A DNA stretch of 64,000 nucleotides from Pelagomonas calceolata (taxonomy: Eukaryota): contig CAKKNE010000005.1 in assembly GCA_918797485.1 (NCBI GenBank), forward strand, positions 3,286,001 to 3,350,000, given 5' to 3'. The translations under genes were made by a program, and so were the position numbers. Shown here in pieces: positions 1-64,000 of this stretch. Within the stretch, counting starts at the first letter, position 1, and each line of letters begins with the position of its first letter. Under the pieces are notes generated by a model. It saw only the letters and a list, made by a program, of their open reading frames with translations, was not told the origin of the DNA and did no database searches.

Positions 1-257
1 AAGATCAAGACGCTCGTCGGCGACAGTGCATAAATCAAATTGTCGCGACGCGTCTCCGCCACAGCTCAATCATGGCCTCCACGCCATCGACGCGACGCCG
101 GCTCGATGGCGTGGTGTTGTGGCTCTCTACGGCCGCGTTCGAGAAACCGACTCACTGATTGATCTGCGCACAGGTCGGCGACCAGGACGCCGCGGACGCG
201 AAGCCCTCGGAGGAGGGGATCCGGAACCCGGCGAAGTGGGACAAGGCGAGTGAGTAA
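1..257 (+). CDS. 3' end of an unknown protein-coding gene, exons <1..15 and 174..257 (...KIKTL|VGDQDAADAKPSEEGIRNPAKWDKASE*)
   Basis: Removing the introner intron 16..173 gives an open frame ending at TAA 255-257. The 5' part lies outside the window. Confidence 0.6.
16..181 (+). mobile_element. Introner element 1; GT-AG intron 16..173
   Basis: TSD GTCGGCGA at 16-23 and 174-181; imperfect TIRs CAGTGCATAAATCAA (from 24) and TTGATCTGCGCACAG (to 173); internal CCACGCCATCGA/TCGATGGCGTGG hairpin. Confidence 0.9.
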
Positions 258-262
258 AATTC

Positions 263-1276
263 TTAGGAGCCAGCGTTCTGCTGCCGCGACCGGCGCTCGG
301 CGGCGGCGAGGATCGCGTCCCGGTTTCCGCGGGCCGTGCGTTGTGGTGAAGGTGGCGTCGGCGTCGGCACGAGGGGCGCGGCCGCCGGCGCGGAGGCGCC
401 CAGCACGCGCCCCTGTCCACCAGGTGGCTCGGGCGGAAACGCGGCCTGCCGCGCCTCGGCGAGCATCGTCCCGAAGCCCCGCTGCACCGCCGACGGATTT
501 TCGGGGTCCGCCCAGTCGCCGCCCGAGACCGTAAAGGCCGACGCCCCCAGGCTCCGCTCGGCGCTCACGAAGGTCGAATCAGAAGTCACGCAGGCGAGAG
601 CCGAGGCCGCCTCGCAGCGGCTCACGAGCGCGGGCTTGGGTTTGAGCACCTCCAGGTAGCCCTTCGCGTAGCCGTAGCCGTAGGCGCAGCCCAATGATAA
701 TGAGAGCTTCGGCGCGCCCAAGATCAGCAACAATAACAAAAGGGCCGCGGGGTACCTATCTCTAGGCACCTGGATGGGAATGCAGGGCAGCGGGCGCGTG
801 CCGTCGGGCGAGGAGAGGCACTCTATGGTAATAAGGCAGAGTAATAAGGGCCAGCCGCCGCTCGTCGCGGCGAGCGCCGGCTCCGCGGAGCCGATCATCA
901 TCGTAAAGAGGTAGCACAGCGCGCAGAACGAGAGGTTGATGACAATGGAAGCTGTAAGGGTGGCTATCATCATTCGCATAGATCCCCAGCTCTGCTCGAG
1001 GCGCGGGCCGACGCCGTCGCCCAAAACAAAAAGGGCCACGACCGTCCCTAGCAACGAATTGCCGACGCAGGGCGACAGGATCAGGCGCCACAGTTCAAAC
1101 CGTCTTACAATGCGAAACGGCACGGTCTCGAGGCCGCGCTGGAGGTCCAAAATCCACGAGAAGCCGTAGCACGCGGCGAGGCCGACGCACAGTCCTCTAC
1201 AGACGACGGGCGTCCGCGCGGCCCAGGCCTCGTAGGCGCGGTTGAGGGGGTTGGCGTCCTCCGGGGGGGCCTGCAT
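263..1276 (-). CDS. Rhomboid/Derlin-superfamily membrane protein
   Basis: ORF from ATG 1276 (MQAPPEDANP); FELWRLILSP motif, GPRLEQSWGS, several TM helices, C-terminal 'GQGRVLG' SHP-box-like motif. Confidence 0.7.
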   Translation of the reverse strand: MQAPPEDANPLNRAYEAWAARTPVVCRGLCVGLAACYGFSWILDLQRGLETVPFRIVRRFELWRLILSPCVGNSLLGTVVALFVLGDGVGPRLEQSWGSMRMMIATLTASIVINLSFCALCYLFTMMIGSAEPALAATSGGWPLLLCLITIECLSSPDGTRPLPCIPIQVPRDRYPAALLLLLLILGAPKLSLSLGCAYGYGYAKGYLEVLKPKPALVSRCEAASALACVTSDSTFVSAERSLGASAFTVSGGDWADPENPSAVQRGFGTMLAEARQAAFPPEPPGGQGRVLGASAPAAAPLVPTPTPPSPQRTARGNRDAILAAAERRSRQQNAGS

Positions 1277-1635
1277 CGATGCGTCGCGTCGATGGCGTAC
1301 AGGCTGGCGCAGAGAGGGTGAGCACAGAAGGTATTTTAGTGCGGTTCGCGAAGCGCTTCGCCGAGATGGCAGCAGCACCGTTGTAATGTGTACCTAATTT
1401 AAGTTATTCGCCCTCCACAACACCAAAGCGCTTTGAAGCGCGCGTTTCCGGAGCTAGCGTCCTGTAACACACTAGGAAATCGTCCGCAGCCAGCCGTTTC
1501 AGTCCGCGCGCGCGCTAAAATTCTGTTAGCCGACCACAGGCTAGTCGCTGTAACCTAACTTCTCGCTGCGCCCGCGAAACCGCGAGTCGTGCGCCCCAGC
1601 AGCCACCAAAACCAAAATCACTGATCAGAGCCAAA

Positions 1636-2515
1636 ATGCACAAAACACTTCTCGCGACCCTCCTCATTGCCGCCAGCGCTTTCCGTCCGCCGCTGCGCCT
1701 CGCACCGCTACGAACCCTCTCAACACTGCGCGCCGCGCCCGACGCGGACAAGTCCGTCGACGCGGCCATCGACCAGCGCGCCGCCGAACTGGCCTCATCG
1801 AAACAGATCGCGCGCGCGACGCTGCCGGGGAATAGGAGGGCGTTGGCATTGTGGCGCGTCGGCTGGCTCAGCTGGTGGTGCCAGGTCATCCTCACGACGA
1901 TCAGCGCCGTCGTGCTCACGTTCGCCAAAGTCTCGGCACCATCGACAGCCACCCAACCGGAGGCGGCGTTGGCGTCGGGGTTCCTCTTCGCGAGCGCCGG
2001 CGCCATGTTTTCGTTGATGTCGAGTTTTTGGACGTGGAGATTAGTACGATTAGCGAGACTGGAGTCGAGCGAAGCTTCTGGAGTGCAGAAGATCGTCAGG
2101 CGGACGCAGAAGGCCTTGAGATTTGGCGCGAAACTCAACTTGGTGGGCATGGCGCTGACACTGTTAGCGGCGGAGCAGGTCGTCGGCACGCTGATCATGA
2201 AGGCGCTCGTCGCGCCGGGAAGCTTAGCAGGCGTCTGGTCCGGCACGGCGCCCCAGGCCATGCAGGTGCGCCGGACCGCGTCTCTCGTTCTTCGAAAACT
2301 CCGTGGCGCAATGGATAGCGTATCAGACTTCGAATCTGGGGGTTGCGGGTTCAAGTCCCGTCGGAGTTGGATGTGTCGTCACGCGCAATTTCCCCTCGCA
2401 GGCCTTCAACACGATTGATGTCTTTGTGATCCAGGCGACGACAAATACGCTCTGCGCGCACTTCATCTCGCTGCTCTCGACCTTATCGTTGCTCGCTAGA
2501 TCCGTGAAGTGGTAA
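1636..2515 (+). CDS. DUF3611-family plastid-targeted membrane protein, exons 1636..2265 and 2402..2515
   Basis: Signal peptide plus ASAF motif; GWLSWWCQVIL motif; GT(2266)..AG(2401) splice restores the family-like C-terminus IDVFVIQATTNTLCAHFISL. Confidence 0.8.
2297..2369 (+). tRNA. tRNA-Arg (anticodon TCG), intronic
   Basis: Cloverleaf: acceptor AACTCCG/CGGAGTT, D arm GCGC-AATGGATA-GCGT, anticodon arm TCAGA-CTTCGAA-TCTGG, T arm GCGGG-TTCAAGT-CCCGT; 73 nt. Confidence 0.93.
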
Positions 2516-2526
2516 GCACACAAAAA

Positions 2527-3345
2527 TCACATATTATCTAGGTATGAAGGGTCGTCGGCCGCCTGCACGTAGTCCTGCAGCGCCCTCGCGTCGGGGTCGA
2601 GCGGCTCCGCCGTTTTCGAGAGCTCCTTGTAGCCGAAGTCCTCGTACTTGAACGGCAGTCTCGCTTCGTCGGACCGCCATCCTAACGTCCTTGCAATAGT
2701 ATCGAACTGGTCTCTCCTCAATCTAGTTTCAACACCGTGCGGCAATGCGAAATTATTATCGACACAAAGCGCGAAGACTTCTGCTAAATCAGCCTCCAAG
2801 CGCCGCGCACACCCGTCCAGCCCGAACGACACATACGCATCATCCACTTCACTCGCGTCGAGCGACGTGACCGCTTCGAGTAGAGCGAAGGCCTGGTCCG
2901 CATCTAACAAATCGCGTATGACCGCCGCGTCACTTATAGGAGGCTGCACGCCGAATCCTGTTATAACATCGGCCACATACGCGACCGGGAAGCGGTAGTC
3001 TACGGCGACCTGTTCGACGGTTAAGTCACCGAAGGCATCGCCCACGCCACTCAGCGTGGCCTTCTCCGTCGAGAAGGTTAATGCATTTTCATCATTGTCG
3101 TCGTCGGCCCAGTAATTGATATCATCATCGTCGTAGCCGTAGACCTCCTCGAGCTCCTCTTCGCGCATGTCGTCCTTTTCCGCTTGGGCCGCCGCGGCGG
3201 CCTGTTCTTGCCGTTCCCTCATTTTCCGCTCTCTGTCGTCATTGCTTGTCGCGCGCCGCGGTGCGAGGCGCCGTCGATGCGGTGCGTAGTGGTAGGCGCT
3301 GCAGGCAGCCAGTGCCCAGGCGGCTATGAGGCGTGGCCTGAGCAT
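2527..3345 (-). CDS. Probable plastid-targeted protein with two IF2-N-terminal-like repeats
   Basis: ATG 3345 with signal-like N-terminus; 'FGDLTVEQVAVDYRFPVAYV' and a second repeat resemble small cyanobacterial IF2_N-like proteins. Confidence 0.55.
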   Translation of the reverse strand: MLRPRLIAAWALAACSAYHYAPHRRRLAPRRATSNDDRERKMRERQEQAAAAAQAEKDDMREEELEEVYGYDDDDINYWADDDNDENALTFSTEKATLSGVGDAFGDLTVEQVAVDYRFPVAYVADVITGFGVQPPISDAAVIRDLLDADQAFALLEAVTSLDASEVDDAYVSFGLDGCARRLEADLAEVFALCVDNNFALPHGVETRLRRDQFDTIARTLGWRSDEARLPFKYEDFGYKELSKTAEPLDPDARALQDYVQAADDPSYLDNM

Positions 3346-3784
3346 CGTCAAACGCTGCGTTGGACACCTAGTCGATGAATGCCACTGTGCAGCTTGCGCG
3401 CGCACGAATGTGGCGGCCAAAAGGCAGTGCTTTGCCTAAGCCGGCGTAGCGGCAGCTAGCGGCATGTAAGACACTAGCCCATCGCTCCTTTTATGCTTCT
3501 GCCGGGCCACAGTGGTCGTAGGCGTATCGGAGTAGAAGCAGCGCCGTCGTGGATTGGTCCGACAGCCCAAAAAAAACTACTAGATCCTACTAGGAGGGCG
3601 GCGCTATTCAGGCCGAGGGGCTGTAATTCCTACGTCGGGACGCGGGCCGATGGCGACGGCCGAGCGCGGCACGTAGCCGCCTCCCACTGCAATAACCGCC
3701 TCTCACTGCGCAAAGAGCAGCGGCGCGCCGGGGCAGCCCCAGCGAGGGCAGCCCTGTAGGCGAAGGCCAGGGCCGCGGAAGACC

Positions 3785-6298
3785 ATGACGTCCGTCGCGG
3801 CCACGTCCGCCGCCGCCGAGGAGGCGTCGGAACAGCTCGCGCTGCGACGAAAAGAACGCGAGCAGGCCGCCGGCGGCTTGGAGGAGGGCGGCGCCTACAT
3901 CACCGACGCCGCCTCGATGGCCGTCTCGCCCTCCGCGCAATTAAGGAATGCGGGCCGCAATTTGTGGGGCGCGACGACGAAGAAGTTCTCTCGTAGAAGT
4001 CTGCGGTTAGATCCGGTTGCTGCCGCCCAGGTGGAAAGGTCACGACAAAGACTCAAGGAGATCCACGGGACCATCATAGAACCCACCGGATGGTTCATGG
4101 GCTACTGGGACGGCATAACATTCTCCTCATTGATCTTCACCGCAGTAGTCACCCCAGTAGAAGTCGCATTTTCCGGGACCCAGCCATTACGGTTCGGGAA
4201 AGACTACCACGAACTCCCGCTCTTCATCCTAAACCGGATTGTGGACGCGGTCTTCATCAGCGACTTCTGCATGCAGTTCTTCATGGGCTACCAGGACGAC
4301 AATAAAATTGTCAGGGACAAGTGGAAGATTGCCAAAAAATATCTGACGAGCTGGGCGCCCATCGACTTCGTGTCGAGTTGTCCTCTGGAGATGTTTTTAC
4401 TGTTATACCAGTGGCACGACTGCTCGAACCGAGATCCGCCCGTGAACGTCGCGTCGGAGAGCTGCTCCGCGGGGGCGCTGAAAAATTACGTCAAAATCTT
4501 TCGACTGCTGCGCCTGCTGAAGTTGTTCCGAGTCATCCGAGCCTCGCGCATTCTCAAAAGGTGGGAGGCGGCGGCGGTCTTCGTCTTCACGTACACGGAG
4601 ATCAGCATGATGCGGTTTTTTGTGATGCTGGTCATGTACGCGCACTGGAACGCGTGCCTGTGGGGCATGGTCGCCCACCCCGACATCCAGCCGGACTACA
4701 ACTGGATGTTTCGGTTGGAGGAGACGATGAACGCGAACAGCGTGATGCGGTGCCGCGTGTCGCAGGACCACGCGGCGTTAGTGGGGAAAGACATCGACGC
4801 GTCGGTCCAGTATTTGAATAGCAACTTTGATGACTCCGCATCATTGGCAGGAGTAGGAACGTACAAACCGAATTGGGCGCCCTACTGCGTCGGGAGCGAG
4901 TCCGAGACGTGTCGCGGCGGAGAAATCGAGTATCGGGCGGACTACGCGCCGTCGTGTGAGTTGGGTTATGAGGGGAATCGGTTTCAAAGGAACAACGTGC
5001 TGCACAAGTACTGCGCAAGTCTCTACTTCGCCGTATACACGATGACTGGAATAGGTTTGGGGGATATCAGCGCGACGGGCAACCTCGAGGTCATGGTCGC
5101 GACGGCGATTATGTTGTGTGGCGCGGTCTTCTGGGCCTACATGATCGGGCAATTTGTTACCTTAGTATCGCACATCGACGTGTACGGCAACGCGTTCCGG
5201 CAGCGCATGGACGAGATGAACTTCATGATGGCCGACAAGCGGTTCAGCAAAGATTTAAGGCGGAAGTGCCGCATGTTCCTCATGGCCTCGAAGGAGCACC
5301 AGCGCCAGGTGAACTACAAGCAGATCGAAAAGCTCATGTCAGTGTCGTTGAGGGACGAAGTGGCCGCCGCGAACAACACGTGGGTGGGCCAGGTCTGGTA
5401 TCTGCGGGAGGTGACGCCGCCGTTTGTGGTCGATCTGTCGCAGGCGATCCAGCGGTTGGTGTACGCGCCCACGGAAGTCGTGGACCTAGGGTTATCGTGC
5501 TTTGTGATTATGAACGGCCTCGGCGCTAGGAAAGGTCGAATTATATCCAGAGGTGGTGTCTGGGGCCAGGACTTTCTTTTAGATAATGTGAATTTGATCG
5601 ACATGGTCTGCACGGCGGCATTATCTTATCTGGAGGTCATCTGTTTGCCTCGAGACAAGATGATCAAATTGCTGTCCATCCCGAAGCACGAGGTCGAACG
5701 GCGCATCGTGCGGAAGGCTAATGTGTTTTATACGATTCGAGCGCGCATCATCGAGATCGGCGCCGACGCCTTGCAGAAACGTTTAAGGGAAGAACGGCGC
5801 GTCGCCGCGACGACGCCGGGTGGGCTAACAACACCAGGTTCGCGCTCGTCCATGTGGCACTCCTTCCTGAACAGCGACGCGGCCTTCGACGAGGAAGGTA
5901 GGGAGTCGCGCGCCGCGCGCGAGCTGCGCGAGTCCATGGCGAAAAGAAGGCGGTCCCTCGCGCGGACCATGACCTTCGTGTCCTACCCGTCGCCCAGTCA
6001 TCGACGACGCGCCCGCGTTGTCGATCCCACTCCTGAGTTCGGCATGGACGACTCGAGTGCCGGCCTCAAGGGTGGGGTTGGAAGGGGTTCCCCGACGCCG
6101 GACGAGCATCCGGCCGACCTGCGCCAGTCCGACGGGGACCTCCAGGACGAGCTCGCCGCCTCCGTGAGGGAGGTCTCGACCGCCGTCGCCGCCCTCGAGG
6201 GCCGCGCGCGGGACGAGAGCCGAAAGCGCGATGCTGAAACCGACGCGCTCCACGCGAAGCTCGACCGGCTGCTCGCGGCGCTCGACGCCAAGGGCTGA
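3785..6298 (+). CDS. Voltage-gated cation channel with cyclic-nucleotide-binding-like domain (KCNH/CNG/HCN superfamily)
   Basis: WD..F..LIFTAVVTPVEVAF (S1), YL.SWAPIDFVSS (S3), Arg-rich S4 (FRLLRLLKLFRVIRASRILKRW), pore LYFAVYTMTGIGLGDI, C-linker and degenerate CNBD. Confidence 0.88.
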   Translation: MTSVAATSAAAEEASEQLALRRKEREQAAGGLEEGGAYITDAASMAVSPSAQLRNAGRNLWGATTKKFSRRSLRLDPVAAAQVERSRQRLKEIHGTIIEPTGWFMGYWDGITFSSLIFTAVVTPVEVAFSGTQPLRFGKDYHELPLFILNRIVDAVFISDFCMQFFMGYQDDNKIVRDKWKIAKKYLTSWAPIDFVSSCPLEMFLLLYQWHDCSNRDPPVNVASESCSAGALKNYVKIFRLLRLLKLFRVIRASRILKRWEAAAVFVFTYTEISMMRFFVMLVMYAHWNACLWGMVAHPDIQPDYNWMFRLEETMNANSVMRCRVSQDHAALVGKDIDASVQYLNSNFDDSASLAGVGTYKPNWAPYCVGSESETCRGGEIEYRADYAPSCELGYEGNRFQRNNVLHKYCASLYFAVYTMTGIGLGDISATGNLEVMVATAIMLCGAVFWAYMIGQFVTLVSHIDVYGNAFRQRMDEMNFMMADKRFSKDLRRKCRMFLMASKEHQRQVNYKQIEKLMSVSLRDEVAAANNTWVGQVWYLREVTPPFVVDLSQAIQRLVYAPTEVVDLGLSCFVIMNGLGARKGRIISRGGVWGQDFLLDNVNLIDMVCTAALSYLEVICLPRDKMIKLLSIPKHEVERRIVRKANVFYTIRARIIEIGADALQKRLREERRVAATTPGGLTTPGSRSSMWHSFLNSDAAFDEEGRESRAARELRESMAKRRRSLARTMTFVSYPSPSHRRRARVVDPTPEFGMDDSSAGLKGGVGRGSPTPDEHPADLRQSDGDLQDELAASVREVSTAVAALEGRARDESRKRDAETDALHAKLDRLLAALDAKG

Positions 6299-6391
6299 GC
6301 TTTTAACAACGAATTAGGATGACTACCTTGTCCCCCCCCTGGCCCTGCTTGCGCGTGGGCGATTTCACAGGCGTGACCCCGGGGCTCAACG

Positions 6392-7138
6392 TCATGACTC
6401 CGCGAAGAGGATCGTTCGTGCGAAAAAGACCAGGGCGCTCAGGGCGACGAAGTCTATCACCGCCAGACCGACGAACCCGCCCAGAACGACTCCCTTCCCC
6501 AGGAGGATGTCTCGGTCCGCGGCTCCCAGGTCCCAGGAGCCGTCACTTCGACGCCAGCTCTCGAGGGACCCGAGGCACTGCGACCGCGCGGCGCAGCCGC
6601 TGCCCTTCGCCCAGGCGTCGAAGACCGCGTCGAGCGCCGCGTCGGGCGCCTGCCTCGCTTTCCGTCGAATCGTCGCCTTGAACGCGTCGCGCGCGACGTA
6701 TCGCTCCGCCCCCAGATAATCGCCCTCGCCGCCGCCGGGTGCGCCGATCGCCACGGCCAGCGGCACGAAGAGCGACTCGTCCGGCGTTGCGAAGGCGTCG
6801 AGAATCTGAGAGACGTCCTCCTCGAGTACCGCGTCCGGCGCGCCGAGCGACGCGAGCGCCAACTTCGCGCCTTGGCCGCTGGTCTCGACAAAGCCCTCGT
6901 ACCGTGCGGGCGAGCTGAGTTTTGTAAAAGCGAAGCTGTTCACCGCGATAAGCGCCGGCACCAAACCGCCGAAGAGCCAGGTCACGATGGCGGTGTTTTT
7001 TACTGTCTCGCCGAGCGGCGCCATGCTGCGCACCGTCTGCGTCCTCGGACGGGAGCTCGTCGACGCCACGCGTTGCAACCTTGGCGGCACCAGAGCCGCG
7101 GCGTGGATCGCAATCAAGAGGAGTGCTATGCGCCTCAT
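6392..7138 (-). CDS. Hypothetical membrane protein, probably plastid-targeted
   Basis: ATG 7138 MRRIALLLIAIHAAALVPP signal plus Ser/Arg transit-like segment; two hydrophobic helices. Confidence 0.55.
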   Translation of the reverse strand: MRRIALLLIAIHAAALVPPRLQRVASTSSRPRTQTVRSMAPLGETVKNTAIVTWLFGGLVPALIAVNSFAFTKLSSPARYEGFVETSGQGAKLALASLGAPDAVLEEDVSQILDAFATPDESLFVPLAVAIGAPGGGEGDYLGAERYVARDAFKATIRRKARQAPDAALDAVFDAWAKGSGCAARSQCLGSLESWRRSDGSWDLGAADRDILLGKGVVLGGFVGLAVIDFVALSALVFFARTILFAES

Positions 7139-7538
7139 TGTGCAGGACGTCGCGCAGTGACTGGCGCAAATGGCCGCCTGAGCTCTCCCAATGGATTGAG
7201 ATCCGGTAGCCACAAATCGAAGAGCGGCACGGCAGCCCGTATCGAGACTGACGGATCCTTTTGCAATACAGCTGCCGCCGCCGCTGCTTGCAACACTACA
7301 CTCGTCGGTCGGCCGCAAGGACAGCCTTGCTGCCGCTGGCCAAGCTGCTGCCTGCAGGGCCTGCTTGCACACAGACTGGTGCGATTGGCCAGCCAACAAG
7401 GAGTGCGACCCGGCACAACAGTGGTGTGCTGCCAACGAAGCTTAAGAGCTTGCAACACTGCGGCGACGACGTGCGCGCCTGCATTGCAGCCTCTCAGCAC
7501 TCAGTGAGCCCCTGCACCGGCGATAAACGGCCGCAGCG

Positions 7539-9218
7539 ATGGAGGACGGCAACGGCAGCAGCCGTGCAGCCCTCAAGCGCAAGAAGCTCAAGAAAAAGAA
7601 GCGCAAGCAGCAACACCAGCCGCTCGTCGCGCCCGCGCCGTCGACGAAAAAGAAGAAGAAGCAGAAGCAGCAACCGGGCCCATCGCCGCCGCCGCCCGCC
7701 GTCGAAAGCTCGAACGACGCCCTCCAAATCGTGCAAGGAGAGGACGTCGCGCCGGACGCTATCAACAATGCAATGAAATCGAGGACGCAAGAGGACGGCG
7801 ATTCGAACGGCCGCCGCCTACTCCGAGCGCTGCTGGCGCCCGTCGGCGCCCGGTGTTTCTACGAGGAGACCTTCGAGCGGCGCGGGTTATTAGTAAGGGG
7901 CCGCGGTTCAAATTATTTGTCAGGGTGGTGCTCTACTGAAGACGTCTTCCGAGCCTTGGAACAACCAGCTACGAGTGGCGTGGACGTGGACGTGACTAGA
8001 TATGACCCTAGCAGCGAAAAACGGAAGACGCTCTCCGATGGCATCATATCTGCGACGTGGGCCCGCCAACAGCTCGACCAAGGTGCCACCATCAGGCTGA
8101 GACAGCCCCAGGACCGCCTCACCAAGGTCCAAGCTTTGTGTCGAGCGTTGGAAGGCGAGTTCGGAAGCACGATCGGCGCGAACGCTTATTTAACAGCGAA
8201 GGACGGGGCCCAGGGCTTCGCGGCCCATTGGGACGACGTCGACGTTTTCATCCTACAACTCGAGGGTCGGAAACGGTGGCGCGTCGGTGCTTGTGCGGAT
8301 GATGTTTATAAGTTGCCTCGTGTGTCCTCAGAGGACTTTGACGAAGAGGCTTTGAGGAGGCTGTGTCCGCATCTGTCGGAGATCGTACTCGAGCCGGGCG
8401 ACGTCCTTTATCTTCCTAGAGGTTTTATCCATAGCGCCGTCACGGAAGGTTTGGAGAATAGCCTCCATCTTACGTTATCGTGTCATCGCGCCAACTCCTG
8501 GGCCGATTTGTTGGAGGCGGCTCTACCTTCAGCATTATCGGAGGCTATTGCAAGTGACCCAAAAATGCGGGAGTCACTACCGCGCGACTGCCTCCACTAC
8601 ATGGGCGTCGCGCATGCTCTTGAGAGTTCCGACGACGAAGCCGCCGACGAGTCAGATGACGACGCGTCGCTGACCGAAGTGGCGTCCGTGCGCTACGACC
8701 CGGAAATCCCGAGAAGTAGGAGCCTCCAGAAGAAACGTAGACAACGTTTCGCGGAGCGCTGCGCGGGCCACTGTAAAGACATCTTGGCGCGGCTGCTTAC
8801 GAACCTCGACGCGACCTGCGACGACCGATCCGTAGCTTTCGTGGCCGAGCGCCTGCCGCCTTTGGCACCGGAAAAGGGCGACCCCGCCACAATAACGGCG
8901 ACGACGCGCGTCCACTGTGTTGAACGAAGGGACGCGCGCCTCGTTCCCGGAGAGGCGGGAGTGCTCCTCTACCACGCGCTCGACAACGCGACGAGCCATC
9001 GGGGGAGACCCGTCGCGTGTTTGGAATTCGAGGAGGAGGACGCGCCGGCGCTCGAAGCTTTACTAGCGTCGCACGCGGCGCGGCCCGTGCTCGTCCGCGA
9101 CCTGCCTCATTCCTCTGATGCCGACCGGATCGCTGTTGCTGCCTCGCTTGTTGCCGAGGGGCTACTGGTCGTGTCGGCGTCTGGGCATGAGGCCGAGTCG
9201 TCCGATTCAGATGGGTAA
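7539..9218 (+). CDS. JmjC ribosomal oxygenase, NO66/RIOX1-like
   Basis: GANAYLT...QGFAAHWDDVDVFILQLEGRKRW, LEPGDVLYLPRGFIHSA, SLHLT; Lys-rich N-terminal NLS. Confidence 0.88.
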   Translation: MEDGNGSSRAALKRKKLKKKKRKQQHQPLVAPAPSTKKKKKQKQQPGPSPPPPAVESSNDALQIVQGEDVAPDAINNAMKSRTQEDGDSNGRRLLRALLAPVGARCFYEETFERRGLLVRGRGSNYLSGWCSTEDVFRALEQPATSGVDVDVTRYDPSSEKRKTLSDGIISATWARQQLDQGATIRLRQPQDRLTKVQALCRALEGEFGSTIGANAYLTAKDGAQGFAAHWDDVDVFILQLEGRKRWRVGACADDVYKLPRVSSEDFDEEALRRLCPHLSEIVLEPGDVLYLPRGFIHSAVTEGLENSLHLTLSCHRANSWADLLEAALPSALSEAIASDPKMRESLPRDCLHYMGVAHALESSDDEAADESDDDASLTEVASVRYDPEIPRSRSLQKKRRQRFAERCAGHCKDILARLLTNLDATCDDRSVAFVAERLPPLAPEKGDPATITATTRVHCVERRDARLVPGEAGVLLYHALDNATSHRGRPVACLEFEEEDAPALEALLASHAARPVLVRDLPHSSDADRIAVAASLVAEGLLVVSASGHEAESSDSDG

Positions 9219-9240
9219 GATAGATATACAGTTACTTCTA

Positions 9241-9621
9241 CTAAGCAGCCTTCTCAGCTGGATCCGCCCCCCACTCGGCGCCCGGCGCGGCCACGATGTC
9301 CGGCGGCAGGTCGTCGGCGGCCGGCCAGGATCTAGGGTGTTTTTCTCCTAGTGCCACGAGCTCCTCGAAGGTCCTCTCGACCGCCGCCTCGTCGAGCCCA
9401 TCCAAATCTCTGGTCTCCGTGTGGCCCATGCCGTAGGTCGCCACTATATAAGGCTTGTCCTCGGCGGCCCGCACGAGAAAGGGGAACTTCGGGTTCAGCG
9501 TCTTGAGCGTCGCGTAGTTGTTGCGCAGGTAGCTGCGCACGGGCTCGCTCGACGGCGCCTCGGCGCAGCACACGATCCGCAGCTCGTGGAGGCGCTTCGA
9601 GACGAGGGCGCGCCAGGCCAT
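9241..9621 (-). CDS. NDUFA2: NADH:ubiquinone oxidoreductase subunit B8 (NDUFA2-like)
   Basis: MAWRALVSKRLHELRIVCC...S.PVRSYL..NYATLKTLNPKFPFLVR, matching the L51/S25/CI-B8 family. Confidence 0.85.
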   Translation of the reverse strand: MAWRALVSKRLHELRIVCCAEAPSSEPVRSYLRNNYATLKTLNPKFPFLVRAAEDKPYIVATYGMGHTETRDLDGLDEAAVERTFEELVALGEKHPRSWPAADDLPPDIVAAPGAEWGADPAEKAA

Positions 9622-10150
9622 GACGAATGTCCGCGCCGCCCGCGGCGATCACTGGCAGAGGCTCAAGTGGCTGCTTCTCTGGAGGCGCGGTTTCAGGGTT
9701 GCGCGCAGTGAAGCACTGGGTCTCCGCAGCTCACAGGCTAACGTGGGCAGTCCAGAGTGCCCACGCGTTGCGCGACGGCGAGCCCGAAAGCCAAAAATGG
9801 CAATGGCTAAATCGAGGCAAAACCCGCGCGAAGCCGTTTCGCTGACACATGTCCTGCCCGCGGGTCCTACGAGTCGTGCTGGAGCCCTGCAAGCAGCACT
9901 CGGCCGGAACGGCAGGCTTTTCTGGATGGCTGACTGTCCATGCTCAATGCTTTGATCCGTAGCTTTTTTTGCGCGTATAAATACTAGTTGCCTCTGCCGA
10001 GCGCCGTCAGCAACTACTCCTGTACATAGCCTGACCGCTGCTGCCTTCCTTTTGCATCAGCACGCGCACCTATCCCTAGAGATATCCACTATTGGCCAGC
10101 ACGTTCCAAAGCGCTCGTAGAGCTCAAAGAACAACGCACAGCTCGCAACC

Positions 10151-11068
10151 ATGTCCGACCCGCGCCTCCAGCGCCTCACGAGCGCGGAGAACACGGCCAT
10201 CGGCCTCGCCACGGGCGCCATCGACGTGTCGACGACGCAGTGGGTCTTATATTGCAAGAACGCGAGCCAGCAGGGCCTGCCGCTCACGATGAACCCTAGA
10301 ATACTCTACCGGGGCTACACCATGTCGCTGACGAACATGTGCGTGCTGAGTGGATTGCAGTTCCCTTTGACGGCCATCGCGACGGGCATTTTTACCGGAG
10401 GGAAACAAAGAAAGCTGAGCGACTCCGAGGAAATTGGAAGTGCGTTCATCGGCGGCGTGTTGTCGGGCTTCATCTGCGCGCCCATGGAGCTCGTGATGAT
10501 CCAGCAGCAGCGCTACGGGACGTCGTTGTTCTCGACGCCGGGCAAGATTATCGGCGACGCCGGCATCGGCGCCCTCTTCGGGCGCGGTTTGATGATGAGC
10601 TGTGGGCGCGAGGGCGTCTTCACGGCCGGCATGCTCGGTCTGGGACCGACGCTTCGGCGGCAGGCCGAGGAGGCGGGCTACAGTAAACCGCAGGCCGCCA
10701 TGGCCGGCGCTTTGGGCGGCGGCGTCATCGTCGCGTCCCTCTCGCACCCGATGGATACGATCAAGACGTGTCAACAGGGCGACGTGACCCAAAAGACGTA
10801 CCGCGGCGTCGTGCACGCCGGTGTGGAAATCAAATTTCGGGCGCCCCACGCCATCGATGCGACGTGCTTCCGTAGCTGTAACCCGACTCACTGGTTGATT
10901 TGCACACAGGTGCACGCGGCGCAGACGCTCCTAAAGGAGTCCGGCCCGAAAGCATTCTTCCGCGGCTGGGCATGGAGAACTGGCAGAATGGTCTTCCAGT
11001 GCTTCCTCTTCGACGCCTGCAAGAACCATCTCTCGCCCGTATTCTTCCCGCACCACTTCCGCGATTAG
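10151..11068 (+). CDS. Mitochondrial carrier (SLC25), exons 10151..10810 and 10910..11068
   Basis: PMELVMIQQQ and HPMDTIKTCQQ carrier signatures; removing the 99-nt introner gives YRGV|VHAAQTLLKESGPKAFFRG. Confidence 0.88.
   Translation: MSDPRLQRLTSAENTAIGLATGAIDVSTTQWVLYCKNASQQGLPLTMNPRILYRGYTMSLTNMCVLSGLQFPLTAIATGIFTGGKQRKLSDSEEIGSAFIGGVLSGFICAPMELVMIQQQRYGTSLFSTPGKIIGDAGIGALFGRGLMMSCGREGVFTAGMLGLGPTLRRQAEEAGYSKPQAAMAGALGGGVIVASLSHPMDTIKTCQQGDVTQKTYRGVVHAGVEIKFRAPHAIDATCFRSCNPTHWLICTQVHAAQTLLKESGPKAFFRGWAWRTGRMVFQCFLFDACKNHLSPVFFPHHFRD
10811..10917 (+). mobile_element. Introner element 2; GT-AG intron 10811..10909
   Basis: Perfect TSD GTGCACGC at 10811-10818 and 10910-10917; TIRs CGGTGTGGAAATCAA and TTGATTTGCACACAG. 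Confidence 0.92.
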
Positions 11069-11137
11069 AGTGCGAAACTGGTGGTGGCTAGTACTATCTA
11101 ACAACATCGTGTGCATATAGTAGTCTCAACAACACAA

Positions 11138-12760
11138 TTAGACGCGTCGATGCACGAAGCCCGTCGCGACGCCCCACGACGCCGGCGCGTCGAAGCGCTC
11201 GACCAGCTCGAGCTCCGGCGCGTCGAGGCGCGTGGTAAGCGTGACGACGACGGCGCCGCGCTTGAGGGCGGCGCACTTGCGCTCCACGTCTGCTATAAGC
11301 TCCGGCGAGAATGCTGTTGAATTGATAAAAAGGATATCACACGTCCAGCACTCGTCGTCATCCAGAAAATCCTGGCACCGGTGGCTGAGATTAGGCGCAT
11401 CGCATCGCGATGCGACGGCGTGGAGCTCGGGCGCGATCTCGACGCCCGCGACTCGCGCCTCGGGCATGAGTAACGCCGCCGCGAGCGTGAACCGCCCGAC
11501 GCCCGAGCCGAGGTCCGCGATCCTCGCCGTGCTCGGGGCGCGCGCCGCCCGCAGGATCAGCGCCGACGTCCAGAAGCCGACCTCGCCGTAGCGCCGGTCC
11601 CGTGCGTTGCTCTCTACCAAAGCGGCGGCGTGGTGGGCGCTCGGGCAGCCGGCGTCGACGAACGCTTTGGCCCAGCGGGCTCGCGCGGCGTCGTCATTCG
11701 CAGATGCGCCGTACTGCGCGCGAGCAAGCGCGTCTTCTGCGAGAGCGCCGAAGCCTGCGGTCGCCGCCGCCGTCGCCGGGGTCGAGCCGTCGTCCGCCGT
11801 CGCCGACGCGTCCGCCCCCTTACTAAGCAGTTTCTCGCAGGCCGCGCGCGCGCCGGCCGCCGCCGCGTGGTGCAGCGGCCGCCGGCCCGCGGCGTCTGCG
11901 GCGTCGATCGCCGCGCCGGCGTCCAGCAACGCATTTAAAGCCTCGGCGTCGTCGCGCCAGGCGGCCTTGTGGAGCGGCGTCAACCGCTGCGCCGTCGTTT
12001 TTACATAAACGTCGGCGCCCGCCTCGATGAGCTTCAGCGCGCAGCACCCGCGCGCGTCGTGCAGCGCCGAGCAGCCGTGTACATCAACAGCGTCGACGTC
12101 GCGATCGATGGTCAGAAGGAACGCCAGCGTTTCAGTATGGCCGCCGCGCGCCGCCCGATGCAAATTCGACGCCCCGTTCGTCGTCTTCTTCCGGAGGTCG
12201 CCGCCCCAGCCTTGTAACAACTTGAGGACCTCCGTTCTACCATTCGCCGCCGCAACGCTGGCCGGCGTCATTTTTGATTCGGCCTCCGCATTCAGATCTA
12301 TCATAGCTTCCCACAGCCGTTCTAATGTAGTCGTATGCCCATTCGCCGCGGCGCAGTGTGCCGCCGTGAATCCGCGCTCGTCCGCGTTCTCCATCTCCGC
12401 GCCGCAAATGTATAATTCCGAGACGCAGTCGGCGTGGCCGTGGGACGCGGCCAAATGTAAGGGCGTCCGGCCCTTGTCGTCCTCCGCGACAACCGCAGTA
12501 GGCGTCTCCATCAACAACCGCGCGCATTTGGTGAGCCCTTTGGCGCAGGCGGCCATGAGCGCCGTCTGGCCGTTGACGCGCTCCTCCAAGAGATACTTGA
12601 CGCGGTCACTGTACTTCCGCAGGAGTCTTTTGAGCTCTTTATCATCACCTTTACACGCCGCGTCGAAGATTTTCCGGCCTTCGGGCGTCTCGGGGTAGTC
12701 CTTTGCGGCCTCGTTTTGTTGCTTGTGCTGCGCGGCGAACCACTCGAGGTGCTCGGCCAT
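11138..12760 (-). CDS. Ankyrin-repeat protein with C-terminal DOT1-like class I SAM methyltransferase
   Basis: Multiple G.TPLH.AA ankyrin repeats; YGEV...IADLGSGVGR...GVEIAPELH...DILFINSTAF. Confidence 0.82.
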   Translation of the reverse strand: MAEHLEWFAAQHKQQNEAAKDYPETPEGRKIFDAACKGDDKELKRLLRKYSDRVKYLLEERVNGQTALMAACAKGLTKCARLLMETPTAVVAEDDKGRTPLHLAASHGHADCVSELYICGAEMENADERGFTAAHCAAANGHTTTLERLWEAMIDLNAEAESKMTPASVAAANGRTEVLKLLQGWGGDLRKKTTNGASNLHRAARGGHTETLAFLLTIDRDVDAVDVHGCSALHDARGCCALKLIEAGADVYVKTTAQRLTPLHKAAWRDDAEALNALLDAGAAIDAADAAGRRPLHHAAAAGARAACEKLLSKGADASATADDGSTPATAAATAGFGALAEDALARAQYGASANDDAARARWAKAFVDAGCPSAHHAAALVESNARDRRYGEVGFWTSALILRAARAPSTARIADLGSGVGRFTLAAALLMPEARVAGVEIAPELHAVASRCDAPNLSHRCQDFLDDDECWTCDILFINSTAFSPELIADVERKCAALKRGAVVVTLTTRLDAPELELVERFDAPASWGVATGFVHRRV

Positions 12761-13170
12761 CGTTATGCGGCAGCGCGTCTCTGTGCCAGTGTTTTTTCAG
12801 TGAGGGGCTGCTGAGCGGTATGGAGGGCTGACGCGTGCTGGTCTTTTACTATCGATCGCAGCGGTGGTCCTGGCGTGCGTACGGTAGCTCTGCTTGCCCA
12901 GGCGTTCACTAAAACACCCCCAAAAGCCAAAGCGAAAGACGATCAGGGCTAGCGTGCTGTGAGACACTAGCAAGAGCAGCCAACCTTTGCGAGCTTTGCG
13001 AGCCTTTACACATTGATCTCGCACAAGCAGAGGGTCTGCAGCTTTCAGCTACTGTTTGCCCTTTGCCCTGCGACAGCAGCCTCCGGCTCAGGAGCTCTAA
13101 AAACAACACTTTTGGAGTCACTGCCAAAACACCACGGTCAGAGCGCGCGCACGCCACGCCGCAGACAATA

Positions 13171-14145
13171 ATGGCCCAGTTCGGCTGGGACAAGATCGAC
13201 GAGTACCACGACGGCTACGGCTTCGTCCCGAAGGAGAAGGCCCAGTGGTTCCGCGGGCCCGAGTGGCCCGACTGCCCGTCGACGTACGAGGTCGAGCGCC
13301 ACGAGGCGAAGTGTGACAAATGCAAGAAGGAGCTTTATTTGGACGCGGCCGCGGCCGTCTACAAGTGTCCTGCTTGTGAGACGAAGGACGCGGAAGATGG
13401 TGTGTACGGGAGGACCGACTTAGGACAAGGTGCGATCGTGGACTGGCACCGCGCGCCCTTTCTCAAGTCGGACCCGTCGTTGCTTTTCAGCGATTTGAAC
13501 ATCGACGTGCCGTGGAAGAATCTCGTGGACATAGTGAATTTCCCAACCGGCCCAAGGAAACTAGGCCAGCCGCGACTCGTGTGCTACATGGCCCAGCCGA
13601 GCGCCATGGACGTCAACTACTCCTATCCCGGCCTGGAAGCACCGATCAAGCCCGAGCCCATGTGCGCGTCCGTCAACGGGATTAGACGAAGGACCGAGGA
13701 GCGGCTCTTCGGGTCGCTGGATCTCAACTACTTCGATTCGGCGCATATCAACCAGTACCGGGACGGCGACGACCACGTGAGCTGGCATTCTGATGAAGAT
13801 GTGGAGTTGTACGGTGAAGAACCGATCATAGCGTCCGTTTCGTTACACGCGGACGGCTGGCGCAAGGGCACGCGGGACTTTATGTTACGGCAAGGATCGC
13901 GGCAGATCCGCTACAAGCTGGGCTCCGGCGACCTCTTCGTGACTTCTGGTACATTACAAAAGCACTGGGAGCACTGCCTCCTCAAAAGTCCGACGACGTG
14001 GAAGACCAAGAACGAGGACCCGCGCATCAACGTCACGTTCCGGCGCGTCTCGCGGGAGACGGCGCCGATCCCGCTGCGCGACTGGCCTTCGTTACGGCCG
14101 GCCGTCTTTGGTGAACCTGTTGCCGAGGACATGGAGATGGACTAA
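13171..14145 (+). CDS. AlkB-family 2OG-Fe(II) dioxygenase (ALKBH2/3-like) with N-terminal CxxC..CxxC
   Basis: QPRLVCY, NQYRDGDDHVSWHSDED (HxD), IASVSL, WEH, RINVTFR. Confidence 0.88.
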   Translation: MAQFGWDKIDEYHDGYGFVPKEKAQWFRGPEWPDCPSTYEVERHEAKCDKCKKELYLDAAAAVYKCPACETKDAEDGVYGRTDLGQGAIVDWHRAPFLKSDPSLLFSDLNIDVPWKNLVDIVNFPTGPRKLGQPRLVCYMAQPSAMDVNYSYPGLEAPIKPEPMCASVNGIRRRTEERLFGSLDLNYFDSAHINQYRDGDDHVSWHSDEDVELYGEEPIIASVSLHADGWRKGTRDFMLRQGSRQIRYKLGSGDLFVTSGTLQKHWEHCLLKSPTTWKTKNEDPRINVTFRRVSRETAPIPLRDWPSLRPAVFGEPVAEDMEMD

Positions 14146-14155
14146 TGTTTTACTG

Positions 14156-14602
14156 TTAGAAGCAGTTCGTGTTTTGGGGCGTCGGCGAGAGCGGCGTCAC
14201 GGGCTCCTGCTTCAGGAACGACCCGCCCCGGCGCTTGGTCAGCGCGTCGTCCTCGTCCTCGGCCCCGAAGAGGGACTCGTAGAACTCCGCCGTCGACGCG
14301 TCCCGCGTGAGGCGCCGTTCGTCGAACAGCGTCTCCTGCCTGTCCTCGCCAATCACCTGGTCGAGTGCGTAGTTGACCAAGGGAAACATCATCGAATCCT
14401 CAGCGCCGACCAACTCGTCGACGAGCGGCGTGAGCCAGTCGTAGGTGCGCACGAAAGCGCGCTGCACCGACGGCGAGCCACTCTTGAAGGTCGCGTGCGC
14501 CTTCTGCAGGTCCTCGCGCGACCGGCAGACCTGCGAACTGTCCAGGGTAGAAACGAAGGCCGACTTCGACACGCTCTCGAAGTCGAGCCACTCCTCCTTA
14601 AG
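14156..14602 (-). pseudogene. 5'-truncated 3' fragment of an unknown gene (LKEEWLDFES...NTNCF*)
   Basis: Protein-like frame with a normal stop; upstream of 14602 the frame is only the antisense of another gene fragment and has no ATG start. Confidence 0.5.
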
Positions 14603-14803
14603 ATGCAGTGGATTTACGCGGCGGCGCTCTACAACGCCAACGGTGCCGCGCTCGACGATTTCCGGGAGGCCGTGACCATACTTGACGATATCGAATCGAC
14701 CGCGCGGCGCGTGCTCGGCGGCGCGCACCCGCTCACAAAAGGGATTGAGAAGGAATTGCAAGACGCGCGAGCCGCGCTCCGCGCCCGCGAGGCGAGTGCG
14801 TAA
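14597..14803 (+). pseudogene. C-terminal fragment of a TPR/kinesin-light-chain-like repeat protein
   Basis: LKMQWIYAAALY...LDDFREAVTILDDIESTARRVLGGAHPLT resembles the 'RRVLG.EHP.T' TPR C-terminus; no N-terminal part is present. Confidence 0.6.
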
Positions 14804-14838
14804 AAATTAGTCAAACCCACCTTACGCCCGACGACGCT

Positions 14839-16938
14839 CTAGTTCACGACCTCCTCCTTCGTGCGCACGACGCTCTCGATCGTCCGCGTCGAGATGACAT
14901 ATAAATCATCGGCGTCCGCGTCGACGCCGTTGCGCATGCGCATGCGCGCCGCACTACCCGCAGCATAGTTCGCCGACCGCAGTTTAATAAGATCGCGAAT
15001 AGCCTTGCGCGTCGCCCGCTTCTCCGTCGTCGCCTCCCGAATCCGAGCTAAATCTTTTTGTTTGTCCTCGTGGGCGAACTTGCGCTCGTACTTCCGCAGG
15101 TTCTTGACGACGGCTTTTCTTTGAGCCGCATCGAGCAACGACGAAGGTCGCGGCCGCCACGCGAACTGGTAGAAATTTTCGTACGACGTCTCGTGGTACT
15201 GCTTGCCTTGGAACGTCCACAACTTAAACCCATTGTCCATCTGGTACTTGAAGAAGGCGCCCTCCAGCGGCTGCATTACTGCTGTTGCTACTATGCGGCC
15301 AGACGGGTCCCACTCGATCGAATTGCACCGATAATGTTCGACGATGCGGCCAGCCTTGGAATCGACGTCGTAGAACTCCAAGATACCATTAAATGCGTCG
15401 CCCGTACCGGCCAGGATGCAGTGCTGCCCTTGGGGAGACCAATGCAACGAGTTGCACTGCTTCTGCTCGAGCGTATGTAGCAAGGTAAGTTCGGCATCGC
15501 CCGCCTTGTTGAGCATGGAGTAGAAACTGACAGACGGTTTAATCCCGTCGCCATGGACCACCCCAAAGCGATGGCCGTTCGGCTCCCACGCAAAAGCATG
15601 AGCGGCATCTTTCATCTTCAGCGACTCGATGGGTACGAGGGCCTCGTCCACCCTAAGTAGCTCAAAGGAGTGGAACAACGTCTTTCGGGACTTGGTATGG
15701 GTGATGACCTTGATACACAAGTACTTGCCTTGCGGGTGCCAGAAGAGCTTGATGTCCGTGACAGACGTGATGTTCTTTTGCCGCAATTCTTTTCGCGACG
15801 GCATTTCTACAAGAGTGACGCGAGCCGGCGTGTTGTCCGCTTCCGGAGACCAGAACGCCAGTTTGTTCGCCGACGGCGACCAGTGGAACTCGCGGACGCC
15901 GTCGGCTCGTAGAGATCTTTTACCGAGCAGCGCCATCGACGGCAACTCATAGATGGACACGATATCGCTCCCGTTCTTGTCCTTGCCTCGTCTAGCGACG
16001 TAGGAATCGTCATGACTCCACTTGAAGTGCGCCGGCTCGTACCTGACCGGCCCCGGGTCCTCGCCCGCGGGGAGGATCGGGGGCGGGACTGGTAGAGAAG
16101 CCACTTCAAAAGTCCGCAACTCCCGTCGCGTCCGCAAGTCCCACACAACAACCCCGCGCTTGTCCCCGGAGTGATCATTGGCCGTGATCATGTAGTTCTC
16201 CCCAGGACTAAAGTCGAGTCGCTTCACCCCATTGTGCGCAAACCGACCCTGCTTGTTGAAGTCCGAGTCGCCCCACAAGGCAATACCCTTGTTGTGGAAC
16301 GTCGCCAACATACTACCTTGGGGCGACCACTTGACGTACTGCTCGCACCAGTAGAGACCGCCCTCCTTTTCTCTCTCGCCGCCGTACTCGAGCGTCGGCG
16401 GCCCGCTGCGCTCGCACCACTTGATCTCCGTTTCATTGTTGTAGCGGATGGCGAACTGGTCCCGGTGCATGGGGTCTCCCAACCAGCTCGATGGATTGAG
16501 TCGTGGCACAAATTCCGGCTTGGCCGGGGGCTCGTACCGCTCTTGTAAGGAGCCTAGCCTCTTCGCCTCCTCGAAGGAGTTGACCTTGAAAACATGCGAT
16601 TTATCTAACGCGTAGCCGTCGGTCAATCGAATTGCTTTCTGGGCCTCTTCGGCCGTCTCGAATTCGACGAACGCGACGCCGAGCGTCGTCTCGTTCTCGG
16701 CCGGCATTTCGATCGTGTTGATCGTGCCCGTCTGCGCGAAGATGCGCTTCAAGACGCCCAATAATTTGTCGTACTTGGCGAGCGGGATCTTCGGGAGGTT
16801 GTCGACCACAATCACATTGCCCCAGTCCTCCGTAAACTCGGGGAAGGAGAAGTCCTCGCCCTCGTCTTCACTCAAGTATTCTCGCGTGTCCTCGTCTAAA
16901 GCGGCGGCGGCCGCCTGGTACGTCTCGCCGCGGGCCAT
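14839..16938 (-). CDS. EIF3B: Eukaryotic translation initiation factor 3 subunit B
   Basis: N-terminal RRM (VIVVDNLP, LDKSHVFKVN), WD40 region (WSPQGS, WEPNGHRF, WDPSGR), C-terminal FAWRPRP. Confidence 0.95.
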   Translation of the reverse strand: MARGETYQAAAAALDEDTREYLSEDEGEDFSFPEFTEDWGNVIVVDNLPKIPLAKYDKLLGVLKRIFAQTGTINTIEMPAENETTLGVAFVEFETAEEAQKAIRLTDGYALDKSHVFKVNSFEEAKRLGSLQERYEPPAKPEFVPRLNPSSWLGDPMHRDQFAIRYNNETEIKWCERSGPPTLEYGGEREKEGGLYWCEQYVKWSPQGSMLATFHNKGIALWGDSDFNKQGRFAHNGVKRLDFSPGENYMITANDHSGDKRGVVVWDLRTRRELRTFEVASLPVPPPILPAGEDPGPVRYEPAHFKWSHDDSYVARRGKDKNGSDIVSIYELPSMALLGKRSLRADGVREFHWSPSANKLAFWSPEADNTPARVTLVEMPSRKELRQKNITSVTDIKLFWHPQGKYLCIKVITHTKSRKTLFHSFELLRVDEALVPIESLKMKDAAHAFAWEPNGHRFGVVHGDGIKPSVSFYSMLNKAGDAELTLLHTLEQKQCNSLHWSPQGQHCILAGTGDAFNGILEFYDVDSKAGRIVEHYRCNSIEWDPSGRIVATAVMQPLEGAFFKYQMDNGFKLWTFQGKQYHETSYENFYQFAWRPRPSSLLDAAQRKAVVKNLRKYERKFAHEDKQKDLARIREATTEKRATRKAIRDLIKLRSANYAAGSAARMRMRNGVDADADDLYVISTRTIESVVRTKEEVVN

Positions 16939-17277
16939 GTCGCTGGTCTCTGCTTTTGCTGTATCGCTGGCGGCTCCTCTTGCGCGGTTGGCCGCTTGAG
17001 GGCTGCGCTGGTTTATGAATGTGCGCCGGCACGGTTCCGTGCGATCACGGATGCACCAGCAGCCTCGTAATTTGGCCTCGCCTAAAGCTGGCTTGCTAAG
17101 TGCTCTAGTGCCTTACACGGCACGCTAGGTGGAAAAAATATAAAGTGGGACACATCTCTCTGCCGCATTTGCGGCGTTTTGCAGAGTTTTTGCACCAGGC
17201 ATTGCTGAGGCATTGAGACTTGATCGTGCAGTGCAGTGCATCATCGCTGCATAGCTGTCCTAGCCTTACGAGACGCC

Positions 17278-18090
17278 ATGACCTCCACAGAGGCAAGAGG
17301 CGCCTCGGCCACGCGCGAGTTTGCATTAGCCTTGGCCAGCGGTGGCTTGTACGGTGCAACCAATACCGTAGTGGGCCACCCCTTCGACACCGTCAAGACG
17401 AAGATGCAGACGCAAAGCGGCTTCACCAGCAGCGGCGCCTTGGCCTCCGCGCGGCAGATCCTCTCGAGCGAGGGCGCCGTCGGTTTCTATAGAGGGTGCC
17501 TGCCGCCGATGTGGGGCAGCGCGGTCTACCGCTCAGCTCAATTTGCCGTCTACGACTTATTATATGCAGAGGCCGAGCGTCACCCCGCGTCGCTGGAGCA
17601 CGTGCCCGGAACTGATATGCAGTGGCGCGTGCTGGGGGCAGGAGCCGTCGGCGCGACGGCGCGGACCGTGCTCGAGAGTCCGATCGAGTACGCCAAAGTC
17701 AAAGGTCAGACTAATCAAAAGTGGCGATTTAACGAGGTCTACCGCGGCGCCGGGCTGCAGTGGGCTAGAACCGGTCCCATGATGACGCTGTATTTCTGCC
17801 TTTTTGACGCGTGCAAGCGCAACGGCTACGCGTCGACGCCCACCGGCCAATTTTTCTCGTCTGGCGGCTGCGCGTTGATCGGATTTTGGGTGGTCTGGCC
17901 GTTCGAGAACCTCAAGAACCAGGCGCAGGCGGGCAAGAACTGGCTCGCGCACGCGCGCACCACTGGATTGCTCGGACTCTACCGAGGCATCGTGCCGGGC
18001 TCCATGTCCGTATTTCTCCGGAACGGCGCCGCGATGATTGTCATGCAACGCGCGAACCGACTCATCACGGAGCTCGGGCTCCGGGACTAA
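17278..18090 (+). CDS. Mitochondrial carrier (SLC25, carnitine/ornithine-carrier-like)
   Basis: VGHPFDTVKTKMQ, SPIEYAKV and WPFENLKNQ repeats. Confidence 0.88.
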   Translation: MTSTEARGASATREFALALASGGLYGATNTVVGHPFDTVKTKMQTQSGFTSSGALASARQILSSEGAVGFYRGCLPPMWGSAVYRSAQFAVYDLLYAEAERHPASLEHVPGTDMQWRVLGAGAVGATARTVLESPIEYAKVKGQTNQKWRFNEVYRGAGLQWARTGPMMTLYFCLFDACKRNGYASTPTGQFFSSGGCALIGFWVVWPFENLKNQAQAGKNWLAHARTTGLLGLYRGIVPGSMSVFLRNGAAMIVMQRANRLITELGLRD

Positions 18091-18218
18091 TGTTGTATTG
18101 TTGTACTACTACAGTTAGGCCCGCGCGTCGATGGCGCAAAGGCGGTGTGAGAGTCACTGAGACCCCACCAGCACGCCATCGCCGCGATCAGCGCGGGTCG
18201 GTGCCGTGAAGCGTTGTA

Positions 18219-18890
18219 TTAGTCGGTCTTCGAATTGTGCTGGTCCAGCGGCCAATAGCTACGCTTCGCAGAAGGTGGCCGCGGCTTCTTCTCGGATTGA
18301 AAATGCGAGTACCAACGCCTTGGCTTGACCTCGACGGGCTGCGCGCGGGGCCGCCACAGGCCCGTCGCGGGCACCGCGATGCCGAGGTCCTTGACCCAAG
18401 TCGGCGACCGGTCAAGGAAGCAGAGCGCGGCCGTACTCAGCATGAACGGCGGCGCGACGGCGTGCGCGCAGGCCGCGAACGTCCCGAGCGGCGAGAGGAG
18501 CGACGACCGGAGCCGTGCGACGGCGTAAAGGTGGCACGCGCCGCCCGCAAAAGCGTAGCCGAGCCCGAGCGCCGTCATCACCAGTCCACCGAGCGGTGGG
18601 CGCTCCTCGATCTCCCGCCGGAAGTGGATCATCGTGAGGCCCACCGACGTCGCGAGCAACGAGTTGCGCATATAGTTCCTGCGTGGATGCGCGTGAGTGA
18701 TCCCCCCCACGCCGTCGAACAGACGAAGGCCCGACGGGACGCTGCCAACGCACAGGTGCAACGTGTCCGCGTTGGCCCAAGCAGCCCAGCAGCGCTCGCG
18801 CTCGCGCATCGCCGCGTCGTCGACGGTCTTCATCGACCGCGTCGGGACGCGCGACACGCCGCGCAGGGCGAGACGCTGTAACACCATCAT
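18219..18890 (-). CDS. Hypothetical membrane protein with a mitochondrial-like presequence
   Basis: 223-aa ATG ORF, Arg-rich N-terminus, about three hydrophobic segments, weak DUF202-like segment. Confidence 0.5.
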   Translation of the reverse strand: MMVLQRLALRGVSRVPTRSMKTVDDAAMRERERCWAAWANADTLHLCVGSVPSGLRLFDGVGGITHAHPRRNYMRNSLLATSVGLTMIHFRREIEERPPLGGLVMTALGLGYAFAGGACHLYAVARLRSSLLSPLGTFAACAHAVAPPFMLSTAALCFLDRSPTWVKDLGIAVPATGLWRPRAQPVEVKPRRWYSHFQSEKKPRPPSAKRSYWPLDQHNSKTD

Positions 18891-19284
18891 CTTGCGGCGC
18901 TGTGAATGCTTCCGGCCGCTGCGGCTTCAGCACCGCTACAAGCTCGTGTGCAGTGCCACACCGCTGTTGTGACACTCGCGCGCGAGCGGCGACGGCGTCA
19001 ATTGGTAGAGCGCGTTTTAATCGACTGATGCGTTCGTTGAACGCGTCTGTAGCCAATCCTAGGCGTTCACGACGCAGTTGAGGCCTGTGGCGCTGCGAGA
19101 GCTTGCGCCTCGGCTTGGAGAGCGAGGCTGAAACCGAAGGCGCGCTGGCGCGCACGAGACGCAGCGCTACTCAAACATTTCGCAGCACTACTCGAAGAGA
19201 TCAGTAGAGGCAATGAAACGCATAGCTGTGACGGCCGACGCGTAAAACAGCAGCAGCAGGCAGCACGAGTGAAGCACAGCACTG

Positions 19285-21870
19285 ATGGCCGACGACGCGC
19301 AAGTAGCCGTGCAGGTCAAGCAAGCGCTAGCCCTGCTCTACGCGACAGGAAACAAAGAAGCCGACACCTGGCTGCAGGGCTTCATCACGCAAGGCTACGG
19401 CCGCTGCCTCGGCCCGTGCGCGTTGATATTAGATGATGCGGCGTCGCAGCCGCACGAGGCGCTGTTCGCGGCGACGGCGACGCACCAGACGCTGCGCAAG
19501 ATGCAGCTGCGGGAGGTGGCGACGCAGCGCAGTCACGTGGTCATGTCGGCGGAGGGCGCCGTCGCGTTGCGACGACGCCTCGCGCTCCGCTGCAGCACGG
19601 CGCCGCCGGGGCCGCTGCAGACGCGCTACGCTCTGACACTCGCGGCGGCTCTACTGAAGAGCGACCAGCGCGACCTCGTGGCGATCGTCGCCGCGACGTT
19701 GGCGGGCGCGCCGCTCGCCGAGACCCTTCGAGCGTTACCAGAAGAGCTGGAGGGCCTCTCGATGCACCCTAATTTAAGGGAGCAGCGCCGGTCCGAATTG
19801 GATGCAGGGGCGCCGGTGGCGCTCGACGCGATCCTCGCGCAAGCTCAACCGTGCGGCGCGCAGCGCGCGTTCGCGGCCGCGTCAGTTTATGTAAAGCGGT
19901 TACGACGGTGGCGCGACGTCCCAAGTGCGGTTTCTTTGATAGCGAGCGCGCGCGAGGCCATGCTCCACGCCGACGGTGATGTGCTCGAGAGCGCCTCTTC
20001 ATTATTATCGGCGGCGATCGACGTTTGTGAGGCGGACCCGTTACTCGCAGACGAGCTCCTGCCCCTCACGACCTGCCTCCAGGGCCGGCGCGGCGACCTC
20101 TGCGCGACGGCCGTCGCCGAGGCCACGGAAAAAACGGATGTGAATGGCGCGTCCCGACTGGCCGCGGCTCTTTGTGCAGCGCTCCACGATACTTCCAGTA
20201 GAGACGTCGCGGCGGCGGCGTCCCTGGCGGCGTGTAGAGGAGGCGCGGCGGATTTTGTGACCTTCGCTTGCAGACGCGCGTCCTTCCAAACGGCTCGCGA
20301 CCCCTTCGAGGCGAATCCTGAAGAGGCAGAAGCCCAGGACGAGGACGACGTCGAACGAGATCTTCTGGCCGACGGTTGTAAAGCCTGCGCCGGCGCGGCG
20401 CCAATGGAGGTGCTCGAAGCGTGCCGTGGTAACGTAGCGGCGTTCCCCGCGGGCGTGCTGGCCGTGGCGCGGTCCGTCCTCCATCAAGGCACCTCTTCGA
20501 TCGGCGCGCCGCTCGCGGAGCTCGGCCTCCGGCCCGTTTCTAGTGTTGTGGCGTCGCCCGTCGACGCCCAGACGGGCGTCTGCTGCGGGCTGTTCCTCCA
20601 GGCCGTCGCGTCGTCGGGCCTCAAACCCCTATCGACGTTCGCCGAGGTCTCGGCTCGATTAGCATCAAGTCACGACGCGACGGCGCGGCGGCACGGCTTC
20701 GTTGCTCTATTGCGGATTCTGGACGCTGATACAAACGCGTCGTCCGAGGCGTGCTGGCGCGTCTGCGAGGCCATTGTCTCTTCCGACATCGACGAGCCTC
20801 CTTTAAGGCCGGGCCGCGAGCCCGTGCTCGCGCTGGCCTGTCGCTGTTTATCACGCATGGCGGTGGGCACGGACCGGCTCCAACCTTTGTTAGTCTCCTG
20901 TGTCCAGCGGGCCGAAAGTTGCTCCCCTGAAGCCCCGTGCACGTTCGCCGCCGCGTATTTAGGGCTGGCCTGCGTCGTATCAACCGCAAGGCCCCTCCTC
21001 CTCGCCGATGTGTCAGCCGCGACGCGCGTCGCCGGCGTTTCAGGAAATGGCGTCCTCAAGTGCGCCCGAGCCTATCCAGATGAAGCGGACGAGGACGTCG
21101 TGGACCCCGCCCGAGCCGCCGACGCGGCCTGCGCCGTCCTCGCGGCGCTGGTGGCCCCGAACTGGAAGGACGACGCCCCCAAAAAACGGGACGCGCAATG
21201 TAACAGCGCCGCGCGCGGCTCGGTCGACGAGCGGGTGCTCGACGCGGCCTTCCAACCGGCTCTCCAAAGTCTGCAGGCGTCGGCGGGCGCCTTCCGCTCC
21301 GTTGCAGCGCCCGCGTCGTTACGAATTCTGGAATTAGTCGTCTGCTCGTGCGCCCACCCGTCGCTCGCTTCCGCCGTTGTTAGTGTGTTGCAGGAAATGT
21401 GTAGCCGCGTGCGGGCGCCATCATTGCGATGCGCTCTGTCAAATGCGTTCAAGTGCTGCCTGCGGCTCCCCGGCGAGGCCGTCGACCGCTGCTTATTCTT
21501 ACTCTGTCAAGTGCAACTCACAAAGCCGACGGCGTCGGACGAGTCCGAGGACGACGCCGCCGCGCTCAAAGCCTGCGCGCGGCTCTTCTCCACAAATTTA
21601 CGGCGCGACGGCCTCGCTCTCGTCTTGCGGGCGCAGCGCGACGGCGTCCTGCCGTCGGCGCGCGTCGTCGACGTCGCGCGTTTAGTTAGGACGCGGTATC
21701 CCCCATCAGAGTTGGCGGCGGACGTGCGATTTGCATTAGGGTTGGTGGTTGCGGAGAAGGGGCCGGACGTCGCGGGCGACCTGGCTGCCGCTATTCGCGA
21801 CGAGAAGAAGTTCAAGAAGCTGCTGAAGGCGATGGTGGGCGGGAAGCGGAAGGGGAGTAGTGGGTCGTAA
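19285..21870 (+). CDS. ARM/HEAT protein, importin-13/transportin-SR-like N-terminus
   Basis: ALALLY...EADTWLQGF, LFAATA and LRALPEE motifs; 861-aa helical ORF. Confidence 0.6.
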   Translation: MADDAQVAVQVKQALALLYATGNKEADTWLQGFITQGYGRCLGPCALILDDAASQPHEALFAATATHQTLRKMQLREVATQRSHVVMSAEGAVALRRRLALRCSTAPPGPLQTRYALTLAAALLKSDQRDLVAIVAATLAGAPLAETLRALPEELEGLSMHPNLREQRRSELDAGAPVALDAILAQAQPCGAQRAFAAASVYVKRLRRWRDVPSAVSLIASAREAMLHADGDVLESASSLLSAAIDVCEADPLLADELLPLTTCLQGRRGDLCATAVAEATEKTDVNGASRLAAALCAALHDTSSRDVAAAASLAACRGGAADFVTFACRRASFQTARDPFEANPEEAEAQDEDDVERDLLADGCKACAGAAPMEVLEACRGNVAAFPAGVLAVARSVLHQGTSSIGAPLAELGLRPVSSVVASPVDAQTGVCCGLFLQAVASSGLKPLSTFAEVSARLASSHDATARRHGFVALLRILDADTNASSEACWRVCEAIVSSDIDEPPLRPGREPVLALACRCLSRMAVGTDRLQPLLVSCVQRAESCSPEAPCTFAAAYLGLACVVSTARPLLLADVSAATRVAGVSGNGVLKCARAYPDEADEDVVDPARAADAACAVLAALVAPNWKDDAPKKRDAQCNSAARGSVDERVLDAAFQPALQSLQASAGAFRSVAAPASLRILELVVCSCAHPSLASAVVSVLQEMCSRVRAPSLRCALSNAFKCCLRLPGEAVDRCLFLLCQVQLTKPTASDESEDDAAALKACARLFSTNLRRDGLALVLRAQRDGVLPSARVVDVARLVRTRYPPSELAADVRFALGLVVAEKGPDVAGDLAAAIRDEKKFKKLLKAMVGGKRKGSSGS

Positions 21871-22064
21871 GTCTAGTGTTTGTGGTGATTCCATGTGGTT
21901 CGGGTTTCGAAAACCGAAACTGCGTTAAATGTACCTTGGCTGCCTTCAGTAGATGCAAACGGCCTCGAATAGAGATGATAAGACTCCGTCGGGGCTGACA
22001 CGAGGAGCCTCGAAAATAGGCCGACGTCTGACAGCCTAAAAGGCGATACAAAAAGCTAGCCAAA

Positions 22065-23824
22065 ATGACTGCCAAGAAGCAACGTGTGGCGGCTGAGGAG
22101 TGCGTAAGCAGCGTAGCTATGCAAGCCGATGCAAAACGATGCATCGCCGACGTCGTTTACAAGAGAGATGCAGCCACCAATTTATCTTATGCCTATTGCA
22201 CGCGCGCGGGCGACGCCGACGCAATGCAATACGCGCGCGCGGCATCGCGCCGACGCGCCGCTGCCATACCAGCAGCTTCGGCACGCACAAGGGCACAACC
22301 GGTCGCGCGCGCATGCAACGGGACATGCCGCTGCCACGCCTGTTGCGAAACACGCGCGGTGCTCGTGTGCCCCGACGGCCAAGCCACACACAACAGCAGC
22401 AGAGAAAAACGCCGTCGCTCACGCTCCAAAAACACAGGCGCGTCTTCCTCTTCTCGTCCGAGTCCGTGAACGAGGGCCACCCCGACAAGCTCGCGGACCA
22501 GGTCTCGGATGCCGTCCTCGACGCGTGCCTCAAGCAGGACCCCTACTCGAAGGTCGCCTGCGAGACGGCGACCAAGGACAACATGGTCATGGTCTTCGGC
22601 GAGATCACGACGGAGGCCAAGCTCGACTACGACAAGATCGTCCGCGCGCAAGTCCGCGAGATCGGCTTCGACTCGTTCAAGGACGACCTGGCGAGCGTCG
22701 ACTCCAAGGGCCTGTCCTGCGACTCGTGCGAGGTGCTCGTGCGCATCAACAAGCAGTCGCCCGACATCGCGGGCGGCGTCCACGTCGGCAAGGACGAGAT
22801 GGACGTCGGCGCGGGCGACCAGGGCATCATGTTCGGCTACGCGTCCGACGAGACGTCGGACTGCATGCCCCTGACTCATTTAGTCTCTACTCGCCTCGGC
22901 AAGAAGCTGACCGACGTGCGCAAGGACGGGTCGCTCTGGTGGTTGAGACCGGACGGCAAGACCCAGGTGACTATTGAATATGTCCAGCACTCGGACGGCT
23001 CCGTCGAGCCGAAGAAGCTCCACACCGTCGTCATCTCGACGCAGCACGCCGAGCCCCTCAAGGCCAAGCGCACGGAGGAGCAGGACGGCAAGGACAACCG
23101 CCCGAAGTACACGGGCGCCGAGCAGATCGCCCCGTCGATGGCGGACATGAACGAGCTCATCCACGACCAGGTCATCGTCGCGACGCTCAACGAGATCACG
23201 CTCAAGAACGGCCAGCCGGCCACGTCCATCTACGACCGCAACACGTGCAACCTGCACATCAACCCCTCGGGCAAGTTCATCATTGGCGGCCCGCAGGGCG
23301 ACGCCGGCCTCACGGGCCGCAAGATCATCATCGACACGTACGGCGGCTGGGGCGCGCACGGCGGCGGCGCCTTCTCGGGCAAGGACCCGACGAAGGTCGA
23401 CCGCTCCGCGGCCTACGCGTGCCGGTGGATGGCCAAGTCCGTCGTCAAGGCCGGCTTGTGCAAGCGCGCCTTGGTGCAGCTGTCCTACGCCATCGGCGTC
23501 GCCAAGCCCCTGTCGTTGTTCGTGGAGACTTATGGTACCGAGAACGGCAACCTCACGGCCAAGGCCATTACCGATATTGTGAAGATCAACTTCGACGCGC
23601 GGCCCGGCGCCCTCGCGAGAGATCTCGCCCTGCGCGAGCCCAAGTACAACGTGACGGCGGCCTACTGCCACTTCGGCCGCGAGCCGTACACGAAGGACGG
23701 CATCCGCTACTTCTCCTGGGAGGACCCCATCGACCTGTCCAAGTACGCGGGCATGTCGACGGCGCAGATCGAGAAGGAGGTCGCCGCCAACAAGGCGACG
23801 ATCCTCAAGAAGTGGGTCGACTAA
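22065..23824 (+). CDS. MATX: S-adenosylmethionine synthetase, MATX type; predicted exons 22065..22099 and 22438..23824
   Basis: [34 protein letters not shown]-type insertions ([22 protein letters not shown]...APSM). A phase-2 GT..AG splice gives [21 protein letters not shown]. Confidence 0.92.
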
Positions 23825-23991
23825 AGGGTGACGGGGTGGGCACCGTCGTGCTGTCGCCGCATTTCCCATACCCCCGCGCCGCCGCCGCCGCTGCCTCCCG
23901 CCTTCCCCCTAAGGACCAGTGACACTTTTACCACTCGTCGACTCTCGCGTGTTTGCGAGCCACGGCCCCGTGGTATCTTTTAAAACAACAC

Positions 23992-24977
23992 TTACAGCCA
24001 ATCGTCGTAGGCCCGCAGCGCGTCGGCGGCGACGCCGCGGCCCGTCTTTGCAAACACGACCTCAAGCGGATGGATATCGGAACCGCCGTACTCGCCCGGG
24101 TACTGGAGGTCGCCCGCGTGGGCGTTGGATTCTAATAACCTGTGTGGCAATCAAAATTTTACGGCGCGTTCGTGCGGAATCGTCGCGTCCTCCTCCACGC
24201 CATCGACGCGACGCCTGCTCGATGGCGTGGCGATGCCGCATCCTCACCGCTCGACCGAGCCAGGACGACCGCGTCATCGCGTGCACCCGACGCACTGGTT
24301 GATTTCCACACAGCCAACAACCTCCGGCAGATACCATATAAAACGCCGCCGTCCTCGTTCCGCGCCGCCGCGGGCGTCACGACGCCATCGATGGCGCGGA
24401 AGGCCATCAACTGCGTCTTCAGGGCGTAGCCCATTTCGAGGAACGCGCGCGAGAAGGGGATCTCGCCCCGGTAGACGGCGTCCGTGTGGTCTTGCTTCGA
24501 TGAAAGCAACTTCCTTGGCTCTACAACATCAGCCAATCGATCATACGCAAACATCAGGAACATGGACTGCAGGTGCGTCTCACTAAGCGACGCCCAGCAA
24601 TTTAATGAAGTGCCGACCAATCCCACATTACTCTCACCGCCGAGCTGGTCGCCGAAGACCCTCCACCACGGCCTCTCCTCATATGACGGTAGATAGGGCC
24701 CGCGCACGGACGCGTTCATCAGCACGACGTGCGTGTACGCTTCGTTTGGTGCTCTTTCTAAGCCTACCGCCCACGCGCCGAAATCGAAGCCCTCGTTTTC
24801 CCGTTCTATGATTGTGTCATCTTTGGCAAAGTCAGATGGCGTCAGGGAATGGGGGCCGTTGACCACGAAGACCTGCCGCCCCTGTGCTGTCGGGATGGGG
24901 CCGTGCTTCAGGTAGTGCCGGAGGTTGGAGTGGGCCTGCTCCGTCTCGTGGTAGGCGTAGAGCAGGAGCACGAACAT
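23992..24977 (-). CDS. Putative glycosyltransferase-like protein; exons ~24977..24322 and 24139..23992 (start uncertain)
   Basis: IERENEGFDFGAW, VLMNASVRGP and HLQSM motifs; removing the introner restores RRLLESNAHAGD...DIHPLEVVFAKT...WL*. Confidence 0.7.
24132..24321 (-). mobile_element. Introner element 3; GT-AG intron 24321..24140 on the minus strand
   Basis: TIRs CTGTGTGGAAATCAA and TTGATTGCCACACAG; diverged TSD GTTGTTGG vs GTTATTAG; internal 12-bp hairpin. Confidence 0.92.
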
Positions 24978-25311
24978 CCTATCGTTTTCGGGCAGCCATT
25001 TGCGATGCCTGCGCCCGCGAGAGTGCCACCATCTCCATGCCAAGGCTGGGCTGCCTCTCGCGCCGCTTGGCCCGCGCAAGCCAGCCAAACGTCCAAGATC
25101 CCGTCTTGTAGGTACTCAACGATGGCGGAGACGGCTGCGTGGCAATTTTGGAAACCCGAAGCCGCAGTCGTGGTTGCGCCACTACGCACGTCTGGCCGGC
25201 CGCGGTTCGTCGCGCACAGCTAAAGCTGTGCAACAAAAGCAACAGTCCGCAGCTGCTTCGACCCAAGTCACTCGCAATCTGCAAGAAACGCAGTTAAAAA
25301 ACAACGTCATC

Positions 25312-26394
25312 ATGCAGAGGATACTCATCGCCTTGGCCCTCTCCCCGGCCGCGGCGTACGTGACGCCGCTCGCCGCGCGCAAGCCGCTGACGGGCCTGCA
25401 GATGCAGTCCGGCGGGCCTGCAGAGTTGTACAACTCCAAGGGCGTGGCCGTCTCTTCGTCGACGACGGCGCTGCCGGAAGTCGTCGCCGAGGATGAAGTG
25501 ATTGATCTCAAGCCGGAGGCCGTCGAGGCCGTTGTGGTCGGCGAGGAGAAGGCCGAGGAGCCGGCGGCGCCGGAGCCCAAGGCCGAGGAACCCAAGGCTG
25601 AGGCGGCGCCGGAGTCGGCCAAGTACAAGGGCGTCGACGGCATCGAGAACACGCGCGCGACGCTCGTCGGCAACGCAAGCAGAGACCCGGGCGCATTGGT
25701 CTTCCACCGGAACAAGGACCAGAAGTACGCCACGATCTACACGGAGCTCGAGAAATTCTTCCCGGGCGTCTGCCCTGAATTACCTAGACCGGCCCTCTTG
25801 GACGGCACGCACCCGGGCGACTACGGTTTTGATCCCGCGGGCTTCTGCACGACGAACGCCGAGCTCTACAACCAGATGGAGGCGGAAGTGAGACACTGCC
25901 GGTTGGCGATGCTCTGCGCCGCGGGCTGGCCCATGGCCGAGCTGTGGGGCCAGGACTGGTTCGACGGCTACTTCCTGGCCGACGGCGGCCGCGCGCCGTC
26001 CATCCTCAACGGCGGTCTGATTTCTGATGTGCAGTTCCCGCCCCTGCCTACGTTATTCGTGCTCGGCTTCTTCGCGTTGTATGGCCAGCAGGAGCTCAAG
26101 ACGCTGGGCACGCTCAAGTGCCAGACGCTGTACGGGAATGTGCACAAGAAGGACCTCGAGGGCCTCGGCGAGGAGTGGCCCTGGGGCGTCGCGGGCGACG
26201 AGGACTTCGACCCGCTCGGCTTATATGGTCTGTTGGGCAACGACGCGGTCGGCCGGTTCACGATGAGAGAATTGGAGCTGAACCACGGCCGCGTGGCCAT
26301 GCTCGCGGTGCTGTCGTACGTCATGCTCGAGAGCGTGACGCACGTGCCGGTCGTGCAGCTGACGCCGTTCCTGTTCGGCAAGTGGTACTGGTAG
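25312..26394 (+). CDS. Light-harvesting chlorophyll a/c-binding protein (Lhcz-like) with long acidic N-terminal extension
   Basis: PGDYGFDPAG, EAEVRHCRLAMLCAAGWPMAE, GRAPSILNGG, FDPLGL, ELELNHGRVAMLA; signal peptide. Confidence 0.9.
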   Translation: MQRILIALALSPAAAYVTPLAARKPLTGLQMQSGGPAELYNSKGVAVSSSTTALPEVVAEDEVIDLKPEAVEAVVVGEEKAEEPAAPEPKAEEPKAEAAPESAKYKGVDGIENTRATLVGNASRDPGALVFHRNKDQKYATIYTELEKFFPGVCPELPRPALLDGTHPGDYGFDPAGFCTTNAELYNQMEAEVRHCRLAMLCAAGWPMAELWGQDWFDGYFLADGGRAPSILNGGLISDVQFPPLPTLFVLGFFALYGQQELKTLGTLKCQTLYGNVHKKDLEGLGEEWPWGVAGDEDFDPLGLYGLLGNDAVGRFTMRELELNHGRVAMLAVLSYVMLESVTHVPVVQLTPFLFGKWYW

Positions 26395-27379
26395 ATATGT
26401 ATCCTTGCTCGTTCTCGTCCCGTATATAAGTTACTCTTTTAGTTGATCTATTCGCCGAACGCGTCGACGCGCTGATCTCGACGGCCTTCGCGAGGCATTC
26501 TGTGGCGTCGAGGTCCTCGAAGGCGTCGAAGACGGACCCCTCCGCGCCGCCGCCCAGCGCCACTCGCGGGTCGTTGGCCCACGACCGGATTGTCGATAGC
26601 GGCACGCCCGCTTCGATGAGCGCGGCGCCGAAGGCGTCGCTCTTGGGCTCGGCCTCGAGCCAGTTCATGCGCTCCGCCAATCCTTCAAATGGGCTCGCCG
26701 ACGCGTGGACGGCGTTCTCGGTCGTGTCCGGCGCGAAGGGTAATCCTAAGTCTTCCCACCGCTCGAGCGCGAGCCGCCGCAATGAACCGGAGGGCGCCTT
26801 GACCGGATCCGTGGGCCCCAGGACCTCGCCGCGAAACGCCGCCCACGAGAGTTGATTAGAGTCGAACTCGACGTCGAAGTAAATCAGCTTCGCAGTTGCA
26901 GACGTATAAACGGCGCGCATGGCCATGAAGAACGGGTTGAAGATCTGCAGGCCCCTGATCTTGCCGCAGTAGAAGCCGCCGCCGAACTTGATCATGTCGC
27001 CTGTTTTACAGACGGCCCGCCATTCCGCCCGCAGCTCGTCCGGCGTGCAGTCGAGCTTCTTGCACGCGTCGAGGGCGTTGACGGCCGTGCCCTGAGCTAT
27101 GGCGTCCTTGAATTTAATACCGAAGAACGCCTCGAATTTGTCCTCCGGGACGGGTAATTCCGAAGGCTTCAAGAGCGTCGCCTTGCTCGCGATGGCGTAG
27201 TAGTGCTGGTCGATCAATCGTTTCGCGTCGATGGTCGGCCCGTCGATGACGCCCTTCTTCAGGATCTTGATGCCGCGTGCTGCCAGGGTTGTTTCCACAA
27301 GCTTCTCCATCGCCGGCGTCGCGGCATTTGGTTTGATGAAGAGGAAGGCGCGGTTCGTCGGCGCCTCGAACTTGCTCAT
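26321..27379 (-). CDS. Nucleoside-diphosphate-kinase-like protein
   Basis: AFLFIKP, IDQHY, FRGEVLGPTDP...GSLR and NAVHASAS (catalytic His context). The true C-terminus is uncertain. Confidence 0.78.
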   Translation of the reverse strand: MSKFEAPTNRAFLFIKPNAATPAMEKLVETTLAARGIKILKKGVIDGPTIDAKRLIDQHYYAIASKATLLKPSELPVPEDKFEAFFGIKFKDAIAQGTAVNALDACKKLDCTPDELRAEWRAVCKTGDMIKFGGGFYCGKIRGLQIFNPFFMAMRAVYTSATAKLIYFDVEFDSNQLSWAAFRGEVLGPTDPVKAPSGSLRRLALERWEDLGLPFAPDTTENAVHASASPFEGLAERMNWLEAEPKSDAFGAALIEAGVPLSTIRSWANDPRVALGGGAEGSVFDAFEDLDATECLAKAVEISASTRSANRSTKRVTYIRDENEQGYISTSTTCRTGTASAARPARASRSRA

Positions 27380-27689
27380 CTTTTGACGCGCTGTCTTGGC
27401 GATGCGGCTTTGAGGTTTACGCTGTTCGCGGCGTCAATTGAGCGCGTCGCAGCTTGTGAGAGCTTTTTAAAACCTGAGGCTCTTACGCTTGCGCAGCAAT
27501 GATGCCACGCGCTGGTTGTGATCTGATGTGGGTCAGAGACAGACTTGGCCCCCTTTTTGCACGCGTGACAGCTGTACGGCTGTCGGGCGCGTTTTTTGCT
27601 TCCAGGCTAGTGTGTTACTGGACGCTAGCTGTGGCCTCCGAGATTCTTGGGCGTTGCGGTGCCTCCGACAGCGTAAATAGGCATTGATC

Positions 27690-29076
27690 ATGCGGTCACA
27701 ATCGCTACGGTACGGTGCCACGCTGTGCTGTGGTTTGCGCCGGTCACCACTGCGCCAGAGCGCAGCACACACTAGATCCTCCAGTACCAGAGTCACAGTG
27801 ACGGCGCCGAACCGCAGCAAACCCCTGGCGCTGCGAGGCGAGCGACCAACGAAATACGCCGACGTCACCGTAAGGCGCAGCGTGCTCTCGGCGTCCGGCG
27901 GCACGGCACTGTCCGTGACGGGCCCCGCGGCCCGCGCCTGCGAGGCGCTGGACCGCGAATCCGCCGGCGAGCCGCTCGTGCTGGTGGTCGCGGCCAACCA
28001 GACGGCGCTGCGGCAGGCGCTGGGCTCCAAGGCGCTCACCTACTCGAATGTGATTGGCGCCGTAGACAGCCTGGCCTTCGCCGAGAGCGACCAGCTGCAC
28101 GTCGTCGCTTGCAAATTGCCGCCGCACGTCGAGGCCTGGACCTTCGACGCCAAACGCGGGGCCCTGCCGGACCTCGGCCGGCGGCGGCTCGAGGCCGCGC
28201 TCGCGAAGCACACGGCGCCGCACTTCCTCGTCTTCGGCGGCGACGCGGCTCATGAGGAAGACGACTTCGACGACGACGACGGCGACGACGACGCCGCCGC
28301 GCTCGAGCGCTTCGCGCGGCGCGTCGACGGCCTCTTCCCGCACGGGACTTGTGCTGGCGCGGCTGCTCGTGTGAATGGGGCGGTCTTGGCGCGTATTTCC
28401 GTGTCGTTACACGTCGCGGGTCGCGTCGATCACGCGTCGATGCACACAGGCGCGGCTGGTCCACGCGCGGCGGCGGCCCGGCCCGCGCAAGCGCGCCAAG
28501 CGCCTCAAGGTCTTCGCCGCCCACAAGTCGGACCGGCCTCTGGTGGGCGTCGCGTTGCTCCCGCGGGAGGCGGGCGCCGACGCGGCCGCCGCCGCGCAGA
28601 AGCTCGGCGAGCTGTGCTTCGGCGGGTCGCTGCGCTTCCACTGGGCCGCCGGCGACGGGACGTCCGGTCTACGGGCGCAGCGATTGAGAAGCGCGGCGAT
28701 GGCGCTCTACGACTCGTGGGACCGGCTCGACGCGTCGTCGCTGCGCTCGTTGCGGGCGTGCGTGCACCCCGGCGGCCGGCCCGTCGTCGGCGCCGACGCC
28801 GCCATGCGCTCGTGGGACGACCTCTTCGGCGGCGCGATTCGGAGGCGGGCGCCCATGAGTGCGGCGAGGGGCCCCGCGCGGCTCGGTCTCCGCGCAGAGG
28901 AACTGCACGTGGACGACTCGCTCGGGCTCGCGGTCGGGTCGCTGTCGGCGCCGCGGCTCTTAGGACCGGGCGGCGCGCTCTCATCGACAGCTGTATTCGT
29001 CGAGGGCGCGACGGGCGCGTTCGAGGTCGCGCACCACCACGCGTCGCTGGCAGATATTGATGACGCTAGCCTATAA
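27690..29076 (+). CDS. Hypothetical protein with C-terminal SnoaL/NTF2-like domain; one probable intron ending at AG 28449
   Basis: The protein-like frame switches near 28370-28450; C-terminal CVHPGGRPVVG....RSW..LF and final 'HHHAS' are typical of SnoaL_3 domains. Confidence 0.55.
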
Positions 29077-29097
29077 GTAGATTCGAACACACTAAAC

Positions 29098-31430
29098 TTA
29101 GGCCGCGGCCGGTCGCCGAGGGAATCCCGGCATGATCCGCTCCATGCCGCGCAGCAGCGCCACCCAGAGGAATTGTAACATCCCACCAACCATGATCCGC
29201 ACTCCCAAATAGGACAGCTTCGCGAGGGCGAACAACCCCCGCCGTCCTGATCTAATCTGCCGCGCGACGTGCGACCTGATGAGATGCGCGACGACGCGCC
29301 GCTGCCACCGCTTCTGCCGGTGGCGCAAGCGACGACTGGCGGGTGACGAGGCCCTTCTCAAGCCCTTGGCCGACTGCGCATTTAGTGAAACCACGGATTC
29401 CTCTTCGACATGAGACACTTTCCGTCTTCTAGGAAGTAAAGCCTTCTCCATGGCGCCGGCCACGGACAACGCTGCTCGTCGCCTAACATCTCTACCTGAA
29501 CGACTCACAAGTCGCGCCGCCAAATCCGCCGCGTCGACGTCGCGAATCGCCTTCCGCAACGCCGCGCCAGAAGAACTTCCAACAACGGCCGTCAAGGCCG
29601 CCGACATGTCCGCCTCGGCCTTGGGCTTCCCATCATCGATCACTTCCTCAGATGGCTCGTCTCCAATGAGAGCCAGCAGCGCGTCCCACTTAATTCGATC
29701 ATCATCTGTAAGTAACGACTTACGAAGGGTCTCGACGCCCTCTTTGGACGAAGGAGCTAGCGACCTTCGAAGAGCAAAGGGCAGCGCCATCTCATAAATA
29801 TTAAAATCGGGGTCGACTTGCGCGGCGATGCCTTCCAGCGTGAGGAACGTGCGGATGAGGAGGAGGCAGTAGGGCGGCGTGAACATCTTCCACCTCTTCG
29901 ACAGCTTACCGTTCAATACCTCAGCTAGAGCCCCGAACCGGGAAGTACCTCCTTCCGTAGTAGCCATCGCCTCCCGCAATTCATTCGCGAATTGATCCAA
30001 TCCTCCTGGAGTATCATATAATTCGTACGCTTGCTTCGGGTTCTCCCGGAACTGCAACGGCGTCGTCAGAAACCCAACATCTTGAAACGCTCTTGCCAGC
30101 GACTCGTAGTCCTCGGCCAAACACGCGCGGATCCCCTGCGCGAAGGACTCCATGATGTAGCCGTCGACGCCGGACATGAGTCCAAAATCCAGGAAGACGA
30201 CCTTGCCGTCTTCTCGCAGCATGAGGTTTCCTTCGTGAGGGTCCGCATGCACGTAACCTGTCAACACTAAAGACGCCGTGCACGCTTCTACTGCGAGTTG
30301 GGTCATGAGGGCGCCGTCCTTCACACTCAACGCCTCAAGATGCGCGCCTCGGATCCACTCCGTCGTCAGGACGCGGTTCGTACTGAGTTCAGGTAGGAAC
30401 GTAGGGACGTCGACAAAGCCCAGAAAGTCCAGCGATTCTCGGAATCGATCGGCGTTCAAGGCTTCCAGGTCGTAGTCCAACTCGTCAAAGAGCCCGTCGG
30501 CGACCGTGTCCACGACGTCCCCGATGTCCCCATTATCAAAAGGGCCCTCGCCCTTCAGCTTCCTCTGGAACGACCACCACCTTTCTATTAATTTCCATAC
30601 TACTGCGAAACACGTATAATCAATAGCTACGGTCCGCAGCGCGTCGGGCCGCTGGACCTTGACTGCGACTTCTCTGTTGTCATGGGTCCTCGCCTTATAC
30701 ACTTGGCCGAGGCTCGCGGCGGCCGCCGGCTCTTCGGAAAATGAGGCGAAGAGGCACTCTTTTGCGGGTAGTCCGCCGATGTTCGGGGCCACGTTCGCGG
30801 TGCTGTTGAGCTTGAACTCTACAGCTACGGACTGCAATGCTGCAGCGTTCGAGAATGGTCTATTTTTGGTTTGTAAGCTCTTGAGGGCTTCGCAGGCCTC
30901 CTCTCCGACGAGATCCGGTCGCTGCGAAAGCGTCTGGCCGACTTTGACCGAGACGGGTCCGAGGCCGGCCATGGCGGCGTTAAGCATGGCGCCTCGCGTC
31001 CTCTGGTCTTCCGGTAACGACTCTTGGCTTTCCCAGGCATTTTTCGTGTCCAGGAAGACTCTTGACACGTACGCTAACCGGCCCGCTACCTGTGTGGGAA
31101 TCAACCAGTGTGTCGTGTGCGAGTATCGCGTCGATGGCGTGGAGGTCATGATTGGGCCGTGGGACGAGATGCGCCGCGACATTTGATTTCCACACAGCCC
31201 GCTACCGTCCACGGCCGCTTGGCCAGGAAGCCGAGGATTTTGTCGCGGTCGAAGCGGCCCCTCAAGCCCTCGTACTCTTGGAGTTGTGCGACGTTGAATT
31301 CGCCGAGCTGTTGGACCGCTGTTGAGGCCGGCTTCGGCGCCGTAAGTGTCGTCGTCGACAGCGTTTCAGCGTGCTGCAACACGAGTGCTATGGCCAGCAC
31401 CCAGCACGGCGCTCGCCGGCGGCCAATCAT
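29098..31430 (-). CDS. ABC1/UbiB atypical kinase, probably plastid; exons 31430..31206 and 31089..29098
   Basis: LGPVSVKVGQTLSQRPDL, AAASLGQVYKA, VAVKVQRP, ELDY..EA.N, HADPHEGN, FLDFGLM; the splice gives KRPWT|VAGRLAY. Confidence 0.92.
31082..31205 (-). mobile_element. Introner element 4; GT-AG intron 31205..31090 on the minus strand
   Basis: Perfect TSD (plus-strand CCCGCTAC at 31082-31089 and 31198-31205); TIRs CTGTGTGGAAATCAA and TTGATTCCCACACAG. Confidence 0.93.
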
Positions 31431-31843
31431 ATGTGCAACTCCCAACAGGGCTCCAATAATGCGTTCTCACCACGTCGCAATTATAAATGATGGCCAGCAA
31501 GTCTCGGCGGCGCGCTGCAATGCCGCCAGCCCAGCATCAGTGATTGCAGCCCGTACGAAAGCGACCGTCCGAGACTGCGTTCGTCGAAGCCTCGACCCCT
31601 GCATCGACGGCTCCAGGCGTGGAATTCGATTCAAGCCAAAGGCTCTCGATCAGCCCGGCAAGGCCCTGGGGAGATGCCAAGCCGCTCACGCTATAGTTCT
31701 CACGTTCCTCCACGCGGGGCAGCATCCATCGAGGAACGCACTCCCTCCCACTGATCCACGCGGCTCGCAAGGTCACGCTGCCGCTCGGTGCGCAGTGAGA
31801 GCTGGAGACTTTGGACGCCGGGGTTGGGCAGCATCCAGCATCC

Positions 31844-33364
31844 ATGGTGCCGCCTCTTGCCCTACAGCATGTCGAACAGCAGCTGCAAAGTATTGCTCTA
31901 TCCTCAGCGCGCGCGAGAGAGGATATCGATCGGTTGTTCGACGCTGCCACGGCGCCGGTCGCTCCCGCTGAGTCGGAGGACGCGAGCCTCCCGGACCTCG
32001 CCTCGCCACGCAAGTCGCCGCCGGAACCACTGGGCCTGCACCTGCTGCCCGAGGATCTCGGAGCCATCTGCGTGGGCTACCTGTGCGTCGCAGACGTCGT
32101 GACGTATTCTGCCTGCTCCGAGGCGACGCGGGAGTGGTACGAGTCCGAAGACCCCTGGGAGGGCTTCCTAGAGCCGCTGTGTCTGAAGGATAGCTGGTGG
32201 TTTGGCCTCGTGGGTGACGAGGATGAGCCGTCGGCGCGCGCGCGCGTGCTGCACCACGCATTTAGTCTACGGCTTGCGAAGCGCTTCCTGGCGTCCGCGC
32301 CACTGCTCGCCGGTAACGCCGGGACCGGCGAAGGCCGCGCGACCGCGAGGCCCTTGCTCGCAGCCTGCGCCGCATTGACGGCCACCGAGGCGCTTGCCTT
32401 GCAAAGTGGCCGCGAGCCGCCCACGCTCATCGCCCAGGCCCTGGCCCGCGGCGCGATTAAGCCTCTGCTTTCGCTCGCCACGAATGAGGCGAAGAACTTC
32501 AGCGCACTCGCATGTTGCGTCTTAGCCAATATCATCGCGGTGGCAGAGATACATCAACGCCTCCTTGGAGTTCGCCAGCCTGACATAGTGTACCCACAAG
32601 TTTCCACCTTCCTCGAGGTTCTCGGCGGCCGCGCGGCTCTCCGGAAAATCCTCACGAGCCCGTCCGCAAGCGTCGCACAGACGGCGACGATAACGGACGC
32701 CTTGCGGGTCGATTTGGTCCGCGAGGAAGTGAGCGGGGCCGCGCTCGAAGCGATCCAAGACGCGTCGAGACAGACCTGCCAAGGCAGCGCCTCGAAGCAC
32801 GCCGCGCGCGTCCTGTGCAACTGGGACTATTCAAGGCGGGCGATTGCTAGCCCAGGCGACGACGTGGCTGGCGTGTCGCTGTTCCCCCGCCTCGTCGCGG
32901 CGATCGCGTCGACGGACAAGTGGACAATCTTCAACTACGACGTGGAGAGACTCGTATCCGTGTGTCTGGTTTCCCTGGCGCTCGACGCTGTGGGCAAGAT
33001 AACGGGGGGCGGTACGGACGAACGCTACGTAGGGAGCCGCGAGCAGTTCACGGTCAAGGGAGGCGTAGAACCCAAGACGTCGATGATAGCAATGAGCGCG
33101 TTCTATTCATCGTTCGGACCTTCGAGCGTGGGTCATTATAGTTACTGCCTTTGGGCCGACGGCGTCGACGACAACATCGATGGCTTCTTTGGTATCTGGG
33201 AGCAGGCGTCGCACGACCCGCATTTCGAGCTGCGGCGTGGTGGACACTGTCGATGTGTCCCCGGCGATCTGACGCCTATGTTGGGGGGATCAGAGCACGA
33301 ACGCGAGCGCCGGATTGCGGAGAACGACGCGTTCCTCGCGTCGATACGTCCCGGGGTTGTATAA
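31844..33364 (+). CDS. Hypothetical protein with F-box-like motif and ARM-like repeats
   Basis: LHLLPEDLGAICVGYL...YSACS...W (F-box-like); GAIKPLLSL...ACCVLANI (ARM-like). Confidence 0.55.
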   Translation: MVPPLALQHVEQQLQSIALSSARAREDIDRLFDAATAPVAPAESEDASLPDLASPRKSPPEPLGLHLLPEDLGAICVGYLCVADVVTYSACSEATREWYESEDPWEGFLEPLCLKDSWWFGLVGDEDEPSARARVLHHAFSLRLAKRFLASAPLLAGNAGTGEGRATARPLLAACAALTATEALALQSGREPPTLIAQALARGAIKPLLSLATNEAKNFSALACCVLANIIAVAEIHQRLLGVRQPDIVYPQVSTFLEVLGGRAALRKILTSPSASVAQTATITDALRVDLVREEVSGAALEAIQDASRQTCQGSASKHAARVLCNWDYSRRAIASPGDDVAGVSLFPRLVAAIASTDKWTIFNYDVERLVSVCLVSLALDAVGKITGGGTDERYVGSREQFTVKGGVEPKTSMIAMSAFYSSFGPSSVGHYSYCLWADGVDDNIDGFFGIWEQASHDPHFELRRGGHCRCVPGDLTPMLGGSEHERERRIAENDAFLASIRPGVV

Positions 33365-33375
33365 TAACTAGATAA

Positions 33376-34485
33376 TTACCCCCGCTTCCGCCGCTCCGAC
33401 TGCTCCGGCGGCCGCTGCCGCGGGACCAGGCGCCACCGGTTCGCGTTGTCGTCGTCGAGCTGGACGCGTGTTATGGAACCGTCGACGTCCCACTTCACCG
33501 AGTAGAAGCCGGGCGCCACGCGTTCCACAACTTCACAATCCCACCAGCCGTCCTCCTCGGTCCAGAAGAAACTGATTCTATCTCCAGATCGAGGCAAGGG
33601 CGCGCGCGGCGCACTATCCCCAAACACGCCGTCCAAGGCGACTTTGGCGCTTAATTCCGACTCCGTCTTCCCCAGGAAATTGTCTAGTATGGTAAACCGC
33701 TCGAAGGCGTCCGTTGCTGCTAAGCAGGCAGCCTCCTCGGCTCTCGGTAACGTAGTTAAGGCTAACAAAAGGAACCCGGCCCTTTCTCTCCGTTCTTCGT
33801 CGGACCACTCGTTGAAATTCTCCAAAGCTAGATCTTCAAAGGCCTTGATCCTAAACATAAACGACTCCAGGACCTCTTGCGCCTGGTCGGCAAACACGCC
33901 CTTGCCCTCGAGTTTTGCTGACAGTTCTGCGACGCGTCGGGCCTTGGCAAAACATTGATTTTCCAGCGTCTGGACCTCGATGTCATTCTTGGCGGACTTG
34001 TCATCCAGCAGAGGCTGCACTCGAGCCGTGCTGAACGGTATCGTCGAGACGGTATCCAAGACAATACCTCGTCCTTCACATTTCACGGTAACCCGGTACG
34101 GCGGAGATTCTAGAGAAGCAAACTGCGGGTCGTTCGGGTCGCCCTCCGTGACCTGTAAAATCAAGCAGACGACGCCGATCGACCCTTCGAGCGTCTCACC
34201 TTTCTTGACGACGTGGAAGAACTGGGGCACACCATCGAGCAACGCCGCGTCGACGAGTCGTCGATGGAGCGCACTCGTGAACTGGTACGTCACTCTGGCA
34301 TCGTCGAACGGGATCGGGAACAAAGCATCAGCACCCTCGAACACGGGAAATGTGGGCCACTCGTCGCTGGCGACGGGCGTGCTGTGCAGTTTTTGCGTTT
34401 TGGTGCATCGCTGCGATGGCGTGAAGGCCGTGGCGCAGCGCGCTGCACTGGCTGCAAGCACTGTAGAGAGAGTGTGGCGGCGCAT
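33376..34485 (-). CDS. Plastid-targeted LON substrate-binding-domain-like protein with C-terminal Tudor-like domain
   Basis: ATAF targeting motif; FPVF...LFP...YQF....R.LV; CLAATDAFERFTIL; C-terminal GDRISFFW..DGWWDCEV...YSVKWD.DG. Confidence 0.6.
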   Translation of the reverse strand: MRRHTLSTVLAASAARCATAFTPSQRCTKTQKLHSTPVASDEWPTFPVFEGADALFPIPFDDARVTYQFTSALHRRLVDAALLDGVPQFFHVVKKGETLEGSIGVVCLILQVTEGDPNDPQFASLESPPYRVTVKCEGRGIVLDTVSTIPFSTARVQPLLDDKSAKNDIEVQTLENQCFAKARRVAELSAKLEGKGVFADQAQEVLESFMFRIKAFEDLALENFNEWSDEERRERAGFLLLALTTLPRAEEAACLAATDAFERFTILDNFLGKTESELSAKVALDGVFGDSAPRAPLPRSGDRISFFWTEEDGWWDCEVVERVAPGFYSVKWDVDGSITRVQLDDDNANRWRLVPRQRPPEQSERRKRG

Positions 34486-34898
34486 TGCGCTGCAGTTGTG
34501 GGCCCAGCCGCACGGGGCGCTAGCAAAGGGGTGCTGGACGACCGCACGTCCACGGATTTTGCGCTGCAGCCGAGTAGGGCGCGACAAAGAGGTGTGCACC
34601 GAGCTGACTAGTATGTTAGACGCTAGGCCTCTCGACCGGCGCTGGCGTTTTTAGGGCCTGTGCTCGGGCCGACGTGGCCGTGACGCTGCATTGACGTGAT
34701 CTAGGGAGCGTCAACAGCCCAGCAACGGCCGCGGACACTCAATTTCTACGCAGGAACCCTGGCAACGCCCTGAAAACGCGACAACGTATTTGAAACCAGT
34801 GCGGACGCCGGCGCCGTGAGCGCCGCAGCCAGGATTCAAAGAACGCCAGCGCACGACGCACGACAGTCCTCGTCGACGCCAGCGCGCACGACGCAGAA

Positions 34899-36626
34899 AT
34901 GGCCCAGTTCACCCTCGACCCCGAGGCGTTAGCGGGCAAGTACGAAGCGCTACGGGAGGATGTGCAGGGCGACCGCGACGTCATGCACAAGCGCATAGCC
35001 ACGCTCGAAGAGCTGAATAAGGAGGCCCACCGCAAGTACGCCGAGCTCCAGAAGAAGGCTCATGAATTACAACAGCAGGTCGTCTTCGCGAAGGCTGGTG
35101 TTCCTACATCCAGTAAAGGCATTCCGATGATGACCGCGACGAAAGCCCCCCTCCAGAACGTCGAGAACGTCCCGTCCGGCGAAAATATCCCATCGTTGAA
35201 GCGGGAGACCCTCGCGTCGCCGTCTTCGGAAGCGATGCAGCAGACGGTCCACGTCCTGGCGGAGACCGAGGTCGCGCTCCAGGAGGCGCGCCAGGAGCAC
35301 GAATTGTCCACCCAAGCTCATCAGTTGGAAGTCGATAATTTGCTCGATGCCCTGGAAAAGAAGGATAGGGAGCTGCGGGAACAGGATGTCAGGATTGAAA
35401 CGTTGCTGGCTTTCGTGCCGGACAAGGACGTGGCCATGGTCTTCGACGGCTCGGATAAGCCGCCCACCGTGCATGATCTCGATGCGGATCTCGATGCGAT
35501 TGCGGATGGTACCGTATCACCGAGACACGTGGGTAGACCAGTGATAGTAGCGCGGTTCCCGCAGAAGAGCGCGGAGCCGTCGTCGATGGATATTCGGGGC
35601 GGTCGCGGTGAAATGATAGAGGCGCCTGATGAAGCCATCGCGAACGCGCCGCATAAACCGCGGCCGCGGGCCGAAAAAGAGTGGCGCGCGGCAGCTGAAA
35701 GAAGGCGGAAGGAAGCCGCGGCGCAGGAGGCGCCGGAACGCGCCCAGGAGTCTGCCGTAGAGGAAACGAAGGAGGTCGTCAAGCAGGAAACTACAAGGGA
35801 GGTGGTCAAGGAGGACGCGACTGTGACTCGTGAGGAGGCGCCGACGCAACAAGCGCCTCCTACGAAGCAAGAACCGACGAAGAAGAAGACGGCGTCGCGG
35901 TGGGGCGGCGCGGTCAAACAGATCGCCGAGAACCGAAGAAAAGCTATCGAGGCCGCGCACGAAGATGCGCTGAGAAAGCGCGACAAGCAGCTCGAGGAGC
36001 TTCGTGGGGAAATTGAGAAACTGACGGAGGACAATAAAGCGAAGGACGAGCGGTTGTATGCTGCGGCTCGGGACGTGGTCGATGCCAAACGCGAGTCGGT
36101 CGACGCGCGCGCTCGGCTCGGACGGGCGGAACTAGATCTAGCGGTAGCTCATCGAGCAACTCGAAGCGAGTCGGTGAATCTGAGGCAGAGGTACGAAAGG
36201 GAAGCCCAGCAGGCTCGATTGGCTCTGCAGGCGGAGATTCGGGGAGCTACCGTGGAGATACGGGAAGATAGAGATGCTGCTTTGAAACGGTTAGAACATG
36301 TTGAGAGTTTACTAAAGGCGCAGGGCGGGTCCGAGAACAAACAGTTAGTAGCGACGAAGCGGGCCAACAAGGTGCTGATGAAGCGCGTCGAGAACGTCAA
36401 CATGTTGCGGAAGAAAGAAAAGGCGGGGTTTGCACAGGCTTCTGCGGAGCTCAAGAAGGAGATCGAGAAACTGCAGAAGGCCCTCAAGAAGGCTACCCAA
36501 CCGCAGAAGGAGAACAATCCTCAGGCGGTCCTGAAGGCGCGGAGGAAGAGCAAGGCGCTCGAGGAGGCGCGGAAGTACTCGTTCGCGGGGCGGCCCGAGC
36601 CGTCGCAGTGGTACCCGCGCGGTTGA
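34899..36626 (+). CDS. Coiled-coil protein of unknown function
   Basis: 575-aa ATG ORF rich in E/K/R/A heptads. Confidence 0.7.
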   Translation: MAQFTLDPEALAGKYEALREDVQGDRDVMHKRIATLEELNKEAHRKYAELQKKAHELQQQVVFAKAGVPTSSKGIPMMTATKAPLQNVENVPSGENIPSLKRETLASPSSEAMQQTVHVLAETEVALQEARQEHELSTQAHQLEVDNLLDALEKKDRELREQDVRIETLLAFVPDKDVAMVFDGSDKPPTVHDLDADLDAIADGTVSPRHVGRPVIVARFPQKSAEPSSMDIRGGRGEMIEAPDEAIANAPHKPRPRAEKEWRAAAERRRKEAAAQEAPERAQESAVEETKEVVKQETTREVVKEDATVTREEAPTQQAPPTKQEPTKKKTASRWGGAVKQIAENRRKAIEAAHEDALRKRDKQLEELRGEIEKLTEDNKAKDERLYAAARDVVDAKRESVDARARLGRAELDLAVAHRATRSESVNLRQRYEREAQQARLALQAEIRGATVEIREDRDAALKRLEHVESLLKAQGGSENKQLVATKRANKVLMKRVENVNMLRKKEKAGFAQASAELKKEIEKLQKALKKATQPQKENNPQAVLKARRKSKALEEARKYSFAGRPEPSQWYPRG

Positions 36627-36771
36627 GTCTAGTAGCGAGTAATTTCGGTGAGTTCTAGTAGCGAGTATTTTTACACGAGCGACGCGACGGGACGATGGGG
36701 GTTCGATGTAAACAACACACACACGATGGTAGACACGCTGTCGCCGCGACGGCGTGCCGGTGGGGTAGAGC

Positions 36772-37785
36772 CTACTTCTTTTGTGGCGGAGGACACCAGA
36801 GGCTCAGCGCGATGCCGCCGCCGAGCGTCGCGACGATGACCCCTAAACTCCACGACGTCGGTACGTGGATATGATAGTACTCCGCGAGCATTTTGAGGCC
36901 GACGAAGCCCAAGATCAACGCCACGGCCGGTCTCAAGTAAGGTAAGCCCGCGATAGCCGCTGATAAAACCTGGTACAAGGACCGTAGCGCCGCAATGGCG
37001 AAGATGTTTGAGCTATAAACGATGAAGGGGTCCTTCGTGATCGCGAGTACTGCTGGGATGGAGTCGACCGCAAACACAAAGTCGGATAGCTCGATGCACA
37101 CTACACACAGCAACAAGGGTGTAGCTGCACGACTACCATCCCTTAACTTCGTGAAGAACTTGTCCCCATCATAATACTCTACGGACTTCGTCACCGCTTT
37201 CGATAACCTTACGAGGGAGTTGTTGCCCATTTCCTCGTCGTCGTGATCGCCCTCTGTTAGTAATTTCGCGGCCGAGGCGAGCAACACCCCCGCAAACAAC
37301 AAAGTCACGACTCGGAACCGTTGCACTAACTCGACACCCACGAGAATCATGACGCCTCGCATCAACAGGGCACCGATGATGCCCCACCTTAGTGCTTTCT
37401 CCTGCATGGATGCCGGGACCCGAAAGTACTCAAACAGCAAAATGAACACGAACAAGTTGTCCACGCTCAGCGATTGTTCGACTAGGTACCCCGCGAAGAA
37501 CTCCATCGCGACCTCCTTGCCTCTGGTAACTGCGACGCCGACGCCAAACGCGCAGGCGCTTAATATAACACCGATGGTCGTGATCACGGCCTGGCGCATC
37601 TCGGCGTCGCTTGCCTTGGCGATGGTGCCGCCGCTGACACATAGTGCTGTGTTGTCTATTGGTTTTGCGGCGGCGCGGCCGGTGACCGGCTTTAACGCGA
37701 GCGGCTTGGCGCGCTGTTGCGGGCGGGCCGCGACGTGCGCCAGGAGCAGCGCGCAGGCGAGGCGCATCGTCCTGTGCCTGGGCAT
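36772..37785 (-). CDS. TERC: TerC-family membrane protein (thylakoid TerC-like)
   Basis: EFFAGYLVEQSLSVDNLFVF, IELSDFVFAVDSIPAV, SSNIFAIAALRSLY; N-terminal signal peptide. Confidence 0.92.
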   Translation of the reverse strand: MPRHRTMRLACALLLAHVAARPQQRAKPLALKPVTGRAAAKPIDNTALCVSGGTIAKASDAEMRQAVITTIGVILSACAFGVGVAVTRGKEVAMEFFAGYLVEQSLSVDNLFVFILLFEYFRVPASMQEKALRWGIIGALLMRGVMILVGVELVQRFRVVTLLFAGVLLASAAKLLTEGDHDDEEMGNNSLVRLSKAVTKSVEYYDGDKFFTKLRDGSRAATPLLLCVVCIELSDFVFAVDSIPAVLAITKDPFIVYSSNIFAIAALRSLYQVLSAAIAGLPYLRPAVALILGFVGLKMLAEYYHIHVPTSWSLGVIVATLGGGIALSLWCPPPQKK

Positions 37786-38070
37786 CTTGCTAGTTTGCTG
37801 CTATCTTGCTGTTGAGTGCAATGCTGCTATGTTCAAATTTGCTGGCAGCGCAGTTCTATGAGCTGTGGCGTCTCCGAGTCGACGAGAGCACGACAGCGTC
37901 AAGATATGGGCAGGGTGGCAGGTTAAGCGCTATAACTCCTCACCACTCGTCACTTTTTCATCAAAATATTCCTAGCGGCCTTATGCCGCTAGCTGATTAG
38001 TTTTGCCACTCCGCTCCGTCCTGCAACTGTGCCAGCGAGGCAAGGAGGGCCGTAGAAGTCATAAAAACAT

Positions 38071-40020
38071 ATGCGGCGGCGAGCACTGATGCTGCTCTTT
38101 GCGAGCAGCGCCAGGGCGCTGCTGCGCGCCGGCGCACCGGTAGGACGGCTGGCGCGCCGCGCTGCGAGCACCGCCGACGAGCAACTCGTAGCTGTCAAGG
38201 TCACCATCGACCAGAGGTTGAGAGACGCCCTGCGCCTGCCCGGCAAGCAGCGCCGACCGCGCTGTTTTGTCAGAGACAAAGACGAAGCGACGCTAAGAGA
38301 CGCTATTGAACAGAAGGTTCCTTCATTAAAACTGCAGGACTACGCCATCCGACACGAGGATGATACTGTGGTCGTCGAGCCAAGAGGCCCACTCCTCACA
38401 ACTACAGACAAAGAGCCGGAGGTGGTCACTTCCGATAAATACGCCATGGTGTCGTGGTACCACTTCTTCACCGGTAAACACGACGCAGAAGCATTAGTCA
38501 GGACGCTCCAGGCGACCTGGTCCCAAATGGGCGTCCTCGGCCGGGCTTATGTGGCAAATGAAGGCGTCAACGCGCAGCTCTGCGTGCCCGATACCCACGT
38601 GGACACGTACAAGGAGCACCACGCCCGGCTCTTCGACAAACTTGAAGAAGAAGCGCCTTCATTAAACTTCGACGGCACGGTAGAAAAGGAAGAAACGATG
38701 CCGTTCCGCGCGCTGAAGGTTCGGACCAGGGATTATGTGGTCGCGGACGACGGCGTCGGCGCCGATTTAGATTTGCAGGATCCCGGTGTTGATCTGGAGC
38801 CGTCGACGTGGCACGAACAGTTAGGAGGCGACTTCGGCGACAATAATACGTCTACAAACACCATCTTAGATGTGCGCAACCACTACGAGAGCGCCGTGGG
38901 TTCCTTCGCCGGCGCGACGCCGCTAAATACGGAGACCTTCAAGGACACCTACCAAGCGCTCGACGCGGCCCTGGCCGCGAAGCCGAAAAGCGAGCCCGTC
39001 TACATGTTCTGCACGGGCGGCATCCGGTGTGTGAAGGCCGGCGCCTACGTCAAACAAAAGCTCGGGTTTAGCGATGTCCGGCGACTGAAAGGGGGCGTCG
39101 TCAACTACACTCAACAACTCTCCGAGACGAACCTCGAGGAGACGTCGCGGTTCCGGGGCGTCAATTACGTGTTTAATGATCGCGTGGGAGAAAGGGTGAC
39201 GGCGCCTCCAGTACCAGATGGCGAGGTCCTCGATTCAAGAGCCGCGGAAGCGTTGGTGGCCGTGCATGATTCAACAGATGAGGATGCACAGATCGTGCAC
39301 CCCGCGGACGCGTACGCCGTCTCGTTATCCGGCCCGGAGCACCCTCTCATCGAGAGATGTAGGTTGGATGCTTCCGCAAGGTACCCGGCGGCGGCCCACA
39401 TGTGCTCGGGGCCGACGCAGGGCAAATTGCTCGCGACGCTCTGTAAACTAAGGGGCGCGGCCCGCGTTCTGGAGCTCGGCACGTTCTGCGGCTACGGGAC
39501 GCTCTGGCTCAGCAGCGCGTCGAAGGAAGTCATTACGGTGGACCGGGACGAGCGCGCCGCGAACGTTGCAAAGGAGCATTTTCGAGATGTACCTGCGGAC
39601 TGGGGTGCCGTGCGGCAGGTCGTCGCCGATCGCGGCCAGTACCTTGAGAACTGCAAAGACGGCCCCTTCGATTTGGTGTACGTCGACTGCGACAAGAAGG
39701 GCTACGCCGCGGTCTTCGACGCCTTGCTGGATACGCCGGGCCTCTTGTCCTCAAATGCGTGCCTCGTCTTTGACAACACGCTCTGGAAGGGCCGCGTGGC
39801 CGAGGGCACGACTGGTATGAGTCCAAGCGAAGAGGAGGCCATCCTTGCCGAAGCGGAGTTGAATGGAGACGACCCGAAGCGGGCGCTCAAGGCCGCGCGG
39901 CGCGACCGGGCCGTGGCGCAGGCGCTCCACGAGTTCAACGTCAAGCTCCGGAAGGATACGCGCGTGGACCCGCTCGTGCTGCCGCTGCGGGACGGGCTGA
40001 CCGTCGCGACCCTTACGTAA
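38071..40020 (+). CDS. Fusion of a TrhO/UPF0176 rhodanese-like tRNA U34 hydroxylase and a CCoAOMT/TrmR-family O-methyltransferase
   Basis: LGRAYVANEGVNAQL, ILDVRNHYESAVGSF, MFCTGGIRCVKA, LKGGVVNY, FRGVNYVFNDRV; then QGKLL...RVLELGTFCGYG, FDLVYVDCDKKGY, DNTLWKGRV, LPLRDGLT. One continuous ORF. Confidence 0.88.
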   Translation: MRRRALMLLFASSARALLRAGAPVGRLARRAASTADEQLVAVKVTIDQRLRDALRLPGKQRRPRCFVRDKDEATLRDAIEQKVPSLKLQDYAIRHEDDTVVVEPRGPLLTTTDKEPEVVTSDKYAMVSWYHFFTGKHDAEALVRTLQATWSQMGVLGRAYVANEGVNAQLCVPDTHVDTYKEHHARLFDKLEEEAPSLNFDGTVEKEETMPFRALKVRTRDYVVADDGVGADLDLQDPGVDLEPSTWHEQLGGDFGDNNTSTNTILDVRNHYESAVGSFAGATPLNTETFKDTYQALDAALAAKPKSEPVYMFCTGGIRCVKAGAYVKQKLGFSDVRRLKGGVVNYTQQLSETNLEETSRFRGVNYVFNDRVGERVTAPPVPDGEVLDSRAAEALVAVHDSTDEDAQIVHPADAYAVSLSGPEHPLIERCRLDASARYPAAAHMCSGPTQGKLLATLCKLRGAARVLELGTFCGYGTLWLSSASKEVITVDRDERAANVAKEHFRDVPADWGAVRQVVADRGQYLENCKDGPFDLVYVDCDKKGYAAVFDALLDTPGLLSSNACLVFDNTLWKGRVAEGTTGMSPSEEEAILAEAELNGDDPKRALKAARRDRAVAQALHEFNVKLRKDTRVDPLVLPLRDGLTVATLT

Positions 40021-40307
40021 TCGTCTATTTGTGTGCATCCGTCTCCGGGCGCGGGATGGGCGCGGGCCGCGTCTTTCGTAATCTGGGTAGACCGCCTCGG
40101 CAAATCCCCTGACCCGTGCGCATCATTCGCCCTGTCGACCAACGTGTCGCACGACTTGCGCGCGCCGCGCGGTCTGCGTGCGGGCAGCTCTCTCAGCCAG
40201 AGCACCCATGATTCCAGCGCTAAATGCGTGAGGTAGACACGAAGGAAGATCGCCATCATCAAGGAATCGGCCCGGGGGCTATCACATTAGCGCAAGAGTG
40301 CGGCAGC

Positions 40308-43300
40308 ATGAAGTTGGGCAGCGTATTGCCGGCGGGAAATGGAGTGTTTGCCTATGATTGCTTCGACTCCACGCGAGCGTGCACCTACGACCAGCTGCGG
40401 ACCCTCCTCAACGACGACCTGGGCGGCGCAGACGCGTCGACGCGGGTGGCGATCGCGATGCGGAACGGCGCCGACCTCGCGCTCGCGCTACTCCGAGTGA
40501 TGCATTGGGCGATCGCGGTGCCGCTCTGCCCGAACAGCTCGCCGGCGGAGCTGCGCGCGGCCATGGAGGGCTGCGCATACTGCATCGTCGACGCAACGGA
40601 CGGTCCCCCCACGGCGGCGGCGGCCGCCGCCGCCGCGGCCGGCGCTTCTGTCGTCGTCGCGGAGCCCAAATCCGGCGAGGCAGGCGCAGTTTTCCAAATC
40701 GCGGCGGAGGCGGTCCGGCGGCCTCCGATGCGGGCCTTCTCGCTCCGGCGCATGTTCTCGTCAAGTCGTATGCTCTCGGCGAAGTCCATGTCGGCGCTGC
40801 CGCCCTGTCTTGTTTTGCGGACGTCGGGCACGACGGGCCAGCCGAAGCTCGTTTATAAAACGCAGCAGCAATTGTCAAGAGGCGGCGCCATCATCGCGAA
40901 AACATTAATGCTGGAACCCTCGGACTGCTGCCTCAACTTCATGCCTTTGCACCACATCGGCGGCATCGTGGCGAACATCTACGCGCCGCTCGCGTCGGGC
41001 TCGGGCGCGGTCTACATCGCCAAGTTTTCGGCGGCGCTGGTCCTGAACCTTGATAACTTGGTACCGAAGGTCACCTGGATCTACTGCGTCCCCAGTCACC
41101 TCCAGGCCATACTGAGTGCGCGGACGCCCGATAGCAAACCCCCGAGTTGCGTCCGCCTCTACCGCAGCGGCGCGGCCGCGCTGCCCGTGGCCGTCGCCGA
41201 GGAGCTCAAGGCCTGGTCCGGGGCGACCGTGCTGCCCACGTATAGCATGTCCGAATGTATGCCAATTGCCTCACCGGACCGCTCGTACGATTTAGGAAGG
41301 CCCTACAGCGTCGGTCCCGCCGTGGGGCCGGACCTCATGATTTCGGAAAAGGGCGAGGTCCTCATCCGCGGGCCGATGGTGTCGACCGACAATCCTGAAG
41401 AGTGGTTCGCGACCGGCGATTTGGGTTCCATCGACGCGGACGGCTGGCTCACGCTCACGGGCCGGTCGAAGGAGATCATCAACCGGGGCGGCGAGGTGGT
41501 AGGTCCCTTAGAAGTCGAGGACGCGTGCCTGCGCCACCCCGCCGTCGCCGAGTGCGTGTGTTTTGCGGTGCCGCACGAAGCACTGGGCGAGGCGCTCGGG
41601 TTGTGCATCGTGCCACACTCCAACATTGTGGCGCCGTCGCTCGACGAGCTCCGCCAGTTCCTGGAGCCCTACCTCACGGCCGCCAAGCGGCCGCAGCACG
41701 TCTGGTACATGACGTCACTAATCAAGGGCCCCACGGGCAAGCCGCTCCGCGTCGGTTTAGCGGATAAGCTGGGCATCGCGAAGCAGGGCGGCGAAACGGG
41801 CGGCGGCATCGCGGCGTCGGCATCGTCAGTAGATGCCGTCATCGAGGCGGTGCGGCGCGTCACGGGCATCAAGGCGACCAGCGGCGCCGCGCGCGTCTCG
41901 GACCTCGGCATGGACTCGCTGAGCTTGATGCGCCTCTCGCACGCCCTGCGCGGGCTCGGCGGGTCGTCGGAGGTGGACAAATTACTATTAGCGGACGCGA
42001 CGATCGACACGCTCGCCCTGGCCGTCGCGCGCCCCGCGGCCGCGGCGGCGGAGAAGACGATCGACCTGGATCCGGTCTTCGGCCTCCGCTCCTTGTTTTG
42101 CCTCTTCGTGGTGCGAGCGCACTTCGCGCGCCACTTCGCGGCGCTCTGCGACACGTGGTGGTTCGACATCCACCACGCCTGGCACACGTCCGTCTTCTTC
42201 ATCATCAGCGGCGCGCAGATGTTCATGACCTACTCCGAGCGGCCGGTGCCGACGAAGACGCTCCTGAAGAACTTTTACGTCGCGACGCTGCCGCTCTACT
42301 ACTTCACGATGGCCGTGGGCGCGGCGGTGTCGTGCCCCCTGGTCGGGCCCGCCTCCTACCTCCTCGCGGCGCCGGTGGCTCTCAGCCCCTGGTGGTCCGG
42401 GAGCGCGCTGGCCCCCGCGTGGTACCACATGTGCCAATTCTGGAACGTCCTCTTCTTCAACCACATAAGGTGGCGTATCCGCTGGGAGCGGTTGTGTGCG
42501 TGCTGCGGCGGGGTGCCTGTCGGCTTCTCCGGCGGGTGGTGTTGCTGTTGTGTGGAACCGGAACCGGGATGCGCCATCGGCTGGTCCAGGCCGATCCCCG
42601 ACGAGCCCGACGTCGCATACCCAAAATGTTGCGCCTGCAAGACGGCCGTCAAGAAGCCCATACCCCCTCCCAAAAGCCTCGGCGAGTTCGGACGGAGGCT
42701 GGTGGCCCCGGGCCTCCTCGCGGCGTTCCTCAACTGGTTCTGGCACCCCATCCCGCCCTTTCGGATGGCGCAGTTCGCGCTCGGTATGGTCATCGGCCAG
42801 GGATGTCTGTCGGTCGAGTTGAACGCGGCCGAGCGCAAAAAGGTGGGCCGGGGCACGGACGCCATCTTTTTCATTTTCATGGTCCCTGAACTGTGTGAAA
42901 ATCAAACAGTGAGTTGGCTGCACGATTCTGCGCGAAGGCGCCATATGAAATTTTGATTTATGCACAGGTCCTGAAGTTCTCGCCCCACGAAATCGTTGCG
43001 TGGGTCCAGTACGGGATCCACTCCGTGCCCGAGGCGCTCCTCGTGTTCGGGCTCTGCCGCGCGCCGTCGGAATCGTGGACGGCGCGGCTGCTGACGCACC
43101 CGCTATTTTTAGGGTTCGTGCCGTACACGTTCGCGGCCTACATCATCCACTTCCCGGTTCTATTGTTCGCGCAGTTCGTGCGGATCGAGGGGATTACCTC
43201 GCTCAAAGAGCTGATGCGCCACGTGTATCGCCACGATAACTGCTACGAGAGCGACTGGATCAACCGGGCGCGCGGCGATCACGAAACCGAAGACGATGAG

Positions 43301-43692
43301 GCCGCGGCCTGTGTGGAAATCAACCAGTGCGTCGGGTGCAGCAGGAGTCGCGTCGATGGCGTGGAGGACGACGCGACGATTCAGCACGAACGCGCCGTAA
43401 GATTTTGATTTCCACACAGGCCGCGGCGATCTATGCTGCGCTCGACGACGACCCCGCCGCCGGGGAGCACTGCTTCCTGCCCTGGGAGAGCCACACGACG
43501 CTGACGTGCGTCGTCATCGTCGCGGCGATCCTCATGCAGCACTTGATTCACGAGCCGGGCGTGCGCCTCCTGCACCGCGCGTTCGACGCGTATGGTCGTT
43601 ACCGCGACCGGAAACAAGAAGATGGCAAATCTGAAGATGACGATGAAGACGAAAAACCGCCCCAAACGAAAGCAGAGATTGTTGAAGAATAA
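40308..43692 (+). CDS. Adenylation (acyl-CoA-synthetase-like) + carrier (PP-binding) + acyltransferase-3 membrane fusion; exons 40308..42881, 42968..43300, 43420..43692 (alternative ATG 40224)
   Basis: LRTSGTTGQPK, YSMSE, WFATGDLG, GRSKEIINRGGE, KGPTGKP; DLGMDSL; GLRSL...VV.AHF, VFFIISG, R..QFALGM, FAAYIIHFP. Two introner splices restore the frame. Confidence 0.85.
42882..42975 (+). mobile_element. Introner element 5; GT-AG intron 42882..42967
   Basis: TSD GTCCCTGAA (1-nt insertion) vs GTCCTGAA; TIRs CTGTGTGAAAATCAA and TTGATTTATGCACAG; the splice gives FM|VLKFSPH. Confidence 0.88.
43301..43427 (+). mobile_element. Introner element 6; non-canonical GC-AG intron 43301..43419
   Basis: Perfect TSD GCCGCGGC at 43301-43308 and 43420-43427; perfect TIRs CTGTGTGGAAATCAA and TTGATTTCCACACAG; the splice gives DDE|AAAIYAAL. 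Confidence 0.93.
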
Positions 43693-43744
43693 ATTATCTT
43701 GTCTTTTTAAGCCTAGTAGTAAATATGTAGTTTGTCACAGGTAC

Positions 43745-44956
43745 TTATGCCGGCGCGGGTCCGGGCACCGGCGCCTCGGCGGCGTACAGCGGGCTCGGCG
43801 GCGCCGGCGCGGACGCCACGCGCACGTCCACCCGCCACGGCGCCGGCGCGGGGGCCGGGGCGGGCGCGGGCGCCGGGGCATCCGGGGCCGGCGCTTCGAA
43901 AAATGCTCCCGCGTCGTCGTAGAGCCGGACGATGGTCCGTCCCACGTTTTTCCCGCGGAAAATACCAGCAAATGCCTCGCCGAGGTTATGGAACCCGTCG
44001 ACGATCGTGTCGAAGTTCTTGAGACGGCCGCGCTTGTACAGACGGATGATATGACTCGTGCATTCTACGAAGTCGCCCGAGAAGTGGCCCACGAAGAACT
44101 GCCCGTAGTCGTGCAGGCAGTTCTCGTAAATAATTTGTTTCTCCAGCGCCTCGTCGCCGCCCGCCGGGCCGCCGAACGCGTCGTAGCGCGCGATGCGTCC
44201 GGAAGTCAGGATCACGCCGCCGCCTCTCATAATCTTGATCGCAGCGGTCCTCACTCTCCCCGCCGTGTTGTCGAACAAAAAGTCGAGACCGGTTGGTGCC
44301 AGGCGCGCGAGGGCCTCGTCTGCATTTTCCGTCTTGTAGTTGAACGCCTTGACGCCCAATTTCTTCAACAACGTCACCTTGCGCTCCGAGCCGCAGCTCC
44401 CAAGCACCGTCACGCCCTCCATGCGCATCAGCTGGCACGCAGCTAACCCCACACACGACGCCGCCGCCGTCACCAGGGCGACGTGGCCCGCTTGGGGCTT
44501 CACGAGCTTCTCGAGCGCGAGTCGAGCCGTCCGTCCGCCCGACCCGGCCAAGCCCAGATAAAGTTCCGGAGGGACCGTGTTATCGAGCTCCTCCACCAGC
44601 ACTCGCGGCGTGACCTCGACCCAGGTGTAGGTCCGCCAGGGCGCCGTCACCTTTACTTTCATGCCTATTGAGATCCATGGGACATTTGACTGCAGCACCT
44701 CACCAATAACTTTGCCGCGCGGCACCCGCCCCACGTCCCACTCCGGCTCCTTGCCCGTCACGCAGAACACGCGCATGTACGGCTCCAGCCCGATGTACAA
44801 GACCTTCAACAGGATACAATTCGCGGCGAACCGGCACCGCGGCCCGGCGACGTCCGCGCCGCCGTATTCAAAACAATTGTTTTCTAGGATTTCGCTGTTC
44901 CTGACGTGCTTCGTGACGTAGCATTCTGTTGTGGATGTGGGGAAGAAGGAGGCCAT
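43745..44956 (-). CDS. NADP-dependent alkenal/prostaglandin reductase-like (MDR family)
   Basis: VLYIGLEPYMR, LVTAAASCVGLAACQL, GSCGSERKV, AFNYK, GLDFLFDNTAG, GIFRGKNVGRTIV. Confidence 0.85.
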   Translation of the reverse strand: MASFFPTSTTECYVTKHVRNSEILENNCFEYGGADVAGPRCRFAANCILLKVLYIGLEPYMRVFCVTGKEPEWDVGRVPRGKVIGEVLQSNVPWISIGMKVKVTAPWRTYTWVEVTPRVLVEELDNTVPPELYLGLAGSGGRTARLALEKLVKPQAGHVALVTAAASCVGLAACQLMRMEGVTVLGSCGSERKVTLLKKLGVKAFNYKTENADEALARLAPTGLDFLFDNTAGRVRTAAIKIMRGGGVILTSGRIARYDAFGGPAGGDEALEKQIIYENCLHDYGQFFVGHFSGDFVECTSHIIRLYKRGRLKNFDTIVDGFHNLGEAFAGIFRGKNVGRTIVRLYDDAGAFFEAPAPDAPAPAPAPAPAPAPWRVDVRVASAPAPPSPLYAAEAPVPGPAPA

Positions 44957-45494
44957 GGCTTTGGGCAGCCTCTGCCTGGTGTGCAGGAGGCAGGGTTTTG
45001 GCTCAAGGTAACGATGCTGCCGCCGGCAGTCGACGAGGCCGCAGCTTCGAGCGGCTTGAGGAGCTCTGTCTGAAGGCGGCTGGGACTCCACCAGCGACCT
45101 TTTTGGGGCGTGTTTTATGGCTTTGTTGGGCTGCCGGAGTCGAACCCGCGCGAAAAAACAGAGCTGGCCTTTTGGTTCGAGAGGCACCTGCGACTACTGG
45201 TCGGCGACAATGTGAGCCGTCCATTGAGGACAAGGAGGTTTCACCGGCAGGCCTTTTTTATGCAAATTGCACCCCCAGCAGTGGGCATTGCTAGCAAATA
45301 GCAGCGCGCGCTACGTCTCGGCATTTGCACGGACGCCGCATCGACGTCTAGACGGACTGCGAACAGTTCTTGAGCTCTCTGCCGTCGTAGCACGGGCAGC
45401 GAGGGCTTTACGTGGAGCAGCGCTCGCTCGCGGTTTCACCAGCGCTCGCGGCAGCCAGCGCTGACCAGCGCTCGCGGGCAGCTCTGCCGCAGCG

Positions 45495-46800
45495 ATGCCG
45501 CGCCGCGCCGCCGCGCGCGCGCTCGTGGCGCTGGCGCTCGCCGCGGCGCCCGCCGTGTCGGCCGACGGCATGATCAAGAACGCCGAGGCCTACTGGGTCA
45601 TCGATCCTACCGATCAGACGTGCTTGACGGAGCTCGGCACCTTCGGTGCGTGCGACGACGATGCCTTGTACATGTACCTGTCGCGGCCCGTGGGGTTCCT
45701 CGATCGATTACTAAGGGGCACAAAGTCCCGGCGAAGCCTGGCCATGGTCCTCGAGCCCGTGCCCCGTCGTGCTTGCTTGTCCACCAAAAAAGCGCACGGC
45801 CGGACCGTGCTGGGCGGCGGCGACTGCTCCTCTGTAAGCCGAGCCCAGCAGTGGGAGATGCTCCAGTCCAACGCGAAGCGGGCCCAGTCTAGAACTCAAA
45901 ACGAGGACATGGTCGCGGCAGTGGCGTTAACGACGAACAAGCAGCGCGACTGCGTCGTGAGAGACAGCTCGATCTGGTCGAAGGCCGCGCGGATGCAGCG
46001 CGCTCTCTCGGGCGGTTCGTCGCGCGAAACGGCCCCCAAAGGAGCCCTGGCGAACACCGTCTCCGTCCTCAAGTGCGCCCAGCGCGGCCACACGCCGCTC
46101 GAGCTCACGGCCTCGAACGTCGCCACTTCTGGCTTCTTATTTCAAGCAGCCGACGGCGCCGCCTGCTACGACGGGATTCGGTTCCGAGCCTGCTCCGACG
46201 AGGACCGGTCGTTGCGCTGGGGTATTGGTGTGAAATTCGAGCGCGGCCGGCCGAAGACCGCTCTGTACAAGTTCTACAACGCGTCGGACTCGTGCCTCGT
46301 CGAGAAGGGCGACGCTTTGGTGCTTGGCTCGTGCAGCCAGAAGAACGCGCTCGGGTGGGGCGTCACGCGCGGCCGCCTCTGCCGCAACGGCGACTGCGTC
46401 AAGAGCGGGAAATGTCTAGCTAGATCGGCCTTCGACGCCGCGGCGAAGCTCTTCCCCTGCAAGCAGAACGTCTACGAGCACCTGACGCTCACGTTGGATT
46501 CTGATGGTTCTGATGCGTACGTACTCCAGCGTCTCACCTATCAACAAAAGCGAAATGAGGATCCTTACTTGGTCCGTGTTCTTGAACCGAGGCGTAAGAC
46601 CCCTCACACACAAAGATGTAATGAATTTCCAAGTCGCCGATCGCCCTGCCTTGATCTTCTCTCGGAGCTGGTGCCTCGCCTTCGATACGTCACGCTTTGT
46701 TCCCCGCAGGCTCGCGCAGGCGCTCAAGGAGGCCGCGGCGCGCGAGCAGGAGCAGGCGGCCAAGGCCGCGGGCGGCGGCCGCTCGTCGTTCCAGGTGTGA
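45495..46800 (+). CDS. Secreted Cys-rich protein with ricin-B/beta-trefoil-like repeats; probable intron near 46570-46720, 3' end uncertain
   Basis: Signal peptide; repeated 'CL....G.C.....W' units (e.g. CLVEKGDALVLGSCSQKNALGW, DCSSVSRAQQW). Confidence 0.55.
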
Positions 46801-46911
46801 GGACGATGGAGGTGACAGCGTGTCCACGCAAGTGTTTTACGTCGACACGCGCTGGGGTGCTCCTAGATTAAGAAGCTATACGATCTCTCTTAGTCGCTGC
46901 CGTCGCGGCGG

Positions 46912-47418
46912 TCAGACGCGGAGGGCCGCCGGGTCCGGCCCCTGGCGCTCGGCGGGGTAGCCGTCCGCGTCGCTCCCCCACAAGCCGAGCTTCTGGCCGC
47001 GGCGCCACCACCCCGTCGAGCCCTCGTTGTTCGGCGGCCAGGCAGCGGGGACGCCATGTTCGCCCCAGTTCGAGTTCCCCCGCGCGGCGGGCGCGGCGGC
47101 CGGCGGCGCCGGCGTCGGGCCGCTCCGGAAGGGCGAGTGCGAGTGCGCGGCGGGCGACCGCGGCGGCGTGCGCGGCGCACTGGTGAAGCGCAGGCCGTCC
47201 CGCGCACACAACCGGTCGACGGCGCGCGTCCGCGGCGGTTTCGGGCTGCAGCGCGCGCGGCGGCGGGCTTCCATGCGCTCCGCCGCTTCCCGTCGTCGCG
47301 CGTCCTCGGCCTCCTGCAGCGCGTAGCGGTCGACGGCGGGCGGCCGGGCCTTCGGCTTGACGGGCGTCGTGTCGAGGCGCACGTGGACGCTGCCATCGGC
47401 GCGGGTGATGACTTCCAT
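46912..47418 (-). CDS. Hypothetical protein
   Basis: 168-aa ATG ORF filling the gap between neighbouring genes; no recognisable family. Confidence 0.4.
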   Translation of the reverse strand: MEVITRADGSVHVRLDTTPVKPKARPPAVDRYALQEAEDARRREAAERMEARRRARCSPKPPRTRAVDRLCARDGLRFTSAPRTPPRSPAAHSHSPFRSGPTPAPPAAAPAARGNSNWGEHGVPAAWPPNNEGSTGWWRRGQKLGLWGSDADGYPAERQGPDPAALRV

Positions 47419-47836
47419 GCTTGCGCAACGCTGCCCGGAGAGTGTAGTTGTTGCAGCGGTAGCTGCCCTTTGTTGGCGGTGTCACTGGCTGCTGGAGAGC
47501 TTGCAACGCCGCTGCCCAGAAGAAAAAAAAATGCGGCGACGGCTGCCCTTTTGGACGCACGGGCGCTTAGGGGAGCTACTGGCGCGTCTTGGGGCGAGTG
47601 ATGGTGGTTCTTGGTGCAAAAATGCGCTCGTTTAGCCGCCGTGAAGCAGACGCTCTCCGAAGCTGGCGCTGTGCGGGGTGCTGTCCATCGAGCCAGCTCG
47701 AGCTGGCACAGTTGCGGCGCCGCTGAGGCCCGGGCTGCCGTAACGCTCGTCGGGCAGCGTGCACAGGCACCGCGGACGGCGTAGGAAGGCGTTGCGACGA
47801 ACGCCGCGCGCGGCGCCGCCGCCCACAACCATAATA

Positions 47837-49618
47837 ATGGCTTCTCCCCCAAATGGCGCGCCGCGACGCCGCTTCTTCCAGCGCCCCGTGAATGCGAACG
47901 CGCCGCAAGACTACACGCCCTTCGCCGCGCCGCCGCCGCCGCCCGGGTCTGCCCGCCGCAGCTCGGGACGACGCGTCACCGACTTCCTCCCGAACGCCAC
48001 GCCGACGACCACGGACTCGGCCTTCTCGCCGCGCCGAGCGCTGGATTTCCTGCCGACGAGCGCGCCACCACCCCTACCGCCCCCGTCGCCTTTAGAAGCC
48101 GAGAACGCCGAGTTGAGAAGGAGGCTCGCCGAGGCCGAGCGCAGTGCTGTCCAGGATGAGCGTCTACTCAGGCAGCGGGCCTCGGAGGATGCGGAAGCTT
48201 TACAAAATGAGGTGAAGGAGCTTAGGAGGCGCTGCTCTCTAGAAAACGAGGAGCGGCAACGGGCGGCCGACGAGGCCGAAAGATTAAGTAAGGAGCTCAC
48301 CGAACGCGGCGAGGCGACGCTCCAGGAAGTATCAAAACTCAACACGAAGCTGGCGCAGGCCGAGCGGAAGGTGAAGGTGAGGACCGAGAACGAGGACGAC
48401 GACCCGCTCCGGCCCGGGTTCCACCGCCGCGCGTCGGAACGCATCAAGGAGGTGTATCTGAGTGCCATGAACGAGCACTTCGAGCGCGTGGCTTCTGGTG
48501 TTGTGGCTCTACGGAAGAGTTCCGAGCGCGAAGCCGCGGAAGAATCGGTGGAAGGCTACGCGTCGCTCGTGCGAAAGGCGCTCCGCGAACGATCGGCGGC
48601 CGACGCGAATCTCAAAGATGGGTTGGAAGCTTTAAGCCCCTCGCCCAGCTTATCGCCGCGCTTCGACGATTTTGCAAGCCCCTCTTCTGCTGCTAGAGTG
48701 TCCAAACCCACCCTCACGAACGTGTCCACCGACCCTCGAGAAGTGGAAGTGGAGATCACCGTGACCACACCAGATGCGACCGTGGAGTACTGCGTGTCGC
48801 ACGTGAACGCCGCCGGCAGTCCCCGGTCGATCACGATCCCGGCCGAGAACAAGTGGACCCGCGCGGACGAACCTGGGGCGGTGCGGCTGCCTAGATTAGC
48901 TGCTGGCGGAAGACACGTCGTGATCTGTCGAGCCACGGCGCCCGGCCGGCCGACGTCCAAGGTCGCGTCCGAGGCCTTTGACCTCCTACCTCCCAATCTC
49001 GTGCAGCACTCCAGACACCCCCACGAACTGCGCGTGTTGCGACAACCGGGCGGGCAGTGCGAGCTTTGTGGATTGAGCGACGATGCGAGGCCGGGCTACG
49101 GCTGCCCGGAATGTCCGGAGTTTGTTCTGTGCGCGAAATGTGCCCTGCCGCCCGGTTTTTCGCCAGACGTCGAGCAGGCCGAGAAGGACTGCGTCGCCGT
49201 GGATGTGGGGGCGAAGCGCGTGTGGCTGTCGCGGCGCATCGAGTTCAAGGGCAACTACACGCGGATCCTGGACGGCTCGTTCGGCGTCCTCGATCAGCTG
49301 GCCTTGACTTTGAAACAGCATTCCGGCATCCGATTGCGGCTCGAGGGCCACGTCAACTCGAAGTGCGGTCTGGGTTGTGATGGGTCCACCGAGTGCTCGA
49401 ACAACCGGTGTGCCGCACTGTTCAGAGGCAGAGGTGGTTCGGTGGGCTTCTCGCTGGGACGGGCCGACGCCGTCGCCGAGGCGTTACATGAGCGGGGCAT
49501 CGAGGCCTACCGGCTCGAATGTCGAGGATTGGGCGGGTCGAGAGTGGTGGAGGACACGGAAGGGGATTTGAAGCATCGGAACCGACGGGTCGAGGTGCAC
49601 ACGGTGGCGTGGTCCTAG
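47837..49618 (+). CDS. Coiled-coil + Ig/FN3-like + C1/DC1-like Zn finger + OmpA C-terminal-like domain protein
   Basis: HPHEL...CELCG...YGCPECPEFVLCAKC; IEFKGN...LDQLALTL..H..IRLRLEGH, SLGRADAV..AL..RGI, RGLG, RNRRVEV. Confidence 0.75.
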   Translation: MASPPNGAPRRRFFQRPVNANAPQDYTPFAAPPPPPGSARRSSGRRVTDFLPNATPTTTDSAFSPRRALDFLPTSAPPPLPPPSPLEAENAELRRRLAEAERSAVQDERLLRQRASEDAEALQNEVKELRRRCSLENEERQRAADEAERLSKELTERGEATLQEVSKLNTKLAQAERKVKVRTENEDDDPLRPGFHRRASERIKEVYLSAMNEHFERVASGVVALRKSSEREAAEESVEGYASLVRKALRERSAADANLKDGLEALSPSPSLSPRFDDFASPSSAARVSKPTLTNVSTDPREVEVEITVTTPDATVEYCVSHVNAAGSPRSITIPAENKWTRADEPGAVRLPRLAAGGRHVVICRATAPGRPTSKVASEAFDLLPPNLVQHSRHPHELRVLRQPGGQCELCGLSDDARPGYGCPECPEFVLCAKCALPPGFSPDVEQAEKDCVAVDVGAKRVWLSRRIEFKGNYTRILDGSFGVLDQLALTLKQHSGIRLRLEGHVNSKCGLGCDGSTECSNNRCAALFRGRGGSVGFSLGRADAVAEALHERGIEAYRLECRGLGGSRVVEDTEGDLKHRNRRVEVHTVAWS

Positions 49619-49986
49619 GCTGAGGGGGGTAACTGTGGTTTGTTTCTTTTCTCGCTCTCTTTCTCTCTCTGCTTACCGGCGAGCGCTGTATATATTTTTC
49701 GGTGCTAGGACTAGTGAGCGTTGCAGCAAACCCGACTAGTGCCTTACGGGTCGCTAGGCGATTAACAAGCAACAAATAATTATTGCTGGCGTGCCCGCTA
49801 CCCACGGTTTCGCGTTTCTCAGAACGCATAGTTGCAAGCTCTAGCCCTTGGCCAGGCGGCCGCTTCTTTACGCTTCCGCTTGGAGCGCGTAAACAGGCTT
49901 TTCCAGCGCCTTGGGCGCCGCGCGGCTGATCACAGCGCGCCGGCCGCGCGCTACTAAAATAACAGCGCGCTACTTAAATAACAGCC

Positions 49987-50643
49987 ATGGTGAGACCACA
50001 CCTGCGACACGCCGTCGCCGCGCTCCTCGTCGCGTACACCAGCGGCGAGACCGACCGCGTGCTGGTAGACGTCGCCGCGAATAGTAGGAGATGCCTCGGC
50101 GAGGAGTTCCCCGAGGACGCGCTGGGCCGGTGGAAGTTTTCGGTGGCCGGCGTCGTCAAGCACGGCGACCTCAAGCGGAACAGCGAGGCCGCGCAGAAGG
50201 TCCGGGCGACCGTCAAGGACCCCTCCAAGAAGCTGCTCTGGAGCGCCGCGCTGAACGACGACGCGACGAACGCGCCGGCGTTCTCGTTCACGGCGACGAC
50301 GCCCGGCCTGTACCGGGCCTGCGTCGAGAACCGGCACACGAAGCCGCAGCGCGTAGCGATCACGGTCGAGCAGGGCTGGGGCGTGCGCGACTATGCTGCC
50401 GTCGGGGAGGGCGTCTTCGGGCCGGTGGAGAAGCAGCTGGACGACTCCGATCATATGTTAAGAGACATCGCGGCGGAGATGGACGCCGCGTTGAACCGGG
50501 AGGAGCGGCTGCGCGAGGGCGCCGAGAGCGGGCGGGACCGCGTGGAGCTGTTCGGGGTCGTGAGCATGGGCGTGCTCTTCGTGACGGCCCTCTGGCAGGT
50601 TGTGTACCTGAGAAGCTTCTTCCGGTCTAAGAAATTACTCTAA
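49987..50643 (+). CDS. emp24/gp25L/p24 (TMED10-like) cargo receptor
   Basis: Signal peptide, GOLD-domain cysteines (RCLGEE; GLYRACVEN), coiled coil, TM and WQVVYLRSFFRSKKLL tail. Confidence 0.9.
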   Translation: MVRPHLRHAVAALLVAYTSGETDRVLVDVAANSRRCLGEEFPEDALGRWKFSVAGVVKHGDLKRNSEAAQKVRATVKDPSKKLLWSAALNDDATNAPAFSFTATTPGLYRACVENRHTKPQRVAITVEQGWGVRDYAAVGEGVFGPVEKQLDDSDHMLRDIAAEMDAALNREERLREGAESGRDRVELFGVVSMGVLFVTALWQVVYLRSFFRSKKLL

Positions 50644-51711
50644 CTAATCGGGGGAGAACCATCGGACGCCGGACGACGGCGGCTCCGGGCCGTCGCGATG
50701 GATCGTCCGGTGCGACCCCGTATACTGCCTGGAGTCCGTGAGCTTGTCGAAGACGTTCTTTGCCGGCGTCCTCATGGAGTTATCGTCGGCGATGACCGGG
50801 GCACCGTACTTCGCCTCGATCTTCGCGAACAATGACGCTTCGTCGCCCGCGTACCTTGCTAGCAAGCCTCCGACGTTCGCAGCCTTGCTTGGGTTGTGGC
50901 GCAGGAAGTACCTGCGTGTCGTCGCGTCGACGGCGCGTTGGCGAGTTTAATCCCCCACACCATCCTATGTCGTCGTACGCGCAGAGTATTGATGACGACG
51001 CGGGACGCCGCACCTAGTTAACGCGTCAAAATAGTCGGGCGGCGGCGGCGGCACGGCATTCTCGACCGGCGGCGGTATTACTGGAGACCGTGGCGTTAAT
51101 TTAACAGGCGGCGTCCGCGCGGGCCGCGGCGGCGTCGGCATCGAGCGACTGGGGCTCAGCCCCACGTGGTGGCCCGACGACACGCCGGCCTCCGCATCAC
51201 TATAATGTTTGGAATGATCCACTCCTCTCACGTCCGCGTGCGGCGACCGGACCAATCTGTCTAAAGTCACCTTGTTGTCCACCGTCGACGGTCCGCCCAC
51301 GACATGCACGCCCGTATACAACGCCTTGTCGTCGTGGAGCCGCACGGGTTCGGATAGCGACGGTCGGTTCAGCGACGGGCCCGCACACGCCATGATTAAC
51401 TCCTGGACCTTCTCGACGCCGATCCGCCGCGTCGCAGCACACAACTCCAGGGCCTGCAGGAACTGCATCCACCGAAGCTTCTTGGCGCCGCGGTCGACGG
51501 ACCGCATGAAGATCAGGTCGAGCTGCGTCTTCGTCAGCTTGCGATCCACCAACCCGCTGTCCGCGCAGAGCTTCGCGAAGTTCTTGGCCGACAAACCGAC
51601 GCCGGCGTTCGTGCCGCCGAACACACTATATTCGTCGAAGCGCTCGCGCAGGGCGCGCGCCGCTCCAGTCGTCTTGTACGGGCTCGGCTTGCTCGCGCCG
51701 AAGGAGGCCAT
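50644..51711 (-). CDS. TPPP/p25alpha-domain protein; exons 51711..51014 and 50911..50644
   Basis: NFAKLCADSGLVDRKLTKTQLDLIF, RLHDDKALYTGVHVVGGPSTVD and a second VFDKLTDSRQYTGSHR motif; the GT..AG intron 51013..50912 removes an in-frame stop. Confidence 0.8.
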
Positions 51712-52124
51712 CCCTGGCGTGCGGCAGCCCGGGCGTCGTCGTGGAGAGCCGAGCGGCCGCGCGGAGGCAGCCCGGTCGGCCGCACGGTTACGAGCTCGTA
51801 GCGTTCCGCCGTCCCAGTTTGCTTTTTGTGCATGCAAAAACTGAAAAAACTTGAATGAGCTCAACGTCTATGCAGTACGGCATGCATGCGTGGCCAAGCG
51901 TGTGTTTCTGCGCCAGAGCTAGCGGCCTGTAAGACACTAGGGATGCCTTAGGCTTTGCAAAGAGCGGCTCTCGCTCGAGTGTGCAACGGTCAACAAGCTC
52001 ATAGGATTGCGTATAAGGTATTTTGCCTGGTGCACGCATCGATTCGCATCGATTCGCGCATCAATTCGCATTTATAGCGACTCCTGATTGGTGCTGCCCA
52101 CTACCAGCCAAGCGGTGCGCAACG

Positions 52125-53324
52125 ATGCGTGCGACGCTGCTCTACGCATGCGGTGCCTCGGCACTGCTGACGCCGTTGCGACGGGCGCCGCCGGCGCGCC
52201 TTGCACGACCGCCGACCGCGCTCCGCGCCGTACCGGTGCAGAGCGAGTGGACGACCTGGGCTCTACTCGGCACGACGGGCGCGCTCGGCTTGTATGCGGA
52301 GGAAAACTCGAAGCTCGGCGCGGCGCTCAGCTCGAACGTCGTGACGATGGTGGCCGCGCTAGTACTGGCGAACCTCGGCGCGCTGCCTACCTCGTCGCCC
52401 GTCTACGGCACCGTCGTCAAGAAGCTCGTGCCGCTGGCCGTCGCGGCCTTGCTCTTCGACGCGGATTTAGATAGAGTGCGGCGGGAAGGGCGACGACTCC
52501 TCGCGCCGTTCGTCGTCGCCGCGCTGGGAACCATCGCCGGCACCGTCGTCGCGTGGCGCCTCGTCCCGCTCCAGCGCGGCATCCCGGCGCTGGCGGCGCG
52601 TGCGACGATGGCGTCGGCCCTGACGGCGCGGCACATCGGCGGCGCCGTGAACTACGTCTCCGTGGCGGAGTACGGCGGCGCGGCGCCGGAGCTCGTCGCC
52701 GCTGGCATCGCCGCGGACAACGCCGTCGTGGCGCCCTATTTTGTTGGATTGTTCGCGGCGTCGGGACCGGCGAAGGGTGGTAACAAAGGCGGCGCGAAGC
52801 GCGCCGACCCCGCGATCTCGGCGACGGACGCCGCCGCGGCCGTCGCGGCAGCGTTGAGCATCGTCGCGCTGGCCGACGCCGCGGCGCCGGCGCACCTGCT
52901 GCTGCCGCTGACGACGGCGGTAGCGGTTGCGTTTGCCACGTTGGCGCCGTCTCTGGGCGCGCGGCTCGCGCCGGCGGGCCGCATCGTCGGCGTCGTCGCG
53001 ATGCAGCTCTTCGTGGCGGCCATTGGCGCGGCCGGGAGGGTGCGTGGCCTTGCCCGAAGCGGCGTGTGGCTCGCGGCGTTCTCGGCCGTCCAGCTTGCGG
53101 TCCACTTCTGCGTTCTGGGCGCCGCGAAGGCGTTCTTCGGGCTCCCGATCCGCGAACTGGCCGTCGCCTCGAACGCCGCGGTCGGCGGGCCCACGACCGC
53201 GGCCGCGATGGCTACGGCGAAGGGCTGGGACGACCTCGTCCTGCCGGCGCTCCTCGTCGGCATCCTAGGCTACGCGACGGGGACGTTTGTCTCGATCGGC
53301 CTCCTTTCGATGTGGGTAAGGTAG
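52125..53324 (+). CDS. DUF819 (YjcL-like) multi-pass membrane protein, probably plastid
   Basis: VPLAVAALLFDADL, HIGGAVNYVSV, AADN, ASNAAVGGPTTAAAMATAKGW, GILGYATGT. Confidence 0.88.
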   Translation: MRATLLYACGASALLTPLRRAPPARLARPPTALRAVPVQSEWTTWALLGTTGALGLYAEENSKLGAALSSNVVTMVAALVLANLGALPTSSPVYGTVVKKLVPLAVAALLFDADLDRVRREGRRLLAPFVVAALGTIAGTVVAWRLVPLQRGIPALAARATMASALTARHIGGAVNYVSVAEYGGAAPELVAAGIAADNAVVAPYFVGLFAASGPAKGGNKGGAKRADPAISATDAAAAVAAALSIVALADAAAPAHLLLPLTTAVAVAFATLAPSLGARLAPAGRIVGVVAMQLFVAAIGAAGRVRGLARSGVWLAAFSAVQLAVHFCVLGAAKAFFGLPIRELAVASNAAVGGPTTAAAMATAKGWDDLVLPALLVGILGYATGTFVSIGLLSMWVR

Positions 53325-53377
53325 TTGTGTGACTCGACGCGTCGGTGGCGACGCCATCGGCGCATTAATACTTTAAC

Positions 53378-54277
53378 TTACTCGCCCGCCGACGACGGCA
53401 GCCGCGCCGAGATGACGTAGTCCGCGCCGTACGTCACGCCCGTGTCGCCGAGGAGCTTCTTCGCCGAGGCGTCCAACGCGTCGATCTGGCCCCGCATCGC
53501 CGCCGCCACGCTCTGATCCGCGAAGTGGGGCAGCTTCCGCCGCGCGACGTCCAGCTGCCTTTTTATGGTGGCGTGCTTCCAGATGACGCCGTAGGACTTC
53601 CAGGGCGTCAGCACCTCGAAGCCGCTCCTCTCGAGCTGGCGGATGATCCAGCTCGCCGGGAACTCGCGGTAGGGCCGGTGCGCCGCCAACAATATGCACG
53701 CGTCGCGGAGCCGCGCCGTGTCCACGACGACCTTCTCGGCCGCCGGCAGGCTCTTGTACTGCGCCGACCCGAGCTGGGCGTAGATCGGCGTGAGGCCCAC
53801 GACGTGGAGTAACGCCCCCGGCGCGCAGCGCGCCTTGAGCTCGCCGAGGATCGTGTCCTGCATGAAGGGCGTGAAGCCGTCCATGGACCCGATGAGGTAG
53901 TCGCACAAGATTGTGTCGAAGGCGGCGCCCTCCGGGGCGTTGCCCGAGCACCAGGAGCCCTCGACGAGCGCGTCGCCGCGGCTCGTGTCCAGGAGGGCCT
54001 GCTTGTCGGACGCGCCCTTGCCCTCGCCGCTCGTCGCGTCCGCGGTGACCGCCGTGATGCAGTCCACGGCGTCGTTCGGGAGCGTGACGAGCCATTTGAG
54101 CGAATGGCCGCCCGTGCCCGCGTCGAGGATGCGGCCGTACGGCTTGTTGAGCGAGTGGTGAACGTCCTCGATGCGCCGAAACAACGGGTCCTGCGTCTTC
54201 GGCGACGCCAGCATCGACGGGGCTTTATTCTCCATCGCTGACATGGTCGTGAGCAATCGACGCAGGCCGAGGCGCAT
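53378..54277 (-). CDS. Class I SAM-dependent methyltransferase
   Basis: RILDAGTGGHS, FDTILCDYLIG, RLRDACILLA.HRPYREFP. Confidence 0.75.
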   Translation of the reverse strand: MRLGLRRLLTTMSAMENKAPSMLASPKTQDPLFRRIEDVHHSLNKPYGRILDAGTGGHSLKWLVTLPNDAVDCITAVTADATSGEGKGASDKQALLDTSRGDALVEGSWCSGNAPEGAAFDTILCDYLIGSMDGFTPFMQDTILGELKARCAPGALLHVVGLTPIYAQLGSAQYKSLPAAEKVVVDTARLRDACILLAAHRPYREFPASWIIRQLERSGFEVLTPWKSYGVIWKHATIKRQLDVARRKLPHFADQSVAAAMRGQIDALDASAKKLLGDTGVTYGADYVISARLPSSAGE

Positions 54278-54583
54278 CGACGCACCGGCCACTCGACCTA
54301 GCAGCGTGCACACGAAATGTATCAATTGCTGCGGCTGGTTGTCGACAGCCTAGGCGAGTGGGTGCTGTGCAGCACTTGTGTGGCTCGCTCGCCGCAAATA
54401 AACTCGCTGCAAAACCACTCACGGCTCACTCAGCAACTCAAAGATAGCGGCAACTGCACGCGTGCTGCATGCGCTGAGCCTTTGCGATGAGCTCGAGACC
54501 TGGGCTTGCCTAGTGTCTTACACCGCTAGCAAACGCCCGGAAGACAACTCATCAGGAACAGTTACAACACCGAAAATTAGCAG

Positions 54584-55834
54584 TCACCGACTCGCGTTCC
54601 GCTCCTCCAGCGGCCCCCGCGTCACCGCCACGAGTTTCGCGGCGAGGCGGTGCACCTCGTCCGCGAGCGAGCCCTCCGGCACCTCCGGAGGCTTCGGCTC
54701 GACGACGACCGGCGGAGGCGGCGGCGGCGGCGCCGAGCGGACCAGGCTCTTCGTCTCGGCCGCGACGGCGGCCTCGAGGCGCGCGAGGGCCCGGCGCTGG
54801 TCGGCGACTGCGGCCTCGGCGCGCCTCCTGGCCTCGACGGCGGCATCCCGCAATGCGATTTCCCGCCTAGCGTCCTCGGCGGCGCGCGTCGCGGCCGAGA
54901 GGCCCGCGGCCGCCGCGTCGCGCGCCGCCGCGGCCTCGCGCTCCAGCCGACCCGCGAGCTCCTTCGCGGCGTCCGCCCGCGCCTCGTCGCGTTGCCGCGC
55001 GGCCGCCGCGTCGCGGGCCCGCGCTTCGCCGCTCGCGACCGCGTCCCGCAGGTCGCGGGCCTCCTTCCGGAGCCGCTGAATGTCCTCGGGAGAGACGTCC
55101 GCCGCGGCGCGCCGCCGCTCCGCGGCGGCTGCGGCGGCCTCGGCGGCGTCGCGGCGCTGCTCGGCGGCGGCGGCTTCGCTTCGCATCGCGGCCGCCTCGA
55201 GTTCCGTCGCGTCCCGGGCGGCGCGTGCCTTCGCCGCCTCCGCCCGCGCCTGCTCGGCGCCCGCCTCCGCCTCCCTCCGATCCTCGCGGGCGCTCGCGAC
55301 CTCGGCGCGGCAGGTCGCCTTCGCGGATTGAATCGCGGCGCTCGTCTGGCGCGCCCGGGCTTCCGTGTCGCGAGCGAGGTCCCGCGCCGCGGCGACGCGC
55401 CGCGCCGCGCCCTTGGACGACGGCGACCGCGTCCGCTCGAGCTCCGCGCGCAGCTCGGCCGCGTCGGCCCGGGCCCGTTCCAATGCGTTGGTCAGGACCG
55501 CGAGCTCCCGTAGCTCCTGCCGCGGTGCGGGCGCGCTCGCGGGCGCGCTCCACGACTCGTCGTCAAGAAGCGCGCGGGCGAGGCGCGCGACGGCCGGGTC
55601 CCCGATCAACTGATCGTTGTCGGCATTACGCCAGCCGCGCGTCGCGGCCTTCGCTACCGCTTGGGCGACGAGGCTGCGCGGCGCCTGCCACTCCACAAGT
55701 TCGGCCTGGAGCAGGTAGGCAAGCTTGGCTACTTGCTCGATTACATCGTCTGGCAAATGGGCGTCGAGCTCGTCGAGCTGGGAGTAGGGCGGTGACGCCG
55801 CGCGTGGTGAGCTGTGAGCGGTTCGTGGCGTCAT
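54584..55834 (-). CDS. Ala/Arg/Glu-rich coiled-coil protein
   Basis: 416-aa ATG ORF with long helical repeats and a poly-Pro segment. Confidence 0.6.
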   Translation of the reverse strand: MTPRTAHSSPRAASPPYSQLDELDAHLPDDVIEQVAKLAYLLQAELVEWQAPRSLVAQAVAKAATRGWRNADNDQLIGDPAVARLARALLDDESWSAPASAPAPRQELRELAVLTNALERARADAAELRAELERTRSPSSKGAARRVAAARDLARDTEARARQTSAAIQSAKATCRAEVASAREDRREAEAGAEQARAEAAKARAARDATELEAAAMRSEAAAAEQRRDAAEAAAAAAERRRAAADVSPEDIQRLRKEARDLRDAVASGEARARDAAAARQRDEARADAAKELAGRLEREAAAARDAAAAGLSAATRAAEDARREIALRDAAVEARRRAEAAVADQRRALARLEAAVAAETKSLVRSAPPPPPPPVVVEPKPPEVPEGSLADEVHRLAAKLVAVTRGPLEERNASR

Positions 55835-56150
55835 CGGGTCGTCATTTTAGGATGTTTGCTGGCTGCCCTGCGTTTCCGGGCTGCGTATAATTTGAAAGCA
55901 GAGCCCGAGCCGAGCAGCTGGCTAGTACCTTAAAGCCGCTAGCTGGAGCCGATTTCGCCGCCGGCCACAAAGCGCTGGATAGGGCGCTTGTCCCGCTAGA
56001 TTAGCTCACCGAGGGATCGCGAGCCACCCAAGCTTCTCAGACAGGCAGCTGTTCTGCGTCTCCGCGCTGCCTTCACCCACACAACCTCGATATCCGACTG
56101 TGCGACCGATTGACGCCGATTGACGCCGATCGACATCGACGCGCGCGAGA

Positions 56151-57379
56151 ATGGAGGAAGAAGGCGAGATCGACGACCCCGCCGAGCCCGTCTGCAAATT
56201 CATCAATCGCGGCCCGCCCTTCGCGAAGGCCTTGGACGGCGAGGACCACTGGGACGGCGGCGAGGCCAAGCCGGTCGAGGGCCCCGAGCCGCCGCCGCGG
56301 GCGCGCTCGCCCGGCGACGACGACCGCCGGGACGACCGCCGGCCGCCGCCGCGGCGCCGGTCGCCGAGCTACGACCGCCGCCGGCGCTACAGCCGGTCGC
56401 CGTCGTACGAGCGCCGCCGCCGCTACAGCCGGTCGCCGAGCTACGAGCGGCGCCCGTACCGCTCGCCGTCCGAGGATTCCTATGGACGACGCCGCGGCTA
56501 TAGTAGGAGATCGCCGCCGCCGCCGCGGCGCCGCTACTACGCCGACGACCGGAGGCGGCGCTACGACCGGTCGCCGCCGCGGCGCCGCGACGACCGGTCG
56601 CGCTCGCCTAGGAGGGACTGGGAGGACCCGCGGCGCCACTACGACGAGCGGCGGAGCCCGTCGCCGCGCCGTGGGCGGTCGCCGCCGCGGCGGCGCGCGC
56701 CGTCCGACGACTTCGGGCGCGAGCCGCCGTCGCGCTTCTCGGACGACCCGAGCCGCGTGCCGCCGCCCGAGGCGCCGCCGGAGAAGAAGCCGGCGTCGCG
56801 CTTCGCCGGCGCCGAGGCCGCGCTCGCGCGCGAGAAGCGCAAGGCCGTCGCCGAGGCGCTGGCGGGCGCCGAGAAGCCGCCGGCGCCGGCGCCCAAGGAG
56901 CTTAAGTCTGCGGTGGCCGCGGCGGCCGAGGCCGCGAAGCAGCTCGCGTCGGAGAAGCTGCCCGAGGACGACTACATGAACGAGAGCTTCGTCGCGCCCG
57001 AGCCCGAGAAGAAGCCGCGCCGCAAGAAGAACAAGGCCCTGCCCGCCGAGGCCGTCGAGGCGCGCGCCAAGGCCGCCGCCGCTTCCACCAATACGCCCGC
57101 CGCGCCGCCGTCGGCCAACAGCACCGCGGCGCAGATGTACGCGGCCCAGCAGTACTACGCGGCCCAGCAGATGCTCCAGGCGCAACAATACTACGCGGCG
57201 CATTACGCCGCGGCCGCGGCGTTGTACTCGGACCCGACGTACGCGGCGCACTACGCGGCGAACGCCGTGCGATCCGCGGGCGAGCCGCCGGCGCCGGGGA
57301 CGATCGTCGCCGGGGCCGCCGTGGCCGGCCAGCCGCCGGATCCCGCCGTCGCCGCGGCGCTCGCGTCGGCGGCGGCGAT

Positions 57380-57415
<36 letters not shown>

Positions 57416-57461
57416 CGACGAGCCGCCGGCCACTGATGCGGCCAAGACGGCTTCAAGTTAG
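56151..57461 (+). CDS. RS-rich low-complexity nuclear protein (splicing-factor-like)
   Basis: EEGEI motif, tandem RRRYSRSPSYE repeats, Y/A/Q-rich and poly-Pro C-terminus. Confidence 0.7.
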
Positions 57462-57501
57462 TAACCACTGGGTTTCAGTATACTATCTGTCAGACTCTCA
57501 G

Positions 57502-60500
57502 TTACCCCCCGAGCCGCCGCAACAACCCCGACGCCTGGACGCCGCGCGGCGTCGGCTCCGACGCGACGATCGTCAGCGCCCGCATCAGATCCGCCATGTG
57601 GCGCCCGCCGACGCTCCGCTGCGTCTTGATCGGGTCCGCCGCGAGCCACGCGAGCAGCGGCCGCGGCCACGCGTCCGACCGCGCGAAGGCTCTCGCCGCA
57701 AAATTCAAAACAAGAGCCTCGACGTCGCTCGCTAGCGCCGTCGGGGGCACCTTGGCCAGCAACCCGAGGAAGGCGCGCGGGTCGGCCGCTGCTCGCCGGA
57801 AGGAGCCGTCTAAATCGCCGCGCTGCATCAGGGCGGACGCCTCGCCCCAGACCTTCTTCGTCTGCTTGGACGCTCTGGCTTTGACGGGCGGCGACTCGAT
57901 CTGGACGCGCGGGCGCGAGGGCGCCGGTGCCGGCGCCCGCACGACGGACGCCCGGTCCCGCAACGCTTCTTCGACCTTCGCGCAGCGCATCGCGAGCGCG
58001 TCGACGCTCTCGCGCAGCGGCTCCAGCGGCGCGAGCGACGGGCCGACCGACGACGCCTGGACGAGGTCGTCGCCGCCGCCGCCCACGAAGGGCTTGAAGA
58101 AGGGCTGGTGCTTGCGCATCCGCCGCCGCCGCGGTCGGCGCCACGGCGGGGGCTCGTCGTCGAGAATGTCCGACGCGAAGAGGGCCGGCGTCGGCGCCGG
58201 CGCCGGCAGCGGCGCCATGACCGGCAGCGCCAGGCCGGGCACCTTGGGCGGCGCCGCGACGGGCGCCTCGGCCACGACAAAGGGCGACGGCTCGTCCCCG
58301 AAGTGCACCGGCGACATGTGCGTCTCCGGCGACGGCGGCGGCGCGTAGAAGCCGGCCACCGACATGCGCGACGCCAACGACGCGCAGACGTCCCGGTCCG
58401 ACCGCTGCTGCCTCTTGGGAAGAGCCGTCAGCTTGAGCTGTCTCAGAGCTTCCAAGGCTCGTCCCGCGGCGTCGCGCACGAGCTTGACGGCGTGGTGCGT
58501 GGCCACGTCGCAGGCCGCCTCGAGGGGCCTCCGGAGGGGCGCCACGGCGTCCCGCGCGCAGTCCGACGCGGCCAGTGCCGCCACCAGATCGAGAGCCGCG
58601 GCCCGGTCCTTCCACGCGAGCTGGCCGACGATCTCGCGCGACGCGTTGCCCGCGCCCTCGACGCAGCGCGCGGCGTGCCGCGCCAGGGCCGGCGCCGCGG
58701 CCTTGAGCCCTTCCGCCAACGCGGCGTCCGCGTGCGCGACGACGCGCGGGTCGAACTGCGACGTCGACATCTTCGCCAGCCGCCGAGAGTCGTCCCGCAA
58801 CCGCAGCAGCGCGGCCGCCGCATCACAAAACGGCTCCAGGGCGTCGGCGTGGCTCCGACACGCCTCGACGACCCACGAGCACACCGGCGCGCTCCCCGGC
58901 GCGACGGCCAGCGCGAAGGCCGCGCGCTGCGTCGTCGTATCGGCGACCGCGACGTCGTCGGGGCCGTCCGACACGCGCCAGCCCGGCGGGAGGACGTCGG
59001 GCCGCTGCAGATTGACCCTCAGGTCCCGCGCCTGGCCGTCGTCCTCGCAGTGGACGACGACGCCGCAGTTCTGGGGCAGCGCGGTCACGGCGCCCGGTAA
59101 CGCCACGCCGCGCATGGCGCACCGCCGCTTGAGGTCCTCCAATAGACCATGTGGGGTCGCGAGGCGCAATCTCGAGTCGGCGTCCAACCAAACATTCCTA
59201 GGCCCCGGCTCCGCCCGCAGCACCGCCGCCAGGCAGTGGGCAACCGCGCGCCGCCCCCTCGCTTGCGGCCGCGCCAGCACCAGCGTAAAGGGCGCTATTA
59301 GAACATCGACGGGAAACGTCATCGCCTCGTCTGGTCCCACGTTCTGCCGCGACGCCGCCGCGCGCGGGAAGACGTCGCGGGCGATGCCGCCCGCGACCAC
59401 CGCCGCACATTGCGACAGGGCGCTGCCGGAACCTTCCGAACCTTGCGCGACGTCCGCGCAGGCCCGCAAAGCATGCGCGAGACGCGACGCACAGGCGTCC
59501 GGTCGCGCCTTCGCCAACGCGCCTATCAACAGTAAGCACTGCTTTCGCGCCGCCAACGGTGCGGAATCATCTAATAAAACGGCCGACGCCCGCCCTTCCG
59601 CGCGGCTCGTCGCGCGCACGCCCAGGACCTCCTCGAAGAGCGCCAAGGAGTCGGACGGATTCTCGCAGGCCACGCACCGCTGCAGCTCGTCCCAGAGCAG
59701 ACCGCACGCCGCCGGCCGGCCGTCGCGGTCCCGCAAGCGCGCCAAATAACCACGAACGCGGTCCCTTACTTTGGACGCGTTCCCGTGCTGCAGCAGCGAG
59801 TCCTCGGCCTTCTTCGCCGCCTTCCGCAGCCGCGACATGGCCACGACGCGCGCCGACGCGCCCGAAAAGTCGGCCGAGGACCGCGCGCGCGACCGCGCGG
59901 ACTCCATGCCGCGCTGCCACGTCCTTGATGTGGACGGCGGCGGGCTTCGCGCCGACTGGGGCCCGCGCGGGCCTCTTGCGGAGGCCACCCGGTACTCGAG
60001 GGCCTCGTCGTGCGACGCCTCGCGGATCGGACTCAGTGAGCTACTGACGGGGCGGTTCTTCGACCAGGCCGGTGGTGAAGGAGGCGCCCGCATGTCCGCC
60101 TGGACGCCGAGGACGGCCCGCACCGCTTCTTCAAAGTCGTCGACTTCGCCGAACGAGAAGGAGAAGGACGCCAGTACATCGCCAGCAGCGCCTCGCGACC
60201 CCGGCGCGTCCCTTAACGGAAACCACGTCGCTGATAAATGGACGGCCTGCTTCGCGGCGTCGCTCCGCCCGCGCGCGAAGACGTCGCGCAGCGGCACCAC
60301 CGCCTCACCAAGTGACGCGCCGTGCTTGTCCCCCGTGGCTCGCGCCTGGCGGTCATCGTGGAGCGACACGACGCAGCACCCGCCAGCCAGGTCCTCGGGC
60401 GCGTCCAACCGTAATGCGAAGCAGAACTCGTTGCCCGCGTCCCACGTTGGTTCCGACGTCGCGCGCCTCGCTGTCGTCTCTTGCGCCTGGTCTTCCGCGC

Positions 60501-60762
60501 CGTGCGTCGCGTCGATGCGCCCGCACCAGACCCGCGCGACGGGGTCCGGCGTGCCCGCGAGGTACCGCGCCCCCAGCACGCGCGCAACTAATCTCGGGCC
60601 CTTCTGTTTCGAGGTCCTCAGCACGTTCGGCGACGCGGGCTGCTGCTGGCGCAGCACGGTCGGCGACGCCGTGTGCTGGCGCGGCGGCACGGCCTCCTCG
60701 ACGAAGGGCGCGAAGGGCGCGGGCATGGGCGGGCTGGCCAGGGCTTCCGACGAGAGGTCCAT
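57502..60762 (-). CDS. C2-domain + HEAT-repeat protein (TORTIFOLIA1/SPIRAL2-like HEAT region)
   Basis: N-terminal C2-like region (DPVARV, T.EPTW...EF.F, LGEAVVPL, WFPL); WKDRAAALD...HAVKLVRDAA.RALE; C-terminal VW.EA...GDLDGSF. Confidence 0.6.
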   Translation of the reverse strand: MDLSSEALASPPMPAPFAPFVEEAVPPRQHTASPTVLRQQQPASPNVLRTSKQKGPRLVARVLGARYLAGTPDPVARVWCGRIDATHGAEDQAQETTARRATSEPTWDAGNEFCFALRLDAPEDLAGGCCVVSLHDDRQARATGDKHGASLGEAVVPLRDVFARGRSDAAKQAVHLSATWFPLRDAPGSRGAAGDVLASFSFSFGEVDDFEEAVRAVLGVQADMRAPPSPPAWSKNRPVSSSLSPIREASHDEALEYRVASARGPRGPQSARSPPPSTSRTWQRGMESARSRARSSADFSGASARVVAMSRLRKAAKKAEDSLLQHGNASKVRDRVRGYLARLRDRDGRPAACGLLWDELQRCVACENPSDSLALFEEVLGVRATSRAEGRASAVLLDDSAPLAARKQCLLLIGALAKARPDACASRLAHALRACADVAQGSEGSGSALSQCAAVVAGGIARDVFPRAAASRQNVGPDEAMTFPVDVLIAPFTLVLARPQARGRRAVAHCLAAVLRAEPGPRNVWLDADSRLRLATPHGLLEDLKRRCAMRGVALPGAVTALPQNCGVVVHCEDDGQARDLRVNLQRPDVLPPGWRVSDGPDDVAVADTTTQRAAFALAVAPGSAPVCSWVVEACRSHADALEPFCDAAAALLRLRDDSRRLAKMSTSQFDPRVVAHADAALAEGLKAAAPALARHAARCVEGAGNASREIVGQLAWKDRAAALDLVAALAASDCARDAVAPLRRPLEAACDVATHHAVKLVRDAAGRALEALRQLKLTALPKRQQRSDRDVCASLASRMSVAGFYAPPPSPETHMSPVHFGDEPSPFVVAEAPVAAPPKVPGLALPVMAPLPAPAPTPALFASDILDDEPPPWRRPRRRRMRKHQPFFKPFVGGGGDDLVQASSVGPSLAPLEPLRESVDALAMRCAKVEEALRDRASVVRAPAPAPSRPRVQIESPPVKARASKQTKKVWGEASALMQRGDLDGSFRRAAADPRAFLGLLAKVPPTALASDVEALVLNFAARAFARSDAWPRPLLAWLAADPIKTQRSVGGRHMADLMRALTIVASEPTPRGVQASGLLRRLGG

Positions 60763-61168
60763 CGTGCTGCCCGAGCGTTGCTACCCGGTGCGTGTTGGCG
60801 GAACTGCTTCTTCCGGCAGCCCCGCGTGGACGATCGTCCGCGGGCAGCCGCGTGCAGGAGCCAAATAGCACTGCTGCCCACCGTTTGCGTGCCGACCGAG
60901 GCTAGTAGCTCTAGGATCTAACACGCCGACCCATACGCTGTCCGGGATCGAGCGAGCCTTCTCCGCGTGCAGCGATAGCTCGGAGCGCTAAAATAGTCGG
61001 GGTGCCGAGATGGTGCCGCTCTGCATAAGGCCACTGCCATTTGCTCTCGTGCCCCGTGCACGGCGCCCAGCGGCCGGCCTGCCAGTGAGGACGTCGCATC
61101 GGTGCCACCGCTCCACCGCGACGTCGCATCGGCGCCAGCACGACGACGCGGGCAGCGAAACCGACGGC

Positions 61169-63805
61169 ATGGCCGGGCAGCCAGCACAAACGCGCCGCTT
61201 CCGCGTGAAGCCGCGCGGCGCCGTCGTGCGCGCGGGTTCCACGCTGACGAGCGCCGTCGTCGGCGAGCTCGACGGCGGCGCGATTGTCGTAGCAGCCGCG
61301 GCGCCGGACAAAACAGGCCGCGTCGCGGTACAAACGCCGCTCCGGGGCTTCGTCTCCCGCAAAGTTTTGATACCGTACGGCACGGGCCACGCCGTCCCGC
61401 AACAGCTAAAACCGAAGCCTATCGTTGAACGGACGAAGACCGTCACCATAAAGTCGCGCGCCGATTTGAGGGCCTTCGTCCGCCACAAGGAACAGGAGGC
61501 GCGCCGCGACGCTGGGCTGCGAGATGAAGGATTTGTCTACAACACAAACGACCCCTACGAGCGCTGGGTTTCAAAACACAAGCACGGCGCCGACCCGTGT
61601 GCGCCGAAGACGCGTGTCGCGTACGCGTCGTATTTACATCAGCAAGGGTCGCTGGACGACGCCCTTCAACACTTAACGACGGCGCTGGTCGACGAGCCGC
61701 GGTCCACGAAAGCGCGGCGGCTGTTTGACGAAGTTTCTCAAGAGATTAAATTGAGGGACGCCGCGCGCGACGCGACTCTAAGTAATGACGAGCGAGCTTT
61801 GAGGCTCTGGAAGCGTAGTGATGAGTGCTATGAAAGGGGCGACGCGCGCACGGCGCTGGCGTTGTATGGGTGCCTGCTGGATAGCATGTTGGGTGAGACG
61901 TCTTCATCAATACGGCTCGTCGACGGGGAGTCCATTGAAGCTCCAGGGAGACCCTTCGACGCGGGCGAGGCGTCCAAGCTGCACCACGCGCGGGCGGGCT
62001 GCTTCGCCAAGCTGAAGAATTGGGAGGACGCCGAGGAGGAGTCGCGACGCGCGTTGGAGCTCGAACCCGCATCCATCATATACCGGAGGCGCCTCGCCAC
62101 GACGTTGGATAAGGCCGGCAAGTGGGGCGCCGCCGTCTGCGAGGCGCCGCGCGGCGATCGCGTTTTCGAGGCGCGCGCGCGCGTTTTTGAACAGCGCGCG
62201 ATGCTTAGGAATGATCGAGAGACGCGGGCCTACGCGAACGACGTCGCCGCGTCGGAGTGGTTGGAACTGGTCAAGGCCGACGAGGGCAACCCGCTGGTGA
62301 CCGGCGCGAACCCTTTCCAGGGTCTGTCGCGCGACGAGCTGCGCCGCGAATTGGAGACAAGAAGGGAGCGTAGAAAGGCGCAGGAGGCCATCAACGCCGC
62401 TTTAGATGTTGAGGACGACCGGCGCGTCGCGGCCTGTGCTGTCAGATTGTGTGCGTCGACGTTCAGGACGCGCCTGCGCAAGCGCTTCACGTCGCCGCTG
62501 TTGGTTGTGGCGGACAAAGGTATGAAATTGGAGCAGACGGCGAGTGATGTGGGAGGGTGCTCCCTGTCGCGGGACCCCCTCCCGTCGAGTGGCGTCCACG
62601 CGTTTTGCGTCTACCTCGACGGTGCGGTGGGCGATTTGAGAATCGGCCTCGCGGCGGAGGGCTGCGACTTCACGCGACCGCTCGGTGATGACGGCAAGGG
62701 CTGGTGCGTGGGCTTTTCTCCGCACGGCCTTGTCGTGGGCCACCGGAAGCGGCAGCGCGACCTCTTGCATAGGGGCAAGGCCGTGCCTCAGCTCCAGGCC
62801 CACGACTGCCTGGGCGTGGTCTGGGATGCGGACGCCAAGATTCTGGATTGCTACGTGAACGGCGTTTACAGGGGCGCCGCGTTTACGGCCATGGACTTTC
62901 CCGCCGTTTGTATTGATGGCGACGGCGAGGAGATGCCCATGCCTTCACTCTATGCGGCGGTGTCCTACGGCACGGAGTGCAAGGACGCGGGCGCTTGTAA
63001 ATTTGTGTGCGGGCGCGTCGACGCGATGGAGCGCATTGAGCGACTGGCGGCCATCGACCGCTTGACCAAGGGCCGCGGCTACGGCGAAGGAGGCAAGCGC
63101 TTCGCGCTCGTGACGGAAAGTGGGGAGAGGCACCGGAAGATGGACGCCCAGAAGATGAAATTTGGTTTAACAAGGATCCACACCAAGGGCGTCGAGGACG
63201 CCGTCTGGGTGCAGACGGACCAGTGCCGCTGGACTCAAAGTGTTCAAACCGTGACGCTGATTGTGTCGCACTTTCCTGGACATAGTGTGGAGGCTCAGGA
63301 CGTCGATGTGGTGTTCAAGCAGCAGTACCTGAAAATAAGCCACCGCGTCACGGCACAAGTCTACCTCGAGGGCGCCCTGCACCGGCCCATTTTGCCTGCC
63401 GAAAGTTTGTGGTACATTGATGAAGGTGTTCTGGAGGTTGTGCTGGCGAAGGACTTGGCCCTCTACCATTCGCAGTCGGTCGTCGAGCTCAGCGCGTGGC
63501 CGCGGCTCTTCGAGTTCGACGACGACTTGTCGGATGGGGACATGGAGCACGACCAGACGGACTTGGATCCGGAGCGGAAGCGCCGCGACGATTTAGCACA
63601 ATTACGGTCGTCGCAGCAGGCGAAGTACGAGCTCGCGAAACGCGCGGCCGTCGAGGCGTCTGGCAAAGAATGGCACTGGGTCCACCGGGACGGTGAGATC
63701 GAGCCGTCCTACGCCGTCGCGGGCGAAATTGGGTATGACGTGCCGTGCGATCGCGACGCTGCGCTGCTCGCGTCGGGCGAGCCGCGGATGATGCTGGGGG
63801 CGTGA
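61169..63805 (+). CDS. Multidomain protein: SH3b-like + TPR + SPRY + CS (p23/NudC) domains
   Basis: RAGCFAKLKNWEDAEEESRRALELEP (TPR); SGVHAFCV...IGLA...LGDDGKGW...DCLGVVWD...YVNG (SPRY); RWTQSVQTVTL...LEGALHRPI...SLWYI..G.LEVVLAK (CS). Confidence 0.78.
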   Translation: MAGQPAQTRRFRVKPRGAVVRAGSTLTSAVVGELDGGAIVVAAAAPDKTGRVAVQTPLRGFVSRKVLIPYGTGHAVPQQLKPKPIVERTKTVTIKSRADLRAFVRHKEQEARRDAGLRDEGFVYNTNDPYERWVSKHKHGADPCAPKTRVAYASYLHQQGSLDDALQHLTTALVDEPRSTKARRLFDEVSQEIKLRDAARDATLSNDERALRLWKRSDECYERGDARTALALYGCLLDSMLGETSSSIRLVDGESIEAPGRPFDAGEASKLHHARAGCFAKLKNWEDAEEESRRALELEPASIIYRRRLATTLDKAGKWGAAVCEAPRGDRVFEARARVFEQRAMLRNDRETRAYANDVAASEWLELVKADEGNPLVTGANPFQGLSRDELRRELETRRERRKAQEAINAALDVEDDRRVAACAVRLCASTFRTRLRKRFTSPLLVVADKGMKLEQTASDVGGCSLSRDPLPSSGVHAFCVYLDGAVGDLRIGLAAEGCDFTRPLGDDGKGWCVGFSPHGLVVGHRKRQRDLLHRGKAVPQLQAHDCLGVVWDADAKILDCYVNGVYRGAAFTAMDFPAVCIDGDGEEMPMPSLYAAVSYGTECKDAGACKFVCGRVDAMERIERLAAIDRLTKGRGYGEGGKRFALVTESGERHRKMDAQKMKFGLTRIHTKGVEDAVWVQTDQCRWTQSVQTVTLIVSHFPGHSVEAQDVDVVFKQQYLKISHRVTAQVYLEGALHRPILPAESLWYIDEGVLEVVLAKDLALYHSQSVVELSAWPRLFEFDDDLSDGDMEHDQTDLDPERKRRDDLAQLRSSQQAKYELAKRAAVEASGKEWHWVHRDGEIEPSYAVAGEIGYDVPCDRDAALLASGEPRMMLGA

Positions 63806-64000
63806 GTGTAGTTTTCTGGTGCTGTATATGTCTATTCCCCGTGTTTTTCGTCTTTTGTCTAGTATGTATGATTGCTAGGGCAAGTTTTTAGTCGAGAGGA
63901 TCGGCATTGCTTATACGCTTGGGTACGAGCCTGTGCGCTGCCAGGGCGCGGCAGGCGTATCTTCTGGTCCTGATTTCCTTTCCTTTGGCATTGCAGCGTC

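What the first reader, a model, noticed from the sequence alone, without database searches (positions are those of the whole stretch)
38071..40020. TrhO-like hydroxylase fused to a TrmR-type O-methyltransferase: candidate single-protein mo5U34 tRNA pathway in an algal organelle
Seen: one uninterrupted 649-aa ORF with a signal/transit-like N-terminus, a UPF0176 rhodanese-like domain (~38440-39190; EGVNAQ, DVRN.YE..VG.F, CTGGIRC, YVFNDR) and a full CCoAOMT-family methyltransferase (~39300-40020). Known: bacterial TrhO (YceA/YbfQ) hydroxylates tRNA wobble U34 to ho5U, and Bacillus TrmR (YrrM, the same O-methyltransferase family) methylates ho5U to mo5U. Inference: the fusion joins two consecutive steps and predicts mo5U34 in plastid or mitochondrial tRNAs of this alga, a modification mainly associated with Gram-positive bacteria. 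The Cys-rich C-terminal extension usual in TrhO appears replaced by the methyltransferase.
Basis: partly seen in the sequence, partly recalled or inferred. Interest (0 to 1): 0.9.

Follow-up and report, generated by a model that had tools for sequence, protein, structure and literature searches.

The report
Algal tRNA hydroxylase-methyltransferase fusion, tailless form
An expressed algal nuclear gene joins a tRNA wobble-uridine hydroxylase to an O-methyltransferase and likely makes 5-methoxyuridine on organelle tRNAs; the fusion was noted in print in 2019 and no paper we found has tested it, and this form lacks the usual cysteine-rich tail.

Summary
38071-40020 is one intronless 649-aa gene, spanned by single transcript-sized contigs in two runs. 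The TrhO half keeps every motif position that E. coli TrhO needs, with K112 as Arg, and groups with it.

The fusion is not new. Sakai et al. 2019 reported it in Phytophthora and Phaeodactylum, and this scan met it before in at least six other windows. I hold 131 fused proteins; named ones come from red algae, ochrophytes, alveolates, oomycetes, Rhizaria, an amoebozoan and a choanoflagellate.

Two corrections:
1. The methyltransferase is not a TrmR orthologue. It is sister to a Bacteroidota enzyme, and a clade with TrmR is rejected (p=6e-5). It does carry a basic helix with Arg at TrmR's tRNA-binding R178 site, so it likely works like TrmR by convergence.
2. The cysteine-rich tail was not replaced. 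109 of 131 fusions keep it; this lineage lost it later.

An extra ubiquitin-like domain precedes TrhO. Best reading: a one-chain U34→ho5U→mo5U enzyme, probably plastid-targeted here (about 0.6). No activity has been measured.

The parts
38071..40020 (+). Intronless ORF, 649 aa: TrhO-O-methyltransferase fusion
38014..40035 (+). Transcribed span (outer ends of two contigs that each cover the gene alone)
   Evidence: X5 38014-40012, X4 38022-40035; stranded reads X21, X23
38071..38175 (+). Leader aa 1-35: 8 K/R, no D/E, short hydrophobic stretch ending in an ARA-L motif; predicted organelle-targeting peptide (plastid-type by a crude rule, mitochondrial not excluded)
   Evidence: low pLDDT; no targeting predictor available
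38185..38388 (+). Accessory domain aa 39-106, beta-grasp (ubiquitin-like) fold by a weak match, no Pfam hit; found in algal-type members and not in oomycete, Plasmodiophora or Protostelium members
   Evidence: pLDDT 90.8; best Z 6.3, rmsd 2.2-2.5, 64 residues
38440..39195 (+). TrhO core aa 124-375 (UPF0176_N plus rhodanese)
   Evidence: (9J5O Z 26.3, 4F67 Z 25.0)
38722..38730 (+). R218 and R220, at the positions of E. coli TrhO K112 and R114 (tRNA-binding sheet)
39010..39030 (+). Active-site loop CTGGIRC aa 314-320 (E. coli C200-C206)
39196..39303 (+). Cysteine-free linker of about 36 aa where relatives carry the Cys-rich Rhodanese_C domain
39304..40017 (+). PF01596 O-methyltransferase aa 412-649 with metal/SAM residues D539, K542, D568, N569
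39877..39909 (+). Basic helix aa 603-613 in the substrate loop; R611 at the position of B. subtilis TrmR R178
   Evidence: helix 602-628

Best explanation
This expressed nuclear gene encodes one protein with an intact TrhO domain and an O-methyltransferase domain, which is predicted to be imported into an organelle, probably the plastid, and likely turns tRNA wobble uridine into 5-hydroxyuridine and then 5-methoxyuridine. Step 1 (inferred from full motif conservation and tree position next to E. coli TrhO): the rhodanese loop C314-R319 uses O2 to hydroxylate C5 of U34 in family-box tRNAs, which are held by R218/R220. Step 2 (inferred): the tethered methyltransferase moves a methyl group from SAM to the new 5-hydroxyl and grips the anticodon loop with its basic helix (R611). 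The methyltransferase does not descend from Bacillus TrmR. It was likely recruited from a Bacteroidota-type catechol O-methyltransferase and gained tRNA binding separately. The lineage that holds this gene later lost the Cys-rich tail of TrhO; the fused basic helix or the basic N-terminal domain may make up for it (speculative). The expected effect is better reading of Ala/Ser/Val/Thr/Pro codon boxes by single U34 tRNAs.
For: Single transcript-sized contigs, no intron. E. coli K112, R114 and C200-C206 map to R218, R220 and C314-C320; the six loop residues are invariant in 37 of 37 rows (36 fused plus one unfused eukaryote-type protein). Fused TrhO halves form one group (SH-aLRT 96) beside the E. 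coli/Bacteroidota TrhO group (98). 131 of the 374 proteins then held carry both domains, always in this order; named ones span red algae, ochrophytes, alveolates, oomycetes, Rhizaria, an amoebozoan and a choanoflagellate. Metal/SAM residues are kept in 60-61 of 61 fused domains. At the TrmR R178 position: K/R in 40 of 61 fused domains (36 Arg), Arg in 5 of 5 TrmR-clade references, K/R in 0 of 9 presumed small-molecule OMTs and in 9 of 27 Bacteroidota OMTs (7 Lys). Mean net charge of that helix is about +1.9, +4.8, -1.8 and -0.55 in the same order. A generic family member, Rv0187, methylates free ho5U to mo5U but not ho5U in tRNA (PMC6543040, passages), so the chemistry is within reach and tRNA binding is what must be added. 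Sakai et al. read the same fusion as pathway linkage.
Against: No activity and no nucleoside measurement. The methyltransferase is not in the TrmR clade (AU p=6e-5, 43 rows); its best solved relatives by sequence are small-molecule or uncharacterised OMTs (E about 1e-18 to 1e-19) and TrmR 5ZW3 ranks 40th (5e-9). Of the three Arg said to mark TrmR (PMC6158493), R90 is absent (A496) and R86 is present here (R492) but in only 15 of 61 fused domains. The Bacteroidota sister gene is not linked to trhO: no whole trhO in 80 of 80 loci, and 0 of 54 genomes with both genes have them adjacent. The Cys-rich tail that E. coli TrhO has is missing, and the NCBIfam score is just under the cut-off. Organelle tRNAs studied so far are described as using unmodified U34 (PMC11571807, passages). 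Targeting rests on a crude rule that scored only 11 of 52 algal-type leaders as signal plus motif.
Confidence: 0.6

Rival explanations
1. The TrhO half makes ho5U34, but the methyltransferase half is an ordinary catechol or small-molecule O-methyltransferase, or acts on free ho5U nucleoside, and is fused for co-import only.
For: Tree position among SafC/RenC-like and Bacteroidota OMTs, away from TrmR. Structural matches to COMT-, CCoAOMT- and TrmR-type enzymes are tied at Z 24-25.4. R90 is missing and R86 is variable. Three tandem-OMT proteins without TrhO and three short or partial proteins sit inside the fused clade.
Against: The fusion is kept in one order across many eukaryote groups. The substrate-loop helix is basic, whereas the sister Bacteroidota enzymes have Asp at N-10 in 26 of 27. 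R86 and R90 are also not kept in my TrmR-clade references (0 of 5 and 1 of 5), so they are weak markers.
Confidence: 0.17
2. The ancestral fusion makes mo5U34, but this tailless lineage has lost or changed the hydroxylase activity or tRNA range because the Cys-rich domain is needed.
For: All Cys of the tail are gone (linker 32-52 aa, 0 Cys in the pelagophyte-type rows). E. coli TrhO has the domain, and B. subtilis TrhO (9J5O, 317 residues modelled) is longer than the core. A tRNA-binding role for the tail is recalled, not read here.
Against: Catalytic and tRNA-binding residues are fully kept. The 11 tailless proteins tested form one side of a branch (92/74), so the form has lasted. Legionella Lpg2838 (4F67) is only 265 residues, and three proteobacterial TrhO proteins match the tail below Pfam's cut-off.
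Confidence: 0.1
3. The same two-step chemistry acts on another RNA or compartment: mitochondrial tRNA only, cytosolic tRNA, or an rRNA site.
For: Plastid-less lineages carry the fusion with short basic leaders and no signal-like stretch (0 of 18 by the same rule; names), which points to mitochondria there. The leader here is Arg-rich and amphipathic. ho5U was reported on tRNA-Gln(UUG) fragments of oil palm (PMC11954249, table passage).
Against: This protein belongs to the algal-type branch (98/94) with red algae, ochrophytes and Vitrella, where several members have clear signal-plus-F/L leaders. TrhO binds and modifies tRNA directly (PMC6599085, section read).
Confidence: 0.13

Closest known systems
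yceA(trhO)-trmR fusion genes of Phytophthora sojae, P. ramorum and Phaeodactylum tricornutum (Sakai, Kimura, Suzuki 2019, PMC6599085)
   Same: Same two domains in one gene; oomycete and diatom members fall in the same family in my trees. Sakai's supplementary table also scores the pelagophyte Aureococcus as having both TrhO and TrmR.
   Different: This member lacks the Cys-rich tail. It has an N-terminal beta-grasp domain that diatom members share and oomycete members lack. In the passages and sections I read, the paper used the fusion as a clue and did not test it, and it labels the second half TrmR, which the tree here does not support as descent.
TrhO (E. coli YceA; B. subtilis YbfQ, PDB 9J5O; Legionella Lpg2838, PDB 4F67)
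   Same: UPF0176_N plus rhodanese, CTGGIRC loop, basic sheet residues; 31% identity over 261 columns to E. coli TrhO; fold Z 25-26.
   Different: Fused to a methyltransferase, no Rhodanese_C domain, organelle-type leader, eukaryotic.
TrmR (B. subtilis YrrM, PDB 5ZW3/5ZW4; Ryu et al. 2018, PMC6158493)
   Same: PF01596 fold, metal triad and Lys kept, basic helix with Arg at the R178 position.
   Different: Separate branch of the family (AU p=6e-5); R90 absent, R181 position is Ala here; about 20% identity; fused, not standing in the mltG-trmR-U32-U32-udk operon.
Bacteroidota O-methyltransferase (e.g. Flavobacterium L001); function not established here
   Same: Nearest stand-alone bacterial group in both trees (92 SH-aLRT; 92/92); shared MxSGxxQG motif.
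   Different: Acidic substrate loop (Asp at N-10 in 26 of 27), stand-alone, not next to trhO.

Membership tests
TrhO | UPF0176_N plus rhodanese domain architecture and fold | tested here: met
TrhO | Essential loop residues C200, T201, G203, R205 | tested here: met
   C314, T315, G317, R319
TrhO | Basic sheet residues K112 and R114 | tested here: met
   R218 (conservative change, as in 26 of 37 rows) and R220
TrhO | NCBIfam equivalog cut-off (NF001133, 170 bits) | tested here: inconclusive
   166.1 whole, 169.2 domain alone; a bacterial model on a eukaryotic protein
TrhO | Cys-rich Rhodanese_C domain (present in E. coli TrhO; not universal) | tested here: not met
TrhO | O2-dependent ho5U34 formation on tRNA | not testable with these tools
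   needs an assay
TrmR | PF01596 fold with D133, K136, D159, N160 | tested here: met
   D539, K542, D568, N569; shared by the whole family, so not specific
TrmR | Belongs to the Firmicutes TrmR clade | tested here: not met
   (AU p=6e-5; 15 fused, 5 TrmR-clade, 23 other rows)
TrmR | Arg86 | tested here: inconclusive
   R492 here, but 15 of 61 fused domains and 0 of 5 TrmR-clade references
TrmR | Arg90 | tested here: not met
   A496; Arg lies one residue earlier (R495); 1 of 5 references has it
TrmR | Arg178 in a basic substrate-loop helix | tested here: met
   R611, counted back from the conserved Asn (N190 = N623)
TrmR | Methylates ho5U34 in tRNA | not testable with these tools
   needs an assay
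Eukaryotic TrhO-OMT fusion (Sakai 2019) | Both domains in one reading frame and transcript | tested here: met
Eukaryotic TrhO-OMT fusion (Sakai 2019) | Both halves group with oomycete and diatom fusion proteins | tested here: met
   the three proteins named by Sakai were not identified among my rows, relatives from other oomycetes and a diatom were
ThiS/MoaD-type sulfur carrier (N-terminal domain) | Free C-terminal Gly-Gly (recalled feature) | tested here: not met
   the domain is internal and has no Gly-Gly at its end; fold match only Z 6.3

The most novel reading that the evidence does not exclude
An old eukaryotic fusion invented a second, non-TrmR route to 5-methoxyuridine by tethering a Bacteroidota-type catechol methyltransferase to TrhO and giving it a tRNA-binding helix. 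It puts mo5U34 on mitochondrial tRNAs of plastid-less protists and on plastid tRNAs of red-lineage algae, overturning the view that organelles read family boxes with unmodified U34. In pelagophytes the methyltransferase has also taken over the job of TrhO's lost cysteine-rich tail.
Probability: 0.35. Interest if true: 0.7.

Novelty: new variant of a known kind. Interest (0 to 1): 0.4.

Why it matters
xo5U wobble modifications are treated as bacterial, and organelles as using unmodified U34 (PMC11571807, PMC10516636 abstract). Sakai et al. suggested xo5U might exist in eukaryotes but did not show it in what I read. This compact, intronless, tailless member is a convenient single gene to test that in E. 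coli or B. subtilis mutants. A positive result would show mo5U in algal organelles, a convergent origin of TrmR activity, and that TrhO's Cys-rich tail is dispensable. The architecture itself is already in print, so the surprise is moderate.

Tried and rejected
- Bacterial operon origin: no whole trhO within up to 8 kb in 80 of 80 Bacteroidota OMT loci (one locus, L032, had generic rhodanese matches; many flanks were shorter). Of 151 genomes drawn as 'phylum of G001', 54 had both genes and none had them adjacent; the nearest pair was about 20 kb apart (coordinates read by eye).
- Reversed-order fusions: P0358, P0359, P0370 and P0373 are tandem OMTs without TrhO.
- Structure search could not separate TrmR from COMT/CCoAOMT; all were tied.
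- The AU test on 121 rows did not finish; a 43-row subset was used. In that subset fused OMTs alone had weak support as one clade (55/28), against SH-aLRT 96 in the 121-row tree.
- A motif-anchored count caught only 4 of 122 TrmR-type rows and was replaced by the alignment-based count.
- The ESM Atlas gave no usable hit for the N-terminal domain; Foldseek gave none at E<=0.001.
- No whole genome is held, so paralogues, CmoA/CmoB and organelle tRNA sets could not be checked.
- The paper behind 9J5O did not appear in searches or 96.
- Searches listed no test of the fusion and no mo5U measurement in algae. One paper reports a 1.5-fold or greater rise of an mo5U signal in pepper leaves infected by Phytophthora capsici (PMC9663744, passages); its source organism is not resolved in those passages, so I treat it as a lead only.

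Full report
1. The observation. The ORF at 38071-40020 (+) gives 649 aa without a stop. Pfam finds UPF0176_N (aa 124-222), Rhodanese (261-348) and Methyltransf_3 (420-646), and no Rhodanese_C. The NCBIfam TrhO model scores 166-169 bits, cut-off 170. In two runs a single contig covers the gene and ends near its ends (38022-40035 and 38014-40012), with no other letters or gaps; these runs are only guessed to be RNA. Stranded polyA reads from one sample lie in the sense expected for a + strand RNA, at low depth in the 5' part, cover the junction between the halves and show no joint. A second read-laying on other runs could not be obtained, so the raw-read evidence is from one sample. The flanking genes are unrelated: a TerC protein on the other strand and an AMP-binding/carrier protein. 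The nearest named relatives are pelagophytes (Aureococcus 53%, Chrysophaeum 46%), so this is a pelagophyte-type nuclear gene. No whole genome is held.

2. It is already in print. Sakai, Kimura and Suzuki 2019 (PMC6599085; passages, two results sections, outline and supplement search seen) state that yceA and trmR are fused in Phytophthora sojae, P. ramorum and Phaeodactylum tricornutum, and used this to pick yceA as the hydroxylase. Their supplementary table scores Aureococcus as having both TrhO and TrmR. One supplementary PDF is pictures only and could not be searched. A search for yceA, trmR, fusion and Phytophthora listed only this paper with all four terms. This scan has also reported the fusion in at least six other windows, one of them tailless.

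3. How widespread. Of the 374 proteins then held, 131 match profiles of both halves, all with TrhO first; 109 keep the Cys-rich domain and 22 lack it. These counts include near-copies and fragments. Named members: Porphyridium, Gracilaria, Rhodosorus, Cyanidiococcus, Epithemia, an ochromonad, pelagophytes, Vitrella, Eimeria, Phytophthora fragariaefolia, Aphanomyces, Albugo, Plasmodiophora, Paulinella, Protostelium and Salpingoeca kvevrii. I looked up names for 30 fused proteins; most had none. Single transcriptome records (Protostelium, Salpingoeca, Paulinella) could be transfers or contamination; Salpingoeca groups with red algae.

4. The TrhO half. Against E. coli K-12 TrhO it is 31% identical over 261 columns. 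K112, R114 and C200-C206 map to R218, R220 and C314-C320; C200, T201, G203, R205, K112 and R114 are the residues shown to matter. In an 89-row tree the fused halves, with two other hits inside, form one group (SH-aLRT 96) beside the E. coli/Bacteroidota type (98). One row labelled fused there, P0312, has no methyltransferase. The predicted model (mean pLDDT 83.9, pTM 0.66) matches 9J5O and 4F67 best for this part.

5. The methyltransferase half. By sequence its best solved relatives are 3DUL, SafC, a Synechocystis OMT and 3TR6; TrmR ranks 40th. The nearest stand-alone bacterial proteins include a Bacteroidota O-methyltransferase. For TrmR references I used a Brevibacillus gene in the mltG-trmR-U32-U32-udk operon (E 1e-51 to 5ZW3), a Monoglobus gene beside mltG and three of its relatives; none is assayed. 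In a 121-row tree, 61 fused domains plus six unfused or partial proteins form one group (96), sister to Bacteroidota (92), with SafC/RenC-like enzymes between them and TrmR (two rows left out). In a 43-row tree fused plus Bacteroidota has 92/92, the fused set alone only 55/28, and fused plus TrmR is rejected at p=6e-5. So it is not a TrmR by descent.

6. Yet it has a TrmR-like surface. Ryu et al. 2018 (PMC6158493, parts 2-4 of 5 read) name R86, R90, K136, R178 and R181 as tRNA contacts, and R86, R90 and R178 as TrmR-specific. Counting from the printed 5ZW3 alignment, R178 lies 12 residues before the conserved N190. Here that is R611. At that position 40 of 61 fused domains have K/R (36 Arg), 5 of 5 TrmR references Arg, 0 of 9 presumed small-molecule OMTs K/R, and 9 of 27 Bacteroidota K/R (7 Lys). 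The helix is net basic in fused and TrmR proteins and net acidic in the other two sets. R86 is present here but in only 15 of 61; R90 is absent; both are also poorly kept in my TrmR references. Caveats: the count is anchored at one end of a variable insertion, related sequences are not independent, and the small-molecule set is defined by context, not assay. Rv0187, a promiscuous member of the family, turns free ho5U into mo5U but not ho5U in tRNA (PMC6543040, passages). This fits a generic catechol enzyme recruited by fusion and fitted with a basic loop. The bacterial sister gene shows no link to trhO, so the pairing appears to have arisen in eukaryotes; a donor and a direction were not tested.

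7. The tail and the extra domain. Most fusions read TrhO, Cys-rich domain, methyltransferase, so the tail was not replaced. In a concatenated 40-row tree the 11 tailless proteins form one side of a branch (92/74; 94% of 200 bootstrap trees), inside an algal-type group (98/94). One later loss is likely but not proven. Residues 39-106 fold with confidence (pLDDT 90.8) and resemble beta-grasp domains only weakly (best Z 6.3). The profile of this domain, built from these same proteins, finds it in the red algal, ochrophyte and Salpingoeca members, and not in the oomycete, Plasmodiophora, Protostelium, Vitrella, Eimeria or Paulinella members. It has no free Gly-Gly end, so a sulfur-carrier role is unlikely; its basic loop may bind RNA (guess).

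8. Where it acts. The first 35 residues have 8 K/R and no acidic residue. A crude rule for a signal peptide plus an ASA-F-like cleavage motif (motif recalled) is met here and in 11 of 52 leaders with the extra domain, and in 0 of 18 without it. Many leaders are truncated or red algal, where no signal peptide is expected, and the closest relatives start later and fall just short of the rule. I put plastid at about 0.55, mitochondrion 0.25, both 0.2 for this protein. Plastid-less members most likely act in mitochondria.

9. Verdict. Shown: one expressed gene, both domains, an intact TrhO site, a non-TrmR origin of the methyltransferase, a basic helix, loss of the tail. Inferred: import, ho5U formation, methylation to mo5U, effect on decoding. 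It works most likely like TrhO plus TrmR; it is a member of the published fusion family and not a member of the TrmR clade. New variant of a known kind, interest 0.4.

Noticed in passing
window 40224-42956 (+): 910-aa ORF with AMP-binding, AMP-binding_C and a carrier (PP-binding) domain followed by a hydrophobic tail that looks like a membrane acyltransferase; a small NRPS-like or acyl-transfer module. It is transcribed at least over 40213-41000.
   Followed up: no
window 36772-37785 (-): TerC-family membrane protein with a leader, head-to-head with the fusion gene (starts about 290 bases apart, transcript contigs about 65-70 bases apart) and more highly expressed in the reads laid.
   Followed up: no
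proteins P0358, P0359, P0370, P0373: Tandem double O-methyltransferases without TrhO; the first domain of the three placed in the tree falls inside the fused-OMT clade. Possibly a fission followed by duplication.
   Followed up: partly
proteins P0113-P0115: TrhO fused to an RNA pseudouridine synthase domain (PF00849), a second tRNA-enzyme fusion of TrhO.
   Followed up: no
protein P0241: 1563-aa record with a Cid1/MTPAP-like polymerase, two TrhO units and an O-methyltransferase; may be a merged gene model.
   Followed up: no
L001-L080: The Bacteroidota O-methyltransferase has one match per genome and recurring neighbours, among them a TatA-like small protein (43 of 80 loci) and a cluster that looks like kynurenine-pathway genes (about 10-20 loci) (names by eye, not scanned).
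   Followed up: partly
window 47837-49618 (+): 593-aa ORF with a C1-type zinc domain and a weak OmpA-like domain, an odd pairing for a eukaryote.
   Followed up: no
window 2297-2369 (+): Single tRNA-Arg(TCG) gene called by ARAGORN.
   Followed up: no
proteins P0008, P0009: These relatives (P0009 is named Aureococcus) carry two copies of the N-terminal beta-grasp domain.
   Followed up: no
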